64,000 bases of DNA, from the NCBI GenBank assembly GCA_963707435.1, contig CAVPPF010000007.1, forward strand, positions 356,900 to 420,899, given 5' to 3'. This stretch comes from an uncultured Actinomycetota bacterium. GTDB lineage: Bacteria; Actinomycetota; Acidimicrobiia; Spongiisociales; UBA4744. Every line of letters starts with the position of its first letter. Position 1 is the first letter of the stretch. The position numbers and the translations under genes are program-made. This document shows, piece after piece, positions 1 through 64,000 of the stretch. Under the pieces are notes generated by a model, which was not told where the DNA came from, searched no databases, and was given only the letters and a program-made list of their open reading frames with translations.

Positions 1-704
1 GCCTCCGACAACGCCGCACCGTATCCCTCGGCCAGCGCGGCGGCCGCTCCGGGACCGGCCTGCAGCCTCAACAGCCACGTTGCCAGGCTGAAGTCCCACT
101 CGGGGGGAGCCAGGGTGGCCCACTCCCAATCGACCAGGGTCACCTCGCCGGATTCATCGACGAGAAAGCTCTCAGGACGCGGGTTGGTGTGAGCCGCCCG
201 CGGTTCGCCGCACGGGGGCGGGTCGACGGTGAGCGCCTTCTGGAGCAACTCGGCAGGTATCTGGAGCTTGCGGCGGTACCGGCCGAGGCGCTCGAAGGTG
301 GCCCGGAAATCCGAGGCCAGCCATTCGGCATCCATCCCGCCGGAGAGGTTGGAAAGAGCGTCCCGATCTGCCAGGTGCACCGCATGGAGTACCTGGCCGG
401 CCCGGCGAGCCGCTCCCGGGCTCTCCGGCAGGCTGGCGAGCGACCAGGTGCCCGGGTCGTCGAACCTCACCCAGCTGAAGTCATCTTCGGAACCGCGGTC
501 GACAACCTGAGGGACACCCTCGATGCCGGCGAGGGCGGCGAGAGCGCGACGCTCGCGCCGTTCGTGGGTCGGTGAGGCGTACACCTTGACGAGCGAAACG
601 GGCCCACCTTCGGGCCAGATCCGGAACACCCGGTTCGGGCCGCGGGTGATCTCCTGGACTTTCCCGCCTCCGGCCAGCCTCTTTGCGATGTCGACAGGTT
701 GCAT
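1..704 (-). CDS. phosphotransferase-family (APH / choline-kinase-like) protein; C-terminus lies outside the window
   Basis: Absent from the ORF track because it runs off the window edge. My own translation of the minus strand from the ATG at complement 702-704 gives MQPVDIAKRLAGGGKVQEITRGPNRVFRIWPEGG...AHTNPRPESFLVDESGEVTLVDWEWATLAPPEWD, a kinase-like APH/Brenner-type catalytic motif. It is divergent from thrS. Confidence 0.55.
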   Translation of the reverse strand, partial: MQPVDIAKRLAGGGKVQEITRGPNRVFRIWPEGGPVSLVKVYASPTHERRERRALAALAGIEGVPQVVDRGSEDDFSWVRFDDPGTWSLASLPESPGAARRAGQVLHAVHLADRDALSNLSGGMDAEWLASDFRATFERLGRYRRKLQIPAELLQKALTVDPPPCGEPRAAHTNPRPESFLVDESGEVTLVDWEWATLAPPEWDFSLATWLLRLQAGPGAAAALAEGYGAALSE

Positions 705-790
705 ATACGGCCCCCTGGGTTGCGAAATGGTCGTATCGTTGGTATTCGGCTTCAATACGCTACCCGCAAAGACTACGGGAGAGAGTGCAC

Positions 791-2722
791 GTGTCCATAG
801 AAATCCAATTCCCTGATGGTTCCCGGCACGAGTTTCCGGACGGATCTACCGGTCTCCATATCGCCAAGAGTATCGGTTCGAGGCTTGCCAAAGCGGCTGT
901 GGCGGTGAAGCTCGACGGTATCTGGCTGGATGTCGCCGCCCCCCTTCCCGGCGGGGGCCGCCTGGAGATCGTCACAGACGGGACCGACGAAGGGAGACAC
1001 GTCCTGCGCCACTCGGCCGCCCACGTGCTCGCCCAGGCGGTGCTGGCGCTCTTCGACGGAGCTTCGTTTGCCATAGGCCCCGCAATCGAGGATGGCTTCT
1101 ACTACGACTTCGACATCGGCCGGCCGTTCACCCCGGAGGATCTGGAGCGCATCGAGGTGAAGATGGCGGACATCGTGGCCGCCGATCAGCCTTTCATCCG
1201 CAGTGAGATGTCGAAAGCAGAAGCTCTCGAGATGTTCGCCGACCAGCCATTCAAGGTCGAGATCATCGAATCGGTCGACGAGACGGAAGTCGGGCCGGGT
1301 CAGGTCGTCAGCGTCTATCGCAACAACGGTTTCGTGGACCTGTGCCGCGGCCCGCACGTGCCTTCGACCGGACGCCTCACGGCCGTGAAGCTCCTCCGCA
1401 GCGCCGGCGCGTACTGGCGAGGTGACGAGCACCGTCCACAACTCCAGAGGATCTACGGCACTGCCTGGGAGGACAAGAAGGCCCTGGCCGATTACCTGCA
1501 CCGCCTCGAAGAGGCAGAGCGGCGGGATCACCGCAAACTCGGTGCCGAGCTGGACCTGTTCTCCTTCCCGCCGGAACTGGGGAGCGGGCTGGCCGTCTGG
1601 CATCCTAAAGGTGGTCTCATGCGGATGATCATCGAGGACTACAGCCGCCGCACCCACCTGAGCCACGACTATGAGATCGTTGCAACCCCCCACGTGGCCA
1701 AAGCGAATCTCTGGGAAACCTCGGGGCACCTCGACTACTACGCCGACGCCATGTACCCGGAGATGGAACTCGATCATGGTGACGGTTACTACGTCAAGCC
1801 GATGAACTGCCCGTTCCACATCCTGGTCTTCAAGAGCCGGAGCCGCTCGTACCGTGAGTTCCCGCTCCGTCTCTTTGAACTGGGGACCGTCTACCGGTAC
1901 GAACGCTCCGGTGTCGTCCACGGCCTCCTCCGGGCACGCGGGTTCACGCAAGACGACAGCCACATCTTCTGCACACGGCCTCAACTCGGCGACGAGTTGC
2001 AGAACTTGCTGGACTTCACGTTGATGGTCCTGCGGGACTTCGGCTTCACCGAGTTCGAGGCCGAGTTGTCCACACGGCCGGACAAGTACGTCGGCGAGGT
2101 CGAGTTCTGGGACGAAGCGACGGAGGCCTTGGCCCAAGCGCTCAAGAAGGCAGCTATCGAGTACCGGATTGCCGAGGGCGAGGGAGCCTTCTACGGTCCG
2201 AAGATCGACGTCCACGTCAAAGACGCCATCGGACGAAAATGGCAGCTCTCGACCATCCAGGTCGATTTCTCGAATCCGGAACGGTTCAACCTCGAATACA
2301 CGAGCACCGACAACACCCGGGAACGGCCGGTGATGGTTCACCGCGCACTGTTCGGGTCCGTCGAGCGGTTTTTCGGCATCCTGGTCGAGCACTACGCAGG
2401 TGCCTTTCCGATGTGGCTCGCCCCGATCCAGGCCACGGTTGTACCGGTCGCCGACCGGCACGCCGCCTACGCGGCCGAGGTAGCCGGGAGGTTTGAGGCG
2501 GCCGGCCTTCGGGTCGAGGTCGACGTGACCGATGAAACCGTTGGCGAAAAGATCCGCCGGGCCCTCACGGACAAACATCCGGCGGTCCTGGTGGTAGGCG
2601 ACCGCGACGTCGAGAACCAGACGGTTGGTTTGCGTTTGTACGGCGAGGAGTCCGAACAACGGGGTCTGGACGTAGCACAAGCGCTTGCCTCGCTCGTCGC
2701 ATCCGCAGCCCCACCGAGATGA
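791..2722 (+). CDS. thrS: threonine--tRNA ligase
   Basis: The ORF 683..2722 protein has a TGS-domain N-terminus (VSIEIQFPDGSRHEFPDG), the editing-domain zinc motif HVLRHSAAHVLAQAV and class II aaRS core motifs. GTG at 791 is preceded by GGGAGAG. Confidence 0.9.
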   Translation: MSIEIQFPDGSRHEFPDGSTGLHIAKSIGSRLAKAAVAVKLDGIWLDVAAPLPGGGRLEIVTDGTDEGRHVLRHSAAHVLAQAVLALFDGASFAIGPAIEDGFYYDFDIGRPFTPEDLERIEVKMADIVAADQPFIRSEMSKAEALEMFADQPFKVEIIESVDETEVGPGQVVSVYRNNGFVDLCRGPHVPSTGRLTAVKLLRSAGAYWRGDEHRPQLQRIYGTAWEDKKALADYLHRLEEAERRDHRKLGAELDLFSFPPELGSGLAVWHPKGGLMRMIIEDYSRRTHLSHDYEIVATPHVAKANLWETSGHLDYYADAMYPEMELDHGDGYYVKPMNCPFHILVFKSRSRSYREFPLRLFELGTVYRYERSGVVHGLLRARGFTQDDSHIFCTRPQLGDELQNLLDFTLMVLRDFGFTEFEAELSTRPDKYVGEVEFWDEATEALAQALKKAAIEYRIAEGEGAFYGPKIDVHVKDAIGRKWQLSTIQVDFSNPERFNLEYTSTDNTRERPVMVHRALFGSVERFFGILVEHYAGAFPMWLAPIQATVVPVADRHAAYAAEVAGRFEAAGLRVEVDVTDETVGEKIRRALTDKHPAVLVVGDRDVENQTVGLRLYGEESEQRGLDVAQALASLVASAAPPR

Positions 2723-2808
2723 CGGACAAAGGCTAGAGGTGCTCTAAGCTAGGGCTTCGTCGGCTTGGCCGACTCCCACTCAACTCGATACTCACTGCGG
2801 AGAACACC

Positions 2809-5388
2809 GTGAAATCACTCGTCCATTTCCTGTCCGGAGCGGCACAACGCGCCCCGGTCTTCATTGTCGTGGTAGTGCTGATCGCCACCGCCCTGCTCGG
2901 CGCTTTGAACTCGCAGATGATCCGGGAGACGGGCCAGGAAGGATTCGCACCCGATACGCCCGAGATTCAAGCGTCCGAGCGGATCGGCGATCTGTTCTCC
3001 AGTGGCGCTTCCGAAGAAGTCATTCAGGTCATCATCAAAGGCGACGACGTCATCTCCGCCTCCGGTCTTCGTGCCGTACAGGAGATCAACCGGGTCGTAG
3101 CGGAGAGTGCCGCCGGTGCGTACCTCTCGGTGCAACCGGAACGTCCCGGCGTCGTCAGCTTCCTCGACGGCGTGCTGGGTTCCGCCACCCAGCAGGGAAT
3201 CCGGATCGACGAACTCAGCGACGCGGACGTAAAACAGCTCTACCAGCAGGCGACCGAGTTCGCGCCACCCGAGCAATCCGGTTTCCTCGCCCAGCTCGCC
3301 TCCGAGAACGCAGATCTCTCGATTCCGTCGGCCCCGGCCGGGCTGGCCATCATCTTCCTGGACGCCTCGCAGTTCTCCGACGGTGACGAAGCATTCAGCG
3401 AGTTGATCGACCTCGAAGTCGAACTGGGCCGCGAGCTCAGCGCCATCGAGGCAGGCGACGGTGTCACCGTAGCCCCCTTCAGTTTTGCCCTGCTCTTCGG
3501 CGAAGACACCGACTTCCTGGCGGAGGTCGGGAGGCTGTTCCTCTACGCGATCATCATCATCCTGGCGATCCTCGGATTTGTCTACTTCCTGCGGCCCAAG
3601 GGCCGGCTGACGGTGCTGGGTGCCGTCCGGCGCAGTGGAGCAGACATTCTCCTGACCATGGGCGTCATCCTCATGGCCATCACCTGGGAGCAGGGGATCG
3701 GGGTGCTGCTCGGGCCCGGCTACCTGGATTTCATCGGCCCCTTCAACGAGATCGGTCAGATCATCCCGATCCTCCTCGTCGGGTTAGGTGTCGACTACGC
3801 CATTCACCTCACCGCTCGGTACCGGGAGGAACTCGGCGAGGGGCGCGATGTCGCCGCAGCTACCGGCCGGGCCATCAGCACCGTGGGCGTTGCGTTGATC
3901 CTGGCGACCGTCACGACGGCAGTCGGCTTCCTGACCAACGTGTTCAACCCGGTGCCCGCCCTTGCCGATTTCGGAATCCTGTCCGCGGTGGGAATCCTGG
4001 CTGCATTTATCCTGATGCTCACCTTCGTTCCGGCGGTCCGGTTGTTGCTCGACCGCCGTGCCGAGCGCGCCGGACGCCTGCCCAGCGAAGCGCTGGCCGC
4101 CGGAGCAACGGAGCGAGCTCTTCCCAGGCTGATGGCCCGCACCGCCGTGCTGGCAGAACGTGCCCCGATCCCGACGTTGCTCATCGCCCTGGTTCTGGGA
4201 GGGGTCGGATACTTCGGACTGACCCAGCTGAGCACGGAGTTCAGCTTCACCGACTTCCTGCCCGAAGACTCACCGGCGGTGAGCACCTTCAACACGCTCT
4301 CTGAGGAATTCGGCGGGGGGTTCGGCGAGTCGACCGCAGTCCTGATCGAGGGCGACGTCGCAACTCCCGAGGCCTACAACGCGATGCTGGCGGCGTGGCA
4401 GAACCTGGCCGACACCGAGAACGTCTCCGTGTTCGGGGGGTTTGCTTCGGCCGCCTCTCCGGTTTCCGTGGTCGCAGCCCTGCTGCAGCCGACCGAAGCA
4501 ACGGGAGGGCAACCCGCATCGCCCGAATTCGCCCAGTCGGCCTTTTCCAACGGCCTCCTCGAGGATCTTTCGGTGACGGGTGACGCCGATGTCAATGCCA
4601 TCTTTGCGGCGGCGTTGGCTGCAGATCCGGATCAAATGGGCCAGGTGCTGTCGGGTTCGCCCGGGAGTTTCAGCGCTGCTCAGTTCAGCATCCAGACGAG
4701 TGCGGGTGAAGCCGGAGCGGTGGCGCTGCAAGCGGATCTCGCGGCCGACTTCGCACCGGTTACCGCGACCGGTCTGGAAGTGATCGCGACTTCGCAGGAA
4801 ATCATCTCGTCGGTGATTATTCAGAGCCTGTCGGACTCGCAGGTTCGATCCCTTTTCATCACGTTGATCGCGGCGATGTTGCTGCTGGTGGTGAACTTCT
4901 GGTTCGAGTCGCGCCGGCCGCTCCTCGGGGTGATCACCATCCTGCCCGTTGCCCTGGTCGTCTTGTGGACGTTCGGGATGATGGCCGCCACGGGCATCCC
5001 CTTCAACCCGGTCACCGCCACGCTGTCTGCGCTGGCGATCGGTATCGGTGTTCCGTTCACCATCCACGTCACGCATCGTTTCCAGGAGGACCGTGTCCGC
5101 TATGACGACCCCGTCGAAGCCATGCGGTCCACAGCTCGTCATACGGGGGGAGCCCTGGCCGGTTCGGCCTTCACCACCATGGCCGGGTTCGGGGTTCTCA
5201 TGACGTCATCGCTGAAACCCTTCGCCCAGATGGGTCAGGTAACGGTGTACGCCATCGGGTTTGCGCTGGTCGCATCTGTGCTCGTCCTCCCGTCGATGCT
5301 GGCGCTGTGGGACGCCTGGCATCGACGGCGCGGCGATGACGTTCTCGACCGGGCCGCTCTGGAAGCCACTGAATTGATTGCGGGCTGA
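2809..5388 (+). CDS. MMPL/RND-superfamily membrane transporter
   Basis: An 859 aa protein with an N-terminal TM (VFIVVVVLIATALLGAL), two large hydrophilic loops and two blocks of TM helices (..LTARYREELGEGRD.., ..VTHRFQEDRVRYDDP..), the typical MMPL architecture. Family assignment is from pattern memory, not a search. Confidence 0.7.
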   Translation: MKSLVHFLSGAAQRAPVFIVVVVLIATALLGALNSQMIRETGQEGFAPDTPEIQASERIGDLFSSGASEEVIQVIIKGDDVISASGLRAVQEINRVVAESAAGAYLSVQPERPGVVSFLDGVLGSATQQGIRIDELSDADVKQLYQQATEFAPPEQSGFLAQLASENADLSIPSAPAGLAIIFLDASQFSDGDEAFSELIDLEVELGRELSAIEAGDGVTVAPFSFALLFGEDTDFLAEVGRLFLYAIIIILAILGFVYFLRPKGRLTVLGAVRRSGADILLTMGVILMAITWEQGIGVLLGPGYLDFIGPFNEIGQIIPILLVGLGVDYAIHLTARYREELGEGRDVAAATGRAISTVGVALILATVTTAVGFLTNVFNPVPALADFGILSAVGILAAFILMLTFVPAVRLLLDRRAERAGRLPSEALAAGATERALPRLMARTAVLAERAPIPTLLIALVLGGVGYFGLTQLSTEFSFTDFLPEDSPAVSTFNTLSEEFGGGFGESTAVLIEGDVATPEAYNAMLAAWQNLADTENVSVFGGFASAASPVSVVAALLQPTEATGGQPASPEFAQSAFSNGLLEDLSVTGDADVNAIFAAALAADPDQMGQVLSGSPGSFSAAQFSIQTSAGEAGAVALQADLAADFAPVTATGLEVIATSQEIISSVIIQSLSDSQVRSLFITLIAAMLLLVVNFWFESRRPLLGVITILPVALVVLWTFGMMAATGIPFNPVTATLSALAIGIGVPFTIHVTHRFQEDRVRYDDPVEAMRSTARHTGGALAGSAFTTMAGFGVLMTSSLKPFAQMGQVTVYAIGFALVASVLVLPSMLALWDAWHRRRGDDVLDRAALEATELIAG

Positions 5389-5391
5389 ACG

Positions 5392-5871
5392 ATGGACGGG
5401 ATCGAGATCCCCCGGGACCTGGCCGACGCGGAAGGAGTTCCGGAGGATCTCGATGCCAACATGGTCGGGCCGTACCAGTTCCCGAGCCCAACCCGGCGCC
5501 GGGCGTCCGGGGTCGTATTCCTGTCCGGAGCCGCCGTGGCCGGACTGGGAGCGGCCCTCGGGCTGCCTGCCGGCCTCTCCGTCATGGCCGGCTTCCTGGC
5601 ACTCATCGGGATATTCCACTTCTTGAGCGCCTGGGAACTCGCGGTGAGCGCCGAGGATGCTCTGAGTTCCGCAAGCCGTGAGGTCTCGTTCCCGGTCGGG
5701 CACGCTTCGGCCGCGGTCACCTTCGAAGGCTGGAGGTCGAAGCCGGTGTGGCACGTTCTGGTGTACGCAGCTGAAGGCTCACCTTCGGCCCGCGGCCTGG
5801 TGCGAGTCGATGCCGTCGGCGGCAACGTGCTTGGTTCTGCACTCGAGGAAGAAGTACCCGCTACCGGGTAG
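5392..5871 (+). CDS. hypothetical small membrane protein
   Basis: A 159 aa ORF starting 4 nt after the MMPL stop, with two hydrophobic helices (VVFLSGAAVAGLGAALGLPAGLSVMAGFLALIGIF). I recognise no family. Confidence 0.35.
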   Translation: MDGIEIPRDLADAEGVPEDLDANMVGPYQFPSPTRRRASGVVFLSGAAVAGLGAALGLPAGLSVMAGFLALIGIFHFLSAWELAVSAEDALSSASREVSFPVGHASAAVTFEGWRSKPVWHVLVYAAEGSPSARGLVRVDAVGGNVLGSALEEEVPATG

Positions 5872-5890
5872 CCGGGTGGCGGGAGGAGTC

Positions 5891-7189
5891 CTAGGTGCTC
5901 CTGTCTTCCATCGCCACCCAGTCCCGCCTGCCCTCGCCGATGTAGATCTGCCGGGGACGGCCGATTCTCGTGGTCGGGTCCTGCTCCATCTCGTGCCACT
6001 GCGCGATCCATCCCGGCAAGCGCCCGATGGCGAACAGGACGGTGAACAGCTCGGTGGGGAAGCCCATGGCCCGGTAGATGATGCCCGAGTAGAAGTCGAC
6101 GTTCGGGTAGAGCTTCTTTTCGACGAAGTAGTCGTCATCGAGTGCGACTTCCTCGAGTTGCATCGCGACGTCGAGCAGTGGGTCGTTTGTCTCCAGCTTG
6201 GCGAGGATTTCTTGCGCATATCGTTTGATGATCTGCGCGCGGGGATCAAAGTTCTTGTAGACCCGGTGACCGAATCCCATCAAGCGGAACGGGTCTTCCT
6301 TGTCCTTGGCCCGTTCAACGAACGGCGCGATGTCGCCACCTGCCGCAACGATTCCTTCCAGCATCTCAACGACGGCCTGATTGGCTCCACCGTGGAGTGG
6401 ACCGGAGAGCGCATGGACGCCCGCGGCCACCGACGAGAAGATATTGGCGTGTCCGGACCCGACCACCCGTACCGTGGTTGCCGAGCAATTCTGTTCGTGG
6501 TCGGCATGCAGGATGAACAGGACATTCAGGGCCTTGGCAACGGCAGGGTCGACTTCATAGTTCTCGGTGGGGTAGGAGAACATCATGTGGAGGAAGTTGG
6601 CAACGTAGTCGAGATCGTTGCGTGGATAGACGTACGGCTGGTTCTGGCTGTACTTGTACGACCAGGCGACCATCGTCGGTACCTTGGCCAGCAGACGCTT
6701 CATGCTGATGTCCCTGGCCCAGGGATCGCGGGGGTCGAGTGCGTCCGGGTAGTACGTAGCCAGCGCCGAGATCGCCGACGCGAGAATCTGCATCGGATGT
6801 GCCTCCCGCGGGAAGGCTTCGAAGAGATGCTTCATGTCCTCGCGCAGCATCGTGTGGTGCGTCACCTCATCGGCATACTCATCGAGTTCAGATCGGGAAG
6901 GCAGCCGACCGTTGGCGAGGAGAAGGGCGACTTCGAGGAACGTGGCATGTTCGGCGATCTGTTCGATCGGGTAGCCCCGGTACCGGAGTATGCCTTCTTC
7001 GCCATCGAGAAAGGTGATCGCGCTCTTGGTTTCGGCAGTGTTGGCAAAGCCCCGATCGAAGGTCACCATGCCGGTTGCCCCGCGCAGCTTGTTGATGTCC
7101 ACAGCGATCTCACCTTCGGTTCCAACGATCACCGGCAGCGGGTACTCGTGATCGCCGACGCGCAGAACCGCATCTTCTCGTTGTGTCAT
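5891..7189 (-). CDS. gltA: citrate synthase, bacterial GltA-like type
   Basis: GFGHRVYKNFDPRAQ...KKLYPNVDFYSGIIYRAMGFPTELFTVLFAIGRLPGWIAQWHEM...RIGRPRQIYIGEGRRD closely matches E. coli GltA. Start chosen at MTQRED (ATG complement 7187-7189) with AAGGAGAG 7 nt upstream. The 5' extension in the ORF track is rejected. Confidence 0.85.
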   Translation of the reverse strand: MTQREDAVLRVGDHEYPLPVIVGTEGEIAVDINKLRGATGMVTFDRGFANTAETKSAITFLDGEEGILRYRGYPIEQIAEHATFLEVALLLANGRLPSRSELDEYADEVTHHTMLREDMKHLFEAFPREAHPMQILASAISALATYYPDALDPRDPWARDISMKRLLAKVPTMVAWSYKYSQNQPYVYPRNDLDYVANFLHMMFSYPTENYEVDPAVAKALNVLFILHADHEQNCSATTVRVVGSGHANIFSSVAAGVHALSGPLHGGANQAVVEMLEGIVAAGGDIAPFVERAKDKEDPFRLMGFGHRVYKNFDPRAQIIKRYAQEILAKLETNDPLLDVAMQLEEVALDDDYFVEKKLYPNVDFYSGIIYRAMGFPTELFTVLFAIGRLPGWIAQWHEMEQDPTTRIGRPRQIYIGEGRRDWVAMEDRST

Positions 7190-7272
7190 CAAACTCTCTC
7201 CTTGTGTTGATTGGTACGCCCGTGTTCCGGGGACGCAGGTTCGCGGTCCCCGGAACAAGCCGGGCTGTGGTC

Positions 7273-8580
7273 CTACTCGCTCGTGATGCCGGCCACTTCT
7301 TCCAGCATCGCCGTGGTCACCGACTTCGGACGTTCAATGGGATAACCCAGGGCTCGATCCCAGATGATGTTGGAAAGCACGCCGATCGAGCGGCCGATCC
7401 CAAACAGCACCGTATAGAAGTCGTACTCCTGCAAACCGTAGTGCCATTGGATGACACCGGACTGAGCATCCACATTGGGCCACGGGTTCTTGGCCTTGCC
7501 CTGTTCCTCGAGGATCGGCGGCACGATGTGGTACAGCATGTCGACGAACTTGAAGATGGGATCGTCCGGGAGGTACTTCAGGCAGAAGTTGCGCTGTTCG
7601 GCGTATCTCGGATCCGTCTTGCGGAGAACGGCGTGGCCGAATCCCGGGATGACCTGCCCGGAGTTCAGCGTTTCCCAGACGAACTCCTTCATCCTTTCTT
7701 CCGAGGGCACCTCGCCGCCCATCTGGTCCATCACGGACTGGATCCATCGCAGCACTTCCTGGTTGGCGAGGCCGTGCAAGGGTCCGGCCAGACCGTTGAT
7801 CATCGCCGAAGCGGAGTAGTAGACGTCTGAAAGCGCGCTGCCGACCAGGTGCCCGGCATGAGCGCTCACGTTGCCGCTCTCGTGATCCGAATGCAGAATG
7901 AAGTACAGACGTGCGACCTCGTCGTACGGTTCGGGGATTCCCATCATGTGTGCGAAATTGCCGCCGAGATCGAGGCTCGGATCCGGGGCGATGGGCGTAT
8001 CGTCCCGGTACTTGAGCCGGTAGATGAACGCACCGAGTTCCGGGAGGCGAGCCCACAGGTTGAGGGCATCCTCGAGTGTCGGCTGCCAGTGGTCCATCTT
8101 TCCCAGGCCGGCGTTGTAGGCCTTCACATACTCAGACTCGCGTTGCATGGCCAGGATTCCGGCCGAGAACATGGTCATCGGATGCGTGTCTTTCGGCATG
8201 GCTCGCAGCGTGTCGAACACATAACCCGGCACGCCCGCCCGGCTCTTGATGTCGGCTGCCAGCTCGGCCACGTCGTCTTCCGTCGGTATTTCTCCGGTCA
8301 GGAGCAGATAGATGTGCCCCTCGACGTACGGCATTTCCTTGCCGGGCACCTTGGGGAGTCTCGCCAGCGTTTCCGGAATCGTGTATCCGCGGAATCGGAT
8401 CCCTTCGTTGGGGTCCAGGTAGGAGATATCGGTGACAAGGCACCGAACGCCGCGGGCACCTCCAATGGCTTGTGACATGGTTACTTCAGAGACCTTGACG
8501 TCGCCGAATTCTTTGATCAACCGCGCCGTACGGGGCCGCCACCCGTCGATCTTGGCTCCGAGTGCTTCCTTCAATCCCAT
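7273..8580 (-). CDS. citrate synthase, eukaryotic/mitochondrial-like type
   Basis: GLANQEVLRWIQSVMDQMGGEVPSEERMKEFVWETLNSGQVIPGFGHAVLRKTDPRYAEQRNFCLKYLPDDPIFKFVDMLYHIVPPILEEQGKAKNPWPNVDAQSGVIQWHYG...YTVLFGIGRSIGVLSNIIWDRALGYPIERPKS aligns almost position by position with pig-heart/mitochondrial citrate synthase as I recall it. GGAGGAGG RBS precedes the ATG. Confidence 0.85.
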   Translation of the reverse strand: MGLKEALGAKIDGWRPRTARLIKEFGDVKVSEVTMSQAIGGARGVRCLVTDISYLDPNEGIRFRGYTIPETLARLPKVPGKEMPYVEGHIYLLLTGEIPTEDDVAELAADIKSRAGVPGYVFDTLRAMPKDTHPMTMFSAGILAMQRESEYVKAYNAGLGKMDHWQPTLEDALNLWARLPELGAFIYRLKYRDDTPIAPDPSLDLGGNFAHMMGIPEPYDEVARLYFILHSDHESGNVSAHAGHLVGSALSDVYYSASAMINGLAGPLHGLANQEVLRWIQSVMDQMGGEVPSEERMKEFVWETLNSGQVIPGFGHAVLRKTDPRYAEQRNFCLKYLPDDPIFKFVDMLYHIVPPILEEQGKAKNPWPNVDAQSGVIQWHYGLQEYDFYTVLFGIGRSIGVLSNIIWDRALGYPIERPKSVTTAMLEEVAGITSE

Positions 8581-8667
8581 GGTGCCTCCTCCGGCATCCG
8601 CCCGCGATTGTGGGACCCAGTAGAACGGCCCTCACGACTGCGGACTATTTCGATTGCGTCTCCCTCC

Positions 8668-10725
8668 TCAGTCCTCTTCCTTTTGTTTGGCCGCCGCGAT
8701 CACCTTGTCGGCCTCGTTCTGTGGCATTTCCTGGTAGTGATCGAACTCCAGTTCGAAGATGCCGCGGCCGCCCGTGATCGAGCGCAGATCGATGGTGTAC
8801 CGCTGCATCTCGGCCAGCGGCACCTCGGCGGTGACCACGCGCAGCCGTCCGTCCGAGTCCATGCCGAGGACCCGGCCCCGCTTGGCGTTCAGGTCGCCGA
8901 TCACATCGCCCATGTACTCCTCGGGAACCTTGATCGAGGCTTTGACGATCGGTTCCAGGAGCGCCGGCCGAAGGCTGGCGGCGGCCGCTCGGACCGCCAG
9001 GATGCCCGCCATCCGGAATGACAACTCGTCTGAATCGACGGCGTGGTACTTGCCGTCGTAGACGGTGGCCCGCACGTCGATCGTGGGGTAGCCGGCCAGG
9101 ATGCCCCGGTCGAGACCCTCCTGGATGCCCTTGTCGACCGCCGGGATGTATTGACGCGGGATCGAGCCGCCCTTGATGCCGTTCACGAACTCATATCCGG
9201 TGCCGCGGGGCAGTGGTTCGAAGCGGACGAACGCCACCCCGAACTGCCCCCTGCCACCGCTCTGCTTCTTGTGCTTGCCTTCGGCTTCGGCGGTTGCCGT
9301 GATCGTCTCGCGGTAGGGGACGGTCGGCACGGCGGTGTCAACCTCGACGCCGAATTTGCGAGCCAGCCGGGCCACCGTCACATCGAGATGGGTGTCGCCG
9401 AGACCGGACAGCACCGTCTCCTTGGTTTCGGCCCTTCGTTCGACCTCGAGCGTCGGGTCTTCGTCGGAGAGTCTCGCCAGCGCGGTCGACAGCTTCTCCT
9501 CGTCCTGTGCTGCCTTCGGGAAGACGGCGAGACTCATCACCGGTTTCGGGAAAGGAACCGGAGCGAGTCGAACATTTGATCCGTGGCTCCGCAACGTTTC
9601 CCCGGCTACCACGGCGTCCAGCTTGGCTACGGCGGCGATGTCCCCGGTGACCACCTCCGGGGCATCGTGGTGATCTTTGCCCTGCATGAAGAACAGGTTG
9701 TGCATCCGTACTTTGGCGCCGTCGGAGGCTTGTTCCAGCTCGTCGTCGGCGCGGACTCGTCCCGAGAACACCCGGAACAAGGAGACACGCCCGACGTAGG
9801 GATCGGAGATGGTCTTGAAAACGTAGGCAATGGTCGGCCCGGTGGGATCGACGGCCAACCCATCACCTTCGGCCAGAGGCGGCGAGGAATGTTCGAGGGG
9901 TTTGGGGCCGAAATCGACGATGAAGTCGGCGAGCGTGTCGATGCCGATCAGCTTGGCGGCAGATCCGATGAGTACCGGAAAGACTTCGCTCTCCAGCATG
10001 CCCTGGTGGATGACCTCGACCATCTGTTCCCGGCTCGGTTCTTCCCCTTCGAAGTACTTCTCCATCAATTCGTCGTCGGTCTCCACGACAGACTCAACGA
10101 GGGAGGTGTGGGTCTCCTGGACGGTTGCAGCCAGGTCGGCCGGGGGGTCGGCGGGAGAACCTATTGCGCTTCCGCCCGTGTACAGATGCGCACGATTGGA
10201 GACGATGCGGACCAGGCCGGACAGTTCGTTTTCCGATCCGATCGGCATGTGCACCGGTGCGATCTGCTTGCCGAAGGCTTCCTGCAGTTCGGATAGGGTG
10301 CGAGCGTAGGACGAACGTTCCCGGTCGAGCTTGTTGATGAACACCGCTCGCGGTATGCCTTCCTCAGTGGCCATGTCCCAGAGGATTTCCGTCTGCACCT
10401 CGACTCCGTCGACGCCGGAGACCACGAAGAGAGCGAGGTCTGCGGCCCGGAGCGCGGATCGGGCGTCACCGAGAAAGCCGGCGTAGCCGGGAGCGTCGAT
10501 GATGTTGACCTTGTGGCCCTTCCAGGTGAAGGAGGCGAGGGCGACACTGAGCGATATCTGCCGCTCGATCTCCTCGGGCTCGAAATCGGTGACCGTATTG
10601 CCATCCTCGACGCGGCCCACCCGGGTCGTCGCTCCTGCAGTGAAAAGGAGGGCTTCGGCGAGCGACGTCTTACCGCTCCCTCCATGACCGACCAGCACAA
10701 CATTCCTGATCTTCTCCGGAACCAC
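8668..10725 (-). CDS. elongation factor G paralog (EF-G-like GTPase)
   Basis: P-loop VGHGGSGKTSL, NKLD motif and EF-G domains II-V (..GVAFVRFEPLPRG.., ..RATVYDGKYHAVDSDELSFRMAG..). The G3 motif reads IIDAPGYAGF rather than the canonical DTPGH. Start chosen at GTG (complement 10723-10725) after GAGGAGG; the upstream 55-codon extension is rejected. It is not the str-operon fusA. Confidence 0.8.
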   Translation of the reverse strand: MVPEKIRNVVLVGHGGSGKTSLAEALLFTAGATTRVGRVEDGNTVTDFEPEEIERQISLSVALASFTWKGHKVNIIDAPGYAGFLGDARSALRAADLALFVVSGVDGVEVQTEILWDMATEEGIPRAVFINKLDRERSSYARTLSELQEAFGKQIAPVHMPIGSENELSGLVRIVSNRAHLYTGGSAIGSPADPPADLAATVQETHTSLVESVVETDDELMEKYFEGEEPSREQMVEVIHQGMLESEVFPVLIGSAAKLIGIDTLADFIVDFGPKPLEHSSPPLAEGDGLAVDPTGPTIAYVFKTISDPYVGRVSLFRVFSGRVRADDELEQASDGAKVRMHNLFFMQGKDHHDAPEVVTGDIAAVAKLDAVVAGETLRSHGSNVRLAPVPFPKPVMSLAVFPKAAQDEEKLSTALARLSDEDPTLEVERRAETKETVLSGLGDTHLDVTVARLARKFGVEVDTAVPTVPYRETITATAEAEGKHKKQSGGRGQFGVAFVRFEPLPRGTGYEFVNGIKGGSIPRQYIPAVDKGIQEGLDRGILAGYPTIDVRATVYDGKYHAVDSDELSFRMAGILAVRAAAASLRPALLEPIVKASIKVPEEYMGDVIGDLNAKRGRVLGMDSDGRLRVVTAEVPLAEMQRYTIDLRSITGGRGIFELEFDHYQEMPQNEADKVIAAAKQKEED

Positions 10726-10819
10726 AGAACCTCCTCTGGCGCTCAGGTTTGTTCGAATTGTAGTGAGCCGAAACCAGGCCCGGACCTGTGTGCTACCTTC
10801 CGTTGCCCAAGGAGCACCC

Positions 10820-11392
10820 GTGATCGAAACCATCGTCCGTCCCCGGATCGGCAGAGCCCTGCAGGCGGTGGGTCGGAGACTTGCCGCCACCGGGCTCCGA
10901 CCGGCTTATCTGACCATGGCGGGTCTGCTGCTCACGGTGGTCGGCGCATACCTCGTTGCCCGGGATCTGCTGGTGGTCGGCGGCTCACTGGTGGCGGCCG
11001 GGTCCTTCGTCGATGCTCTGGATGGACCGCTGGCACGTGAGCTCGGGATCGCGGGACCCCGGGGAGCCGTTCTCGACTCCGTGACCGACAGGATCGGGGA
11101 GGCAGCGATGTTCGCCGGGGTCGGGTACCTGGTTGCTCCTGATCCGTTGCTCGTGGCCGTGGCCATGGCAGGTTTGGGAGGCTCGCTCGTGACCTCGTAC
11201 GTGCGGGCCAAAGTCGAGGCGAGCGGCGTGGACGGCCGGGCAGGTCTGATCGGACGAGCGGAACGGGTCATTGTGTACTGCATCGGGGTGATCACCGGGC
11301 TCGTCGGCCCCATGCTGTGGGCGATGGCAGTCCTGACCTGGTTGACCGTGGTCCAGCGAAGTGTTGTTGCCTGGCGCCGGCTCGAGCCGTGA
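10820..11392 (+). CDS. CDP-alcohol phosphatidyltransferase (phosphatidylinositol-phosphate synthase-like)
   Basis: DALDGPLARELGIAGPRGAVLDSVTDRIGE matches the CDP-OH phosphotransferase signature D-G-x2-A-R-x8-G-x3-D-x3-D, and the protein is multi-TM. GTG at 10820 follows AAGGAG. It sits at the position pgsA1 occupies in the mycobacterial thrS-pgsA1-acyltransferase-pimA cluster. Confidence 0.75.
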   Translation: MIETIVRPRIGRALQAVGRRLAATGLRPAYLTMAGLLLTVVGAYLVARDLLVVGGSLVAAGSFVDALDGPLARELGIAGPRGAVLDSVTDRIGEAAMFAGVGYLVAPDPLLVAVAMAGLGGSLVTSYVRAKVEASGVDGRAGLIGRAERVIVYCIGVITGLVGPMLWAMAVLTWLTVVQRSVVAWRRLEP

Positions 11393-12267
11393 GGGGGGCG
11401 CTCGAGTATTTCGCATACCGTGGAGCGGCTGCCGTTCTCGGACTGCTTCCGGAACCCTGGATGCGACGGGTGGGGAGTGCCATTGGATCGTTCGTCTACT
11501 CGCACGCAGGACCCCGCAAACACATGGCGATCCGCCACATGACGAGGGCACTGGGATCGGAGCGTGACGTGGAAGAGGCTGCCCGGAGGGCGTTTGCCGC
11601 CTACGGCCGGTACTGGGCGGAGGTCTTGTGGGTTCGCCCGCGCCGGGTGCCCGGCGTGCTGGCCGGGATCACCCTCGAAGGTCTCGACTACATCAAGCAG
11701 GCCCAGGCCACGGGCCGCGGGATGATCTACGTACTTCCCCACATCGGGAACTGGGAGGTGGCCGGCAGCGTTGCGCTCGATCTCGGACTCGAGTTGATCG
11801 CCGTCGCCGAAGACCTACCCAACCCGCGCCTGGCCAGATGGTTCGCCGGTGTCCGCAAAGCGTTCGGCATCGACGTCGTGTTCGCAGATGGGAGCCCCAG
11901 GGTGATGGCATCTCTGGCAGATGGATTGCGGCGCGGTGCGGCCATCGCCCTGGTGACGGATCGAAACGTCGGAGCGGGTGGGTCGAACGTGGTCTTCTTC
12001 GGTGAGAGGACCGAGTTGCCGTCGGGCGCGGCCCTGCTGGCGGCCCGTTTCGACGTGCCGGTGTTCCCGGTGGCCGCCTTCTTTGCTTCCGGGGCAGGCC
12101 ACCACATCGTGATCGAGCCACCGGTCGACCTGCCCGCCAAGGGGGCCGATCGCGTGACCGCAGGCACCCAGCGGATCGCCGAGGCGCTCGAACGACTCAT
12201 CCGCAGGGACCCGACGCAATGGCACATCCTGCAACCGAACTGGCCGTCTGATCGCTCCGCATCATGA
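11389..12267 (+). CDS. lysophospholipid/PIM acyltransferase (HtrB/MsbB LPLAT family)
   Basis: ..YVLPHIGNWEVAG.. carries the H(x4)D-like acyltransferase motif and ..ALVTDRNVGAGG.. is present. GTG overlaps the upstream stop (GTGA). Position matches the mycobacterial PIM acyltransferase between pgsA1 and pimA. Confidence 0.7.
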   Translation: MRGALEYFAYRGAAAVLGLLPEPWMRRVGSAIGSFVYSHAGPRKHMAIRHMTRALGSERDVEEAARRAFAAYGRYWAEVLWVRPRRVPGVLAGITLEGLDYIKQAQATGRGMIYVLPHIGNWEVAGSVALDLGLELIAVAEDLPNPRLARWFAGVRKAFGIDVVFADGSPRVMASLADGLRRGAAIALVTDRNVGAGGSNVVFFGERTELPSGAALLAARFDVPVFPVAAFFASGAGHHIVIEPPVDLPAKGADRVTAGTQRIAEALERLIRRDPTQWHILQPNWPSDRSAS

Positions 12268-13301
12268 GGATCGCCGTTGTCTGCCCCTATTCCATCGATG
12301 TCCCGGGCGGCGTTCAGGCACAGGCCACCGGGCTCGTAGAGGGCATCCGGGCTGCCGGTCATGAGGCCTGGCTGGTTGCTCCCGGGATCACCGGACCACC
12401 CGAAACGAGGTTGTTGGGCCCCCCGGTCGGCCTGAGGGTCAACGGATCGGTTGCGCCGATTGCGTTGCACCCCGCCACGATCGCTCGTGTTCGGAAAGCC
12501 GTCTCCGACGCCGATGTGGTTCATGTGCATGAGCCGTTTGCGGCACCCACATCACCGGCGGCCTTTCTGGGTTCCCGGCCGCCGGCGATCGGGACCTTCC
12601 ATGCCGATCCCGCGGGAGCGATCAAGAACCTCTACCGGGTAGCCCGTCCCGGCTTGCGGCAGATCGCGGCCCGGTTGCAGGCTGTGACGGCCGTCAGCCG
12701 GGCGGCGGCCGCGGCCGTCGACCGGCTGGTAGACCAGTGCGTCATCATTCCGAATGCCATCGATACGAAGTCATTCTCCCTGGATGTCGCGCGCCGGCCC
12801 CATCGGGTCGTGTTCGTCGGCCGGGACGAGCCGCGCAAGGGCCTCGACGTGCTGCTGGCTGCCTGGACCCGGGTGCGTTCCGCAGTGCCGGACGCGGAAC
12901 TCGTCGTGCTGGGAGCGGATCGAGGTGATTTCCCCGACGGCGTTCGCTACCTGGGGCTCACCGTCGGAATCGAGAAGCGAACGCTGCTGGCCGGGGCGGC
13001 CGTGTACTGCGCTCCCAACCTCGGCTACGAGAGTTTCGGGATCGGGCTGGTCGAAGCGATGGCGGCCGGATGCGCTCCGGTGATTTCGGATCTGCCGGCC
13101 TTCCGAGCCGTGGCCGGTGCGGCCGCCCGGTATGCACCGGTGGGAAACCCGCACCTCCTGGCAGACGAGTTGATTGCGTCGTTGCGCGATTCGAGCGAGA
13201 CGCAGACACGGGGGAAGCAGGCCGTTGCAGCAGCTTCCGTCTACGACTGGACGTACGTGCTCCCGAAGTACCTGGACCTCTATTCGCGTATTGCGAAGTA
13301 A
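12264..13301 (+). CDS. GT4-family glycosyltransferase (PimA-like mannosyltransferase)
   Basis: ATGA-coupled to the upstream gene. ..FVGRDEPRKGLDVLLAAW... and ESFGIGLVEAMAAGCAPVISDLPAF are the GT-B/GT4 EX7E region. Synteny with pimA. Confidence 0.75.
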   Translation: MRIAVVCPYSIDVPGGVQAQATGLVEGIRAAGHEAWLVAPGITGPPETRLLGPPVGLRVNGSVAPIALHPATIARVRKAVSDADVVHVHEPFAAPTSPAAFLGSRPPAIGTFHADPAGAIKNLYRVARPGLRQIAARLQAVTAVSRAAAAAVDRLVDQCVIIPNAIDTKSFSLDVARRPHRVVFVGRDEPRKGLDVLLAAWTRVRSAVPDAELVVLGADRGDFPDGVRYLGLTVGIEKRTLLAGAAVYCAPNLGYESFGIGLVEAMAAGCAPVISDLPAFRAVAGAAARYAPVGNPHLLADELIASLRDSSETQTRGKQAVAAASVYDWTYVLPKYLDLYSRIAK

Positions 13302-13317
13302 CCTTCCCATTCTTCCT

Positions 13318-14430
13318 ATGCAAGCTCTTCGTGAAACCATTTCGTCGCTGACGATCCGGCAGCGGTGGTGGCTCGCCGCTGGCGCGGCTGCCCTCCTGGT
13401 GCTCATTGTGGTGCTCGTGGTGATTGCCGGAGCCGGCGATGACCCCGTCGAAACGACCACGACGACGACCCTCGTGCCGACCACGACCCCGTCCACAACT
13501 ACCTCGTCGACGACCTCGACATCAACGACGACTACGACGTTGTTCGCCGGCGACGTGTGGCCCCTGACCGGGCTGCCCGTGCTGGAAGGCGATCCCACGG
13601 ACCCGATTCTGGCGGTGAAGATCGACAACACTTCGACGTCTCGACCGCAGGAAGGGCTCGCTTCCGCCGACCTCGTTTTCGACATACCGGTTGAGGGAGG
13701 GATCTCCCGGTTCCTGGCGCTCTATCAGTCCCGGATTCCTGCCGAGATTGGTCCGGTCCGCAGCGTGCGGGAGGTCGACCCCAAGCTGCTTTCACCCTTC
13801 GCGAGCTTCGTGGCCTATTCCGGCGGTGATGCCGGCGTGGTTGCATCGTTGCGGCAGGTTGCTACCGATCTGGGGGATCCGGTGCTTGGTTCGGTCGCCT
13901 ATCGGAGAGCCGGCGATCGTCCCGCCCCGTACGATCTGATGCTCGATCCCGAGGCAGCCCTCGCCACCGTCGACGATCCCCTCGGGACGGACGGTCCGTG
14001 GCTGTCGTTTGGCGACGGAACCGAGGGAGCAACGGCCCTGACCATCGAAATCAGTTCCTCCAATCGTCACCAGGTGACCTACGGATATTCGGAGACCGAC
14101 GGTGGCTATCTCAGATTTCACCGGACCCAACCGCATCTCGACGCTACCGATGACCAGATCGTGGCCACCAATGTGATCGTCCTGGTCGTCGAGGAACTCG
14201 AAACCGGGCGCACCGACTCCAGCGGCGCCCCCGTCCCGGACTACAACGTTGTGGGTACCGGCGAAGCCGTCGTATTCCGGGATGGGGTTGCCGTCGCCGG
14301 GCGCTGGGAACGGGGCCGGCTCACCGATTTTTTCCGGCTGTTCGACGATTCCGGCAACGAGATCAACCTTGCACCGGGTACGACCTGGATCCATGTGATC
14401 CCCGAGGGCCGAACCTTCCGGTGGCGATAG
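13318..14430 (+). CDS. DUF3048-like secreted/membrane-anchored protein with Thr/Ser/Pro-rich linker
   Basis: Start MQALRETISS at ATG 13318. An N-terminal TM (WWLAAGAAALLVLIVVLVVIAGAG) is followed by TTTTTLVPTTTPSTTTSSTTSTSTTTTT and a globular domain (..ILAVKIDNTSTSRPQEGL.., ..YRRAGDRPAPYDLMLDP..) that I associate with DUF3048 (YerB-like). The upstream ORF extension overlapping pimA is rejected. Confidence 0.55.
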   Translation: MQALRETISSLTIRQRWWLAAGAAALLVLIVVLVVIAGAGDDPVETTTTTTLVPTTTPSTTTSSTTSTSTTTTTLFAGDVWPLTGLPVLEGDPTDPILAVKIDNTSTSRPQEGLASADLVFDIPVEGGISRFLALYQSRIPAEIGPVRSVREVDPKLLSPFASFVAYSGGDAGVVASLRQVATDLGDPVLGSVAYRRAGDRPAPYDLMLDPEAALATVDDPLGTDGPWLSFGDGTEGATALTIEISSSNRHQVTYGYSETDGGYLRFHRTQPHLDATDDQIVATNVIVLVVEELETGRTDSSGAPVPDYNVVGTGEAVVFRDGVAVAGRWERGRLTDFFRLFDDSGNEINLAPGTTWIHVIPEGRTFRWR

Positions 14431-14454
14431 AATTGAGGGGGAACAAGGAGCAAC

Positions 14455-15339
14455 ATGGTGGAATCAGGAACTGATCGAGTCAAGCGCGGGCTGGCGGAGA
14501 TGCTCAAGGGCGGCGTCATCATGGACGTCGTCAATGCCGACCAGGCCAAGATCGCCGAAGAGGCTGGTGCCGTCGCCGTGATGGCTCTCGAGCGCGTACC
14601 GGCCGACATCCGCAAGGATGGCGGCGTGGCCAGGATGGCCGACCCGGAGAAGATCCAGGAGATCATCGACTCGGTGAGTATCCCGGTGATGGGCAAGGTA
14701 CGGATCGGGCATTTTGTGGAGGCGCAGGTCCTGCAGGCGCTCGGGGTCGACTACATCGATGAGAGCGAAGTGCTCACCCCGGCCGACGAGGAGAACCACA
14801 TCGACAAGTGGTCGTTCACTACCCCCTTTGTGTGCGGAGCCAGGAACCTCGGTGAAGCGTTGCGCAGGATCGGGGAGGGCGCCGCCATGATCCGCACCAA
14901 GGGCGAGGCCGGCACCGGGAACGTTGTCGAAGCCGTTCGCCACATGCGGACGATGAATCGCGAGATCCGGGCGCTCTCGACGATGGAACCGGGCGAGCTG
15001 ATGGCGGCCGCCAAGATGATGGGGGCGCCGTTTGACCTCGTTCAGGAAATCGCCGAATCCGGCGGACTGCCCGTCGTCAATTTCGCCGCAGGCGGGATTG
15101 CCACCCCCTCCGACGCCGCCTTGATGATGCAGCTGGGCTGCGACGGGGTCTTCGTCGGGTCCGGAATCTTCAAGTCGGACGATCCGGCCCCACGCGCTCA
15201 GGCGATCGTCGAAGCAGTGACCTTCTACGACACGCCGGCAACGATCGCCAAGGTGTCGGCCGGGCTCGGCGAAGCGATGGTCGGCATCGAGATGGGGACG
15301 TTGAGCGAATCCGAGCTCCTGCAGAAGCGGGGCTGGTAG
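14455..15339 (+). CDS. pdxS: pyridoxal 5'-phosphate synthase, lyase subunit
   Basis: [44 protein letters not shown]...[20 protein letters not shown] is near-identical to PdxS family proteins. AAGGAG RBS. Confidence 0.92.
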
Positions 15340-15342
15340 AAC

Positions 15343-15936
15343 GTGCCGACGGTTGGCGTGCTCGCCCTGCAGGGCGATGTTCGGGAGCATGCCGACGCAG
15401 TTGAGGCCCTCGATGAAACCTGGAAGCCGGTCCGCCGTCCCGAGGATCTGGAAGCCGTCGACGCTCTGATCATTCCCGGAGGCGAGTCAACCACGATCGG
15501 GAAACTCGCCACGAGGTACGGGCTCATGGAGCCACTCCGCCGGGCCATCTCAGCCGGATTGCCGACCCTGGGGACCTGTGCGGGCATGATCTTCCTGGCG
15601 GCCGGGGTCACCGAAGGCGTTCAACCCCAACTCGGGGTTCTGGACGTGATCATCGAGCGGAACGCGTTTGGCCGTCAGAATGAGTCCTTTGAGGTCGACC
15701 TGGACGTCGCCGGCTTCGACGATCCCATGCACGCCGTGTTCATCCGTGCTCCGCGGGTGTCCAAGGCCGGGGCCGGGGTCGAGATTCTTGCGGCCGTCGA
15801 CGAGTATCCGGTCATGGTTCGTCAAGGGAACATCCTGGCGATCTCGTTCCATCCGGAACTGACCGGCGACCTTCGAATCCATACAATGGTGTTCGAGGCT
15901 GTCGAAGAACGGGTTCGTACCAACGGAGAACGCTGA
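15343..15936 (+). CDS. pdxT: pyridoxal 5'-phosphate synthase, glutaminase subunit
   Basis: [13 protein letters not shown]...[13 protein letters not shown]...[10 protein letters not shown] are PdxT class I glutamine amidotransferase motifs. GTG start 4 nt after the pdxS stop. Confidence 0.9.
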
Positions 15937-16682
15937 TGTCCGGACATTCCAAGTGGTCGACGATCAAGCACAAGAAGGGTGCCAAGGACGCCAAGCGAGG
16001 CAAACTCTTCGCCAAGCTGGTCAAGGTCGTCGAGGTGGCAGCGCGCGAGGGCGGCGGCGACCCGGCGGCGAACGCCACACTGTCCAACGCAATCGACAAG
16101 GCCCGGGCCGCATCGGTGCCCAATGACAACATCGAGCGGGCGATCAAGCGGGGTATCGGAGAGGTCGAGGGGGCCAGCTACGAGGAGATGTACTACGAGG
16201 GGTATGCCCCCGGCGGGGTAGCTCTGTACGTGCAGATTCTGACCGACAATCGAAACCGGGCGTCTTCGGATGTGCGGGCCGCCTTCAGCCGCAACGGAGG
16301 CAACCTTGGAGAACCCGGCTCGGTTTCCTACCTCTTCGAGCAGAAGGGCTATTTGCTGGTGGGCGGCAACGAGGATGATGTGATGCTGGCGGCACTCGAG
16401 GCCGGCGCCGAAGATGTGCGGGAGTCCGACGGACAGTTCGAAGTCATCTGCGCAGCATCTGATCTTCGCACCGTCAAGGGTGCGCTGTCTGCCGCGGGAC
16501 TCTCCATCGAGGATGCCGAGGTGACCCAGCTGCCGAGCACGACCATCCCCGTCGACGAGAAGACCGCACCCAAGGTCCTGCGATTGATCGACGCACTGGA
16601 GGATCTCGACGACGTTCAGAGCGTGTATGCGAATTTCGACATCGCCGACGACGTCATGGCCGAGCTGGCGGCCGGAAGTTAG
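15936..16682 (+). CDS. yebC: YebC/PmpR-family transcriptional regulator
   Basis: [28 protein letters not shown]... is the canonical YebC N-terminus. Start overlaps the pdxT stop. Confidence 0.9.
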
Positions 16683-17071
16683 CCGTCGAGAGCGCCGGGG
16701 TCGTCCGGAACATCCACTGCGTGTTCGGTGAGGATGGAGAGCGGGACGATGTCGAGAGCTCGCTCGTGCGTGGACGCCAGCACCACCGGGGCGGCCACCC
16801 CGTCGCGGTGCGCTCGCAACCAGTTCACCGCCGTCACACACCAGCGGTCGCCGGGTACCAGCCCGGGAAACCGGTACTGCGGCAGCGGGGTACTGAGGTC
16901 GTTGCCGATCCGCCGCTGATGGTCGAGGAACTCCGCCGTGACGACGACGCAGACGGTATGGCTGCCGCGGTCTTCAGGGCTTGTGTGACACGAGCCGTCC
17001 CGGTAGAACCCGGTCAGAGGCTCTGTCCCGCACGGCTCCAGTGGGGTGCCCAGGACATTGTTTCCGTTCAC
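16679..17071 (-). CDS. DUF2237-family small protein
   Basis: [102 protein letters not shown] matches the DUF2237 pattern as I recall it. GTG start (complement 17069-17071) is my choice, and the longer extension in the ORF track is rejected. Confidence 0.55.
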
Positions 17072-17205
17072 GCCGCCAGTATGGCCGATAGGGGAGCGGG
17101 ATGCCTGTGGTGAGCACCGATCGGCTCGTGAAGAACCACTCGTGCCATCCTGACGCCCCACAAAACCACGGTCCTGTCTCGCTCTCGCTCTACACTCCCG
17201 TACAT

Positions 17206-17694
17206 ATGTTCGTCCTTGGAATCGACCCCGGTCTCACGACCACGGGATACGGATTGATAGCGCCGGGTCCGCGGGCCGAAGTAGCAGGCGTGATCCGCAC
17301 CAGCCCCAAAACACCGGTTGCCCAACGGCTTCTGGAGTTGTTCCGTGATCTTTCCATCCTCGTGGCCGAGTATCAGCCCGCAGTCGTGGCCATCGAACAG
17401 GTCTTCTCGAACCGGAACGTGCAGACGGTCGCGAACGTCGGGCGCGCCTCCGGGGTGGCCATGCTGGTCGCGGCGCACGCGGGCCTCCAGGTCCACGAGT
17501 ACACACCATCCAGCGTGAAACGGGCCGTGGCCGGCTACGGCAACGCACCGAAAGAACAGGTTCAGAGGATGGTTGCCCAGCGTCTCGGCCTGGCTGAGTT
17601 GCCCCGCCCGGCGGATGCCGCCGACGCCCTGGCGGTTGCCCTGTGCCATCTCCAGGGGGCTGCCCTCCTCGAGCGGGTGGAGGCGGCGAGATGA
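17206..17694 (+). CDS. ruvC: crossover junction endodeoxyribonuclease
   Basis: MFVLGIDPGLTTTGYGLI...AVAIEQVF...DAADALAVAL are the RuvC catalytic-acid regions. The 35-codon upstream extension in the ORF track is rejected. Confidence 0.88.
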   Translation: MFVLGIDPGLTTTGYGLIAPGPRAEVAGVIRTSPKTPVAQRLLELFRDLSILVAEYQPAVVAIEQVFSNRNVQTVANVGRASGVAMLVAAHAGLQVHEYTPSSVKRAVAGYGNAPKEQVQRMVAQRLGLAELPRPADAADALAVALCHLQGAALLERVEAAR

Positions 17695-18263
17695 TCGGCC
17701 GCCTGCGGGGGACGCTCGTTTCCATGCGCGCAACGGGCGTGGTGCTCGACGTTGGGGGAGTCGGCTACGAGGTTGTGGTCACGCCCCGCACCGTTGCCGA
17801 TCTCCCCGGAGTGGGCGAAGAGGTTGTGCTGCACACCCATCTGGTCGTACGCGAGGATGCGATGCTGCTGCACGGCTTCGGGAGTGAGACCGAACGTGAC
17901 CTCTTTCGGATTCTCCTCAGCGCTTCCGGTATTGGACCAAAGGTTGCGATGGCGACCCTGGGAGCCCTGCAGGCAGATGAGCTGCGGCGGGCGATTGCCG
18001 CGGAGGATGTCGATGCCCTCACCACGGTGCCCGGCATCGGGAAACGGGGCGCCCAGAAGATGGTGCTCGAGCTGAAGCCCAAGATCACAACAACCGACGC
18101 CGAGTCGGTGGTCGGGGCGAGTACCGTTTCCCAGGTGCGGGAAGCACTCGAGGGACTCGGCTACGAGGCCGTTGAGATCCGGGAGGTCCTGGCCGATATC
18201 GAGCCGGATGCGCCCGTCGCCGATCAGCTGCGGCAGGCGCTCCGAAGTCTGGGAAGAGGATGA
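17691..18263 (+). CDS. ruvA: Holliday junction branch migration protein
   Basis: [26 protein letters not shown] (HhH motifs). ATGA overlap with the ruvC stop. Confidence 0.88.
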
Positions 18264-19282
18264 GAGAAGATTTGCTGACCCCGGCGGCACTGCCGGACGA
18301 CGATGTCGTTGAGACCACGCTGCGTCCTCAGTCGATCGAAGAATTCGTCGGACAAGCCAAACTGAAGGAACGGCTGGCCATCTCGATCGAGGCGGCCCGC
18401 ACGCTGGGCCGTCCCCTCGACCACGTGCTGCTGTCCGGCCCGCCCGGATTGGGCAAGACCACCATGGCCGGCATTCTGGCCAACGAGATGGGATCCCGGC
18501 TGCGGATCACCTCGGGACCGGCACTGGAGCGCCCCGGCGACGTCGCTTCGATCCTGACCAATCTCGACAACGGCGACGTCTTCTTCATCGATGAGATTCA
18601 CCGCCTCCCGCGAGCCGTCGAAGAGGTTTTGTATCCGGCGATGGAGGACTTCCAGCTCGACATCGTGCTCGGCAAGGGTCCATCGGCTCAGTCGATCCGG
18701 CTGGACCTTCCGCACTTCACCCTGGTCGGCGCAACGACCAGGAAAGGCAAAGTCGCTGCGCCGCTTCGCGACCGGTTCGGCATCGTCGACAAGCTCGATT
18801 ACTACAGCCAGGACGAACTGGGCCGGATCGTGCGCCGCTCGGCCGCCATACTCGGAGTTGAGATCACGAACGACGGCGCCGACCTCATCGCCCTCCGCGG
18901 GCGCGGCACCCCCAGGATCGCCAACCGCTTGCTCGCCCGGGTCCGCGACTATGCGGTGGCGCGTGCGGACGGTATCGCGGATCACGAAACCGCCAGTGCG
19001 GCGCTCGAGGTGTTCGAGGTCGATGCTCTGGGTCTCGACAAAGTCGACCGGGATATCCTCGACGCGATCGTCGTGAAGTTCGGCGGGGGGCCGGTCGGTC
19101 TTTCGACCCTGGCCATCGTGGTCGGAGAAGAACCCGAGACGGTCGAAGACGCCTATGAGCCCTTTCTGCTCCAGAGCGGTCTGCTCAAGCGAACCCCGCG
19201 TGGCCGGGTTGCTACGCCGGCCGCCTATGCCCACCTCGGTCTCGAACCGCCCGCGAACCCGCAACAGACGCTGCTCGACTAG
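18260..19282 (+). CDS. ruvB: Holliday junction ATP-dependent DNA helicase
   Basis: [29 protein letters not shown] and winged-helix C-terminus. ATGA overlap with ruvA. Confidence 0.92.
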
Positions 19283-19301
19283 ACGCCTACCCTGCCCTGT
19301 T

Positions 19302-20318
19302 GTGCAGACCTCCGACTTCTCCTACGTCCTGCCGGACGAGAAGATTGCGCAGCGGCCGATTGAGCCGCGCGACGCAGCCCGCCTGCTCGATACACGAGAC
19401 ATGACCGATCACGTATTCCGCGAGCTGGCCGACCTGCTCCGGCCCGGCGATCTCGTCGTCGTCAACAAGACCCGGGTCCGGGCGGCGCGCCTGCATGGCA
19501 GAAAACGGGACAGTGGGGGAGGGGTGGAAGTCCTTTTGCTGGGCCCTGTTGCAGGGTCTCGATGGAAGGCCCTCGTCAATCCCTCGCGGCGGATCAGGTC
19601 CGGTGTCGTGCTCGACCTCGGCGACCTCTCCGCACTGGTTGTGACCGCACATCCGGGCGGCGTGTTTGAACTCGACCTCGCTGCCGGAGAGGGATCCGAC
19701 ATCGAACGGCTGATAGCCCGGGACGGGGAAATGCCGCTGCCTCCCTACATCCGGGAACCCCTTCACGATCCTGAGCGATACCAGACGGTCTTTGCCGAGC
19801 GGGTGGGGTCGGCTGCGGCCCCGACGGCCGGACTGCATTTCACGGACCGGGTCGTTCGGTCGCTGGAAGCGAGAGGCATCGGGATGGCCGCCGTCGAACT
19901 GGAGGTCGGGCTCGATACGTTCCGGCCGATCGGCGTGGAGAACATCGCCGACCACGTCATGCACACCGAGCGCTATGCGGTGCCTGCCGAAACCGCTGCT
20001 GCCATCGCCGGAACCCGTCGCGAGGGAGGTCGGATCGTTGCGGTCGGGACGACGGTGGTCCGAACCCTCGAATCGGCTTTCGACGGGGGACAGGTCGCGT
20101 TCGGGAATGGGTCAACCGGCTTGTTCATCACCCCCGGCTACCGTTTCGGCGTGGTGGATCTGCTGGTGACCAATTTCCATGTCCCCGCCTCAACGCTGGT
20201 GGTGCTGCTCGCCGCTTTCATGGGACCCGGGTGGCGGACCTCCTACGCTGCCGCGCTGCAGCGGAACTACCGGTTTCTGTCGTTCGGCGACGCAATGCTG
20301 GCGGAGCGCCACTCGTGA
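19302..20318 (+). CDS. queA: S-adenosylmethionine:tRNA ribosyltransferase-isomerase
   Basis: VQTSDFSYVLPDEKIAQRPIEPRDAARLL...FITPGYRF..VDLLVTNFHVPASTL matches QueA. GTG at 19302; the upstream extension overlapping ruvB is rejected. Confidence 0.85.
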   Translation: MQTSDFSYVLPDEKIAQRPIEPRDAARLLDTRDMTDHVFRELADLLRPGDLVVVNKTRVRAARLHGRKRDSGGGVEVLLLGPVAGSRWKALVNPSRRIRSGVVLDLGDLSALVVTAHPGGVFELDLAAGEGSDIERLIARDGEMPLPPYIREPLHDPERYQTVFAERVGSAAAPTAGLHFTDRVVRSLEARGIGMAAVELEVGLDTFRPIGVENIADHVMHTERYAVPAETAAAIAGTRREGGRIVAVGTTVVRTLESAFDGGQVAFGNGSTGLFITPGYRFGVVDLLVTNFHVPASTLVVLLAAFMGPGWRTSYAAALQRNYRFLSFGDAMLAERHS

Positions 20319-21430
20319 CCGCACCTGTGTTCCACCGGACGGATGCCACCGATGGGCTCGCCCGGCGCGGGGTACTCACCACTCCGCACGGAGAAGTGGC
20401 GACGCCTGCCTTCATGCCGGTCGGAACCCGGGCGGCGGTGCGGGCCGTCGATTCGCGGGATCTCATAGAGGTCGGTGCGCGGATGGTGCTGGCCAACACG
20501 TACCACCTGATGCTGCGACCCGGAGCCCGGGAAATCGCCGAACTCGGCGGGTTGCACTCCTTCATGGGGTGGAACGGTGCCATGCTCACGGATTCCGGCG
20601 GCTATCAGGTGTTCTCGCTGGAACCCCGCATCGACGAGGAGGGAGCTGCGTTCCGCTCCACGTACGATGGGAACCCGGTGAAGCTCACGCCCGAGGACGC
20701 GGTCAGGATCCAGGAGGATCTCGGTGCGGACGTGGCGATGGTGCTCGATGTATGCATCGGCCTACCCGCACCCCGTCCCGACGTCGAAGCGGCGATGGAC
20801 CGCACGCTGCGGTGGGCGGCCCGGTCGCTGGCCGTCCATGATCGACCGGACCAGGCATTGTTCGGGATCGTTCAGGGCGGGACCGACGATGAGCTGCGCG
20901 CCCGCAGTGCGGCGGCCACGGCGGCGCTGGGATTCGCTGGATTCGGGATTGGGGGCCTGTCCGTCGGGGAGTCGGCCGAGGACCGAAACCGGGCGCTCGA
21001 GGCCGTGGTTGCGGAACTCCCTCCCGACAAGCCCCGGTACACGATGGGTCTCGGGGATTCAGAAGGAGTCCTGGACGCGGTAGCGCGCGGCATCGACCTC
21101 TTCGATTGCGTGTGGCCGACCCGTCTCGCCCGCCACGGCCGGGTTCTCACCCCGGACGGGGATTTCAATTTGAAGCGATCCGAACACCGTATGTCTGGAA
21201 TCCCGCTGCAGGAAGGCTGTCCCTGCCTGACCTGCTCGACGTACACCCGCGCCTACCTCCGGCATCTTCTCAACACCCGCGAACTCAGCATCCATCGCCT
21301 GCTCACGGTGCACAATCTCACCTACACACTCCGGCTCATGGACGATGTGCGTGCGGCCATCGGGGCAGGCCGCTTTGCCGAGTTCCATGCCGCAACCGTC
21401 GAGCGAAGACTTTCACCCCGCCCGGATTAG
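20315..21430 (+). CDS. tgt: queuine tRNA-ribosyltransferase
   Basis: TPAFMPVGT..LANTYHLMLRPG..LTDSGGYQVFSL...zinc motif CPCLTCSTYTRAYLRHL. GTG overlaps the queA stop. Confidence 0.88.
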   Translation: MTAPVFHRTDATDGLARRGVLTTPHGEVATPAFMPVGTRAAVRAVDSRDLIEVGARMVLANTYHLMLRPGAREIAELGGLHSFMGWNGAMLTDSGGYQVFSLEPRIDEEGAAFRSTYDGNPVKLTPEDAVRIQEDLGADVAMVLDVCIGLPAPRPDVEAAMDRTLRWAARSLAVHDRPDQALFGIVQGGTDDELRARSAAATAALGFAGFGIGGLSVGESAEDRNRALEAVVAELPPDKPRYTMGLGDSEGVLDAVARGIDLFDCVWPTRLARHGRVLTPDGDFNLKRSEHRMSGIPLQEGCPCLTCSTYTRAYLRHLLNTRELSIHRLLTVHNLTYTLRLMDDVRAAIGAGRFAEFHAATVERRLSPRPD

Positions 21431-21490
21431 TGGCTACCATGTCGTTTGGCCCGCGCCGTGCGGGCTGCCATTTCGAAGAGGGTGTTTTCC

Positions 21491-21784
21491 GTGATCCTTT
21501 TGCAGACTGATGTTGCCGCCGGGAACCAGTATTCATCGCTGATCTTCCTTGCTCTTCTCGTAGCGATGTTCTACTTCCTGCTCATTCGCCCCCAGCGAAC
21601 CAGGGCCAAGAAGCAAGCGGAGATGTCGGCCGGCCTCCAAATCGGCGATCGTGTGCAGACGTTCGGCGGCGTGCACGGCATCGTGGACTCTCTGGATGAC
21701 GACTCGGTCGTGCTTCGGCTCGAGGACGGCAAGATGCGCATCTCCCGCAGAGCCATCGGGTCCAAGATCAGCGACCAGGACTGA
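21491..21784 (+). CDS. yajC: preprotein translocase subunit YajC
   Basis: LIFLALLVAMFYFLLIRPQRTRAKKQAEM..GDRVQTFGGVHGIV matches YajC. GTG at 21491 follows GAAGAGGG; the ATG at 21446 has no RBS. Confidence 0.75.
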   Translation: MILLQTDVAAGNQYSSLIFLALLVAMFYFLLIRPQRTRAKKQAEMSAGLQIGDRVQTFGGVHGIVDSLDDDSVVLRLEDGKMRISRRAIGSKISDQD

Positions 21785-21786
21785 AC

Positions 21787-23343
21787 GTGCGACGGCACCT
21801 CATTCCACTGCTGGTCGTGCTGGCGATCGCCTGGGGAGGCGTTGCGACTGCGCTGGCATTCGGTATCACCCCGGTGCTCGGCCTCGACCTCAAAGGCGGC
21901 ACGTCGGTGACGCTGCGGGCTCCCGACGGCACCGATCCCGAGGTGCTCCAGAAGGCCGTCGAAGTCATGCAGCGAAGGATCGAGAGCTTTGGAAGCGTCC
22001 AGGAGCCCGAGATCCAGATCTCCGGCGACTACAACGTCATCGTGCAGCTGCCCGGAGTCACCGACCGCGAGCGCGCCCTCGACGCCATCGGCCAGACGGG
22101 TGAGTTGTCCTTTCGACCCGTTCTCGAGTCGAGCTTTCTCGTCAGCCCCCTCCTCATTCCCGAGGTCACGCAACCGACCACCACCACCGTTGCCGGCGAC
22201 ACCACCACAACGACTGCCGGCGATGAGGCCACCACCACGACCGAACCGGCAACGACCACGACTACCACCTTCCCGCCGGGGGTTGATCCCGACACCGGTT
22301 TGACCATCGAGGATGATCCGACCCGCGAAGCATGGCTGCCGGAGTACGCCGACGACGGGACCGTCCTGCAGGTGTATCACGTTGGCCCTTCGCGGCTGAG
22401 CGGAGCCGATCTCGACAGCGCTCTGGCAGGGTTTGCAGGCGGGACGAGCTCGATTGCCCAATGGCAGGTGCAACTCGACCTCTCGAGTGAAGGCGCGGAC
22501 AAGTTCCAGGAACTGACGAAGCAGGCAGCTTCGTACCCGATCGGTGATGTGCGCAGGCAAATCGCCATCGTGCTCGATGGTGAAGTGGTCTCGGCACCGC
22601 AAGTCAACAACGATGTTGACCCGAACGTCGGCATTGCCGGCGGCTCTGCTGTGATCACGATGGGCACCGGAGAGAACCAGCAGCAGGAAGCTCAGGACCT
22701 GGCGGTCGTGCTCCGTTACGGTTCCCTGCCCGTGTCGTTTGAGCGCGACCAGGTACAAAACGTGTCGGCCACGCTCGGCGCCGACTCGCTCAATGCAGGC
22801 CTGGTGGCCGGAGCGGGAGGTTTGATCCTGGTTGCTCTGGCCGTTGTTCTGTACTACCGGTCGCTCGGCCTGGTGACCGTGATCGGCCTGAGCGTCTTCG
22901 GGTCGCTGCTCCTCCTGGTCATCGGACTGTTGAGCCGGTACATCGGCACAACGCTCACCCTGGCCGGAGTGACGGGAATCATCGTCTCGATCGGTATCAC
23001 CGCCGACTCGTACATCGTGTTCTTTGAACGCATCAAGGAAGAAATCAGGGCCAAGCGATCGCTCAATGCAGCCATCGAAGAAGGCTTCGCACGAGCGTTT
23101 CACACCATCGTTACGGCCGATACGGTCTCGTTGCTCGCCGCGATTCTCTTGTGGTTGCTCGCCGTCGGTCCGGTGAAGGGCTTCGCCCTCACGCTGGGGA
23201 TCGCCACCGTCCTGGACATCATCGTGGCCTACTACTTCACCAAGAACGCAGTCTGGATCATCGGCCGCACCCGGCTGGGGCACGGTGGATGGTTCAGTAT
23301 CGAAGGAGCCAGCGGCCGCAAGGTTCGTGAGGCGACATCATGA
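21787..23343 (+). CDS. secD: protein translocase subunit SecD
   Basis: LGLDLKGGTSVTL and SecD/SecF C-terminal 6-TM RND-like domain. Contains a Thr-rich insert TQPTTTTVAGDTTTTTAGDEATTTTEPATTTTTTFPPG. Confidence 0.9.
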   Translation: MRRHLIPLLVVLAIAWGGVATALAFGITPVLGLDLKGGTSVTLRAPDGTDPEVLQKAVEVMQRRIESFGSVQEPEIQISGDYNVIVQLPGVTDRERALDAIGQTGELSFRPVLESSFLVSPLLIPEVTQPTTTTVAGDTTTTTAGDEATTTTEPATTTTTTFPPGVDPDTGLTIEDDPTREAWLPEYADDGTVLQVYHVGPSRLSGADLDSALAGFAGGTSSIAQWQVQLDLSSEGADKFQELTKQAASYPIGDVRRQIAIVLDGEVVSAPQVNNDVDPNVGIAGGSAVITMGTGENQQQEAQDLAVVLRYGSLPVSFERDQVQNVSATLGADSLNAGLVAGAGGLILVALAVVLYYRSLGLVTVIGLSVFGSLLLLVIGLLSRYIGTTLTLAGVTGIIVSIGITADSYIVFFERIKEEIRAKRSLNAAIEEGFARAFHTIVTADTVSLLAAILLWLLAVGPVKGFALTLGIATVLDIIVAYYFTKNAVWIIGRTRLGHGGWFSIEGASGRKVREATS

Positions 23344-24389
23344 GCATCTTCGGCCGACTGTATCGGGGTGAAACCAACTTCGACTTCATCGGAGCCCGCC
23401 GTATCTTCTTCAGGATCTCGGCGTTGCTGCTGCTTGCCTCAGTTCTGAGTCTGGCAATTCGGGGTTTGAACCTCAGCCTGGACTTCCGCGGCGGTGTCGC
23501 CGTCGAAGCAATAAACCCGGCCGGCGCCGATGTAGCGGACGTGCGGGCTGCGCTTGCCCCCCTGGGGCTCGATGATGCTCGCATTCAAGTCCTGGCCGAC
23601 GGGCAGGAGTTCAGGGTTCAGACGGAAGCGCTCGATTCCGATGCGGCAGACGCCTTCGTGCGCGCCGTCGCCGCCGTCGCCGGCACCGAGGTTTCTGAGA
23701 CCAGCGTCGACGAGGTGGGCCCGACCTTCGGAGCCCAGATCGCCGAACGGGCCGTATTGGCGCTGGTCGTCTTCCTGGGCGCCGTGATCCTGTTCATGTC
23801 CTGGCGGCTCGAATGGAAGATGGCGCTCAGCGGGATTGCCGCCCTCTTCCACGATCTCCTCATAACGTTCGGCGTCTACTCGATCACCGGGTTTGAAGTC
23901 ACACCGGCAACGATCATCGCCGTGCTGACGATTCTCGGCTACAGCCTGTACGACACCGTGGTTGTCTTCGACAAGGTGCAGGAGAACGTCGAGTCGGCGG
24001 ACCGGGTGACGTTCACCGACATCGTCAACCGGTCGATGAACCAGGTGCTGATGAGATCGGTGAACACGTCGCTGACCAGCCTCCTCCCGGTCGGCAGCCT
24101 CCTGTTTGTCGGTTCGTTCCTCCTGGGAGCACGGACGTTGCTCGAGTTCGCGCTGGCTCTCTTTGTCGGAATTGCGATCGGGACCTATTCATCCGTGGCT
24201 GTGGCCTCGCCGCTGCTGGCGAACTGGAAAGAACGTGAAGATGAGTGGATTCGGATTCGCAAACGGCTCGCCAGGGTGTCCGAGGATGCCGTGCGGACGG
24301 CTCCGCAGGCGCAACCGACCGCCCAGGCGGCTCGTCCCCGCAATGTGACCGGAGCGACTCCGCGGCCGCCCAAGAAGCGTCGGCGCTAG
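23340..24389 (+). CDS. secF: protein translocase subunit SecF
   Basis: LDFRGG..., TM bundle, ATGA-coupled to secD, basic C-tail. Confidence 0.9.
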   Translation: MSIFGRLYRGETNFDFIGARRIFFRISALLLLASVLSLAIRGLNLSLDFRGGVAVEAINPAGADVADVRAALAPLGLDDARIQVLADGQEFRVQTEALDSDAADAFVRAVAAVAGTEVSETSVDEVGPTFGAQIAERAVLALVVFLGAVILFMSWRLEWKMALSGIAALFHDLLITFGVYSITGFEVTPATIIAVLTILGYSLYDTVVVFDKVQENVESADRVTFTDIVNRSMNQVLMRSVNTSLTSLLPVGSLLFVGSFLLGARTLLEFALALFVGIAIGTYSSVAVASPLLANWKEREDEWIRIRKRLARVSEDAVRTAPQAQPTAQAARPRNVTGATPRPPKKRRR

Positions 24390-24443
24390 GCGCCTGGGAA
24401 CAGCTGATCGTCCGGATTCCCGGGCCGATGTACAATCCTCCAG

Positions 24444-24971
24444 GTGCATACACCTACCTACGCTGAGCTGGTCCGAGACGTACCCGACTTTCCCTCGCCC
24501 GGGATCCTGTTCAAGGACATAACTCCCGTGCTGGCCGAACGCTCGGCCTTCACGGCCCTGGTCGACGATCTGGCCGAACCCTTTGCGGGGAGAATCGACA
24601 AGGTTGCAGGGATCGAAGCCCGCGGTTTCATCCTCGCCACCCCGGTGGCCGAGGCTCTCCGTACCGGTTTTATACCCATTCGCAAGCCGGGCAAGCTCCC
24701 CTGGCGAGTCGTCCGGGAGGAGTATGAGCTCGAGTACGGTCGGGATGCGCTCGAGATCCACGAGGACGCTGTAGATCCTGGAGATCGAGTCCTCGTGGTC
24801 GATGATGTCCTCGCCACGGGTGGTACTGCTGCTGCCGCCGTCCGCCTGCTGCGGCACCTCGGAGCGGAAGTCGTCGGGGTTGCCGTGTTCCTCGAGCTCG
24901 GGTTCCTCGACGGGAGGTCGGCGTTGCAGGATGTCGAACTGCACTCGCTGGTGAACTATGACGGCGGCTGA
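24444..24971 (+). CDS. apt: adenine phosphoribosyltransferase
   Basis: FPSPGILFKDITPVL..VLVVDDVLATGGTAAAA is the PRPP-binding motif. Confidence 0.9.
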   Translation: MHTPTYAELVRDVPDFPSPGILFKDITPVLAERSAFTALVDDLAEPFAGRIDKVAGIEARGFILATPVAEALRTGFIPIRKPGKLPWRVVREEYELEYGRDALEIHEDAVDPGDRVLVVDDVLATGGTAAAAVRLLRHLGAEVVGVAVFLELGFLDGRSALQDVELHSLVNYDGG

Positions 24972-27150
24972 GCCGGCGATTCGAGCCGACGATGCCGTCG
25001 TAGCCGAACTGGCGCCGATCCTGGCCGCCTTTCGAACCCACTATCCGGCCGCCGCCGAGTCGACCATCCACGAGGCGTACGCCCTCAGCCAGAAGATGCA
25101 TCTCGGGCAGTTTCGCAAGTCGGGCGAGCCGTACATCAGCCACCCGCTGGCAGTAACCCAGATCCTCGCCGAGTACGGGCTGGACGGCGACACTCTGGCG
25201 GCGGCGTTGCTGCACGACACCGTCGAAGACACCGAAATCACCCTCGAAGACGTTGAAGCTGCGTTTGGGCCGGAAGTAGCTCGGATGATCGACGGCGTCA
25301 CCAAGCTGGATCGCATTCGATTCGGCACCCGGGAGGAAGCCCAGGCAGCCACCATCCGGAAGATGGTCGTGGCGATGGCGCAGGATGTCCGCGTGCTTCT
25401 CATCAAGCTGGCCGACCGGCTGCACAATCTCCGGACCATCGATCCGTTGCCAACCGAGAAGCAGGAGCGGATTGCCAGAGAGACCCTCGAGGTCTACGCG
25501 CCGCTGGCACACCGGCTGGGGGTGCAAGAGATCAAACACGAAATGGAGGATCGCTGTTTTGCGATCCTCTACCCGAAACGGAACCTCGAAATCGACACGC
25601 TGCTGCAACAGCGGGCTCCCGAACGCGATGCGCAGATACGTACGGCAGTCGACCACGTCGAGACCTTGCTGCGTGAGGCGGCGATACGTGCGGACGTCAC
25701 CGGTCGGCCGAAACACCACTACTCCATCTACCGGAAGATGGTGACGACCGGATTGCCGTTTGAGAAGATCCACGACCTGATCGGGATCCGGGTCATCGTC
25801 GACGATGTCCGCGATTGCTATGCGGCGCTCGGCCTCATCCACTCCGTGTGGCCGCCCGTCCACGGGCGTTTCAAGGACTACATCGCCATGCCCAAATTCA
25901 ACCTCTACCAGAGCTTGCACACCACCGTCATCGGCCCGGACGGCAAGCCGCTCGAAGTACAGATGCGAACCGAAGAAATGCACCACAGAGCCGAGTTCGG
26001 TATCGCGGCTCACTGGCGGTACAAGGAGGGAATCTCGGACGAAGACCTGCCGTGGATGGCAGATCTTCGTTTCCTGCAGGACGAGTACGCGGACCCGAAC
26101 GAGTTCCTGGCCAGTCTGAAACTCGATCTCTACCAGGACGAAGTGTTCGTGCTCACGCCCGGCGGCGACGTCAAGACCTTGCCGCGCGGAGCGACCCCCG
26201 TCGACTTCGCGTACACGGTCCACACCGAAGTTGGACATCGCTGTGTCGGCGCCAAAGTCAACGGCCGTCTGGTCACGCTCGGTACCCGCTTGGAGTCGGG
26301 CGATATCGTTGAGATCGTCACCTCAAAGGCCCAGGACGCGGGACCCAGCCAGGATTGGCTGACCTTTGTTCGGACCACTCGCGCCAAAGCCAAGATCCGG
26401 CAGTGGTTCACCAAAGAGCGCCGGGAGGCGGCGCTGACCGACGGGCGCGAACAAGTTCTCGGTGCGTTGCGCAAGGAGCGGCTGGGACTATCGGCGGCCG
26501 GCCGTGACGTGCTGCTCACCAAGGTCGGAGAGCAGCTCGGGCTGCCCGACCTGGACGCCGTGTTCGTGGCCGTCGGGGAAGGCACCATTGCAGCCGCAAC
26601 CGTCGCCGGCCGGGTCACGAGGCTCGCCCGGCCCGAGGAGACCCTTGCAGATGAAGTGCTGCCGGAGATCCCACGGGAGCGCCCCACCCATACCGGGACC
26701 GGGGTGATCGTGGAGGGCCTGGACGATGTGTGGGTGCGCATCGCTCGTTGTTGTGCCCCCGTGCCGGGCGACGACATCGTCGGTTTTGTCACCGTGGGTC
26801 GGGGTGTCTCCGTTCACCGGTCGGACTGCACCAACGTCGAGGCGATGGGGGATCGGACCGAGCGGATGATCGAGGTCGCCTGGGCGCCCGACCGGGTCGG
26901 TCGATTCTCGGTGTGGATACAGGTGGAGGCGCTCGATCGCCCAAAACTGCTTCGTGACGTCACTTCGCTCATCTCCGACGTCGGCGGCAATATCCTGGCT
27001 TCTTCTTCATCGGTCGGCCGGGACCTGGTGGCCATGCTCCGCTACGAAATCGAGCTGGGTGATCCCGGCCAGGTCGACACCATGGTGAATTCCTTGCGAG
27101 GCGTGGATTCCGTTTTCGATGCCTATCGATTGGTGCCTCGCTCCACGTAG
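24958..27150 (+). CDS. relA: bifunctional (p)ppGpp synthetase/hydrolase RelA/SpoT
   Basis: HD domain HPLAVTQILAEYGLDGDTLAAALLHDTVEDT, synthetase domain (..YRKMVTTGLPFEKIHDLIGIRVIV.., ..QSLHTTVIGPDGKPLEVQMRTEEMH..), TGS and ACT C-terminal domains. Confidence 0.92.
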   Translation: MTAAEPAIRADDAVVAELAPILAAFRTHYPAAAESTIHEAYALSQKMHLGQFRKSGEPYISHPLAVTQILAEYGLDGDTLAAALLHDTVEDTEITLEDVEAAFGPEVARMIDGVTKLDRIRFGTREEAQAATIRKMVVAMAQDVRVLLIKLADRLHNLRTIDPLPTEKQERIARETLEVYAPLAHRLGVQEIKHEMEDRCFAILYPKRNLEIDTLLQQRAPERDAQIRTAVDHVETLLREAAIRADVTGRPKHHYSIYRKMVTTGLPFEKIHDLIGIRVIVDDVRDCYAALGLIHSVWPPVHGRFKDYIAMPKFNLYQSLHTTVIGPDGKPLEVQMRTEEMHHRAEFGIAAHWRYKEGISDEDLPWMADLRFLQDEYADPNEFLASLKLDLYQDEVFVLTPGGDVKTLPRGATPVDFAYTVHTEVGHRCVGAKVNGRLVTLGTRLESGDIVEIVTSKAQDAGPSQDWLTFVRTTRAKAKIRQWFTKERREAALTDGREQVLGALRKERLGLSAAGRDVLLTKVGEQLGLPDLDAVFVAVGEGTIAAATVAGRVTRLARPEETLADEVLPEIPRERPTHTGTGVIVEGLDDVWVRIARCCAPVPGDDIVGFVTVGRGVSVHRSDCTNVEAMGDRTERMIEVAWAPDRVGRFSVWIQVEALDRPKLLRDVTSLISDVGGNILASSSSVGRDLVAMLRYEIELGDPGQVDTMVNSLRGVDSVFDAYRLVPRST

Positions 27151-27288
27151 CAAACACGTCAAGAAACGGGGGCGGTTGGCCGATGGATTTGCATGGCACA
27201 TGTCCGCGCCCGGCGACGCATAACTAGTCAGTGTGAGTTTCTCAAGATAGCTATGCGCTTTCGGCCCCGGAGAGCCGATGCATACTCC

Positions 27289-28941
27289 ATGGAGAAGATC
27301 ACGAATCGTCTACGGAGAGATGATGGGTTCACGCTGGTGGAAGCGCTGGCCGCGCTTTCGCTCCTGAGTATTGCCATCATCCTCACCGTCACTCCCGTGT
27401 TGGCCGGCTTCGACGTGCTCAGCGAAGCCAAGCTGGCCACCATCGCCTCCAATCTTGCGCAAGGCCGGGTAGAAGAACTCCGTTCGCTCGAATACGAGGA
27501 AATCGGATTCCCGCTGGGGGTACCGGAAGGCGTGCTCCAGGCGAGTGAGACCGTGACGGCACAGAACATCGACTTCATCGTCACGACCGACGTCAAGTAT
27601 TTCGGGAGCATCAACGCCGGTGAAGACGTGGTACCCCAGGGTGGAGACGGCGTGGAGGGCCTGCCCGACATGGGCATCGACTACAAAGAGGTCACCGTCA
27701 CCGTCAGCCACCACGCCGGAGCCGTCAGGCCGGTCGTGATGCAAACCATCATCGCGCCTCCCAACATCGCCGCACACGAGGGCAAAGCCAACGTGATCGT
27801 CGAGCTGATCAAGGAAGAACCGGTCACCAAACCTCCGAGCCCGGTCGGCTACCCGCAGGTCGTGCTGGTTAAAGACACCGCTTTCTACCCCTTCACCGGT
27901 TCCCCCGGCCAGACGCAGACATTCGCCGGTGTGCCGGCCAACGAGAGCGGAGCAACCGATTACTACTACTACGCCCGCCTGGGCGCGACCCAGACCTCCT
28001 ATGAGGCCAACGGCTGGCGGATCCATCCGACGGATATCGATATCGAAACCGATCGGGTGCACATGGGTCCCACCGAGACGGCCAACGTTCCTGTCCGGAT
28101 CTACCGGCCGGCTGAGATTCTCGTGGAGTTGTTCGACGATGCAACGCTGCTCCCCGTTTGGGTTGGCGCTGAACTGACTCTGGTTTATGAGGGCACGCCC
28201 TACTCCTTCGACACCGGCGATCCCGAGTGGACGGGAACCGCTTTCTCGATCACCGAGATCGACGGAGCTCCCGTGGTGCCCGGCACCTACGATATGACCG
28301 CAACCGCCCTCGGATACAGCCTCGAGACCAGAGCCGATATCGTGATCCCCGAGGACTACCCGACGGACGTCATCCACGAAGAGGCCTTCTACCTGGAGCT
28401 GTCGACCGATGCTTTCCTGGAAGTCCAGGTGGTCGACGGTTCCGGGACCCCGATCGCCGGGGCCAGTGTGACGATCGACGCCGAGTTCGAAGCGCCGTTC
28501 ACGCTCGTCACCGACAGCAACGGCTTTGTTGACTATTCGTGGTCCTACGACAATTTCGACGTGGTCATCGATGTCATCTCGCCGCACGGACACGATCCGG
28601 GCAGCGACTTCGTGGCCAACATCAACGGCCTCAACTCCCGGGTCGTCACCCTGACGGCACCGGCCAACACCGGCGTGATCACGTTCCATGAGGATCAGCC
28701 CTACCGGGTCCAGTACTTCCGCTACCGCCCGGATGGAGGTGCACCGGATGACTGGACGGACGTGTCCCCCAACGCTTCGGGAGAAGCGTCGGTCACCGTC
28801 GCCGCCGGATGGTGGGACGTGCGCAAGGTCTGTACGGCCCTGCGGCCAAACGGCAACCCGAGAACCCGGAACGCCACGGTGTTCGTGAGCACCGGCGGCA
28901 ACGTCTTCTGGTCGTCCTCCACGGACTGCCCGAAACCATGA
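27289..28941 (+). CDS. large prepilin-type (class III signal peptide) minor-pilin-like protein with C-terminal carboxypeptidase-regulatory-like domain
   Basis: MEKITNRLRRDDG|FTLVEALAALSLLSIAIILTV is a prepilin leader with Gly-1 and Glu+5 before a hydrophobic helix. Later ..VVDGSGTPIAGASVTIDAEFEAPFTLVTDSNGFVDYSW resembles a CarboxypepD_reg / Cna-B-like beta-sandwich. Start 27289 chosen over 27193 and 27253 for leader length; weak RBS. Confidence 0.55.
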   Translation: MEKITNRLRRDDGFTLVEALAALSLLSIAIILTVTPVLAGFDVLSEAKLATIASNLAQGRVEELRSLEYEEIGFPLGVPEGVLQASETVTAQNIDFIVTTDVKYFGSINAGEDVVPQGGDGVEGLPDMGIDYKEVTVTVSHHAGAVRPVVMQTIIAPPNIAAHEGKANVIVELIKEEPVTKPPSPVGYPQVVLVKDTAFYPFTGSPGQTQTFAGVPANESGATDYYYYARLGATQTSYEANGWRIHPTDIDIETDRVHMGPTETANVPVRIYRPAEILVELFDDATLLPVWVGAELTLVYEGTPYSFDTGDPEWTGTAFSITEIDGAPVVPGTYDMTATALGYSLETRADIVIPEDYPTDVIHEEAFYLELSTDAFLEVQVVDGSGTPIAGASVTIDAEFEAPFTLVTDSNGFVDYSWSYDNFDVVIDVISPHGHDPGSDFVANINGLNSRVVTLTAPANTGVITFHEDQPYRVQYFRYRPDGGAPDDWTDVSPNASGEASVTVAAGWWDVRKVCTALRPNGNPRTRNATVFVSTGGNVFWSSSTDCPKP

Positions 28942-29633
28942 GTTCCAACCTCGCACGCCTCCACCGCGACGAGCGCGGTCTCACCCTCACCGAAATGTCG
29001 GTGACCGTCATGGTGATGGGAATCGCCCTCGCAGCACTGTCCTCGCTGCTGCTCGGCTTCTTCGGCAACGTCGAGACACAGCTCGCGTTGAGCGACGCGG
29101 AGCGGGACGTTCGCCCGGTGATTCGAGAGATGGTGGTCGAGATACGTCAGGCCGTGCCGCCGTCCGAGGCTGCCAACGCGCTCCCGGTACTCGAGATGGC
29201 GTGGAACAAGCTGACCTTCTACAGCGACCGGCTACCACTGGACGGTGTCCCCGAGAAGCACAGCTACGAACTGATCAATTGCAGCGACGGGGCCAACGGT
29301 GGAACGTGCGACCTGCAACGAACCGTGATCAAGGCTGATGTCTCGTCGGTGCCGCCGACCTTCACCTTCGCCGACAATACGTTGGATCGTCAGGAAATCG
29401 TTCTGACATCCGTCCTCGCCGACCCCTATCTGGCCGAAGGACCGCTCTTTCACGGTGTGAAGTGGGTTGGAACTCCCTCTGCCCGGACGACCATTGCTTC
29501 TTGCGACGCCGCTACCCGCTGCAAGTTCCCGCTGGTGGTCATCGACTTGCGGGTTGATCCGAGCGTCAAGGAGAACCCGGGCAACTACGAGATCCACGAA
29601 GAAGTGAGGTTGCGAAATGCGCCGGCTTCGTAA
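28938..29633 (+). CDS. prepilin-type minor-pilin-like protein
   Basis: MSSNLARLHRDERG|LTLTEMSVTVMVMGIALAALSSLLLGF is a class III signal peptide (Gly-1, Glu+5). ATGA-coupled to the upstream gene. Confidence 0.55.
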   Translation: MSSNLARLHRDERGLTLTEMSVTVMVMGIALAALSSLLLGFFGNVETQLALSDAERDVRPVIREMVVEIRQAVPPSEAANALPVLEMAWNKLTFYSDRLPLDGVPEKHSYELINCSDGANGGTCDLQRTVIKADVSSVPPTFTFADNTLDRQEIVLTSVLADPYLAEGPLFHGVKWVGTPSARTTIASCDAATRCKFPLVVIDLRVDPSVKENPGNYEIHEEVRLRNAPAS

Positions 29634-31176
29634 CGAATCCGGGTTGGCCCTCGCCACCGTGCTCGTCGCAATTCTGGTACTCACGCTGTTCACCACGCTC
29701 CTGTTGCGTGAAGCAATCACCCAACGCCAGCAGTCGGAGTTTCAGGCTCGCGAGGATGTCGTGGTGGCAGGCGCTGAGGCCATGCTCGAGCGGTACGCCG
29801 CCAAGCTGACCATCGATCCGCTCTACTTCATGCACTGGGTCGATGAGGGCGAACGGGCCAGGGTTTGTCAAACCGCGAGCTCAGCGGGGTTCGGTCAGCC
29901 GGCCGTGCAACCGGGGAACCCGTGGCCGTGGCCCGACTGTGAAGCGTGGACCTACGAGGATCCAGATCGCGACGGGGACGGCAATCCGGACACAGACTGG
30001 TATGTTCACCCAATTCTGGACGGTACGCTCGCTGCTGCGCGCGATGATATCGGCGTTCTCTTGGAGGTGTATCCACCTACCGGCCAGCCGCTCGAAGTCC
30101 TGGTGGTCGGCAAGCGAGGCGATTGGGTGCACCGCCGGGCAATCTCGGCCACCGTCAAAGCCACGTCGCTTTCGGAGTTCTACCGCGTGACGGAGAACGA
30201 CCTGTCGTATGGCTCGAATCGTGAGACCTGGGGCAAGGTCTACTCGGGGGGCGACGTGAGCTACGGGTCGAACGGAAAGGCTCATGCAGACGTGTTCGCT
30301 GAGGGCGACATCACCAACCCACCACAGTGGCTCGACGATGCCGAAGGTTGGGAGGGGACTCCGAGCGGCTCCTACAACGACATCCGCGACGCGTATCCGC
30401 AACCGCTCGACTTCAACGACTTCTGGGACGACCTGGACACACTCAAGTCTGCCGCGTGTTCGGGCGGTGGCCTCTGTTTGGACGACGCCGACGCCGACGG
30501 CTGGCGCATCCACCCGTACGTGACGGCTGCAGGCGAAGGGAAGCTCCGTGTCTGCAAATCGACGACCAACCAGACCGAAACCTGGTGGTGGACCAACGGC
30601 CAATCGTCGCAGTTCAACACGTGCAGTACCGAAGACATCCCTGCGAACGGCACGGTATGGACGAACGAGCATGTGGTCATCGGGGACCGCTCGTTCACGG
30701 GCGGATTCAACGACGATCGCCTCCTCGGCGACGGATTCAGTGAGGCAATCCTGCGCGGCTCGCTCACCATCTACGCGGGAACCGTGACGGACAAGAAGAA
30801 CGTCATTCTCAACGCCGACACCACCTACGACGATCCCAATTCGTTCGACGTCCTCGGCCTGATCGCCTCCGATGAAGTCATCATCAACAGTTACGCAACC
30901 GGTGCAGACAGGAAGTTCTACATCAGCGCCGCCTTGCTCGGCCAGTACGACAAGTGGCGGGCCGAGGGGAACGCCCCTTCGGGATCGACGTTGATCACCA
31001 GTGGTTCCATCGCGACCAGAAGCACAGGATCGATCTCGGGTGAGTTCCCGTACGCTCAATACGGTTTTGACGATCGGATGGAATTCGTCCGGCCACCCTT
31101 CTATCCGCTGCTCGTGAACGACTGGTCCTACCAGGACTGGACCGAGTTGCCGCTCCCGGCCTGGGCAACGCCGTAG
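29617..31176 (+). CDS. PilX-N-terminal-domain-like protein (minor pilin / pilus-associated)
   Basis: MRRLRNESGLALATVLVAILVLTLFTTLLLREAITQRQ fits the PilX_N pattern. It is followed by a 480 aa Cys- and Trp-containing extracellular region and overlaps the upstream gene by 17 nt. Confidence 0.5.
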   Translation: MRRLRNESGLALATVLVAILVLTLFTTLLLREAITQRQQSEFQAREDVVVAGAEAMLERYAAKLTIDPLYFMHWVDEGERARVCQTASSAGFGQPAVQPGNPWPWPDCEAWTYEDPDRDGDGNPDTDWYVHPILDGTLAAARDDIGVLLEVYPPTGQPLEVLVVGKRGDWVHRRAISATVKATSLSEFYRVTENDLSYGSNRETWGKVYSGGDVSYGSNGKAHADVFAEGDITNPPQWLDDAEGWEGTPSGSYNDIRDAYPQPLDFNDFWDDLDTLKSAACSGGGLCLDDADADGWRIHPYVTAAGEGKLRVCKSTTNQTETWWWTNGQSSQFNTCSTEDIPANGTVWTNEHVVIGDRSFTGGFNDDRLLGDGFSEAILRGSLTIYAGTVTDKKNVILNADTTYDDPNSFDVLGLIASDEVIINSYATGADRKFYISAALLGQYDKWRAEGNAPSGSTLITSGSIATRSTGSISGEFPYAQYGFDDRMEFVRPPFYPLLVNDWSYQDWTELPLPAWATP

Positions 31177-31238
31177 CCGCAGCCGGCATCGACCGGAGTT
31201 GAACTACGCTGACGCTGATCCGAATCGGGAAGTATCTC

Positions 31239-31886
31239 TTGCGCATCGCCGGGACCTCGTTGTGGCTCGCCGAAACCAATTGCTGGGTGCTGGCCCCGGA
31301 GGGCGGCGGACCCGGCGTGCTGATCGACGCTCCGCCGGACCCCGACGGAGTCCTGGCGTTGCTGGCAGAGCTGCGAGTAACGCCGGTGGCCCTGCTGCTG
31401 ACGCACGGACATATCGATCACACCGGGGGAGCGGGTGTTGTCGTTGGAACGACGGGAGTCCACGCCTACGTCCATCCCGATGATGACTACCTGACGCTGG
31501 ACCCGCTCGGCCAGTTGCGGATGCTCTTCGGCATGGTTCCGCCCGGCGACTTCTCACCTCCGGCCACCCGGCTGCCGCTCGCCGACGGTGACATCCTTCG
31601 GGTGGCAGGCGCCGAACTGGAGGTCCTCCACACGCCCGGACACACTCCGGGACACTGCTGCTTCCTGCTGCGTTCCGAGGGCGTGCTCTTCTCCGGTGAT
31701 CATCTCTTTGCCGGCTCGATCGGCCGCACCGATCTGCCCGGCGGGGACTACGACACCTTGATGAACAGCATGCGCCGCAAGGTGCTCCCGCTCGACGATG
31801 ACGTGCTCGTATACCCGGGGCACGGTCCGACGACTACGCTGGCCCGCGAACGCTCGACCAATCCTTTCCTCCAAGAGTTGATCTGA
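31239..31886 (+). CDS. MBL-fold metallo-hydrolase (glyoxalase II-like)
   Basis: LLTHGHIDHTGGAG...HTPGHTPGHCCF...GDHLFAGSIGRTDLPGGDYDTL are metallo-beta-lactamase motifs. Confidence 0.8.
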   Translation: MRIAGTSLWLAETNCWVLAPEGGGPGVLIDAPPDPDGVLALLAELRVTPVALLLTHGHIDHTGGAGVVVGTTGVHAYVHPDDDYLTLDPLGQLRMLFGMVPPGDFSPPATRLPLADGDILRVAGAELEVLHTPGHTPGHCCFLLRSEGVLFSGDHLFAGSIGRTDLPGGDYDTLMNSMRRKVLPLDDDVLVYPGHGPTTTLARERSTNPFLQELI

Positions 31887-33113
31887 ATGACCTTGCGCGC
31901 ACCAAAAGGTACCGACGACCTGCTGCCGCCTGCCTCCCACACCTGGCGGCGGCTCCTGCTGTCCTGGGAGGATTGGGCAGCTCGATTCGGGTACGACCTG
32001 GTGCAAACCCCGATCTTCGAAGCGACCGAGGTGTTCGCCAGGGGTGTTGGTGAAGGAACCGAGGTCGTCGAGAAACAGATGTACACCTTCACGGACAAAG
32101 GGGGACGCTCCCTCACGCTCCGTCCGGAGGGCACCGCCCCGGTGGTGCGAGCCTTCCTGGAGGCCGGTGCCGACGGAGTCCTGAAAGGGGCATATTCGGG
32201 CCCGATGTTCCGATACGAGCGCCCCCAGGCCGGACGACGGCGGCAGTTCTATCAGGTCGGGGTTGAGTACCTGGGTCCCCGGGCGGCGGCAACCGACGCA
32301 GAAGTCATCGAGCTGGGGTACCGGTACCTGACCGATGCCGGTGTGCCCGGCTTGAGCGTGGAAGTCAACTCCATTGGGGATTCGGAATGCCGTCCTGCCT
32401 ACCTCGAGAAGCTCGCGGGCTATCTCGAGACCCGCCGCGACGTGCTCTGTGACGACAGTCTGCGACGCCTCGAGACAAACCCGATGCGGGTCCTCGATTG
32501 CAAGGTCTGCGCCCCGAAGCTCACCGATGCACCGTCGCCGGTCGACCACCTGTGCGAGGACTGCGCCGCGCATCACGACCAGGTACTCGCCACGCTCGGC
32601 CGGCTGGAGGTGCCGTTCCGGCGGGCCCCCAGGCTGGTCAGAGGGCTCGACTATTACGAGCGCACCGCCTTCGAGTATGTGGCGATGGATCTCGACGCAG
32701 CGCAGAATGCTGTGGGCGGCGGAGGCCGCTACGACGGGCTGGCCGAGTTGTTGGGCGGCAAACGGGTGCCCGGGGTTGGTTTCGCGCTCGGGTTGGAGCG
32801 AATCGTGCTGGCACTGGGGGACGTGGACGAGCCCGGCCCGCTCGATCTCTATGTAGTCGTCGCCGCAGGCCGGCGCACCGATGCAGTGCGTCTGGTTTCC
32901 GAGCTTCGCCTCCTGGGGCTCCGGGTGGACCTCGACGCAGACGACCGATCGGTCAAGGCCCAGTTTCGGGCGGCCGATCGCCGGGGTGCATCGGGAGCAC
33001 TCGTGATCGGCGATGAGTGGACCGACGGGCAGGTCGTCGCGAAGGACCTCACCACCGGTGCGCAAGTGGTCATACCGATTGAGGAGGTTGAAGCATGGGC
33101 ACGAGGGCTGTAG
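31887..33113 (+). CDS. hisS: histidine--tRNA ligase
   Basis: KGTDDLLP..FRYERPQAGRRRQFYQVGVE..GGGRYDGL are class II aaRS HisS motifs. Confidence 0.92.
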   Translation: MTLRAPKGTDDLLPPASHTWRRLLLSWEDWAARFGYDLVQTPIFEATEVFARGVGEGTEVVEKQMYTFTDKGGRSLTLRPEGTAPVVRAFLEAGADGVLKGAYSGPMFRYERPQAGRRRQFYQVGVEYLGPRAAATDAEVIELGYRYLTDAGVPGLSVEVNSIGDSECRPAYLEKLAGYLETRRDVLCDDSLRRLETNPMRVLDCKVCAPKLTDAPSPVDHLCEDCAAHHDQVLATLGRLEVPFRRAPRLVRGLDYYERTAFEYVAMDLDAAQNAVGGGGRYDGLAELLGGKRVPGVGFALGLERIVLALGDVDEPGPLDLYVVVAAGRRTDAVRLVSELRLLGLRVDLDADDRSVKAQFRAADRRGASGALVIGDEWTDGQVVAKDLTTGAQVVIPIEEVEAWARGL

Positions 33114-34888
33114 AGGGCGATCGGCCCTATCGGACTGCGTACGCCGCCGACCTTTCCGAGGCGAGGGCGGGCCAACGGGTGCGCCTGGCCGGTTGGGTGG
33201 CAAGACGCCGCGATCAGGGTGGTGTCTACTTCTTCGACCTCCGCGATGCTTCCGGAGTGGTGCAGGTGCTCATCGACCCGGCCGAGGTTCCGGATGCCCG
33301 TGATTTGAGGATGGAGTTCTGCATCACCGTGGAAGGCACGGTGCGGCTCCGCCCGGAGGGTATGGAGAACCCGGAAATGGCGACCGGTCGAGTTGAGCTC
33401 TCAGCCGATCACCTCGAGGTCCTGAGCCGGTCCGAGCCGCTTCCGTTCATCATCGACGATCGTGGCGAGGCGGACGAGCGGCTCCGCCTGGAGTACCGCT
33501 ACCTGGACCTCCGGCGACCGCGCATGGCGAAGAATCTCCGGGCCCGGTCCCTGGCGGCCGCGACCATGCGGAGCGTCCTGCACGAACGTGGCTTTCTGGA
33601 GGTGGAGACCCCGACGCTGATTCGCTCCACGCCGGAGGGCGCCCGCGACATGCTGGTACCGAGCAGGCTCCGGCGCGGCGACTTCTATGCGTTGCCACAA
33701 TCTCCGCAGCTCTTCAAACAGCTGCTCATGGTTGGTGGCGTCGACCGGTACTACCAGATCGCCCGGTGTTACCGCGACGAGGACTTCCGCAGCGACCGCC
33801 AGCTGGAGTTCACCCAGCTGGACGTCGAGGGATCGTTCTGGGGCCGGGAAGGGGTCTTCGAGACATTCGAAGCCGTCGTACGCGCCGTCGTCAAACGCCT
33901 GAGGGGCATCGACCTGGACCTGCCGTTCCCACGGCTGACCTACGCAGAAGCCATGCTCCGGTATGGGACGGACAAGCCGGACACCCGTTTCGGCATGCAG
34001 ATCGCCGATCTCTCCACCGTTTTCGCCCACACGGAGTTTCGCGCATTCTCCGCCACACTCGAAGCCGGGGGTGTGATTCGCGGGCTGAATGGCGGACACC
34101 GGGAGATGTCCCGGTCGCAGCTCGACGGGTTGGCCACCAGGGCGAAAGAGCTGGGCGCCAAAGGGCTGGTGTCTGCCTTCGTCGAGGATGGGGGAACGCT
34201 GCGGTCACCCACCGCCAAGTTTCTGTCGGAGGCGGAGACTGCGGCCATCATCGATCAGCTGGCCGGCCATCCCGGCGATCTCCTCCTCCTGGTCGCCGAC
34301 ACGGCTCCGGTCGCCGCACAGGTTCTCGGGCAGTTTCGCCTCCAGCTCGGCAAACCTGCCGACCACGACGAGCTGAGCTTTCTCTGGGTGATCGACTTCC
34401 CCGTATTCGACGAGGTGGAGGGTGGAGGCCTGGCTCCCTCCCACCATCCGTTCACAGCTCCCGTCGACCTGATCGAGATGCGCGAACGGCCGCGAACGGC
34501 GATCGCCAAGGCCTACGATCTCGTGTTGAACGGGAGCGAGCTGGGGTCCGGCTCCGTCAGGATCCACGATCCCGAGGTTCAGCGGGAGGTCTTCGAGATC
34601 CTCGGAATCTCGGCCGAGGAAGCCGAGCGTCGTTTCGGCTGGTTCATCAAAGCTCTGCGGTTCGGGACCCCTCCGCACGCCGGGTTCGCTCTCGGGGTAG
34701 ACCGCTTCCTGGCCATCCTGCAACAGGAGACGAGTATCCGCGATGTCATACCCTTCCCGAAGACCCAGACGGGCGTCGATCCGATGACCGGCTCGCCGAC
34801 CGCAGTGGACGCAACTCAACTGGCCGAGCTGGGCATCGAGCTGCGGGTCGGCCTTGATCCGGAGGATCCGGATCCGGAAGATGGATGA
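33095..34888 (+). CDS. aspS: aspartate--tRNA ligase
   Basis: GWVARRRDQGGVYFFDLRD (anticodon-binding OB), ..FQIARCYRDEDFRSDRQLEFTQLD.., GSVRIHD. Confidence 0.92.
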   Translation: MGTRAVEGDRPYRTAYAADLSEARAGQRVRLAGWVARRRDQGGVYFFDLRDASGVVQVLIDPAEVPDARDLRMEFCITVEGTVRLRPEGMENPEMATGRVELSADHLEVLSRSEPLPFIIDDRGEADERLRLEYRYLDLRRPRMAKNLRARSLAAATMRSVLHERGFLEVETPTLIRSTPEGARDMLVPSRLRRGDFYALPQSPQLFKQLLMVGGVDRYYQIARCYRDEDFRSDRQLEFTQLDVEGSFWGREGVFETFEAVVRAVVKRLRGIDLDLPFPRLTYAEAMLRYGTDKPDTRFGMQIADLSTVFAHTEFRAFSATLEAGGVIRGLNGGHREMSRSQLDGLATRAKELGAKGLVSAFVEDGGTLRSPTAKFLSEAETAAIIDQLAGHPGDLLLLVADTAPVAAQVLGQFRLQLGKPADHDELSFLWVIDFPVFDEVEGGGLAPSHHPFTAPVDLIEMRERPRTAIAKAYDLVLNGSELGSGSVRIHDPEVQREVFEILGISAEEAERRFGWFIKALRFGTPPHAGFALGVDRFLAILQQETSIRDVIPFPKTQTGVDPMTGSPTAVDATQLAELGIELRVGLDPEDPDPEDG

Positions 34889-36215
34889 CCTGTTCGCCGC
34901 CCACCGCGAGGCCCGACAGGCGGAGATTGCGCCCCTCGCCACCCGCATGCGGCCGCAAACGCTCGATGAGATCGCCGGGCAGGCTCACCTCGTAGCGCCG
35001 GGGTCTGCGTTTCGCACCATGGTCGAAGCCGGCCGGCCGGTATCGATGATCCTGTGGGGACCGCCCGGCACCGGCAAGACCACGCTGGCCCGTCTGGTGG
35101 CCGCTCAATCGGAAGCTCACTTCGTTCAACTCTCGGCGACCTCCGCGGGTGTCAAGGATGTCCGCGACGTTCTTGCCGGAGCCCGCCGTCGGCTGGGTGA
35201 GGAAGATCGGCGCACCGTTCTCTTCCTCGACGAGATTCACCGATTCAGCAAGTCGCAGCAGGACGCGCTGCTCCCGGGGGTCGAGGATGGAACCCTGGTC
35301 CTGGTCGGAGCGACGACCGAGAACCCCTTCTTCGAGGTCAATTCGCCGCTCATCTCACGCTCGACGCTGTTTCGCCTGGAAGGACTCACCGTGGAAGATG
35401 TTGGCAGTCTCATCGACCGCGCACTTGCCGACCCGGTACGGGGTCTCGGGTCGTTCCAACTGTCTCTCGACGACCGGGCCCGCACGGCCCTCGCCGAGCG
35501 CTGTGGGGGAGATGCGCGCCTGGCACTGAACGCTCTCGAGATGGCGGCCTTTCTGGCCCGCTCCGCCGACGACGAGATCACCTTCGAACATGTTGAGGAA
35601 GCGCTGCAGCGGCGCATCGTCCGCTACGACAAAGCGGGGGACGAGCACTACGACGTGATATCCGCCTTCATCAAGAGTATGCGCGGCTCCGACCCCGACG
35701 CATCGCTGTACTGGCTGCACACCATGATCGAGGCGGGCGAAGACCCGGAGTTCATCGTCAGAAGGATGATCGTGTTTGCCTCTGAGGACATCGGCTTGGC
35801 GGATTCGCAGGCGCTGGTCGTCACCGTGGCTTCCGGTCAAGCCCTGGCGTACGTTGGCCTCCCGGAGGCGGCATATGCCCTCAGCCAGGCGGCCCTGTAC
35901 CTCGCCACCGCACCCAAGTCCGACTCGGTGAAGCGAGCCATGGGAGCCGCCCGGCAAGCGGTCGGGGAGGCGCACCAGGCCCGGGTGCCGATGCCTCTCC
36001 GCTCGAGTGGCTACCAGGGCGCGGCGCTGCTGGGTCACGGGGACGGATACCGGTACCCGCACGATTACCCGGAGCACCTGGTCGCCCAGCAGTACCTGCC
36101 GGACGAGTTGATCGGTTCGATCCTGTTCCGTCCCACCGGACAAGGCGACGAGGCAGACCTGCTCGAACGGGTACGAAGGTCGGACGAGGTGCTCGGGAAA
36201 CCGGCCCGGGACTGA
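34881..36215 (+). CDS. rarA: replication-associated recombination protein A (AAA ATPase)
   Basis: RPQTLDEIAGQAHL..ILWGPPGTGKTTLARL..LFLDEIHRFSKSQQDALLP; MgsA C-terminal domain. Start at MDDLF overlapping the aspS stop; the 9-codon extension is rejected. Confidence 0.88.
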   Translation: MDDLFAAHREARQAEIAPLATRMRPQTLDEIAGQAHLVAPGSAFRTMVEAGRPVSMILWGPPGTGKTTLARLVAAQSEAHFVQLSATSAGVKDVRDVLAGARRRLGEEDRRTVLFLDEIHRFSKSQQDALLPGVEDGTLVLVGATTENPFFEVNSPLISRSTLFRLEGLTVEDVGSLIDRALADPVRGLGSFQLSLDDRARTALAERCGGDARLALNALEMAAFLARSADDEITFEHVEEALQRRIVRYDKAGDEHYDVISAFIKSMRGSDPDASLYWLHTMIEAGEDPEFIVRRMIVFASEDIGLADSQALVVTVASGQALAYVGLPEAAYALSQAALYLATAPKSDSVKRAMGAARQAVGEAHQARVPMPLRSSGYQGAALLGHGDGYRYPHDYPEHLVAQQYLPDELIGSILFRPTGQGDEADLLERVRRSDEVLGKPARD

Positions 36216-36244
36216 CGCGCCCTCCGGTTGGCTACGCTGTCTCC

Positions 36245-36439
36245 ATGTTCAAGCGCACGCTGTGGTTCCTGATCGGGGCAGCTGCCGGCGTCGGCGGGTC
36301 GGCCTGGGCGATGGCAATGGTCTCACGGGCCCGGGAAGCCCTGACGCCCGCCAATCTGCGCCGCACGGCGGTGCTTTCGGTTGCGGACGCTCTCGAAGGG
36401 GCAGGCAGCAGGTTGCGGTCTCCAAACGGTCAGGGCTGA
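36245..36439 (+). CDS. hypothetical small membrane protein
   Basis: A 64 aa ORF with one TM helix (LWFLIGAAAGVGGSAWAMAMV) in the rarA-alaS spacer. No family recognised; it could equally be non-coding. Confidence 0.25.
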   Translation: MFKRTLWFLIGAAAGVGGSAWAMAMVSRAREALTPANLRRTAVLSVADALEGAGSRLRSPNGQG

Positions 36440-36468
36440 GGCTCCCGGCCCACTAACCTGTTGCTCCC

Positions 36469-39091
36469 ATGGATTCCAATCAGCTCCGATCGACCTTTCT
36501 GAAGTTCTTCGAAGCACGCTCTCACACCGTGCGGCCGTCTTCGTCGCTGATACCCGTCGACCCGACGCTGCTGCTGAACAACGCCGGCATGGTGCCGTTC
36601 AAGCCCTACTTCCTGGGCGAGGAACAGCCGCCCTGGTTGCGAGCCGTCTCGTCGCAGAAGTGTGTTCGAACCGTCGATATCGACATCATCGGGACCACCG
36701 CTCGCCACGCCAGCTTCTTCGAGATGCTCGGCAACTTCAGCTTCGGCGACTACTTCAAGGAAGACGCTATTCCGTGGGCCTACGAGCTGGTGACGGAGGC
36801 GTTCGGCATCGACCCCGAGTTCCTGTGGTTCACCGTTCACGAGACGGATGACGAGGCCGCCGAAATCTGGCTCGACAAGGTCGGCGTCGAGCCTCACCGG
36901 TTGCAGCGGCGCGGTCACGACAACTTCTGGCAGATGGGCGTGCCGGGACCCTGCGGACCCAGCTCGGAGATCTTCTTCGACCGTGGCTCCGCCTACGGGC
37001 CCGACGGGGGACCGGTCGTTGATGAGGAGCGGTTCGTCGAGATCTGGAATCTCGTGTTCATGCAGAACATCCAGGACGAGCCCTACCACGTCGTGGGAGA
37101 TCTCCCGGCGAAGAGCATCGACACGGGAATGGGCCTCGAGCGCATGGCCACCGTCATGCAAGGGGCAGCAACCATCTTTGATATCGACGTCGTGCGGCAT
37201 GTCCTCGACACGGCCGCCCGATCGGCCGGAGTGGCCTACGGCGAAGACCCCATGGTGGACGTGTCGTTGCGGGTCCTGGCCGACCACGGACGGGCGATGA
37301 CGTTCCTCATCGGCGACGGCGTGGTCCCTTCGAACGACGGGCGCGGATACGTGCTCCGCCGCATCCTGCGCCGGGCCGTCCGGCACGCCTGGAGATTGGG
37401 CGGCGAAGGTTTGATCACGCCCAAACTGGTTCAGGCCACGGTCGACGTCATGAGCCCCGGGTATCCGGAATTGCTGGATCAGCAGGGCTTCATCACCGAT
37501 GTTGTGACCCGGGAGGAGGCACGCTTCCGTCAGACGCTGCGGTCCGGGCACACCCTGCTCGAAACCGAACTGGAATCGATCGCCGAGGGTGAGCCCCTTT
37601 CCGGTGACACAACGTTCAAACTGCACGATACGTTTGGATTCCCGGTCGAACTGACCAAGGAAATCGCTGCGGAGCGCGGTGTGGAGATCGACCTGGGAGC
37701 GTTCGAGGCCGCCATGGATGAGCAGCGTAGGAAAGCCCGGGCTGCCTGGAAAGGTGGCGAGGACGCGGCGAGCTGCCGATGCCTACCGGATCCTGCTGGA
37801 TGACATCGGCCCGACCGAGTTCCTCGGGTACACGCACGAGGCCAGCCAGAGCAGGGTGCTCTCGCTCCTCAGGGAGGGAGAGGTCATCGACCGCGCCGAG
37901 GAAGGCCAGGAGGTGGAGGTCTTCCTCGATCGGACGCCGTTCTACGCGGAGGCGGGTGGCCAGGTCGGCGATACCGGTCTGATCGAGACCGATACCGGCC
38001 GCCTCACGGTCAGGGACACCCAGGCCGGCGTACCCGGTCTCAACGGCCATCGCGCGGTGGTGGCAAGCGGCTTCGTGCAGGTCGGGCAAGACGCTCAGGC
38101 CAGGATCGATTCGCCGCGCCGGGAGGGCATCCGCAAGAGCCACACCGGAACGCACGTCCTGCACTGGGCCCTCCGCAAGGTCCTCGGTACCCACGTTCAG
38201 CAGGCCGGTTCGCTCGTCCAGAACGGTCGTTTGCGATTCGATTTCAGCCATTTTGGAGGCCTGGAGGAGGACGAATTCTCCGAGGTCGAGCGACTGGCGA
38301 ATGAACGGGTCATCGCCAACGCGGGCGTGCGAGCATTTGAAACCAGCAAAGACGAGGCGCAGGCGCTGGGAGCACTGGCCTTCTTCGGCGACAAGTACGG
38401 CGAGGTTGTGCGGGTCGTCGAGATCGGCGACTACTCGAAGGAGCTGTGCGGTGGCACGCATACTCCTTCGGTCGGCCAGGTTGGTCCGCTCGTAGTCATG
38501 GGCGAATCCTCCATCGGATCGAATCTCCGGCGCATCGAGGCCTACTCCGGCGAGCACGCCTACCAGTACCTGACCGGACTCCGGAGACGTTTGACCGACA
38601 CCGGCCACCTGTTGCGTGCCCAGCCCGACGAGGTGCCCGCCCGGGTCGCCGCCCTCATGAAGCGGGCCAAAGAGCTCGAAGAGGAACTGGCCGCAATCGG
38701 ACAACGATCGCGAGCAGAAGCAGCCGTCGAAATCGCCGCGAACGCCGGAACGATCGGCGAGGCCAAGTGGGCGGTAGCCGGCGTCGGTGAGATGCCGCCC
38801 GACCAATTGCGGGTGCTCGCCCTGCAAGTCCGCGACCGCCTCGGTCGCAGTGTGGTCGTGCTCGGAAGCACCAATGAAGGCAAGGGTGCCCTGCTGGCTG
38901 CGGTGTCCGCCGACCTGGTTGCTGCCGGGTTGTCCGCAGCCGAAATCATTCTTCCCGCCGCCAGGATCCTCGGAGGGGGAGGCAGCCGGGATCCCGAGCT
39001 TGCGCAGGCCGGCGGGCCTCGCGGGGACCGGCTGGAGGAAGCTCTCGACGCTGCCAGGGAAGCCGCCGCAAGCGCCCTGACGGAGGTGTGA
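36469..39091 (+). pseudogene. alaS: alanine--tRNA ligase, reading frame broken by an apparent +1 frameshift near 37771
   Basis: ORF 36469..37803 is a complete AlaS N-terminal catalytic half (..FFEMLGNFSFGDYFK.., ..DTGMGLERM..) ending ..RKARAAWKGGEDAASCRCLPDPAG*. ORF 37679..39091 in the +1 frame is the C-terminal half (..AADAYRILLDDIGPTEFLGY.., HTGTHVLHWAL zinc motif, ..CGGTHTPSVGQVGP..). Removing one base around gcggcgAgctgcc (about 37771) joins them as ..GGEDAA-AADAYRIL... Confidence 0.85.
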
Positions 39092-39501
39092 TTCTGGGTC
39101 GTGTCATGGGGCTCGATTACGGCACGCGACGCATCGGCGTTGCCCTCTCCGACGCATTGCAGCTGACCGCCCAGCCGTTCGCCGTCCTCGATACATCCTC
39201 GGGGCGGCTCCGGTCGGAACTGCTCGGCCTGGTGGAGGACAACGACGTCGAGTTGGTCGTCGTCGGACTTCCGGTCGGCCTGTCCGGCAGCGAAACCGAG
39301 TCGACCGCGGGAGCCCGGAAATTGGCCGCCCGGGTCGGGGAGATCACCGGGCTGCCGGTCGAGATGGCCGACGAACGTTTCACCACCCGGACCGCCGAGC
39401 AAGTCCTGATCGGTGCCAACGTGCGCAGGCAGCGGCGCAAGCAAGTCGTCGACAAGGTGGCCGCGGCGGTCATGCTGCAGCACTACCTGGACGGTCGCTG
39501 A
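39088..39501 (+). CDS. ruvX: Holliday junction resolvase-like / pre-16S rRNA nuclease YqgF
   Basis: GLDYGTRRIGVALSD...VVVGLP are RNase H-fold YqgF motifs. GTG overlaps the alaS stop; the alternative ATG is at 39106. Confidence 0.8.
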   Translation: MILGRVMGLDYGTRRIGVALSDALQLTAQPFAVLDTSSGRLRSELLGLVEDNDVELVVVGLPVGLSGSETESTAGARKLAARVGEITGLPVEMADERFTTRTAEQVLIGANVRRQRRKQVVDKVAAAVMLQHYLDGR

Positions 39502-40586
39502 TGGTCGACGTTCCTCCCGAACCGCGAGGCGACGGTCTGCGGCGCGTCGGCGGCCTCGTGTTGCTGATCGTCATCCTCGGCGGCGCCTACCTGGGAGCCC
39601 GGGAGCTCGCCGACTGGGTCGGCGGGCTTGGTGGGATCTCCGACGTGACGGCACCGCCGGGTCTCGAGCCGGGACTGCCCGTCTCTGTGGAGATACCACC
39701 CGGCTCGGCCGCGCGTCAGATCGGAGTCCTTCTCGCCGAGGCGGGCGTTGTCGAGTCCGCCGGTCAGTTCGAGCTCGCCGTTCGCACGACCGAAACAGCA
39801 GAACGTCTCCAGGCAGGCCGCTACGACCTGGAGACCGGGATGGCGAACGACGTTGTCATCGACCTGTTGCTGCGCGGACCGATCATCGAGACCTTTCGCG
39901 TAACCGTACGCGAAGGCCTGTGGATCGGGGAGGTCCTCGACGAGATCGCCAGGCAGACCGATTTCGCCCGGACTGAACTGGAGCAGGCGCTGAGTACGGT
40001 GAACTCCTCACTGCTGCAGGGCCCCGCCTCCGACCCGATCTCTTGGGAAGGCCTGCTCTTCCCCGACACCTACGATTTCCCTCTCGACGCCGGGCCCGGG
40101 GACGTTCTCCAGCGGCTCGCCGACACCATGCAACAACGGGTCGCGGCGATCGACTGGTCCGAACTGGAATCGCGCGGACTCACGGTCTACGACGGGATCA
40201 TCATTGCATCGCTGATCGAAGCAGAAGCGGGCGTCGACGCCGACCGGCCGCTGATCGCGAGTGTGGTCGTCAACCGACTCGAGGCACCGATGGTGCTGGG
40301 CATCGACGCAACGGTGATCTACGCGCTGGGGGAGCGCGGCAAGTCGCTCACGGTTTCAGATCTCGACGTCGACTCACCGTACAACACCAGGAAGTTCCCC
40401 GGCCTCCCTCCGACCCCTATCGGCGGACCGGGGCGAGCTTCGCTCGAGGCAGCCGCATCCCCGGAAGACACCGACTTCCTCTACTACGTGCTGACCTCGG
40501 CAACCGGCGAGCATTCATTCACGGCCAGCTACGACGAGTTCCTCGCGTTCAAGCAGCAAGCCGTGGAGGACGGACTCATTCCCTGA
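39501..40586 (+). CDS. mltG: endolytic murein transglycosylase
   Basis: N-terminal TM then YceG-like domain: ..GLLFPDTYDF.., ..IIASLIEAEAG.., ..LGIDATVIYALGERGKSLTVSDLDVDSPYNTRKFPGLPPTPIGGPG. Confidence 0.85.
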   Translation: MVDVPPEPRGDGLRRVGGLVLLIVILGGAYLGARELADWVGGLGGISDVTAPPGLEPGLPVSVEIPPGSAARQIGVLLAEAGVVESAGQFELAVRTTETAERLQAGRYDLETGMANDVVIDLLLRGPIIETFRVTVREGLWIGEVLDEIARQTDFARTELEQALSTVNSSLLQGPASDPISWEGLLFPDTYDFPLDAGPGDVLQRLADTMQQRVAAIDWSELESRGLTVYDGIIIASLIEAEAGVDADRPLIASVVVNRLEAPMVLGIDATVIYALGERGKSLTVSDLDVDSPYNTRKFPGLPPTPIGGPGRASLEAAASPEDTDFLYYVLTSATGEHSFTASYDEFLAFKQQAVEDGLIP

Positions 40587-41395
40587 TGGCCGGCGACGTC
40601 GAACAGCATTGGGATCTGGTCCTGTTCGGTGATCCCGTCGACCACTCGTTGTCACCGGTGATCCAGCAGGCGGCTCTCGACGCGATCGGATTGGCGGGCA
40701 CCTACCGGGCCGTCCGCGTGGACGAGGCAGGCTTTCGACGCGGGTGCGCGGAGCTCCGGGAAGGGCGATGGCGCGGCGCCAACGTCACGATGCCCCACAA
40801 ACGGCTCGCCTGTGCCGAGGTGGACGCTCGAACCGATGAAGCAGGTCGCGCCGGGTCGGTCAACACCATTGTTGTCGACGGCGCGCGGTTGATCGGGCAC
40901 AGCACCGATATCGAAGGCATCCGCACAACCTGGGACGAAGCCGAACTTCCGGACCATGCTCCGGTGCTGGTGCTGGGCGCAGGCGGCGCAGCGGCGGCCG
41001 CCGTGATCGCCGCAGGCTCAACCGATGTGTTCCTCGCGGCCCGCCGCCTCGAGCTTGCCGCCGCTCTCGCTCGGGACGTGGACGTTGCCGTTCGCCCACT
41101 GCCGTGGGGAACGGCGGTTGCCGGAGCCGTCGTCGTCAACGCCACGCCGCTCGGCATGTCCGGCGAATCACTGCCACCCGGCATTGTGGAACAAGCCGCC
41201 GGATTGCTCGACATGGCATACGGACGCTCCACCACGCCTGCAGTGCAGACCGCCCGCAGCCGCGGAATTCCCCACGCGACCGGAACCGATCTCTTAGTGG
41301 CCCAGGCGGCGGCTTCGTTCACGCTCTGGACCGGCCGGGCAGCGCCGGTGGCGGCGATGCGGGCTGCGCTCCAAAAGGCTCAAGCGACAGGCTAG
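40586..41395 (+). CDS. aroE: shikimate dehydrogenase
   Basis: LFGDPVDHSLSPVIQQAAL (the AroE SxS motif), ..ANVTMPHK.., ..VLVLGAGGAAAAAV.. (Rossmann). Start at MAGDVE overlapping the mltG stop. The upstream ORF-track extension lies inside mltG and is rejected. Confidence 0.8.
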   Translation: MAGDVEQHWDLVLFGDPVDHSLSPVIQQAALDAIGLAGTYRAVRVDEAGFRRGCAELREGRWRGANVTMPHKRLACAEVDARTDEAGRAGSVNTIVVDGARLIGHSTDIEGIRTTWDEAELPDHAPVLVLGAGGAAAAAVIAAGSTDVFLAARRLELAAALARDVDVAVRPLPWGTAVAGAVVVNATPLGMSGESLPPGIVEQAAGLLDMAYGRSTTPAVQTARSRGIPHATGTDLLVAQAAASFTLWTGRAAPVAAMRAALQKAQATG

Positions 41396-41436
41396 GAGCG
41401 CCGAAACTCCCTGAGAGTCGGTACGGAGGAGTCTTC

Positions 41437-42342
41437 ATGTCGCTAACCGGTGCCCTCGAGGCATTTCCGCTTCCCGAGGTACTTCGCCTCCTGGCGCGGT
41501 CGGAAAAGAGCGGGACGCTGAGAATTGACGCATCCGACCTGCAAGGTCGGATCTACCTCACAGATGGTTCGCTCAGCTACGCGACGACCCGCCGCGAGGA
41601 GGATCTGGTCGATGATCTTGTCGGAGCGGGTTTGATCGACTCCCAGGACTGGGTGCTGGTCGAGCGCCGCGAGAAGGACGTCGTCGAAGTTCTGGCCGCA
41701 GACGCCACCGAGCAGCAACTGACCGACCTCCTGGCCGACCAGATCGCCGATGTCATCTTTCGATTGATGCGCCGCAGCGACGGCGACTTCGAATTCTCGG
41801 AGTCCGTCGGCCCGCGCTACAACACGGGGATCAGCGTTGACATCGACGCCTCGATAGCCGAGGCGGAGAAACGAAACGCGCAGTGGTCGGAGATCGAGGA
41901 CGTGATCCCGGCGATCACGTTCCATCTGCGCATGGTTCCCGATCTCAACGACCGCAACGAGGTCTCCGTTCCGTCGACTACCTGGAGGGTGCTCGCCGCC
42001 CTGCAGGGTGAGGGAAGCATCGAAGAGGTAGCACGACGACTGGGAATGACCGACTTCGCCGTCGCGCAGATCATGGCCGGACTTGCCCGGGACGGTCTGC
42101 TCGAAATCGTCGATATGCCGCCACCCGCCGCCTACGGGTACGGTGACGTGCCCCAGGAACCACAGCAAGCCCCGGCGCCGCAACCGGAAGCTCCCGTCGA
42201 GGACGACCAGGATGACGAAATCCTTCTCGAATCGGCGTTGTCCGATGTCGTGGCACCCGAAGAGGATCCTGACGCTCCGGTGATCGCCCGCAGACGTGGC
42301 CTCGGCGCCCGTGTCCAGGAAGCTAAGGACGCCGGTGAGTAA
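41437..42342 (+). CDS. PATAN/DUF4388-domain protein with acidic Pro-rich C-terminal tail
   Basis: Start MSLTGAL after GGAGG. ..GALEAFPLPEVLRLLARSEKSGTLRIDASDLQGRIYLTDGSLSYATT fits the DUF4388/PATAN pattern. A winged-helix-like segment (..EEVARRLGMTDFAVAQIMAGLARDGLL) follows. Tail is PPPAAYGYGDVPQEPQQAPAPQPEAPVEDDQDDEILLESALSDVVAPEEDPDAP. Lies immediately upstream of pilB. Confidence 0.6.
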   Translation: MSLTGALEAFPLPEVLRLLARSEKSGTLRIDASDLQGRIYLTDGSLSYATTRREEDLVDDLVGAGLIDSQDWVLVERREKDVVEVLAADATEQQLTDLLADQIADVIFRLMRRSDGDFEFSESVGPRYNTGISVDIDASIAEAEKRNAQWSEIEDVIPAITFHLRMVPDLNDRNEVSVPSTTWRVLAALQGEGSIEEVARRLGMTDFAVAQIMAGLARDGLLEIVDMPPPAAYGYGDVPQEPQQAPAPQPEAPVEDDQDDEILLESALSDVVAPEEDPDAPVIARRRGLGARVQEAKDAGE

Positions 42343-42349
42343 TCGAGCC

Positions 42350-44032
42350 ATGGTCCAGCGGGATGCGGGACATCTCGGGACGCTCCTCCTCGAGGAGGGC
42401 ATCGTCACCGAGGAGACCCTCAAGAAGGGCCTCGATCTCCACCATGAGACCGGCCGTCCACTCGGACGCGTCCTCGTGGAAGAGAACCTGGTCGAAGAAC
42501 GCGACCTCGTCCGGGTACTCGCCAAGAACATCGGGATCGAATTCGTCGACCTGGACGAGGGTGCCGTCGACCCGGCCGCCGCAGCCCTGATCCCCGAAGC
42601 TCTGGCCAGGCGCTACGCCGCACTGCCCATCGGTTTTGAGGACGAGAAGCTCGTGATTGCGATGGCCGACCCGGCCAATGTGCTGGCGATCGACGACATC
42701 CGGGCGATCTCCGGGCGTGAGGTGATCCTCAAGGTAGCCACCCGCTCGGATGTGGAGGCTGCGGTATCCCGTCTTGCCTCGCTCGACAACTCTGTGACCG
42801 ATATGGCCGAGCTCGCCGCCGAGGACTCGGTTGAGGCGCATGATCTCAGCGCCGTTGAAGCGGCGGCGGATGAGGCGCCGGTCGTCAAGCTGGTCAACAT
42901 GCTGATTACCAGGGCAGCCGCCGACCGTGCTTCGGACATCCACATCGAACCAACCGAACGAGACCTCAGAGTCCGATTCCGGATCGACGGTGTACTCCAC
43001 GAGATCATGCGGACTCCCCGTTCGATCTCAAATGCGCTCGTCAGCCGGCTCAAGATCATGGCCGACATCGACATCGCCGAGCGGCGCCGTCCTCAGGACG
43101 GACGCATCAACCTGAAGGTCGGTGGCAAACAGCTCGACCTCCGCGTGTCGAGCCTGCCCACCATCTACGGCGAGAAAGTCGTAATGCGGCTGCTCGATAC
43201 CGGTACGGCACTGCTCGAGCTCAAGGATCTCGGATTCCTCGGTGAAAACGAGCGGCGCTACCAGGAATCGTTCAGCAAGCCGTACGGGACCATCCTGTGC
43301 GTCGGGCCGACCGGTTCCGGCAAGTCGACCACGCTCTATGCAACGCTCAACGTCCTCAACCGGCCGGAAGTGAACATCGTGACGATCGAGGACCCGGTCG
43401 AGTACCGGCTGCCGGGAATCAGCCAGGTCCAGGTGAACAAGAAGGCCGGCCTCAACTTCGCATCGGCCTTGCGCTCGTTCCTGCGCCAGGACCCGGACAT
43501 CATGCTGGTTGGTGAGATCCGTGACCAGGAGACGGCGAACATCGCCATTGAATCGGCGCTGACCGGCCACCTGGTTCTTTCCACGCTCCACACCAACAAT
43601 GCTCCCGCCAGTGTCAGCCGCTTGATCGAGATGGGGGTCGAACCGTTCCTGGTGGGCTCCGCCCTCGACGCAGTCTTGGCGCAGCGCCTCGCCCGACGGT
43701 TGTGCAGTCACTGCAAAGAGGAATACACCCCAACGGCGGAGGCGCTTCGGGAAGCCAACTTCCCCATGGAGGATCGCGATGAAGCGCCCAAGCTGCACCG
43801 GGCCGTTGGCTGCAAACACTGCGCAAATACCGGCTACCGGGGCCGGCTGGCAGTCCATGAGTTGATGACCGTGAACGAGGAGATCGAGTTGCTGACCGTT
43901 GAGCGAGCCGCCACCGAGAACCTGACGCGGGCGGCTATCGCCAACGGAATGCGGACCCTCAGACAGGACGGCATGGACAAGGTTGCCATGGGGCTCACCT
44001 CCATCGAGGAGATCATGCGGGTGATCATCTAG
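42350..44032 (+). CDS. pilB: type IV pilus assembly ATPase
   Basis: Two N-terminal GspE_N/MshEN-like repeats (..LGTLLLEEGIVTEETLKKGL.., ..PLGRVLVEENLVEERDLVRVL..), a T2SSE_N domain, Walker A VGPTGSGKSTT, Asp/His boxes and the tetracysteine CSHC...CKHC. Confidence 0.88.
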   Translation: MVQRDAGHLGTLLLEEGIVTEETLKKGLDLHHETGRPLGRVLVEENLVEERDLVRVLAKNIGIEFVDLDEGAVDPAAAALIPEALARRYAALPIGFEDEKLVIAMADPANVLAIDDIRAISGREVILKVATRSDVEAAVSRLASLDNSVTDMAELAAEDSVEAHDLSAVEAAADEAPVVKLVNMLITRAAADRASDIHIEPTERDLRVRFRIDGVLHEIMRTPRSISNALVSRLKIMADIDIAERRRPQDGRINLKVGGKQLDLRVSSLPTIYGEKVVMRLLDTGTALLELKDLGFLGENERRYQESFSKPYGTILCVGPTGSGKSTTLYATLNVLNRPEVNIVTIEDPVEYRLPGISQVQVNKKAGLNFASALRSFLRQDPDIMLVGEIRDQETANIAIESALTGHLVLSTLHTNNAPASVSRLIEMGVEPFLVGSALDAVLAQRLARRLCSHCKEEYTPTAEALREANFPMEDRDEAPKLHRAVGCKHCANTGYRGRLAVHELMTVNEEIELLTVERAATENLTRAAIANGMRTLRQDGMDKVAMGLTSIEEIMRVII

Positions 44033-44138
44033 CGGAGCGGCCGGGACCGGGCGGGCCGCGGAAACCTTCAAGCCGGAGCGATCCGGTGCCGAAACTCAAG
44101 TGAGGCAGATCGCCTCGAAGGGAAACTGGAAGAGAGCA

Positions 44139-45704
44139 ATGAACACAGCATCACGCAGACTCGGTGAGCTCCTGGTTGATCGCAGGTTGCTGTCCAAGGA
44201 CAGCCTGGAAGGCCTCCTGGAGAAGGAAACCGCGACCGGCGTTCCCATTGCCAAGCTCCTCATCGATGGCGGGCACGTCCGCGAGGAAGACTTGCTCCGA
44301 GCCGTTGCCGACCGGGTCGGCATGCTGTACATAGATCTCGACGATGCGCTGCTCGATCCGGAAGCCGTCGGCATGATCGACGCCGACGCCGCCAGGCAGC
44401 TCATGGTCATACCCGTCCGCACGGAAGACGAGAAGGTCGTCGTCGCCGTAGCGGATCCCTTCGACCCGGAGACCCACGTGCGTCTCGAGAAGACGCTCGG
44501 AGTAGGTGTCACCCTCGCCCTGGCCACCCGGGCGGCTATCGGCAGAGCCATCGATTTCGTCCACGGTGCCGAACAGGTTCCGCTCGTCCGCCAACCCGGA
44601 ATGCCGGCGCAGGAGGGGACGATCAGCGAACCCGAGACCTTGCATCTCAACGAACTCCTCGGCATTCAGCTCGATCGCGGCGGATCCGACCTGCACCTCA
44701 CCGCCGGCTCCCACCCGCAGATCCGGGTGCACGGAAAACTAGAACGACTGAGCGACTTTCCGATCATGAAACCGGCCGAGTTGCGCCGCATGATCTACAG
44801 CATTCTCACCGAGAAACAGCGGGAGAAGCTCGAAGAAACCCTGGAACTCGACGCTTCCCATCCGGTGCCCGGACGTGGCCGTTTTCGCATGAACGTGTAC
44901 TTTCAGCGCGATTCGATCGGCGCCGCCTTTCGAGCCATTCCGACCGACATCATGTCGCTCCAGCAGCTGGGGATCCCACCGTCGGTCGGTGAGCTGGCCG
45001 ATTTGCAGCGCGGCCTGGTGCTGGTCACCGGTCCTACCGGGTCCGGCAAGTCGACGACCCTGGCGGCTCTCATCGACATGGTGAACAGCAAGCGTTCGTG
45101 CCACATCCTGACCGTCGAGGATCCAATCGAGTTCCTCCACGTGCACAAGCAGGCAATCGTCAACCAACGCGAGGTTGGGGCGGACACGCTCGGCTTCGGC
45201 CCCGCCTTGAAACACGCCCTACGGCAGGACCCCGACGTGATCCTGGTAGGTGAGTTGCGGGACCTCGAGACCATCTCGACCGCTCTGACGGCTGCAGAGA
45301 CCGGTCACCTCGTGTTCGCAACGTTGCACACGCAGGATGCACCGCAGACGATCGACCGGATTGTCGACGTATTTCCTTCACACCAGCAGCAACAGGTGCG
45401 GGTCCAGCTCGCCTCGACCATCCAGGCCATCATGACGCAGCAACTCGTGCCGCTGCGGACCGGCAAGGGTCGGGTCCCGGCAGTCGAGGTGATGGTTGCC
45501 ACGTCTGGGATCCGGAACCTCATCCGGGAATCAAAGAACCATCAGATCACCACAGCGATGCAAGCCGGTGGCAAACACGGCATGCAGACCATGGATCAGG
45601 CTCTGGCAGACCTGGTTCGCCGCAATCTCATCTCGTACGCGGTAGCCGTGGAACGCTGCATGAACCTGGAGGATTTCCAAAGGCTCGCGGGCCGGATGGC
45701 ATAG
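44139..45704 (+). CDS. pilT: PilT-type twitching/retraction ATPase with about 150 aa N-terminal GspE_N-like extension
   Basis: Core: TGPTGSGKSTTLAAL, GIRNLIRESK (PilT AIRNLIRE motif), ..PSHQQQQVRVQLASTIQAIMTQQL... N-terminus: RRLGELLVDRRLLSKDSLEGLLEKE (MshEN-like) then ..LLRAVADRVGMLYIDLDDALLDPEAVGMIDADAARQLMVIPVRTEDEKVVVAVADPFDPE.. (T2SSE_N-like). Start at MNTASRRLGEL after GAAGAGAG; 13 codons upstream are rejected. Confidence 0.82.
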   Translation: MNTASRRLGELLVDRRLLSKDSLEGLLEKETATGVPIAKLLIDGGHVREEDLLRAVADRVGMLYIDLDDALLDPEAVGMIDADAARQLMVIPVRTEDEKVVVAVADPFDPETHVRLEKTLGVGVTLALATRAAIGRAIDFVHGAEQVPLVRQPGMPAQEGTISEPETLHLNELLGIQLDRGGSDLHLTAGSHPQIRVHGKLERLSDFPIMKPAELRRMIYSILTEKQREKLEETLELDASHPVPGRGRFRMNVYFQRDSIGAAFRAIPTDIMSLQQLGIPPSVGELADLQRGLVLVTGPTGSGKSTTLAALIDMVNSKRSCHILTVEDPIEFLHVHKQAIVNQREVGADTLGFGPALKHALRQDPDVILVGELRDLETISTALTAAETGHLVFATLHTQDAPQTIDRIVDVFPSHQQQQVRVQLASTIQAIMTQQLVPLRTGKGRVPAVEVMVATSGIRNLIRESKNHQITTAMQAGGKHGMQTMDQALADLVRRNLISYAVAVERCMNLEDFQRLAGRMA

Positions 45705-45717
45705 GAGGACCGGACAC

Positions 45718-46941
45718 ATGGCGACATCAACGTTCACCTACAAGGTCAAGGACAAGACGGGCAAGCTGCACGACGGCGAGATGCAGGCTTCGTCCCAGTC
45801 GGCCGTGGCCAAGGCGCTGCGTGAGCGCGGGTTTGTGCCGGTTGCGGTGGAGGAGAAGAAGGCTTCGACGCTCCAGATGGAGATCAAGATCCCCGGTCTG
45901 TCCGGTCGGGTGAAGGTCAAGGAGGTCTCGGTCTTCAGCCGCCAGTTCGCCACCATGATCAACTCGGGCCTCTCGCTGCTGCGTTCCCTGACCATCCTGG
46001 CCGAACAGACGCCGAACCGTGCTTTCCGAGACATCATTCTCGAGGTCAAATCCGACGTGGAGAAGGGGTCGTCGCTTTCCCAGGCTCTGGAGAAGCACCC
46101 GAAAGTATTCCCCAGGCTCTATTCCTCCATGGTGAAGTCGGGTGAGGTTGGTGGTGTTCTGGACGAGACGCTCGAGCGATTGGCGCTGACGCTCGAGGCG
46201 CAGGTCGAACTCCGGTCTCAGGTCAAGTCGGCCATGATGTACCCGGCTGCGGTTTTCGGGTTGGTCATCTTCATCGTCATCGCCATGCTGCTGTTCGTCG
46301 TGCCGATGTTCGAATCGATGTTTGCCGACTTCGGAGCGGAACTTCCGCTCCCGACCCGGATGCTCATGTCGCTTTCGGTAATCTTCACTACGTACTGGTA
46401 CGTTGCCATTGGTGGCACGGTCGCGGCGATCTACGGCTTCAAGCGGTGGATCGCCACCGATCGCGGTCGCAGCAGGTTCGACGCCATCAAGCTGAAAATG
46501 CCCATTTTCGGCAAACTGGTCCACAAAACTGCGCTGGCCCGTTTCTCGCATACCCTGGCCGCCCTGACCCGGACCGGTGTTCCCATTCTGATGGCGATGG
46601 ATATCGTGGCCGAAACCTCCGGCAATGCCGTGGTTGCCCGGGCCGTGCACAGCGTGCAGGCCTCGGTGAAAGAGGGAGAGTCGATCGCCGAACCGCTCTC
46701 GAACCATCCTGTGTTCCCGCCGATGGTCGTGCAGATGATGGCCGTCGGGGAGGAGACGGGCGCGCTCGACACGATGTTGGAGAAGGTCGGCGATTTCTTC
46801 GACCGGGAGGTCAAGACGATGGTCGAAGGTCTTACCAGCCTCATCGAGCCTCTCCTGGTCGTGATCCTGGGTGCCACCGTCGGCGGCATGCTGCTGGCGC
46901 TCTACCTGCCCATCTTCAACGTCATCACGCTGATCGACTAA
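45718..46941 (+). CDS. pilC: type IV pilus platform protein (GspF family)
   Basis: Duplicated T2SSF domains (..SRQFATMINSGLSLLRSLTIL.., ..LARFSHTLAALTRTGVPILMAMD..) and three TM blocks. AGGAGG RBS. Confidence 0.88.
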   Translation: MATSTFTYKVKDKTGKLHDGEMQASSQSAVAKALRERGFVPVAVEEKKASTLQMEIKIPGLSGRVKVKEVSVFSRQFATMINSGLSLLRSLTILAEQTPNRAFRDIILEVKSDVEKGSSLSQALEKHPKVFPRLYSSMVKSGEVGGVLDETLERLALTLEAQVELRSQVKSAMMYPAAVFGLVIFIVIAMLLFVVPMFESMFADFGAELPLPTRMLMSLSVIFTTYWYVAIGGTVAAIYGFKRWIATDRGRSRFDAIKLKMPIFGKLVHKTALARFSHTLAALTRTGVPILMAMDIVAETSGNAVVARAVHSVQASVKEGESIAEPLSNHPVFPPMVVQMMAVGEETGALDTMLEKVGDFFDREVKTMVEGLTSLIEPLLVVILGATVGGMLLALYLPIFNVITLID

Positions 46942-47079
46942 CGACCGGTCGACGCACTAGTCACTTCCGGCGCAGATGAATAGGCAGCAAGTAGCGAATT
47001 GCCGCTCAACTCTCGGCCACGTAGGGCCGATATCTACTGATGAGGGCCGAACGCCGGCTCTCTCCAAAGGAGGAATCTC

Positions 47080-47532
47080 ATGATTCGTTGGATCAACAGC
47101 CGACTCGGAAACGAGGAAGGCTTTACGTTGGTCGAGTTGATGGTGGTCGTATTGATCATTGCCATTCTTGTGGCGATCGCCATCCCGACCTTCCTCGGTG
47201 CTCGTACCAGTGCCCAGGACCGGGCCGCTCAGAGCGACCTGCGCAACGCCCTGACCGCCGAGAAGGTGTTCTACGTGGACAACGAGGCGTACAGCGACAA
47301 CGGCGCAGGCGAGCTGGCTGCCATCGAGCCGAGCATCGACTGGGCCGCCGTCACCGTGACCCTGAACGCCCTGGACGACCAGGATGTCTGCTTGGAGCTG
47401 ACGTCGGCCAGCGGCACCGTGTTCGTACTCAAGGACATTGCGTCCGGCGCCAACGGTGGTGCCCCGGGTACCTATTACGGCACCGTCAACTGCGCTGGCG
47501 CAGTAGCGACCACAGCGGACGCCGGCTGGTAA
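47080..47532 (+). CDS. pilA: type IVa major pilin
   Basis: MIRWINSRLGNEEG|FTLVELMVVVLIIAILVAIAIPTFLGAR is a textbook class III leader plus N-methyl-Phe/Glu5 helix. C-terminal Cys pair (..DVCLELTS..GTVNCAG..). AAAGGAGGAATCTC RBS. Confidence 0.87.
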   Translation: MIRWINSRLGNEEGFTLVELMVVVLIIAILVAIAIPTFLGARTSAQDRAAQSDLRNALTAEKVFYVDNEAYSDNGAGELAAIEPSIDWAAVTVTLNALDDQDVCLELTSASGTVFVLKDIASGANGGAPGTYYGTVNCAGAVATTADAGW

Positions 47533-47554
47533 ACAAACCCATCGACCGAGACCT

Positions 47555-47584
47555 CGAGAGGGCGGCCCGTAGGCCGCCCTCTCG
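47555..47584 (+). terminator. 13-bp perfect GC-rich hairpin 22 nt after the pilA stop (likely terminator/attenuator)
   Basis: CGAGAGGGCGGCC-cgta-GGCCGCCCTCTCG, every base paired. It is followed by GUAUGU, a weak U-tract, so it could also be a processing or stability hairpin. Confidence 0.6.
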
Positions 47585-47640
47585 GTATGTCCGGAGATCC
47601 CGGCGGAGCCCGCTAACGTGCTACGCCCGGGAGAGGAGCT

Positions 47641-48411
47641 ATGACCGCATACTTCGCCACGGTGGCCGGCCTGTTCGGGCTGCTCATCGGTTCTTTCTTG
47701 AACGTGGTCGCGTACCGGGTGCCGCTCGGTCGATCTGTCGTGTCGCCTCCCTCGGCGTGCCCGGCGTGTGGGCGCCCGATCCGCCCGCGTGACAACATCC
47801 CGGTGCTGTCCTGGCTACTGCTGCGCGGGAAGTGTCGCCAGTGCGGTGCTGCGATCTCGCCCCGCTATCCGATCGTCGAGGCCGCAACGGGGATCCTGTT
47901 CGCCGGAACCTATCTGGTGATCGGTGCCGTATGGGTTCTGCCCGCCTACCTGCTCTTCGTGGGAACAACCGTGGCGCTCATCCTGACGGACCTCGACCAC
48001 AAGCGGATCCCGAATCGCATTCTGTACCCGGCCACCGTGGCCGCCGTGTTCCTGCTGGCCCTCGGAGCCGCCGCCGATGGGAGGCTGGACGCAGTGCCGC
48101 GCGCCCTGGCGGGTGGTGCGATCTACTTTGGAATACTCCTCCTGATAGCCCTGGCCGCCCGCGGTGGGTTTGGCATGGGTGATGTCAAGCTGGCCTTCCT
48201 GCTCGGGACGTTCCTGGCTTTCGACTCCTGGGCGACCCTGTGGGCCGGGGTCTTCCTGGCCTTTCTCATCGGCGGCGGGGTGTCGCTGCTGCTCCTGGTC
48301 ACGAGACGGAAGGGCCGGAAGGATGCCATCCCGTTCGGTCCTCCACTCATGGTCGGGGCGTGGATCGCGGTGGTTTGGGGCCGGCAACTCGTCGATTGGT
48401 ATATGGGATAG
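47641..48411 (+). CDS. pilD: prepilin peptidase (A24 family)
   Basis: Zinc-finger N-terminus CPACGRPIRPRDNIPVLSWLLLRGKCRQCG, and catalytic Asp regions (..LILTDLDHKRIPN.., ..GMGDVKLAFLLG..). GGAGAGGAG RBS. Confidence 0.88.
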   Translation: MTAYFATVAGLFGLLIGSFLNVVAYRVPLGRSVVSPPSACPACGRPIRPRDNIPVLSWLLLRGKCRQCGAAISPRYPIVEAATGILFAGTYLVIGAVWVLPAYLLFVGTTVALILTDLDHKRIPNRILYPATVAAVFLLALGAAADGRLDAVPRALAGGAIYFGILLLIALAARGGFGMGDVKLAFLLGTFLAFDSWATLWAGVFLAFLIGGGVSLLLLVTRRKGRKDAIPFGPPLMVGAWIAVVWGRQLVDWYMG

Positions 48412-48570
48412 GCCAAACTCGACTTCTGTCGGCAGGCCCGGTGCTTGCGGCCGTTCGAACGCATTGTTACGCTCGTGTAATCACATCGTTGTAATTAGCG
48501 GTGTGGTGGTGGTCGAGCTGGGCCACGCGGGGGGAACCGGTCACAGAGGCCGGCCCAGGGCGGAGACAAC

Positions 48571-49641
48571 ATGGCGATCAACGTCGGGTTGGACATAGGC
48601 ACGAGCGCTGTTCGTGCGGCTGTTGTACAGACGGGCAAAGGGGTGCCCGTCTTACAGCGTTATGGGCAGGTGGCGCTCCCCGAAGGCGCCGTCGTCGCCG
48701 GCGAGATCGTGGAGGAAGCGATCGTCCGTGACGCCCTCATCCAACTCTGGAAAACCGCCAAGTTGCCGAAGAAGCGAGTCGTTGTCGGCATTGCCAATCA
48801 ACGAGTGATCGTACGGAGAGTCGATCTGCCCTACATGGCCGAGGACGAGCTCGCTCAGGCGCTCCCGTTCCAAGCCCAGGAGTTCATCCCGATACCGATC
48901 GACGAAGCGATTCTCGACTTTGTCCCGCTCGAAGAGTTCGCAACTCCCAACGGTGAGCCGATGCTTTCGGTCCTCGTGGTCGCCGCGCACAAAGACATGG
49001 CGGCCGATGTCCTGCGGGTCGTCGGAGATGCCGGGGTCAAGGTCATGGCCATCGATCTGCAGGCTTTCGCCCTGTCTCGTTCCGTCCTCGGCGCCGATTT
49101 CGATCTCGACTCGGGGGTTCAGGCGATCGTCAATATCGGCGCGGGCCTGACCCAGGTGATCCTCTTGAAGGCCGGGACCATCAGATTCCTCAGGATCCTG
49201 ACCATGGGAGGGGCCACGTTCACCGAGGCCCTGGCGGACCGTATGCCGATGGAACCGGAGCAGGCAGAGCAATACAAGCGCCGGACCGGCGTGGCCATCG
49301 ACGGTGTTCCTACGGGGACAGAAGGCGAGGGTCTTGCCAAAGTCGTGCTGACCGAAGAGGCCGATCTCCTCATCGAAGAGATCCGCGGCTCGGTGGACTA
49401 CTACCTGGGCCAATCGGGCAGCGACACCCTCGAGCGACTGTACGTGGCAGGCAACGGGGCCCGGCTCCCCAATCTTGCCAACCGTCTGGGTCGCGCGCTC
49501 GGCGTTGGTGTGGAACCAGTTCGGGTTCTCGACGATGAGAAGATGCAGGTCGGCAAACTCGGGTTGAGTGATGTCGAGCTGGCCCAGGCTCAGCCGGTCC
49601 TTCCGGTGCCGGTCGGGCTGGCGATGTGGGGCGAACTGTGA
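48571..49641 (+). CDS. pilM: type IV pilus assembly protein (actin-like ATPase fold)
   Basis: VGLDIGTSAVRAAVV..., ..VAGNGARLPNLANRL.. are the PilM/FtsA-like fold. Confidence 0.85.
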   Translation: MAINVGLDIGTSAVRAAVVQTGKGVPVLQRYGQVALPEGAVVAGEIVEEAIVRDALIQLWKTAKLPKKRVVVGIANQRVIVRRVDLPYMAEDELAQALPFQAQEFIPIPIDEAILDFVPLEEFATPNGEPMLSVLVVAAHKDMAADVLRVVGDAGVKVMAIDLQAFALSRSVLGADFDLDSGVQAIVNIGAGLTQVILLKAGTIRFLRILTMGGATFTEALADRMPMEPEQAEQYKRRTGVAIDGVPTGTEGEGLAKVVLTEEADLLIEEIRGSVDYYLGQSGSDTLERLYVAGNGARLPNLANRLGRALGVGVEPVRVLDDEKMQVGKLGLSDVELAQAQPVLPVPVGLAMWGEL

Positions 49642-50261
49642 TGCGTACGATCAACCTTCTCCCCCCGGAAGCAGCTCAGCGGGCCACCGCCCGGCGCAAA
49701 ACGTTCGGGTTCTTGGCGCTGGGGCTTGCCTACATTGCGCTGCTGGTGCTGGTTGCCATGTGGTGGCAGGGCAAAGCCAACGATGCGGAAGATGATCTTG
49801 CCGCCCAGCTCACCGCCAACGCCCGGATCGAGGCGGACATCGCCTCCCTGGCGGGGGTCCGGACCCTTCGCTCCACCTACGACGACGGTGTGACGAGGCT
49901 CGGCACCGCGCTGGCCAGGGACATCGCCTGGGGACGGCTGCTGAACGACCTGGCTCGCATCATCCCTGATCGCCTCTGGCTCACGAGCCTGACCGGGAAT
50001 CTTCAAAGCGACGACGAGAACCCGCTCCTGCTCGGCCAGGTTGCCGTTTCCGGAGTTGCTTTCGATTACCCGGATGCTTCATCGTGGCTGCGCGTGCTCG
50101 ATGCCGAGGAGTGGCCGGCGCTGGGCGGCGGGTGGGTCTCATCGACCAGCCGTTCGACCATCGGGGAGTCCCCGGTGGTCAACTTCACGTCGGTTGCCTC
50201 GCTCCTGGACGCTGCTCGTTCAAACCGGGTCGAAGAGCGAACCCCGGAGGTTCCGTCATGA
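49641..50261 (+). CDS. pilN: type IV pilus assembly protein
   Basis: MRTINLLPPE (the PilN INLLP motif) then a single TM and coiled coil. TGATG overlap with pilM. Confidence 0.8.
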   Translation: MRTINLLPPEAAQRATARRKTFGFLALGLAYIALLVLVAMWWQGKANDAEDDLAAQLTANARIEADIASLAGVRTLRSTYDDGVTRLGTALARDIAWGRLLNDLARIIPDRLWLTSLTGNLQSDDENPLLLGQVAVSGVAFDYPDASSWLRVLDAEEWPALGGGWVSSTSRSTIGESPVVNFTSVASLLDAARSNRVEERTPEVPS

Positions 50262-50869
50262 AGCGCACCGGTTTGATCATGGGCCTGCTGGGCCTGGGGC
50301 TGGTCACGGCCCTCTGGTACTTTTTTGTGATCTCCCCGACGAACACGAAGATCGCCGATGCGCAAGATCAGCTTGCAGCCGCGGAGGACAACCAGGTGCT
50401 GCTGCAAACCCAGCTCATGCGCCTCAAGAAGATTCAGGAGAACGAGCTTACCTACCGGTCGGCGATCGGTGCGCTCGAGGCCGCGATCCCGCCCACGCCG
50501 CAGATGCCTGCATTGATCGACGACCTGGCTCAACTGGCGGTCGACTCGGGCGTTGAATGGGAGAGCGGCACGTACGGGAACCCGGTTGAGGTGGAAGGGG
50601 AGGATTACTACGAGATTCCGGTCAACCTCTCCGTGCAGGGCCAGTTCTTCGAAGTGCTCGGGTACTTGTACGGGATCGCCGATATGGAACGGATCGTCCG
50701 CATCGACGCAGTGAGTCTCTCTCCCACGGAAGACGATGCCGGTTTCACGATCGAGAACGTTTCGATTTCCGCAGTCACCTTCACGACCGGCGATGTCGTG
50801 CTGCCGGTGCCCGAAGAACCCGCCGAGACCACGACCACGACCACGACGACCCCCGGGGACGGTGAGTGA
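50258..50869 (+). CDS. pilO: type IV pilus assembly protein
   Basis: MKRTGLIMGLLGLGLVTALWYFFV, coiled coil (..AQDQLAAAEDNQVLLQTQLMRLKK..), ferredoxin-like C-domain and a poly-Thr tail ETTTTTTTTPGDGE. ATGA overlap with pilN. Confidence 0.7.
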   Translation: MKRTGLIMGLLGLGLVTALWYFFVISPTNTKIADAQDQLAAAEDNQVLLQTQLMRLKKIQENELTYRSAIGALEAAIPPTPQMPALIDDLAQLAVDSGVEWESGTYGNPVEVEGEDYYEIPVNLSVQGQFFEVLGYLYGIADMERIVRIDAVSLSPTEDDAGFTIENVSISAVTFTTGDVVLPVPEEPAETTTTTTTTPGDGE

Positions 50870-51375
50870 TGCGAGCGAAGAACAGCGGCACCGCCGCGGC
50901 GGTAGCCATTCTCCTGATCGGCCTGGCGGTAGCCGGCGCCTGGATGGTTGTTGCTCCTTCCGTGTTCGGTTCGAACGACACGGTGTTGGACGGTCCGCTC
51001 GCCGAGTCGACCTTGGCGGCACCGGCCGGATCCGAGCTGATCGAGGGTGTGAAAGTGCTGAGCTCTTTCCAGGTATCACAGCCTCGTGACCCGTTTCGGC
51101 CGCTGATCACCGAAGACTCGACGACGGGAACCACCGGCGACGGAACCGGCACCGGTTTTGATCCGTCCGGGATCCGGGTGACCCTCGTCGAGATCAGGGA
51201 CGTTGCCGGTGTCCTGCGAGCCACCGTCAAGGTCGACGGCACCGACTACGACGTCGGCGTGGGTGATACCTTCGCGAGCAACTTCAAAGTGGTCAGTCTC
51301 GATCCCGACAGTGGCGTCTTCCTCTACGGCGACAACGCGTTCGAGCTGTCCGAAGGCCAGGAGATTCTGAAGTAG
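50866..51375 (+). CDS. PilP-like pilus assembly protein (N-terminal TM anchor, RDPF motif)
   Basis: AAVAILLIGLAVAGAWMVV anchor, then ..SQPRDPFRPLIT.. (the RDPF motif I associate with PilP) and a beta-rich C-domain. GTGA overlap with pilO. Confidence 0.5.
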   Translation: MMRAKNSGTAAAVAILLIGLAVAGAWMVVAPSVFGSNDTVLDGPLAESTLAAPAGSELIEGVKVLSSFQVSQPRDPFRPLITEDSTTGTTGDGTGTGFDPSGIRVTLVEIRDVAGVLRATVKVDGTDYDVGVGDTFASNFKVVSLDPDSGVFLYGDNAFELSEGQEILK

Positions 51376-51415
51376 CGACTTGCTAGTTCAGACCTGATAC
51401 CCGAAACTCTCTCGC

Positions 51416-52567
51416 ATGTTGCGTTTCCTCACAGCCGGCGAGTCGCACGGCCCCGGCCTGGTCACCATCGTCGAAGGCCTCCCGGCCGGACTCGATATCA
51501 CCGTTGAAGGGCTGGCCGATCAGCTGCGGAGGCGCCGTTTGGGGTTCGGTCGCGGCCGCCGCATGAAGATCGAGCAAGATGAGTTGGAGATTCTCGGCGG
51601 CGTTCGCCACGGGCGCACCCTGGGGAGCCCCCTGGCGGTTGTGATTCGCAACAGCGAGTGGGCGAAGTGGACCGAGGAGATGTCGCCGGGGGCGGGCCAC
51701 CCGAAGCGCCGGATGACGACACCTCGCCCGGGCCACGCGGATCTGGCCGGGATGCTCAAGTACGACACGTACGACGCTCGTGACATCCTGGAGCGGGCAT
51801 CTGCCCGGGAAACGGCCGCCAGAACCGTTGCCGGGTACGCGGCCCGGCAACTGCTCGCTCAGGTTGACATTTCGGTGCTGAGCCATGTCGTTGCCATCGG
51901 ACCTCTGACCGTGGCCGCCGGGACCACTCCCGGTCCCGACGACCTCGACATCATCGATGCGTCGCCGGTGCGAGTCTTCGATCGGGACATCGAAGACGCC
52001 ATGACATCGGCCATCGAGCAGGCCAAAGCCGACCGGGACACACTCGGCGGGGTGGTCGAAGTCCTGGCCTTTGGAGTACCGCCCGGCCTCGGCAGCCACG
52101 TCCACTGGGACCGGCGTCTCGATACCCGGCTCGCCGGTGCGCTCATGTCGATCCAGGGCATCAAGGCCGTCGAGATGGGTGACGGTTTTGCCTCGGCCTC
52201 CCGGCCGGGTTCGGAAGCCCACGATGAGATCGGTTTTGTCGACGGTCGATTCGTTCGGTCTTCGGATCGGGCGGGTGGCCTGGAGGGTGGAATCTCCACC
52301 GGACAGACGCTGCGGATGCGGGCCGCCATGAAGCCCATCTCAACGCTCATGCGGCCGCTGCAGAGCGTCAACGTCGAGAACAAGGAACCTGCCGCTGCCT
52401 TTCGGGAGCGTTCAGATGTATGTGCGGTCCCGGCCGCCGGTGTGGTGGCCGAGCAGATGGCGGCCTACATCCTGGCGGATGAGGTGGTGCGCACGTTCGG
52501 TGGGAACACGGTCGAGGATCTGGTCGCAGCCACCGACGCCTATCGAAGACGCCTGCTGGAATTCTGA
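51416..52567 (+). CDS. aroC: chorismate synthase
   Basis: MLRFLTAGESHGPGLVTIVEGLPAGL...GRSSARETAARV. Confidence 0.92.
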   Translation: MLRFLTAGESHGPGLVTIVEGLPAGLDITVEGLADQLRRRRLGFGRGRRMKIEQDELEILGGVRHGRTLGSPLAVVIRNSEWAKWTEEMSPGAGHPKRRMTTPRPGHADLAGMLKYDTYDARDILERASARETAARTVAGYAARQLLAQVDISVLSHVVAIGPLTVAAGTTPGPDDLDIIDASPVRVFDRDIEDAMTSAIEQAKADRDTLGGVVEVLAFGVPPGLGSHVHWDRRLDTRLAGALMSIQGIKAVEMGDGFASASRPGSEAHDEIGFVDGRFVRSSDRAGGLEGGISTGQTLRMRAAMKPISTLMRPLQSVNVENKEPAAAFRERSDVCAVPAAGVVAEQMAAYILADEVVRTFGGNTVEDLVAATDAYRRRLLEF

Positions 52568-53082
52568 TGAGGGTCCTCTGGCTCATCGGAATGATGGGGG
52601 CCGGCAAAACGACGGTGGGCGAGCTCATCGCCCGCCGCCTGGGCCTCGACCTCATCGACACCGACTCGCTCGTCGAGTCGGTGAGCGGGCTGTCGATCTC
52701 CGCGATATGGGAGCGCGGCGGTGAGAGCATCTTCCGGGATCTGGAGTCCCGGGAGATAGAGCGGATCGCGGCGGATGGCAAGGATTGTATCGTGGCCACG
52801 GGGGGCGGGGCAGTGCTCCGTCCCGGCAACGTCGAGACCATGCGTCGTGCCGGAACCGTCGTGTGGCTGCGCGCAGACCCGGGCATGCTCGCCTCGCGGG
52901 TGCTGCATGGTTCCGATGCCAGGCCGCTCCTCCGGGACGGGCCGGGCGAGGATCGGCTGGCCGCATTGCTATCCGACCGGGAAGATAACTATGCAGGTGC
53001 CGCCCACCACCAGATCGACACGAACTCCAAGACCGCGACCGAGGTCGCACGAGAGGTGATGGAGTTGTGGAACGGATCCTGA
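52567..53082 (+). CDS. aroK: shikimate kinase
   Basis: LIGMMGAGKTTVG (P-loop), DTDS. ATGA overlap with aroC. Confidence 0.88.
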   Translation: MRVLWLIGMMGAGKTTVGELIARRLGLDLIDTDSLVESVSGLSISAIWERGGESIFRDLESREIERIAADGKDCIVATGGGAVLRPGNVETMRRAGTVVWLRADPGMLASRVLHGSDARPLLRDGPGEDRLAALLSDREDNYAGAAHHQIDTNSKTATEVAREVMELWNGS

Positions 53083-54092
53083 TCGACGAGCAGTCCGAGG
53101 TTGTCATCGAGCGAGGCCTGACGACGGGCAACATCTTGCCGGCTCGATCCGATCGCGACGTTGTGGCCCTGTTCACCCAGCCGGGTGCGACCCGCATCGC
53201 CGATACGGTTGCAGCCCATCTGAATGCCCCGGTGGTGCGCCAGATGGTGCTGCCGGACCGGGAGGACGCCAAGACCCTGGCCGTCACCGCAGCAGCCTAC
53301 GAGTGGCTGGCTGAGATCGGCATGAGCCGGCACGGGACCATCGTCGGGGTGGGGGGCGGTTCCGTGACCGACCTCGCCGGGTTCGTCGCAGCGACGTATT
53401 TGCGCGGGGTCGAAGTCGTCCATGTTCCCACGACGCTGCTGGGCGCCGTCGACGCGGCCATCGGCGGCAAGACCGGGGTCAATCTGGGTGGAAAGAACCT
53501 GGTCGGAGCATTTCATCACCCGACCCGGGTCGTCATCGACCTCGACGTGCTCGATCGATTGCCGGTCGGATTGAAGCGAGAGGGCATGGCCGAAGCCCTG
53601 AAGGCCGGGCTGATCGGGGATCGCTCGCTCTTCGAACATCTCGAATCCGCCGGCCTGGAGGCTGACCTGGCCCTGGTCGTGCCGAAGGCGGTGAGGGTCA
53701 AAGCAGCTGTTGTCGGACAAGACTTCCGGGAAGGCGGCATCAGGGAGACGCTCAACTACGGCCACACGATCGGCCACGCCGTCGAGATTGTTGCGGCCAT
53801 CCCGCACGGAGACGCGGTCGCCATCGGGATGGTGGCCGCCGGCCGGATAGCCGAGGAAGCGGTCGGTTTCGCATCTGCCGATCGTCAGCGACGAGCGATC
53901 ACCAACCTCGGCTTGCCGGTCCGGGCCGATGGTTTGGTCCGCCAGACGGTGCTCGATGTCCTGGCCAGGGATAAGAAGCGAGATGCGACCGGCACCCGCA
54001 TGGTGCTCCTCCGATCGATCGGCGACCCCACCGTCTCCGCCGTGAGCGTCGAGATGATCGATCTGGGGTTGGCCAGCATCGGTATCGGGTAG
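53067..54092 (+). CDS. aroB: 3-dehydroquinate synthase
   Basis: GGGSVTDLAGFVAATYLRGVEVVHVPTTLLGAVDAAIGGKTGVNL. GTG start overlapping aroK. Confidence 0.9.
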   Translation: MERILIDEQSEVVIERGLTTGNILPARSDRDVVALFTQPGATRIADTVAAHLNAPVVRQMVLPDREDAKTLAVTAAAYEWLAEIGMSRHGTIVGVGGGSVTDLAGFVAATYLRGVEVVHVPTTLLGAVDAAIGGKTGVNLGGKNLVGAFHHPTRVVIDLDVLDRLPVGLKREGMAEALKAGLIGDRSLFEHLESAGLEADLALVVPKAVRVKAAVVGQDFREGGIRETLNYGHTIGHAVEIVAAIPHGDAVAIGMVAAGRIAEEAVGFASADRQRRAITNLGLPVRADGLVRQTVLDVLARDKKRDATGTRMVLLRSIGDPTVSAVSVEMIDLGLASIGIG

Positions 54093-54138
54093 GCGGCCGC
54101 CGGGCGATACACTCACGCCTGTCGAAAGGAGCCACCAC

Positions 54139-54696
54139 ATGATCTCAACGAATGAAGCACGCCCCGGGATGGCTCTAAGCCTTCCAGATGGACTCTTCAG
54201 CATCGTCGAGTACCAGCACGTCAAGCCGGGCAAAGGCAAGGCGTTCGTGCGGATGAAACTCAAGAACCTCGACTCGGGAGCTGTGATCGACCGGACCTTC
54301 CGGGCGGGCGAGTCGGTCGAGCAAGCCGTCATTGACCGCCGCGACCACCAGTTCCTCTACCGCGATGATCTCGGATTCCACTTCATGGACCTGGAGACGT
54401 ACGGCCAGTTCGCCATCCCGGTTGAAGATGTCGGCGATAGTGCCTCCTATCTGGTCGATGGGATGACAGCACTCCTGCACATGTACAACGGGAAAGCGAT
54501 CTCCGTGGAACTGCCCGCCTCGGTTGAACTCGAGGTTGTCAAGGCGGAACCCGGAGTGAAGGGAGACCGGGTGTCCGGGGCCACCAAACCCGTCACGGTT
54601 CAAACCGGTCTGGTTGTGCAAGCCCCGCTCTTCGTCGATGTAGGCGATGTGATCAAGGTCGATACCCGCAGCGGCGAATACCTCACTCGCGTGTGA
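54139..54696 (+). CDS. efp: elongation factor P
   Basis: HVKPGKGKAFVRMKLKNL..., three OB/KOW-like domains. Confidence 0.92.
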   Translation: MISTNEARPGMALSLPDGLFSIVEYQHVKPGKGKAFVRMKLKNLDSGAVIDRTFRAGESVEQAVIDRRDHQFLYRDDLGFHFMDLETYGQFAIPVEDVGDSASYLVDGMTALLHMYNGKAISVELPASVELEVVKAEPGVKGDRVSGATKPVTVQTGLVVQAPLFVDVGDVIKVDTRSGEYLTRV

Positions 54697-55118
54697 CTAC
54701 TCCGCCGGAAAACCCCCCCGAGCCCCGCGATCTGGCTCTCATCGCTCTCTACGAGGCCGATCAGCGCCGGCTTCCCCACGCCGAACTCGACGCCGACTAC
54801 CCGGCCAAGGCGGCCCGGCTGGTACGTGGCGTCGAAGATCACCTCGCCGAACTCGGGTTGGCCATCGATGGAGTTTCGACCCGGTGGCGGGTTGCCAGGA
54901 TGCCGCCCGTCGATCGAGCCATCCTCCGTCTGGGTCTCTACGAGCTTCGTTTCGAGAAAAGGACTCCCATCGGCGTGATCCTGGCCGAAGCCGTTCGACT
55001 CGCCCGGACGTACTCAACCGAGCGCAGCAGTGCATTCGTCAATGGCATTCTGTCCCAGCTGGCCACACGGGAACGACCCGACGAGGTACAAACCGGCCCA
55101 AAACCGGTGTCTCCGTGA
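54693..55118 (+). CDS. nusB: transcription antitermination factor NusB
   Basis: RDLALIALYEAD..., ..DRAILRLGLYEL.., ..AFVNGIL. GTGA overlap with efp. Confidence 0.88.
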   Translation: MTTPPENPPEPRDLALIALYEADQRRLPHAELDADYPAKAARLVRGVEDHLAELGLAIDGVSTRWRVARMPPVDRAILRLGLYELRFEKRTPIGVILAEAVRLARTYSTERSSAFVNGILSQLATRERPDEVQTGPKPVSP

Positions 55119-55151
55119 GGGTGTGCTACGCTCCCGCCCAACGTCCTTTAA

Positions 55152-56687
<1,536 letters not shown>

Positions 56688-56695
<8 letters not shown>

Positions 56696-57959
56696 GACGC
56701 TTTTCAGCAATGCAAGGGTTGTCAATGCCGACGGGATCGTCGAAGCGGACGTCCTCGTCCGGGAAGGGGTGGTTGCAGAAATCGGGACCGATCTCGAGAC
56801 ATCCGGGGAGACGATCGACTGCAACGGAGGCTTGCTAGGACCCGGTTTCGTCGATATCCACGTGCACTTCCGCGAACCCGGTCAGGAGTGGAAAGAAGAC
56901 ATCGGGAGTGGCTCTGCGGCCGCGGCGGCCGGTGGCTTCACTGCCGTCGTGGCGATGCCCAACACCGACCCGGTGATCGACGCCGGCCATCTCGCCCGAT
57001 TCGTGCTCGACCGCGGACGCCGGGAAGGATTGGTTGAGGTGGTCCCGGCCGGAGCGATCACGATGGGCAGAGAGGGCAAGAAGCTCGCTCACCTCGACGA
57101 GTTGTGGGCGGCCGGGGTGCGCATCTTCTCTGATGACGGGGATTCGGTGGAAGATGCCGGACTGTTGCGCCGGGCCATGGAGTACCTCGCCGAGCTTGAC
57201 GGCGTCGTAGCCCAACACCCGGAGGATCGGGGTCTCTCCCGCGGGGGGCACATGCACGAGGGAGACGTCTCGTCTCGCCTCGGCATGGCCGGGTTGCCGG
57301 CGATCGGCGAAGAAGCCGTCGTGGCCCGTGATCTTGCCCTGGTTCGCCTGACGGGAGTGCGGTACCACGTCCAGCACGTGTCGACGTCCGGAACGGTCGA
57401 GCTGGTCCGCCGGGCCAAGGAAGAAGGACTCAGAGTCACCGCCGAGGTGACCCCGCACCATCTCATGCTGGACCACCGCGAGGTAGAGAGGATGAACCCC
57501 GACGTCAAGATGTACCCGCCGTTGCGCCGTCCGGAAGATGGTGAAGCCGTGCGGGCCGGATTGGCCGACGGGACGATCGACGTCGTTGCCACGGACCATG
57601 CGCCGCACGCTGCCCACGAGAAAGATGTTCCCTTTGAGGACGCCCCGCGAGGCATCATCGGCCTCGAGACGGCGGCGGCAGTCGTGGCCACCGTCATGGA
57701 ATTGACCCCGGTTGAGTTCTTCCGACGGCTGTCGATTGCTCCCGCCCGGATTGCCGGGCTCGACGGTCAGGGTCGATGGCTCGAACCGGGGAACCGCGCC
57801 AACCTGGTGGTCTTCGACCCGACGGCGGAATGGACCCCCGAGGTCTTTGCCTCCCGGGCCGAGAACTCGCCCTTCATCGGCAGGGCCTTGCGGGGGAGGG
57901 TGCACGTCACGATGTTCGAGGGAAGGGTCACCTACCGCAACGGCAAGGTCCAGCGATGA
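56688..57959 (+). CDS. pyrC: dihydroorotase
   Basis: ..FVDIHVHFREPG.., ..AMPNTDP.., ..ATDHAPH. Start MLETLF overlaps the pyrB end by 8 nt. The 37-codon upstream extension is rejected. Confidence 0.9.
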
Positions 57960-58116
57960 CAGCGGGCCTGGCCGTCACTGCCGACGGCGAGGCCCCCACC
58001 GGCAGCGTCGCCGGCGCGGAACGCGTGCGGTGTTCAACCGCAGCGTGGCGAGGGCGGAGCCTCCAGGCCGGGCCCGGGGTGGCCCACCGGGTCATAGGCA
58101 TGCAAGGCCGGCACGC

Positions 58117-59028
58117 ATGACGGAGATGGCCGTGTCGCTGGGTCCGTTGACCATGCGTTCACCGCTGGTGGCGGCTTCCGGGACCGTCGGTTCGGTCGTC
58201 GACTTCGCTGCCGTGGGAGCTCTCGAAGCCTACGGGGCTGCCGTGGCGAAGTCTGTGAGCGGCACACCCTGGCCCGGAAATCCCGCCCCCCGGCTGGCGA
58301 GCACCGGCCCCGGGATGCTCAATGCCATCGGAATCCAGAACCCGGGTGTTGCGGCCTGGGTGGAAGAAACCGGCCCTCGCCTGCCCGACCTTCCGGTTCC
58401 CGTATGGGGGTCGGCCGTCGGCAAAACGGTCGAGGAGTTCGTCGAGGTCGCGACCCGGTTGGCGGCTACGGACGTTCAAGCTATCGAGATCAACCTGTCA
58501 TGTCCGAACATCGCCGGAGAGGCGATCTGGGCCCTGGACGCCGAGGCGACGGAAAGGGTCGTGCGGGCGGTACGAAGCGCCGTCGGAAAGCCGATCGGTG
58601 CCAAACTGTCTCCCAACGCGCAGGACATCGTCGCGGTGGCCCGGGCGGCGCTCGCCGGAGGCGCAGACTGGCTGGTCCTGACGAACACCGTCTCAGGAGC
58701 CGCGATCGATGTCGAAACACGACGTCCGCTGCTGACCCGAGGGTCCGGAGGGTATTCCGGTCCACCCCTCAAGCCGATCGCCCTTCGATGCGTGCTCGAC
58801 GTTCGGGCAGCCTTCCCCGAAGCACCGATCATAGGATGCGGCGGCGTGCGCAGCGGGGCCGACGTTGTCGAGTATCTCCTGGCGGGAGCAAATGCAGTGG
58901 CCATCGGTACCGCCCACTTCGAACGCCCCCGGATAGGTCGGAAGGTCCTAAGCGAGTTGCTTTCCTACTGCCGAAGACATCACATCGATCGCGTCTCTGA
59001 CTTGACCGGGGCAGTGCGATCATGGTGA
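58117..59028 (+). CDS. pyrD: dihydroorotate dehydrogenase, class 1 (soluble, catalytic subunit)
   Basis: ..SPLVAASGTVG.., ..GMLNAIGIQNPG.., ..IEINLSCPN.., ..IGCGGVRSGADVVEYLLAGANAVAIGTA resemble family-1 DHODH. The first 135 codons of ORF 57712..59028 overlap pyrC and are junk; start chosen at MTEMAVSL. Confidence 0.8.
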   Translation: MTEMAVSLGPLTMRSPLVAASGTVGSVVDFAAVGALEAYGAAVAKSVSGTPWPGNPAPRLASTGPGMLNAIGIQNPGVAAWVEETGPRLPDLPVPVWGSAVGKTVEEFVEVATRLAATDVQAIEINLSCPNIAGEAIWALDAEATERVVRAVRSAVGKPIGAKLSPNAQDIVAVARAALAGGADWLVLTNTVSGAAIDVETRRPLLTRGSGGYSGPPLKPIALRCVLDVRAAFPEAPIIGCGGVRSGADVVEYLLAGANAVAIGTAHFERPRIGRKVLSELLSYCRRHHIDRVSDLTGAVRSW

Positions 59029-59771
59029 ACGAGAAGGAAGGTCGGGCCATCATGAACGGCCGGGAGTCACCCCCCAATCCGATTCTGGTCGCACTCGATG
59101 TCGGCAGTGCCGAGGAAGCGGTACGGCTCGCCAAGCTCCTGCTGCCCGCCGTGGGAGGCTTCAAGATCGGTCTCGAATTGCTGATGGGTCCGGGTCCGGC
59201 CGTGATCCCAGCAATCGCAACGCTCGGCAAGCCCGTTTTCGCCGACGCCAAACTCCACGACATCCCGACGACGGTCGGTCGTGCCGCCCGGCAGCTGGGT
59301 CGACTGGGGGCGCGGTGGGTTACCGCCCATGCCGGGGGAGGCGGCCGGATGCTCCAGGCCGCCGTCGAAGGCCTCGCCGAGGGCTCGGGCGGACGACCTG
59401 CGGGCGTCCTGGCCATCACGGTCCTGACCAGTATGGGCGCCGATGACCTGGCCGCCGTTGGAGTGACCGGTTCGCCCGGGCGGCAGACCGCACGTCTGGT
59501 GAAGCTGGCGGCCGCGTCGGGGTGCGAGGGTGTTATCTGTTCGCCAAACGAACTCGGCGTCGTCGCCCAGGTGGCACCCGGTCTCCTCAAGGTGACTCCG
59601 GGGATCAGACCGGCGGGTACCGAGAGCCAGGATCAGCGCCGAACGGCAAGCCCGAAGGAGGCGATCGAACGAGGTGCCGACTTCCTGGTGATCGGCCGGC
59701 CGATCGTGCGGGCTTCCGACCCGCTCGCTGCACTCGGCACAATCCTCGACCAACTGGCCGTTGCCGGCTGA
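59022..59771 (+). CDS. pyrF: orotidine 5'-phosphate decarboxylase
   Basis: ..ILVALDVGS.., ..FADAKLHDIPTTV.. (DxKxxD-like), ..LVIGRPI. The ATG at 59022 overlaps the pyrD stop. The alternative ATG at 59052 has a better SD (AAGGAAGG). Confidence 0.8.
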   Translation: MVNEKEGRAIMNGRESPPNPILVALDVGSAEEAVRLAKLLLPAVGGFKIGLELLMGPGPAVIPAIATLGKPVFADAKLHDIPTTVGRAARQLGRLGARWVTAHAGGGGRMLQAAVEGLAEGSGGRPAGVLAITVLTSMGADDLAAVGVTGSPGRQTARLVKLAAASGCEGVICSPNELGVVAQVAPGLLKVTPGIRPAGTESQDQRRTASPKEAIERGADFLVIGRPIVRASDPLAALGTILDQLAVAG

Positions 59772-59820
59772 ACCCGCGCGCAGGGTTGGTAGAGTGCGCT
59801 ACACCTGATATTGGAGGCGT

Positions 59821-60132
59821 ATGGCACCGCCGGAACTATCCAACGAGCAACGCGCCGCCGCACTGGCGAAGGCGGCAGAGGCGAGAAGAGTTCGCGCTGA
59901 GCTCAAACACCTCTTGAAGACCGGTTCGATCACGTTTCCTGAACTGCTCGAACGCGCCGATGGCGATCCCATCGTGGCCGGGATGAAGGTTTACGCCGTT
60001 CTGTCCTCGCTGCCCGGAACCGGCAAAATCAAGGCGAAGAGGATGATGGAGGGCCATGCCATCGCAGACAGCAGGCGAATTCGGGGACTCGGGCAGCGGC
60101 AGCGCGCAGCACTCCTCCAAGAATTCTCCTGA
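59821..60132 (+). CDS. mihF: actinobacterial integration host factor
   Basis: MAPPELSNEQRAAALAKAAEARRVRAELK...VYAVLSSLPGTGKIKAKRMMEG matches the mIHF family as I recall it, in the mycobacterial position upstream of gmk. Confidence 0.82.
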   Translation: MAPPELSNEQRAAALAKAAEARRVRAELKHLLKTGSITFPELLERADGDPIVAGMKVYAVLSSLPGTGKIKAKRMMEGHAIADSRRIRGLGQRQRAALLQEFS

Positions 60133-60709
60133 TCGGGCCGCCCCCGGGCGGCTCATTGTGATATCCGGCCCTTCCGGCGTCGGCAAATCGACGGTCGTTG
60201 CTGCTCTTGCGGAGCGCTATCCGTTCCATTTCTCGGTTTCCGCAACGACCCGGACCGCCCGTCCCGGCGAGACCGACGGCGTTGAGTACTACTTCGTCGA
60301 TCCTGATGAATTCGTCCGCATGCGCGACGGCGGCGAGCTCCTCGAGTGGGCGGAGTACAGCGGGAACCTCTACGGAACCCCACGGGCCCCGGTGCTCGCC
60401 CGAATCGCATCAGGCGATGACGTCCTGCTCGATATCGAGGTCATGGGAGCGGTCCAGGTCAAGACCTCGTTCCCGGATGCTCTCATGCTCTTCCTGACGC
60501 CGCCAAGCGTCGAGTCCCTAGAACGGCGGCTGCGCAATCGCGGCGACACCTCCGACGAAGACATCGCCCGGCGGCTGGCCATTGCTCGCTGGCAGCTCGA
60601 GGTAGCCGAGGAACGATTCGATCACATCGTCGTGAACGACTCGGTTGAGGATGCGGTTCAACGCATCCTGCGTATACTGGAGGCCCCTTCAACGAAAGCC
60701 ACCACATGA
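60056..60709 (+). CDS. gmk: guanylate kinase
   Basis: VISGPSGVGKSTV, ..FSVSATTRTARPGETDGVEYYFV.., ..YGTP... The start is uncertain: the ATG at 60056 overlaps mihF by 77 nt, the alternative GTG is at 60161. Confidence 0.75.
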   Translation: MPSQTAGEFGDSGSGSAQHSSKNSPDRAAPGRLIVISGPSGVGKSTVVAALAERYPFHFSVSATTRTARPGETDGVEYYFVDPDEFVRMRDGGELLEWAEYSGNLYGTPRAPVLARIASGDDVLLDIEVMGAVQVKTSFPDALMLFLTPPSVESLERRLRNRGDTSDEDIARRLAIARWQLEVAEERFDHIVVNDSVEDAVQRILRILEAPSTKATT

Positions 60710-60936
60710 TCAAACCACCCATCGAAGACGTCGTCGAGGTGACGGGCGGCCGATTCGACCTGGTCGTCGTCGCGGCCCGCCGCGCCCGCCAGATCAACGC
60801 CTATTTCAATCAGCTCGGGGAAGGTATCGGCCACTACGTGCCGCCTCAGGTCCACTCGTTGAGTCACAAGCCGCTCACGATTGCCTTGGAGGAGATCGCC
60901 CAGGGCAAGGTGACGGTCGAGCGCGTCGAAGAGTAG
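60706..60936 (+). CDS. rpoZ: DNA-directed RNA polymerase subunit omega
   Basis: A 76 aa protein: ..GGRFDLVVVAARRARQINA. ATGA overlap with gmk. Confidence 0.8.
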   Translation: MIKPPIEDVVEVTGGRFDLVVVAARRARQINAYFNQLGEGIGHYVPPQVHSLSHKPLTIALEEIAQGKVTVERVEE

Positions 60937-60940
60937 GCGG

Positions 60941-62134
60941 GTGCTCAACGGGCGCCGCATCCTGGTGGGCGTGACCGGGGGTGTAGCCGCCTACAAAGCC
61001 GCCTATCTGGTCCGCAGGCTTGTCGAGCGCGGCGCCGATGTCCGCGTCATGATGACCGCGGCCGCTCACGAGTTCATCGGTCAACAGACCTTCGCCGCCA
61101 TCACCGGACGGCCCGTTGCCTCAGAGCTCTTTCGAGCTGCTTCGGTCAGTCCTCACACCGAGCTGGCCCGATGGGCCGAGGCGGTCGTCATTGCACCGGC
61201 GACTGCCAATACGCTCGCCAAAGCCGCTCACGGCCTCTCCGATGAGCTGGTCTCGGCGACGTTGCTCGCTACGACTGCGCCGGTGCTCTTCGCTCCGGCC
61301 ATGCACACCGAAATGTGGGAGAACGATGCGACCCGGCGCAATATCGAGGTCCTGAAGCAGGACGGCTACTCGATCGTTGGTCCGGCCAGCGGCTCCCTGG
61401 CAGGCGGGGACGTCGGGCCCGGTCGAATGGAAGAACCGGACGAGATCCTGCGGGTCCTCGAAGCGCTGCTGGCCGGCCCGCTCACGGGGATCCGCATGCT
61501 GGTGACCGCCGGCGGTACCCGCGAGCCGATCGATCCGGTCCGATTCATCGGCAATCGCTCTTCGGGCAAGATGGGATTTGCGATTGCCGCCGCGGCCGTT
61601 GCGTCCGGGGCAGAGGTCACGCTCGTTTCGAGTGCAGGCCTGCCTCCACCGCCGGGGGTGCGTCTGATCGAGGTGGAAACTGCCGCCGAGATGGCCGGGG
61701 CCGTCCTCGGGGTGGCCGGGGACGTAGACGTGGCCGTGATGGCAGCTGCCGTTGCGGATTTCCGTCCCTCCGTGGCCGCCGGCAACAAGCTGCGCCGGGC
61801 CGAAGGCCTGCCCGAAATCCAGCTGGAACCGACACCCGACATCCTGGCCGCACTGGCCGGCCTCCCGGAACGGCCGTTTCTCGTCGGCTTCGCCGCCGAG
61901 GTTGGTTCGCTCGACGGTGCAATCCCGAAAGCGTTATCGAAGGGCGTCGACCTGACCGTTGCGAACGATGTTTCCGCTGAGGGGTCCGGTTTTGGATCCG
62001 ATACCAATCAGGTCGCGCTGATCGACACGGACGGAACCATCGAGCGGTGGCCCCTGCTCACGAAGCACGAGATCGGTTCGCGTCTCTGTGACCTGATCGG
62101 CCAAAGGCTGGCCGAACGTACGGCCAAGGCCTGA
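60941..62134 (+). CDS. coaBC: bifunctional phosphopantothenoylcysteine decarboxylase / phosphopantothenate--cysteine ligase
   Basis: ..RILVGVTGGVAAYKA.. (flavoprotein) and ..GNRSSGKMG.. (CoaB). Confidence 0.9.
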   Translation: MLNGRRILVGVTGGVAAYKAAYLVRRLVERGADVRVMMTAAAHEFIGQQTFAAITGRPVASELFRAASVSPHTELARWAEAVVIAPATANTLAKAAHGLSDELVSATLLATTAPVLFAPAMHTEMWENDATRRNIEVLKQDGYSIVGPASGSLAGGDVGPGRMEEPDEILRVLEALLAGPLTGIRMLVTAGGTREPIDPVRFIGNRSSGKMGFAIAAAAVASGAEVTLVSSAGLPPPPGVRLIEVETAAEMAGAVLGVAGDVDVAVMAAAVADFRPSVAAGNKLRRAEGLPEIQLEPTPDILAALAGLPERPFLVGFAAEVGSLDGAIPKALSKGVDLTVANDVSAEGSGFGSDTNQVALIDTDGTIERWPLLTKHEIGSRLCDLIGQRLAERTAKA

Positions 62135-62155
62135 CGGCCCCGTATACTCGCCCCC

Positions 62156-63328
62156 ATGCGCAACTGGTACTTCACGTCTGAATCTGTGACCGAGGGCCAT
62201 CCGGACAAGATCGCCGACCGGATCTCCGATGCCGTCCTCGACGCCGTCCTCGCCGAGGATCCCCGCGGTCGGGTCGCCTGTGAGGTGCTGGTCACCAACA
62301 ACATCGTGATCGTTGCAGGAGAGATAACTGCCGCCGCGTCGATTGAAATCGAGGGGACCGTTCGACAGGCGATCCGCGACATCGGCTACAACGATCCGAC
62401 AGCGTTGTTTGCAGCCGACACGTGCGCCGTCGAGATCATCGTCAAGCAACAGAGCCCCGACATCGCCGGCGGCGTGTTTGCGTCCCTCGAATCGCGCAAC
62501 GGCTCGGTCGATCCGCTCGACGTTCTCGGTGCAGGGGATCAAGGGATCATGTTCGGGTACGCCACCGACGAAACACCCCAGCGAATGCCCCTGTCGATCC
62601 AACTTGCCCACCGTCTCGCAGAGCGGCTGGCCGATGTTCGCAAGGATGGAACGCTCGGCTACCTGGGTCCGGACGGAAAAACGCAGGTCACCGTGCACTA
62701 TCGGGGCAACCGGCCGGTGGGTATCCATCGCGTGCTCATTTCCACCCAGCATGCTGAAGAAGTCGACCATGCAACGCTCGAGGGGGACCTCCGCAAGCAT
62801 GTTCTGAATTCGGTATTGGTCGACGCGGACGACGATTTCGAATTCATCGTCAATCCATCGGGACGCTTCGTGGTAGGGGGTCCCGTGGGCGACACGGGCC
62901 TGACCGGCCGCAAAGTGATCGTCGATACCTACGGTGGAGCCGCGCGCCATGGTGGAGGATGCTTCTCCGGCAAGGACCCGACCAAGGTCGACCGGTCGGC
63001 CGCCTACGCGGCACGGCATGCCGCCCGCAACGTGGTAGCTGCCGGCCTGGCCGCCCGGTGCGAACTGCAGCTCTCCTACGCGATCGGCCGGGCGGAGCCA
63101 TTCTCGATCTACCTCGAAACCTTCGGGACCGAGACGATACCCGTGGCAACACTCGACGCACTCATTGCCGATCACTTCGACTTCCGCCCGCTGGCCATCA
63201 TCAACCGGTACGGCCTTCAGAAACCGATCTACCGGGAGACTTCCGCCTACGGTCACTTCGGGCGCCCGCAGTTCTCGTGGGAGGCAGAGGACGTGGCGGA
63301 GACGCTCGCCGCTGCCGCAGGCCGCTGA
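62156..63328 (+). CDS. metK: S-adenosylmethionine synthetase
   Basis: FTSESVTEGHPDKIADRISDAVLD, GAGDQGIMFGYA, GGGCFSGKDPTKVDRSAAY. Confidence 0.92.
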   Translation: MRNWYFTSESVTEGHPDKIADRISDAVLDAVLAEDPRGRVACEVLVTNNIVIVAGEITAAASIEIEGTVRQAIRDIGYNDPTALFAADTCAVEIIVKQQSPDIAGGVFASLESRNGSVDPLDVLGAGDQGIMFGYATDETPQRMPLSIQLAHRLAERLADVRKDGTLGYLGPDGKTQVTVHYRGNRPVGIHRVLISTQHAEEVDHATLEGDLRKHVLNSVLVDADDDFEFIVNPSGRFVVGGPVGDTGLTGRKVIVDTYGGAARHGGGCFSGKDPTKVDRSAAYAARHAARNVVAAGLAARCELQLSYAIGRAEPFSIYLETFGTETIPVATLDALIADHFDFRPLAIINRYGLQKPIYRETSAYGHFGRPQFSWEAEDVAETLAAAAGR

Positions 63329-64000
63329 CCGTCCCGCTCGTTGCCCGGGTTGTTCCCGACGTCCCCACGTTCTCCGTCGACGGCGGCTTTGCCTATGCCG
63401 TGGGCCCGGGCCAGCAGGTCTCGGTCGGCTCGGTAGTGCGAGTTCCCCTCGGGGGCCGAAGAGTACGGGGGTACGTGACCGACGTGCGGGCAGGCTCGCA
63501 GGCCGGGCTGAAGGAACTCCGGGGTGTTTCCGGTGATATTCCGGTGTTTGACGGTCGGCTCCTGGAAACAGTGCGATGGGCGGCCCATCACTACGTCTCG
63601 CCACTGGCCGGGATGCTGGGCAAGACCGCGCCTCCCAATCTGCCCCGCCGGAGCGAGATTCCTCCGTGGCCAGAGGTTGCCGCCACGGCGTCCGGACCAC
63701 TGTCCGGACTGGGGGAAGCTGCAGGCGAGGGGCGTCGAAGCCCGGCCACCTACTTCCTGGCATCCGCAGACTGGAGCCACCATGTGGAGACGATGGTTGG
63801 ACCGGCGGTTCGCGCCGGTCGCTCGGCACTGGTCGTGGTAGCTACCGCAATCGAAGCGGACCAGATGGCCGCCGAACTGAGGAGAACCTTCGGGCCGAGA
63901 GTCATCGTCGCTACGCCGGCCCTCCCGGATCGACTCCTCACTGCTTCCTGGCAGGTAGCGGCAACCGTTCCCGGCGTGATCCTCGTCGGTACCCACCGAA
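63325..64000 (+). CDS. priA: primosomal protein N' (N-terminal fragment; continues beyond window)
   Basis: My own translation of the frame after metK: ..PLVARVVPDVPTFSVDGGFAYAVGPGQQVSVGSVVRVPLGGRRVRGYVTDV...FDGRLLETVRWAAHHYVSPLAGML is PriA-like. The start codon is unresolved (CTG 63325 or GTG 63277); not in the ORF track. Confidence 0.55.
   Translation, partial: MTVPLVARVVPDVPTFSVDGGFAYAVGPGQQVSVGSVVRVPLGGRRVRGYVTDVRAGSQAGLKELRGVSGDIPVFDGRLLETVRWAAHHYVSPLAGMLGKTAPPNLPRRSEIPPWPEVAATASGPLSGLGEAAGEGRRSPATYFLASADWSHHVETMVGPAVRAGRSALVVVATAIEADQMAAELRRTFGPRVIVATPALPDRLLTASWQVAATVPGVILVGTHR

Follow-up and report, generated by a model that had tools for sequence, protein, structure and literature searches.

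What does an N1D do on a PilT? The exchange of the extension motor PilB for the retraction motor PilT in type IV pilus machines is an open question, as is the role of PilB's poorly resolved N-terminal domain (N1D, also called GSPII, MshEN or T2SSE_N). According to a review, presence of the N1D separates extension from retraction ATPases (PMC11656802); PilT and PilU have been described as lacking the domain (PMC4624772, PMC11656802), and PilT has been argued to be incapable of c-di-GMP regulation because it lacks an N1D (PMC4624772). We analysed a 64-kb window (the whole stretch of DNA studied, 64,000 nucleotides) from an uncultured Acidimicrobiia bacterium, in which a first-pass annotation had proposed a PilT-type ATPase with a PilB-like N-terminal module, and with it second-messenger or partner control of retraction. 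The architecture was borne out by profile and fold matches (TIGR01420 for the core, PF05157 and a 5HTL-like fold for the N-terminus), and the protein divides as follows.

44139..45704, + strand: long pilT, comprising MshEN/N1D domain, linker and PilT core (521 aa plus stop; ORF, Pfam, NCBIfam and AF2)
44139..44318, + strand: four-helix bundle, residues 1-60, equivalent to MshEN_N (helices 3-14, 20-33, 37-43 and 49-60, pLDDT ~90)
44157..44228, + strand: degenerate MshEN motif I, residues 7-30, RLGELLVDRRLLSKDSLEGLLEKE (position 10 Arg, position 24 Glu)
44244..44315, + strand: degenerate MshEN motif II, residues 36-59, PIAKLLIDGGHVREEDLLRAVADR, 5 residues past motif I (position 3 Ala)
44319..44564, + strand: alpha/beta subdomain, residues 61-142, MshEN_C / T2SSE_N / GspE N1E-like (PF05157, Foldseek)
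44577..44633, + strand: disordered flexible linker, residues 147-165, variable in length (pLDDT <50; gapped in the family alignment)
44646..45701, + strand: complete PilT-type ATPase core (N2D plus CTD), residues 170-521 (TIGR01420; 6OJX match)

Gene cluster and identity of the ATPase core

Translation from the ATG at 44139, preceded by a Shine-Dalgarno-like stretch (GGAAGAGAG), gives a product of 521 aa within an ORF spanning 44100..45704 (+), and the start Met is common to 89 of 121 homologues. The protein is indeed longer than a typical PilT, and the region flagged in the first-pass annotation (44139-44600, residues 1-154) corresponds to the extra domain. Production of a short, normal PilT from an internal start at Met155 was rejected because this residue is not conserved in the family. 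The 106-bp spacer between pilB and pilT had a fold z-score of −0.64 and no plus-strand terminator was found in it, so a regulatory RNA or terminator there was dismissed. Present annotation of long PilTs reads only 'PilT/PilU family ATPase' and leaves the additional domain unmentioned.

The gene lies in a cluster with the order PATAN-pilB-pilT-pilC-pilA-pilD-pilM-pilN-pilO, and a tblastn search found no second PilT within the 64-kb window.

41434..42342, + strand: PATAN (DUF4388) plus HTH protein, directly upstream of pilB (PF14332, 70.9 bits; MarR_2, 23 bits, sub-cutoff)
42350..44032, + strand: pilB extension ATPase, 560 aa from ATG 42350 (TIGR02538, 643.9 bits; PF05157, 77 bits; NF053729, 54.1 bits)
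45718..46941, + strand: pilC platform protein (PF00482 T2SSF in two stretches, 223.9 bits)
47080..47532, + strand: type IV pilin, pilA (PF07963 N_methyl, 29.8 bits)
47641..48411, + strand: prepilin peptidase pilD (PF06750 and PF01478)
48571..49641, + strand: pilM, actin-like stator/coupling protein and candidate N1D docking partner (PF11104 PilM_2, 152.9 bits; role from PMC11656802 and PMC6325625)
49626..50869, + strand: pilN and pilO alignment proteins, ORFs overlapping (PF05137 PilN, 38.6 bits; PF04350 PilO, 64.5 bits)

The position of the PATAN gene upstream of pilB is kept in related loci. The PilB encoded here carries the CSHC and CKHC cysteines of the zinc motif as well as its own MshEN domain, and its orthologue in L048 is also 560 aa long.

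We assessed the identity of the core with profile and structure matches. With NCBIfam TIGR01420 (pilT_fam) the score was 469.8 bits, well over the cutoff of 319.1, and residues 170-508 covered model positions 2-339 of 343, while the PilB profile TIGR02538 and the GspE profile TIGR02533 reached 189.5 and 146.5 bits, under their respective cutoffs of 675.65 and 630.25. The best PDB match of the core was G. metallireducens PilT (6OJX; 404 bits, residues 169-514), and scores of PilT chains (328-404 bits) exceeded those of PilU (9N32, 278 bits) and PilB (144 bits), such that PDB match scores place the core nearer to PilT than to PilU. Residues 170-517 aligned end-to-end with P. aeruginosa PilT (3JVV), G. 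metallireducens PilT (6OJX) and A. aeolicus PilT (2EWV) at 367-404 bits. The possibility that the core belonged with PilB or GspE thus failed on both profile and structure scores.

The catalytic motifs are all present, with Walker A (GPTGSGKST, residues 298-306), the Asp box (VEDPIE, 326-331), Walker B with the catalytic Glu (DVILVGELRD, 366-375) and the His box (HLVFATLHT, 390-398) each unchanged throughout the family or conserved in 90% or more of its members. The sequence strings on which the first-pass annotation had relied all occur in the protein: motif I at 7-30, the VAVADPFD signature at 102-109 inside the alpha/beta subdomain, HQQQQ at 415-419 and GIRNLIRESK at 457-466. GIRNLIRE occupies residues 457-464, where the family consensus is AIRNLIRE; the latter was reportedly described by Aukema et al. 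in 2005 as the C-terminal motif of PilT. The zinc-binding tetracysteine motif is absent from the long PilT, whose only Cys residues are at 321 and 507 with no CxxC. These features, together with a location in a T4aP cluster adjoining pilB and pilC, are those of known PilTs, and the product is an ATPase of the PilT clade with its catalytic elements complete and a predicted role in retraction. Known PilTs, however, are ~345-390 aa long and begin at the N2D (PAS-like) domain, whereas the long PilT adds 169 N-terminal residues that make up the MshEN/N1D domain and a tether. It thereby departs from the review description of PilT as a two-domain protein without N1D/GSPII, a point on which the TIGR01420 definition is silent.

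The N-terminal domain and its c-di-GMP motifs

Pfam PF05157 (MshEN, formerly T2SSE_N) matched residues 61-139 at 60.5 bits (cutoff 23.1), and an AF2 model of residues 1-142 showed a full MshEN fold at a pLDDT of 90.6; the whole-protein model had a pLDDT of 86. A flexible tether of 20-25 residues is predicted between the N-domain and the PilT core. Foldseek aligned the N-domain with V. cholerae MshEN (5HTL) over 135 columns (E = 1.7e-11, TM 0.78/0.81, rmsd 2.4 Å), and further matches were PilF GSPII domains, XpsE-N and X. citri PilB-N. Like 5HTL, the long PilT has a four-helix bundle followed by the alpha/beta subdomain, and its two 24-residue motifs stand in tandem, 5 residues apart; it differs in sitting on a PilT core rather than the PilB/GspE core of MshE and PilB, and in changes at motif I positions 10 and 24 and motif II positions 3 and 11. 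The bundle corresponds to MshEN_N, the c-di-GMP-binding subdomain of MshE. Conservation reaches 90% or more at 19 positions of the N-domain, and 15 of these fall within residues 1-60.

Purifying selection acts on the N-domain, with dN/dS of 0.04-0.11 compared to 0.013-0.035 in the core and 0.12-0.63 in the linker. As had been noticed at first reading, the N-terminal region parallels the T2SSE_N domain of the adjacent PilB (33% identity over 131 aa, E = 2e-21). A recent duplication of the neighbouring PilB N-domain was ruled out because identity is just 33%. Scores against Acidimicrobiia PilB N-domains were mostly 55-77 bits, with two at ~49, compared to 23-59 bits against PilB N-domains of other phyla and 42-50 bits against PDB examples, suggesting that the PilT N-domain is modestly closer to the PilB N-domains of Acidimicrobiia than to others.

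The capacity of this domain to bind c-di-GMP was assessed against the relaxed published motif (Wang et al. 2016). The two 24-residue motifs are spaced by exactly 5 residues, and 18 of 22 relaxed positions are retained; the four violations are Arg and Glu at motif I positions 10 and 24, and Ala and His at motif II positions 3 and 11. Motif I position 10 (consensus Gly) is Arg in the long PilT (family R86/H22/K7), and position 24 (consensus Gln) is Glu here and in 103 of 120 family members, confirming the two substitutions named in the first-pass annotation, which had overlooked those in motif II. There, position 3 is Ala (family A93/S10, with Gly in 1 of 120; Trp in 57 of 113 members of the broader clade), and besides the His already listed for position 11, Pro stands in place of Arg1 and Arg in place of Gln24. 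The NCBIfam c-di-GMP_motif model NF053729 scored the long PilT at 35.7 bits (cutoff 38) and the adjacent PilB at 54.1. The contact positions are thus occupied by a different set of residues, conserved family-wide and outside the relaxed published motif. Near-canonical motifs occur in a minority of long PilTs, ~9 of 233 (P0101, P0320, P0331 and others), and also in the representatives P0158, P0197 and P0221.

Experiments on other MshEN domains bear directly on these positions. In PilF GSPII-B, exchanging the final Gln of the motif for Glu lowered affinity 77-158-fold (PMC11731258), and the position-3 Gly mutants G11L and G40I of MshEN had undetectable binding (PMC5013675). Those position-3 mutants carry Leu or Ile, and the long PilT has Ala there. 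Thermus thermophilus PilF GSPII-A (9G1W), which was number two among the fold matches, is a c-di-GMP non-binder by experiment (PMC11731258), and its motif II shares with that of the long PilT both the Ala at position 3 and the Arg at 24. Motif I of GSPII-A is almost canonical, whereas in the long PilT it deviates too; PilF, unlike the long PilT, is a triple-GSPII extension ATPase. We infer that c-di-GMP receptor function was probably lost from the N-domain or never present.

Distribution of the fusion

PF05157 and PF00437 were found together in all 120 closest protein clusters (464-551 aa), and the same two-domain architecture was present in 113 of 115 additional clusters from a profile search. 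In each of 39 species-level genomes, which are all MAGs of Acidimicrobiia/Actinomycetota, the PilT core follows the N-domain without a break, with the conserved gene order ruvX-mltG-(aroE)-PATAN-pilB-pilT-pilC-pilin-pilD-pilM-pilN. Since it recurs in 39 species-level genomes and >230 protein clusters, the fusion is genuine, and a gene-fusion or assembly artefact was ruled out. Actinomycetota long PilTs formed one clade in a neighbour-joining tree of the cores, with other N-domain-bearing representatives dispersed among short PilTs; this tree is crude, and MshEN-PilT fusions may have had one or several origins. Matches in profile searches with P0221 and P0197 were dominated by tandem PilT-PilT fusions. 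Literature searches on MshEN/T2SSE_N/GSPII with PilT, or on Acidimicrobiia pili, returned no description of a PilT of such architecture.

Candidate roles of the domain and their meaning

The best explanation, to which we give about an even chance of being correct, is that the N-domain, a homologue of PilB's, serves for docking or regulation without any ligand and would target PilT to the PilM/PilC platform or to a regulator. The N1D on PilT would then act as supposed for PilB and GspE, docking or coupling the motor to the cytoplasmic face of the machine, and its putative partner would be the stator PilM, perhaps PilC, or else the upstream-encoded PATAN regulator; the genes for all three share the cluster with the long pilT. 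The higher scores of the PilT N-domain against Acidimicrobiia PilB N-domains than against those of other phyla would fit this reading as well. Because both motors carry homologous N1Ds, PilB and PilT hexamers would compete for one docking site, and the differences between these domains, PilB's being nearer to the ligand-binding consensus, might decide which motor is engaged and hence the balance between extension and retraction. GspE N1E docks the actin-like platform protein GspL, the equivalent of PilM, and X. citri PilB-N bound to PilZ (7LKO) is a regulator-docking homologue with a strong fold match to the N-domain; matches to GspE N1E-GspL (EpsE-EpsL, 2BH1 and 4PHT) were weak and covered the alpha/beta subdomain only. 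Both precedents come from secretion or extension ATPases, whereas the long PilT belongs to the PilT clade. To our knowledge, no retraction ATPase uses such an N-terminal dock. A contact between N1D and the PilM stator has itself been supposed by analogy with GspE-N1E:GspL structures (PMC11656802), and stimulation of the ATPase by PilMN requires PilF GSPII-C (PMC6325625). Contrary to docking, the GSPII domains of Thermus PilF are all dispensable for PilMN binding and needed for stimulation only (PMC6325625). Conservation within the N-domain also peaks in the four-helix bundle, which binds the ligand in MshE, an observation that counts against docking and would also fit retained binding of some small ligand.

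That conservation, the MshEN homology, the exact motif spacing with 18 of 22 positions kept and the narrow miss of the NF053729 cutoff would all fit a working second-messenger receptor (for c-di-GMP, 3'3'-cGAMP or another nucleotide) that gates retraction directly, as would the near-canonical motifs of some other long PilTs (P0158, P0221 and P0197). Moreover, MshEN can bind cGAMP too, and an Arg at motif position 1 is dispensable for binding by PilF GSPII-B (PMC5013675, PMC11731258). We nevertheless consider a receptor unlikely in the long PilT: the four deviations are conserved in the family and include a phosphate/ribose contact (Glu for Gln at motif I position 24, the change employed in experiments to weaken binding), a guanine backbone contact (Ala for Gly at motif II position 3) and the turn Gly (replaced by Arg at motif I position 10), and the closest look-alike of motif II with data, PilF GSPII-A, does not bind (PMC11731258). 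GGDEF, EAL and HD-GYP proteins are also absent from the 64-kb window, in which no GGDEF motif was found and EAL and HD-GYP patterns matched just loosely, by chance, though this has little bearing on the whole genome. With the c-di-GMP-binding residues degenerate, partner docking is therefore likelier than messenger sensing; the second-messenger control put forward in the first-pass annotation is unsupported for the long PilT, as the contact positions are replaced by family-conserved residues, and the partner control it offered as an alternative is the better reading.

Instead of platform docking, the N-domain could mediate direct cross-talk between PilT and PilB, or autoinhibition of the PilT hexamer, for instance through heterotypic N1D-N1D contacts or a PilF-like N1D ring on top of the motor, and this would couple the switching of both motors. 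The adjacent pilB and pilT both encode an N1D, the PilT domain scores somewhat nearer to Acidimicrobiia PilB N-domains than to others, the tether would permit such contacts, and the N1D ring of PilF moves with nucleotide state in cryo-EM as recounted in PMC11656802, citing PMC6145873. We rate this as improbable, given that contacts between N1Ds of different ATPases are without evidence in any system, that PilB and PilT are thought to take turns at one site, and that their N-domains here share just 33% identity. Degenerate motifs and faster evolution than the core could also be read as signs of a functionless relic, either an ancestral PilB-like N1D still unlost or a neutral domain capture, but this is very unlikely in view of the dN/dS of 0.04-0.11, in-frame retention in 39 of 39 species-level genomes and >230 clusters, a confident predicted fold and family-specific residues conserved at the former ligand site. 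It is just as hard to see the protein as a second extension motor, or a bifunctional one, that is merely PilT-like. The N1D is the review's hallmark of extension ATPases (PMC11656802) and in V. cholerae, extension of the MSHA pilus can be promoted by its PilT (PMC9815625), but TIGR01420 outscored TIGR02538 (470 vs. 189.5 bits, the latter against a cutoff of 675.65), top PDB matches were all PilT, an AIRNLIRE-type motif is present without the zinc tetracysteine, and a bona fide PilB gene adjoins.

These results break the rule that the N1D is confined to extension motors, because the PilT of a whole actinobacterial lineage, and of scattered others, has retained such a domain, on which purifying selection acts. 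As N1D-bearing PilTs exist, the architecture 'MshEN + T2SSE' can no longer be read as 'PilB' in annotation. Within the single machine encoded here, nature also provides two paralogous N1Ds for comparison: that of PilB is close to the ligand-binding consensus, and that of PilT has a rebuilt ligand site. More tentatively, long PilTs may be regulated retraction motors of a class not recognised so far, with an N1D that could serve as a messenger receptor or as a general stator-docking handle, with the receptor option most plausible for the minority that have near-canonical MshEN motifs. If the N1D is a docking handle, Acidimicrobiia would offer a natural case of competition between extension and retraction motors for a shared dock via paralogous N1Ds, and both the long-unresolved function of the N1D and the mechanism of motor exchange would become directly testable.

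Architecture of the long PilT

The pil cluster is compact, with all genes on the same strand, and the long pilT lies between pilB and pilC.

Genes of the pil cluster and its shikimate-pathway flanks
40600–41395, aroE, upstream flank
41434–42342, plus strand, PATAN (DUF4388)/HTH protein, immediately upstream of pilB
42350–44032, plus strand, pilB, directly upstream of long pilT
44100–45704, plus strand, long pilT ORF (start ATG 44139, 521 aa)
45718–46941, plus strand, pilC
downstream of pilC, plus strand, pilin, pilD, pilM, pilN and pilO, in that order
50866–51375, plus strand, 169-aa ORF directly 3' of pilO, no Pfam match
51416–52567, aroC, downstream flank

A purine-rich stretch (GGAAGAGAG) lies upstream of the pilT ATG, and the start Met is common to 89 of 121 homologues. 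The mechanically called pilB ORF opens at GTG 42296, overlapping the 3' end of the PATAN gene; the true start is likely ATG 42350, which gives a protein of 560 aa, matching the 95%-related contig L048, and puts the MshEN motif of PilB itself at residues 8–60. No terminator-like sites were found on the plus strand between pil genes, the sole plus-strand match falling within pilT, and the pilB–pilT spacer showed nothing unusual in RNA structure. The 169-aa ORF may encode a so far uncharacterised component of the pilus, such as a PilP-like protein; L048 has a 168-aa ORF without Pfam match at the equivalent position. In L048, aroC again lies downstream of the cluster, followed by aroK and aroB. 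The setting of the window's cluster among shikimate genes recalls the pilMNOPQ–aroK–aroB linkage of Proteobacteria.

Every PilT membership test made on the core placed it with PilT. The NCBIfam PilT/PilU family model TIGR01420 matched residues 170–508 with 469.8 bits (cutoff 319.1) and Pfam PF00437 matched in the C-terminal half, whereas the PilB and GspE equivalogs fell far short of their cutoffs (189.5 vs. 675.65 and 146.5 vs. 630.25, respectively). Compared with solved structures, the core scored 328–404 bits against PilT of Geobacter, Aquifex, Pseudomonas and Thermus, 278 bits against PilU and about 144 bits against PilB. Walker A, the Asp box, Walker B, the His box and the GIRNLIRE motif are all present, while a search of the protein for the PilB-type zinc tetracysteine motif found none. 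These comparisons confirm, at the sequence level, the first-pass annotation of a PilT-clade motor, not a PilB or GspE, with about 169 additional N-terminal residues, and the strings quoted there were all found in place. The 64-kb window holds no second PilT-like core.

The additional region was matched by PF05157 (MshEN, formerly T2SSE_N) at residues 61–139 with 60.5 bits (gathering score 23.1). In an AlphaFold2 model of the full-length protein, built with 96 homologues as input (mean pLDDT 86), residues 1–142 form a confident N-domain (pLDDT about 90) with four helices leading into an alpha/beta subdomain, residues 147–165 are disordered (pLDDT <50), and the PilT core comes after. Modelled separately, the N-domain reached a pLDDT of 90.6, and its top structural match was V. 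cholerae MshEN with c-di-GMP (5HTL; E = 1.7e-11, TM 0.78/0.81, rmsd 2.4 Å), followed by Thermus PilF GSPII-A and GSPII-B, the X. citri PilB N-domain–PilZ complex and XpsE-N, with EpsE and GspE N1E as weak matches. Relatives from sequence searches agreed with the structural matches, and the models indicate that the additional residues fold as an MshEN/N1D domain, joined to the core through a tether. Its likeness to the N-domain of the adjacent PilB, also pointed out earlier, amounts to 33% identity over 131 residues, so we rejected a recent copy of the PilB domain and regard the two as paralogues.

Distribution and conservation of the fusion

PF05157 and PF00437 co-occurred in all 120 of the closest protein clusters (464–551 aa; identity 95% down to 56%), whose names, where given, did not go beyond 'PilT/PilU family type 4a pilus ATPase' or 'twitching motility protein PilT' and whose sources, where named, were Acidimicrobiia or Acidimicrobiales MAGs. 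Scanning one genome per GTDB species with the N-domain pattern yielded 39 loci, each of them (39/39) with a PilT core directly following the N-domain, from Acidimicrobiia or Actinomycetota MAGs or MAGs labelled merely uncultured bacteria; the closest relatives are Microflora Danica MAGs. Seven weaker pattern matches, in Planctomycetota and Hydrogenedentota, turned out to be PilBs of the usual kind. An exhaustive HMMER search over 1.84 billion cluster representatives returned the best 150, 18 of which had an MshEN-like N-domain ahead of a PilT core. A second search, with a profile built from these 18, found the architecture in 113 of 115 further proteins among the matches listed, from Actinomycetota wherever named. 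A crude neighbour-joining tree built on the core sequences grouped the Actinomycetota long PilTs in one clade and dispersed a few other N-domain-bearing representatives among short PilTs.

Related loci share the order ruvX–mltG–(aroE)–PATAN–pilB–pilT–pilC–pilin(s)–pilD–pilM–pilN. PATAN domains are known pilus motor regulators in cyanobacteria, and the PATAN/HTH gene keeps its position upstream of pilB in most of the related loci from Acidimicrobiia. In L047 (5421–8146), from a more distant relative, a Roadblock/LC7 protein and a GPN-type GTPase (PF03029) accompany it, a set reminiscent of MglB/MglA-type polarity modules. Several closely related MAG loci (L002, L004, L025 and L034) have pil genes split across different frames, among them pilB, pilT, mltG and pilM, most likely through assembly indel errors and not as pseudogenes.

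Between the window's pilT and five close relatives, dN/dS was 0.04–0.11 in the N-domain, 0.013–0.035 in the core and 0.12–0.63 in the linker, which indicates that the fusion is functional and that purifying selection maintains the N-domain, clearly but less tightly than the motor. In the N-domain, 19 positions reach at least 90% conservation across the family, and 15 of these fall in the helical bundle.

PilT is fused in other ways elsewhere. Tandem PilT–PilT proteins with two complete cores each are numerous (about 710–770 aa, up to 1024 aa; representatives P0121, P0122, P0125–P0127, P0130 and P0396–P0513), from Myxococcota (e.g., Chondromyces crocatus), Oligoflexia, Kiritimatiellota and Lentisphaeria where named. 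In an alignment of 54 PilT representatives whose N-terminal extensions are of other kinds (93–747 aa), most extensions lack a Pfam domain, and many appear rich in Pro or may reflect start sites called wrongly. PilZ, cNMP_binding, PATAN or HEAT-repeat domains occur in a few, which shows that there are further sensor–PilT fusions.

The c-di-GMP motifs

The MshEN site comprises two 24-residue motifs, RLGxx(L/V/I)(L/V/I)xxG(L/V/I)(L/V/I)xxxxLxxxLxxQ, with a 5-residue spacer; backbone amides of the position-3 Gly and the next residue bind guanine, and the terminal Gln binds phosphate and ribose (PMC5013675; PMC11731258). The window's long PilT preserves this spacing (residues 7–30 and 36–59), and 4 of 22 positions checked fall outside the relaxed published motif: in motif I, Arg at position 10 (G/A/S allowed) and Glu at position 24 (Q/N/K/R/Y/W/S/T allowed), and in motif II, Ala at position 3 (Gly required) and His at position 11 (hydrophobic expected). 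Judged from the alignments, these are not private mutations. Among the 120 closest homologues, motif I has R/H/K at position 10 in 115 and Glu at position 24 in 103; at position 3 of motif II, 93 carry Ala and a single one carries Gly. Across a wider Actinomycetota set, Trp is commonest at motif II position 3 (57/113), with Glu at motif I position 24 in 89, and only about 9 of 233 proteins combine Gly at both position-3 sites with permitted terminal residues. PilB N-domains of related loci have Gly at motif I position 10 in 33/38 and at motif II position 3 in 26/38. The NCBIfam c-di-GMP-motif model scored 35.7 bits for long PilT (cutoff 38) vs. 54.1 for the adjacent PilB.

Changing the terminal Gln to Glu in PilF GSPII-B lowers affinity 77–158-fold and the double mutant abolishes binding (PMC11731258), and the MshEN variants G11L and G40I show no ligand-induced stabilisation (PMC5013675). 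The sole PilF GSPII domain unable to bind c-di-GMP, GSPII-A (PMC11731258), reads S-L-A...R in motif II where long PilT reads P-I-A...R. Because the deviant residues are family-wide and given these experiments, canonical c-di-GMP binding, one form of the second-messenger control that the first-pass annotation suggested alongside partner control, is unlikely in the window's protein; it keeps some chance because the bundle is highly conserved and Ala at position 3 may be tolerated. P0221 (L049, 8001–9569), a long PilT with the near-canonical motif pair KLGEMLVKYRVITQEQLEQALHQQ / RLGRNLLKLNFITEEVFIKFLAGQ, is more plausible than the window's protein as a retraction motor gated by c-di-GMP. Its gene, in a diderm MAG, is an orphan outside any pil cluster, and outer-membrane efflux genes (OEP) lie on the same contig.

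Possible role of the N-domain

Thermus PilF binds PilMNO through PilM, and its GSPII-C is needed for PilMN stimulation of ATP hydrolysis (PMC6325625). The Xanthomonas PilB N-domain is the docking site of PilZ–FimX (7LKO), a structure also among the fold matches of the long PilT N-domain. On these precedents we propose, as the likeliest reading, that the N1D of the window's PilT serves as a ligand-independent docking or coupling module. On its flexible linker it may guide the retraction hexamer to the PilM/PilC platform, with the conserved PATAN regulator encoded upstream as the other candidate partner, and it would then compete directly with PilB's paralogous N1D.

Set against the motif deviations on one side and the conserved bundle on the other, a messenger receptor is a doubtful alternative, and an N-domain that mediates PilB–PilT cross-talk or autoinhibition is somewhat more doubtful still. 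A functionless relic is very improbable in view of the purifying selection on the N-domain, and the core scores leave a misclassified extension motor just as hard to credit.

Full-text literature searches turned up no PilT described as having an MshEN/N1D domain, and among the many partner domains given in the founding MshEN survey, PilT does not appear. The architecture is visible in databases yet hidden, because its Pfam string, 'MshEN + T2SSE', is the same as PilB's. Long PilT is not a new type of machine; its architecture would be a moderate surprise for pilus specialists, and the fusion offers a useful handle on N1D function.
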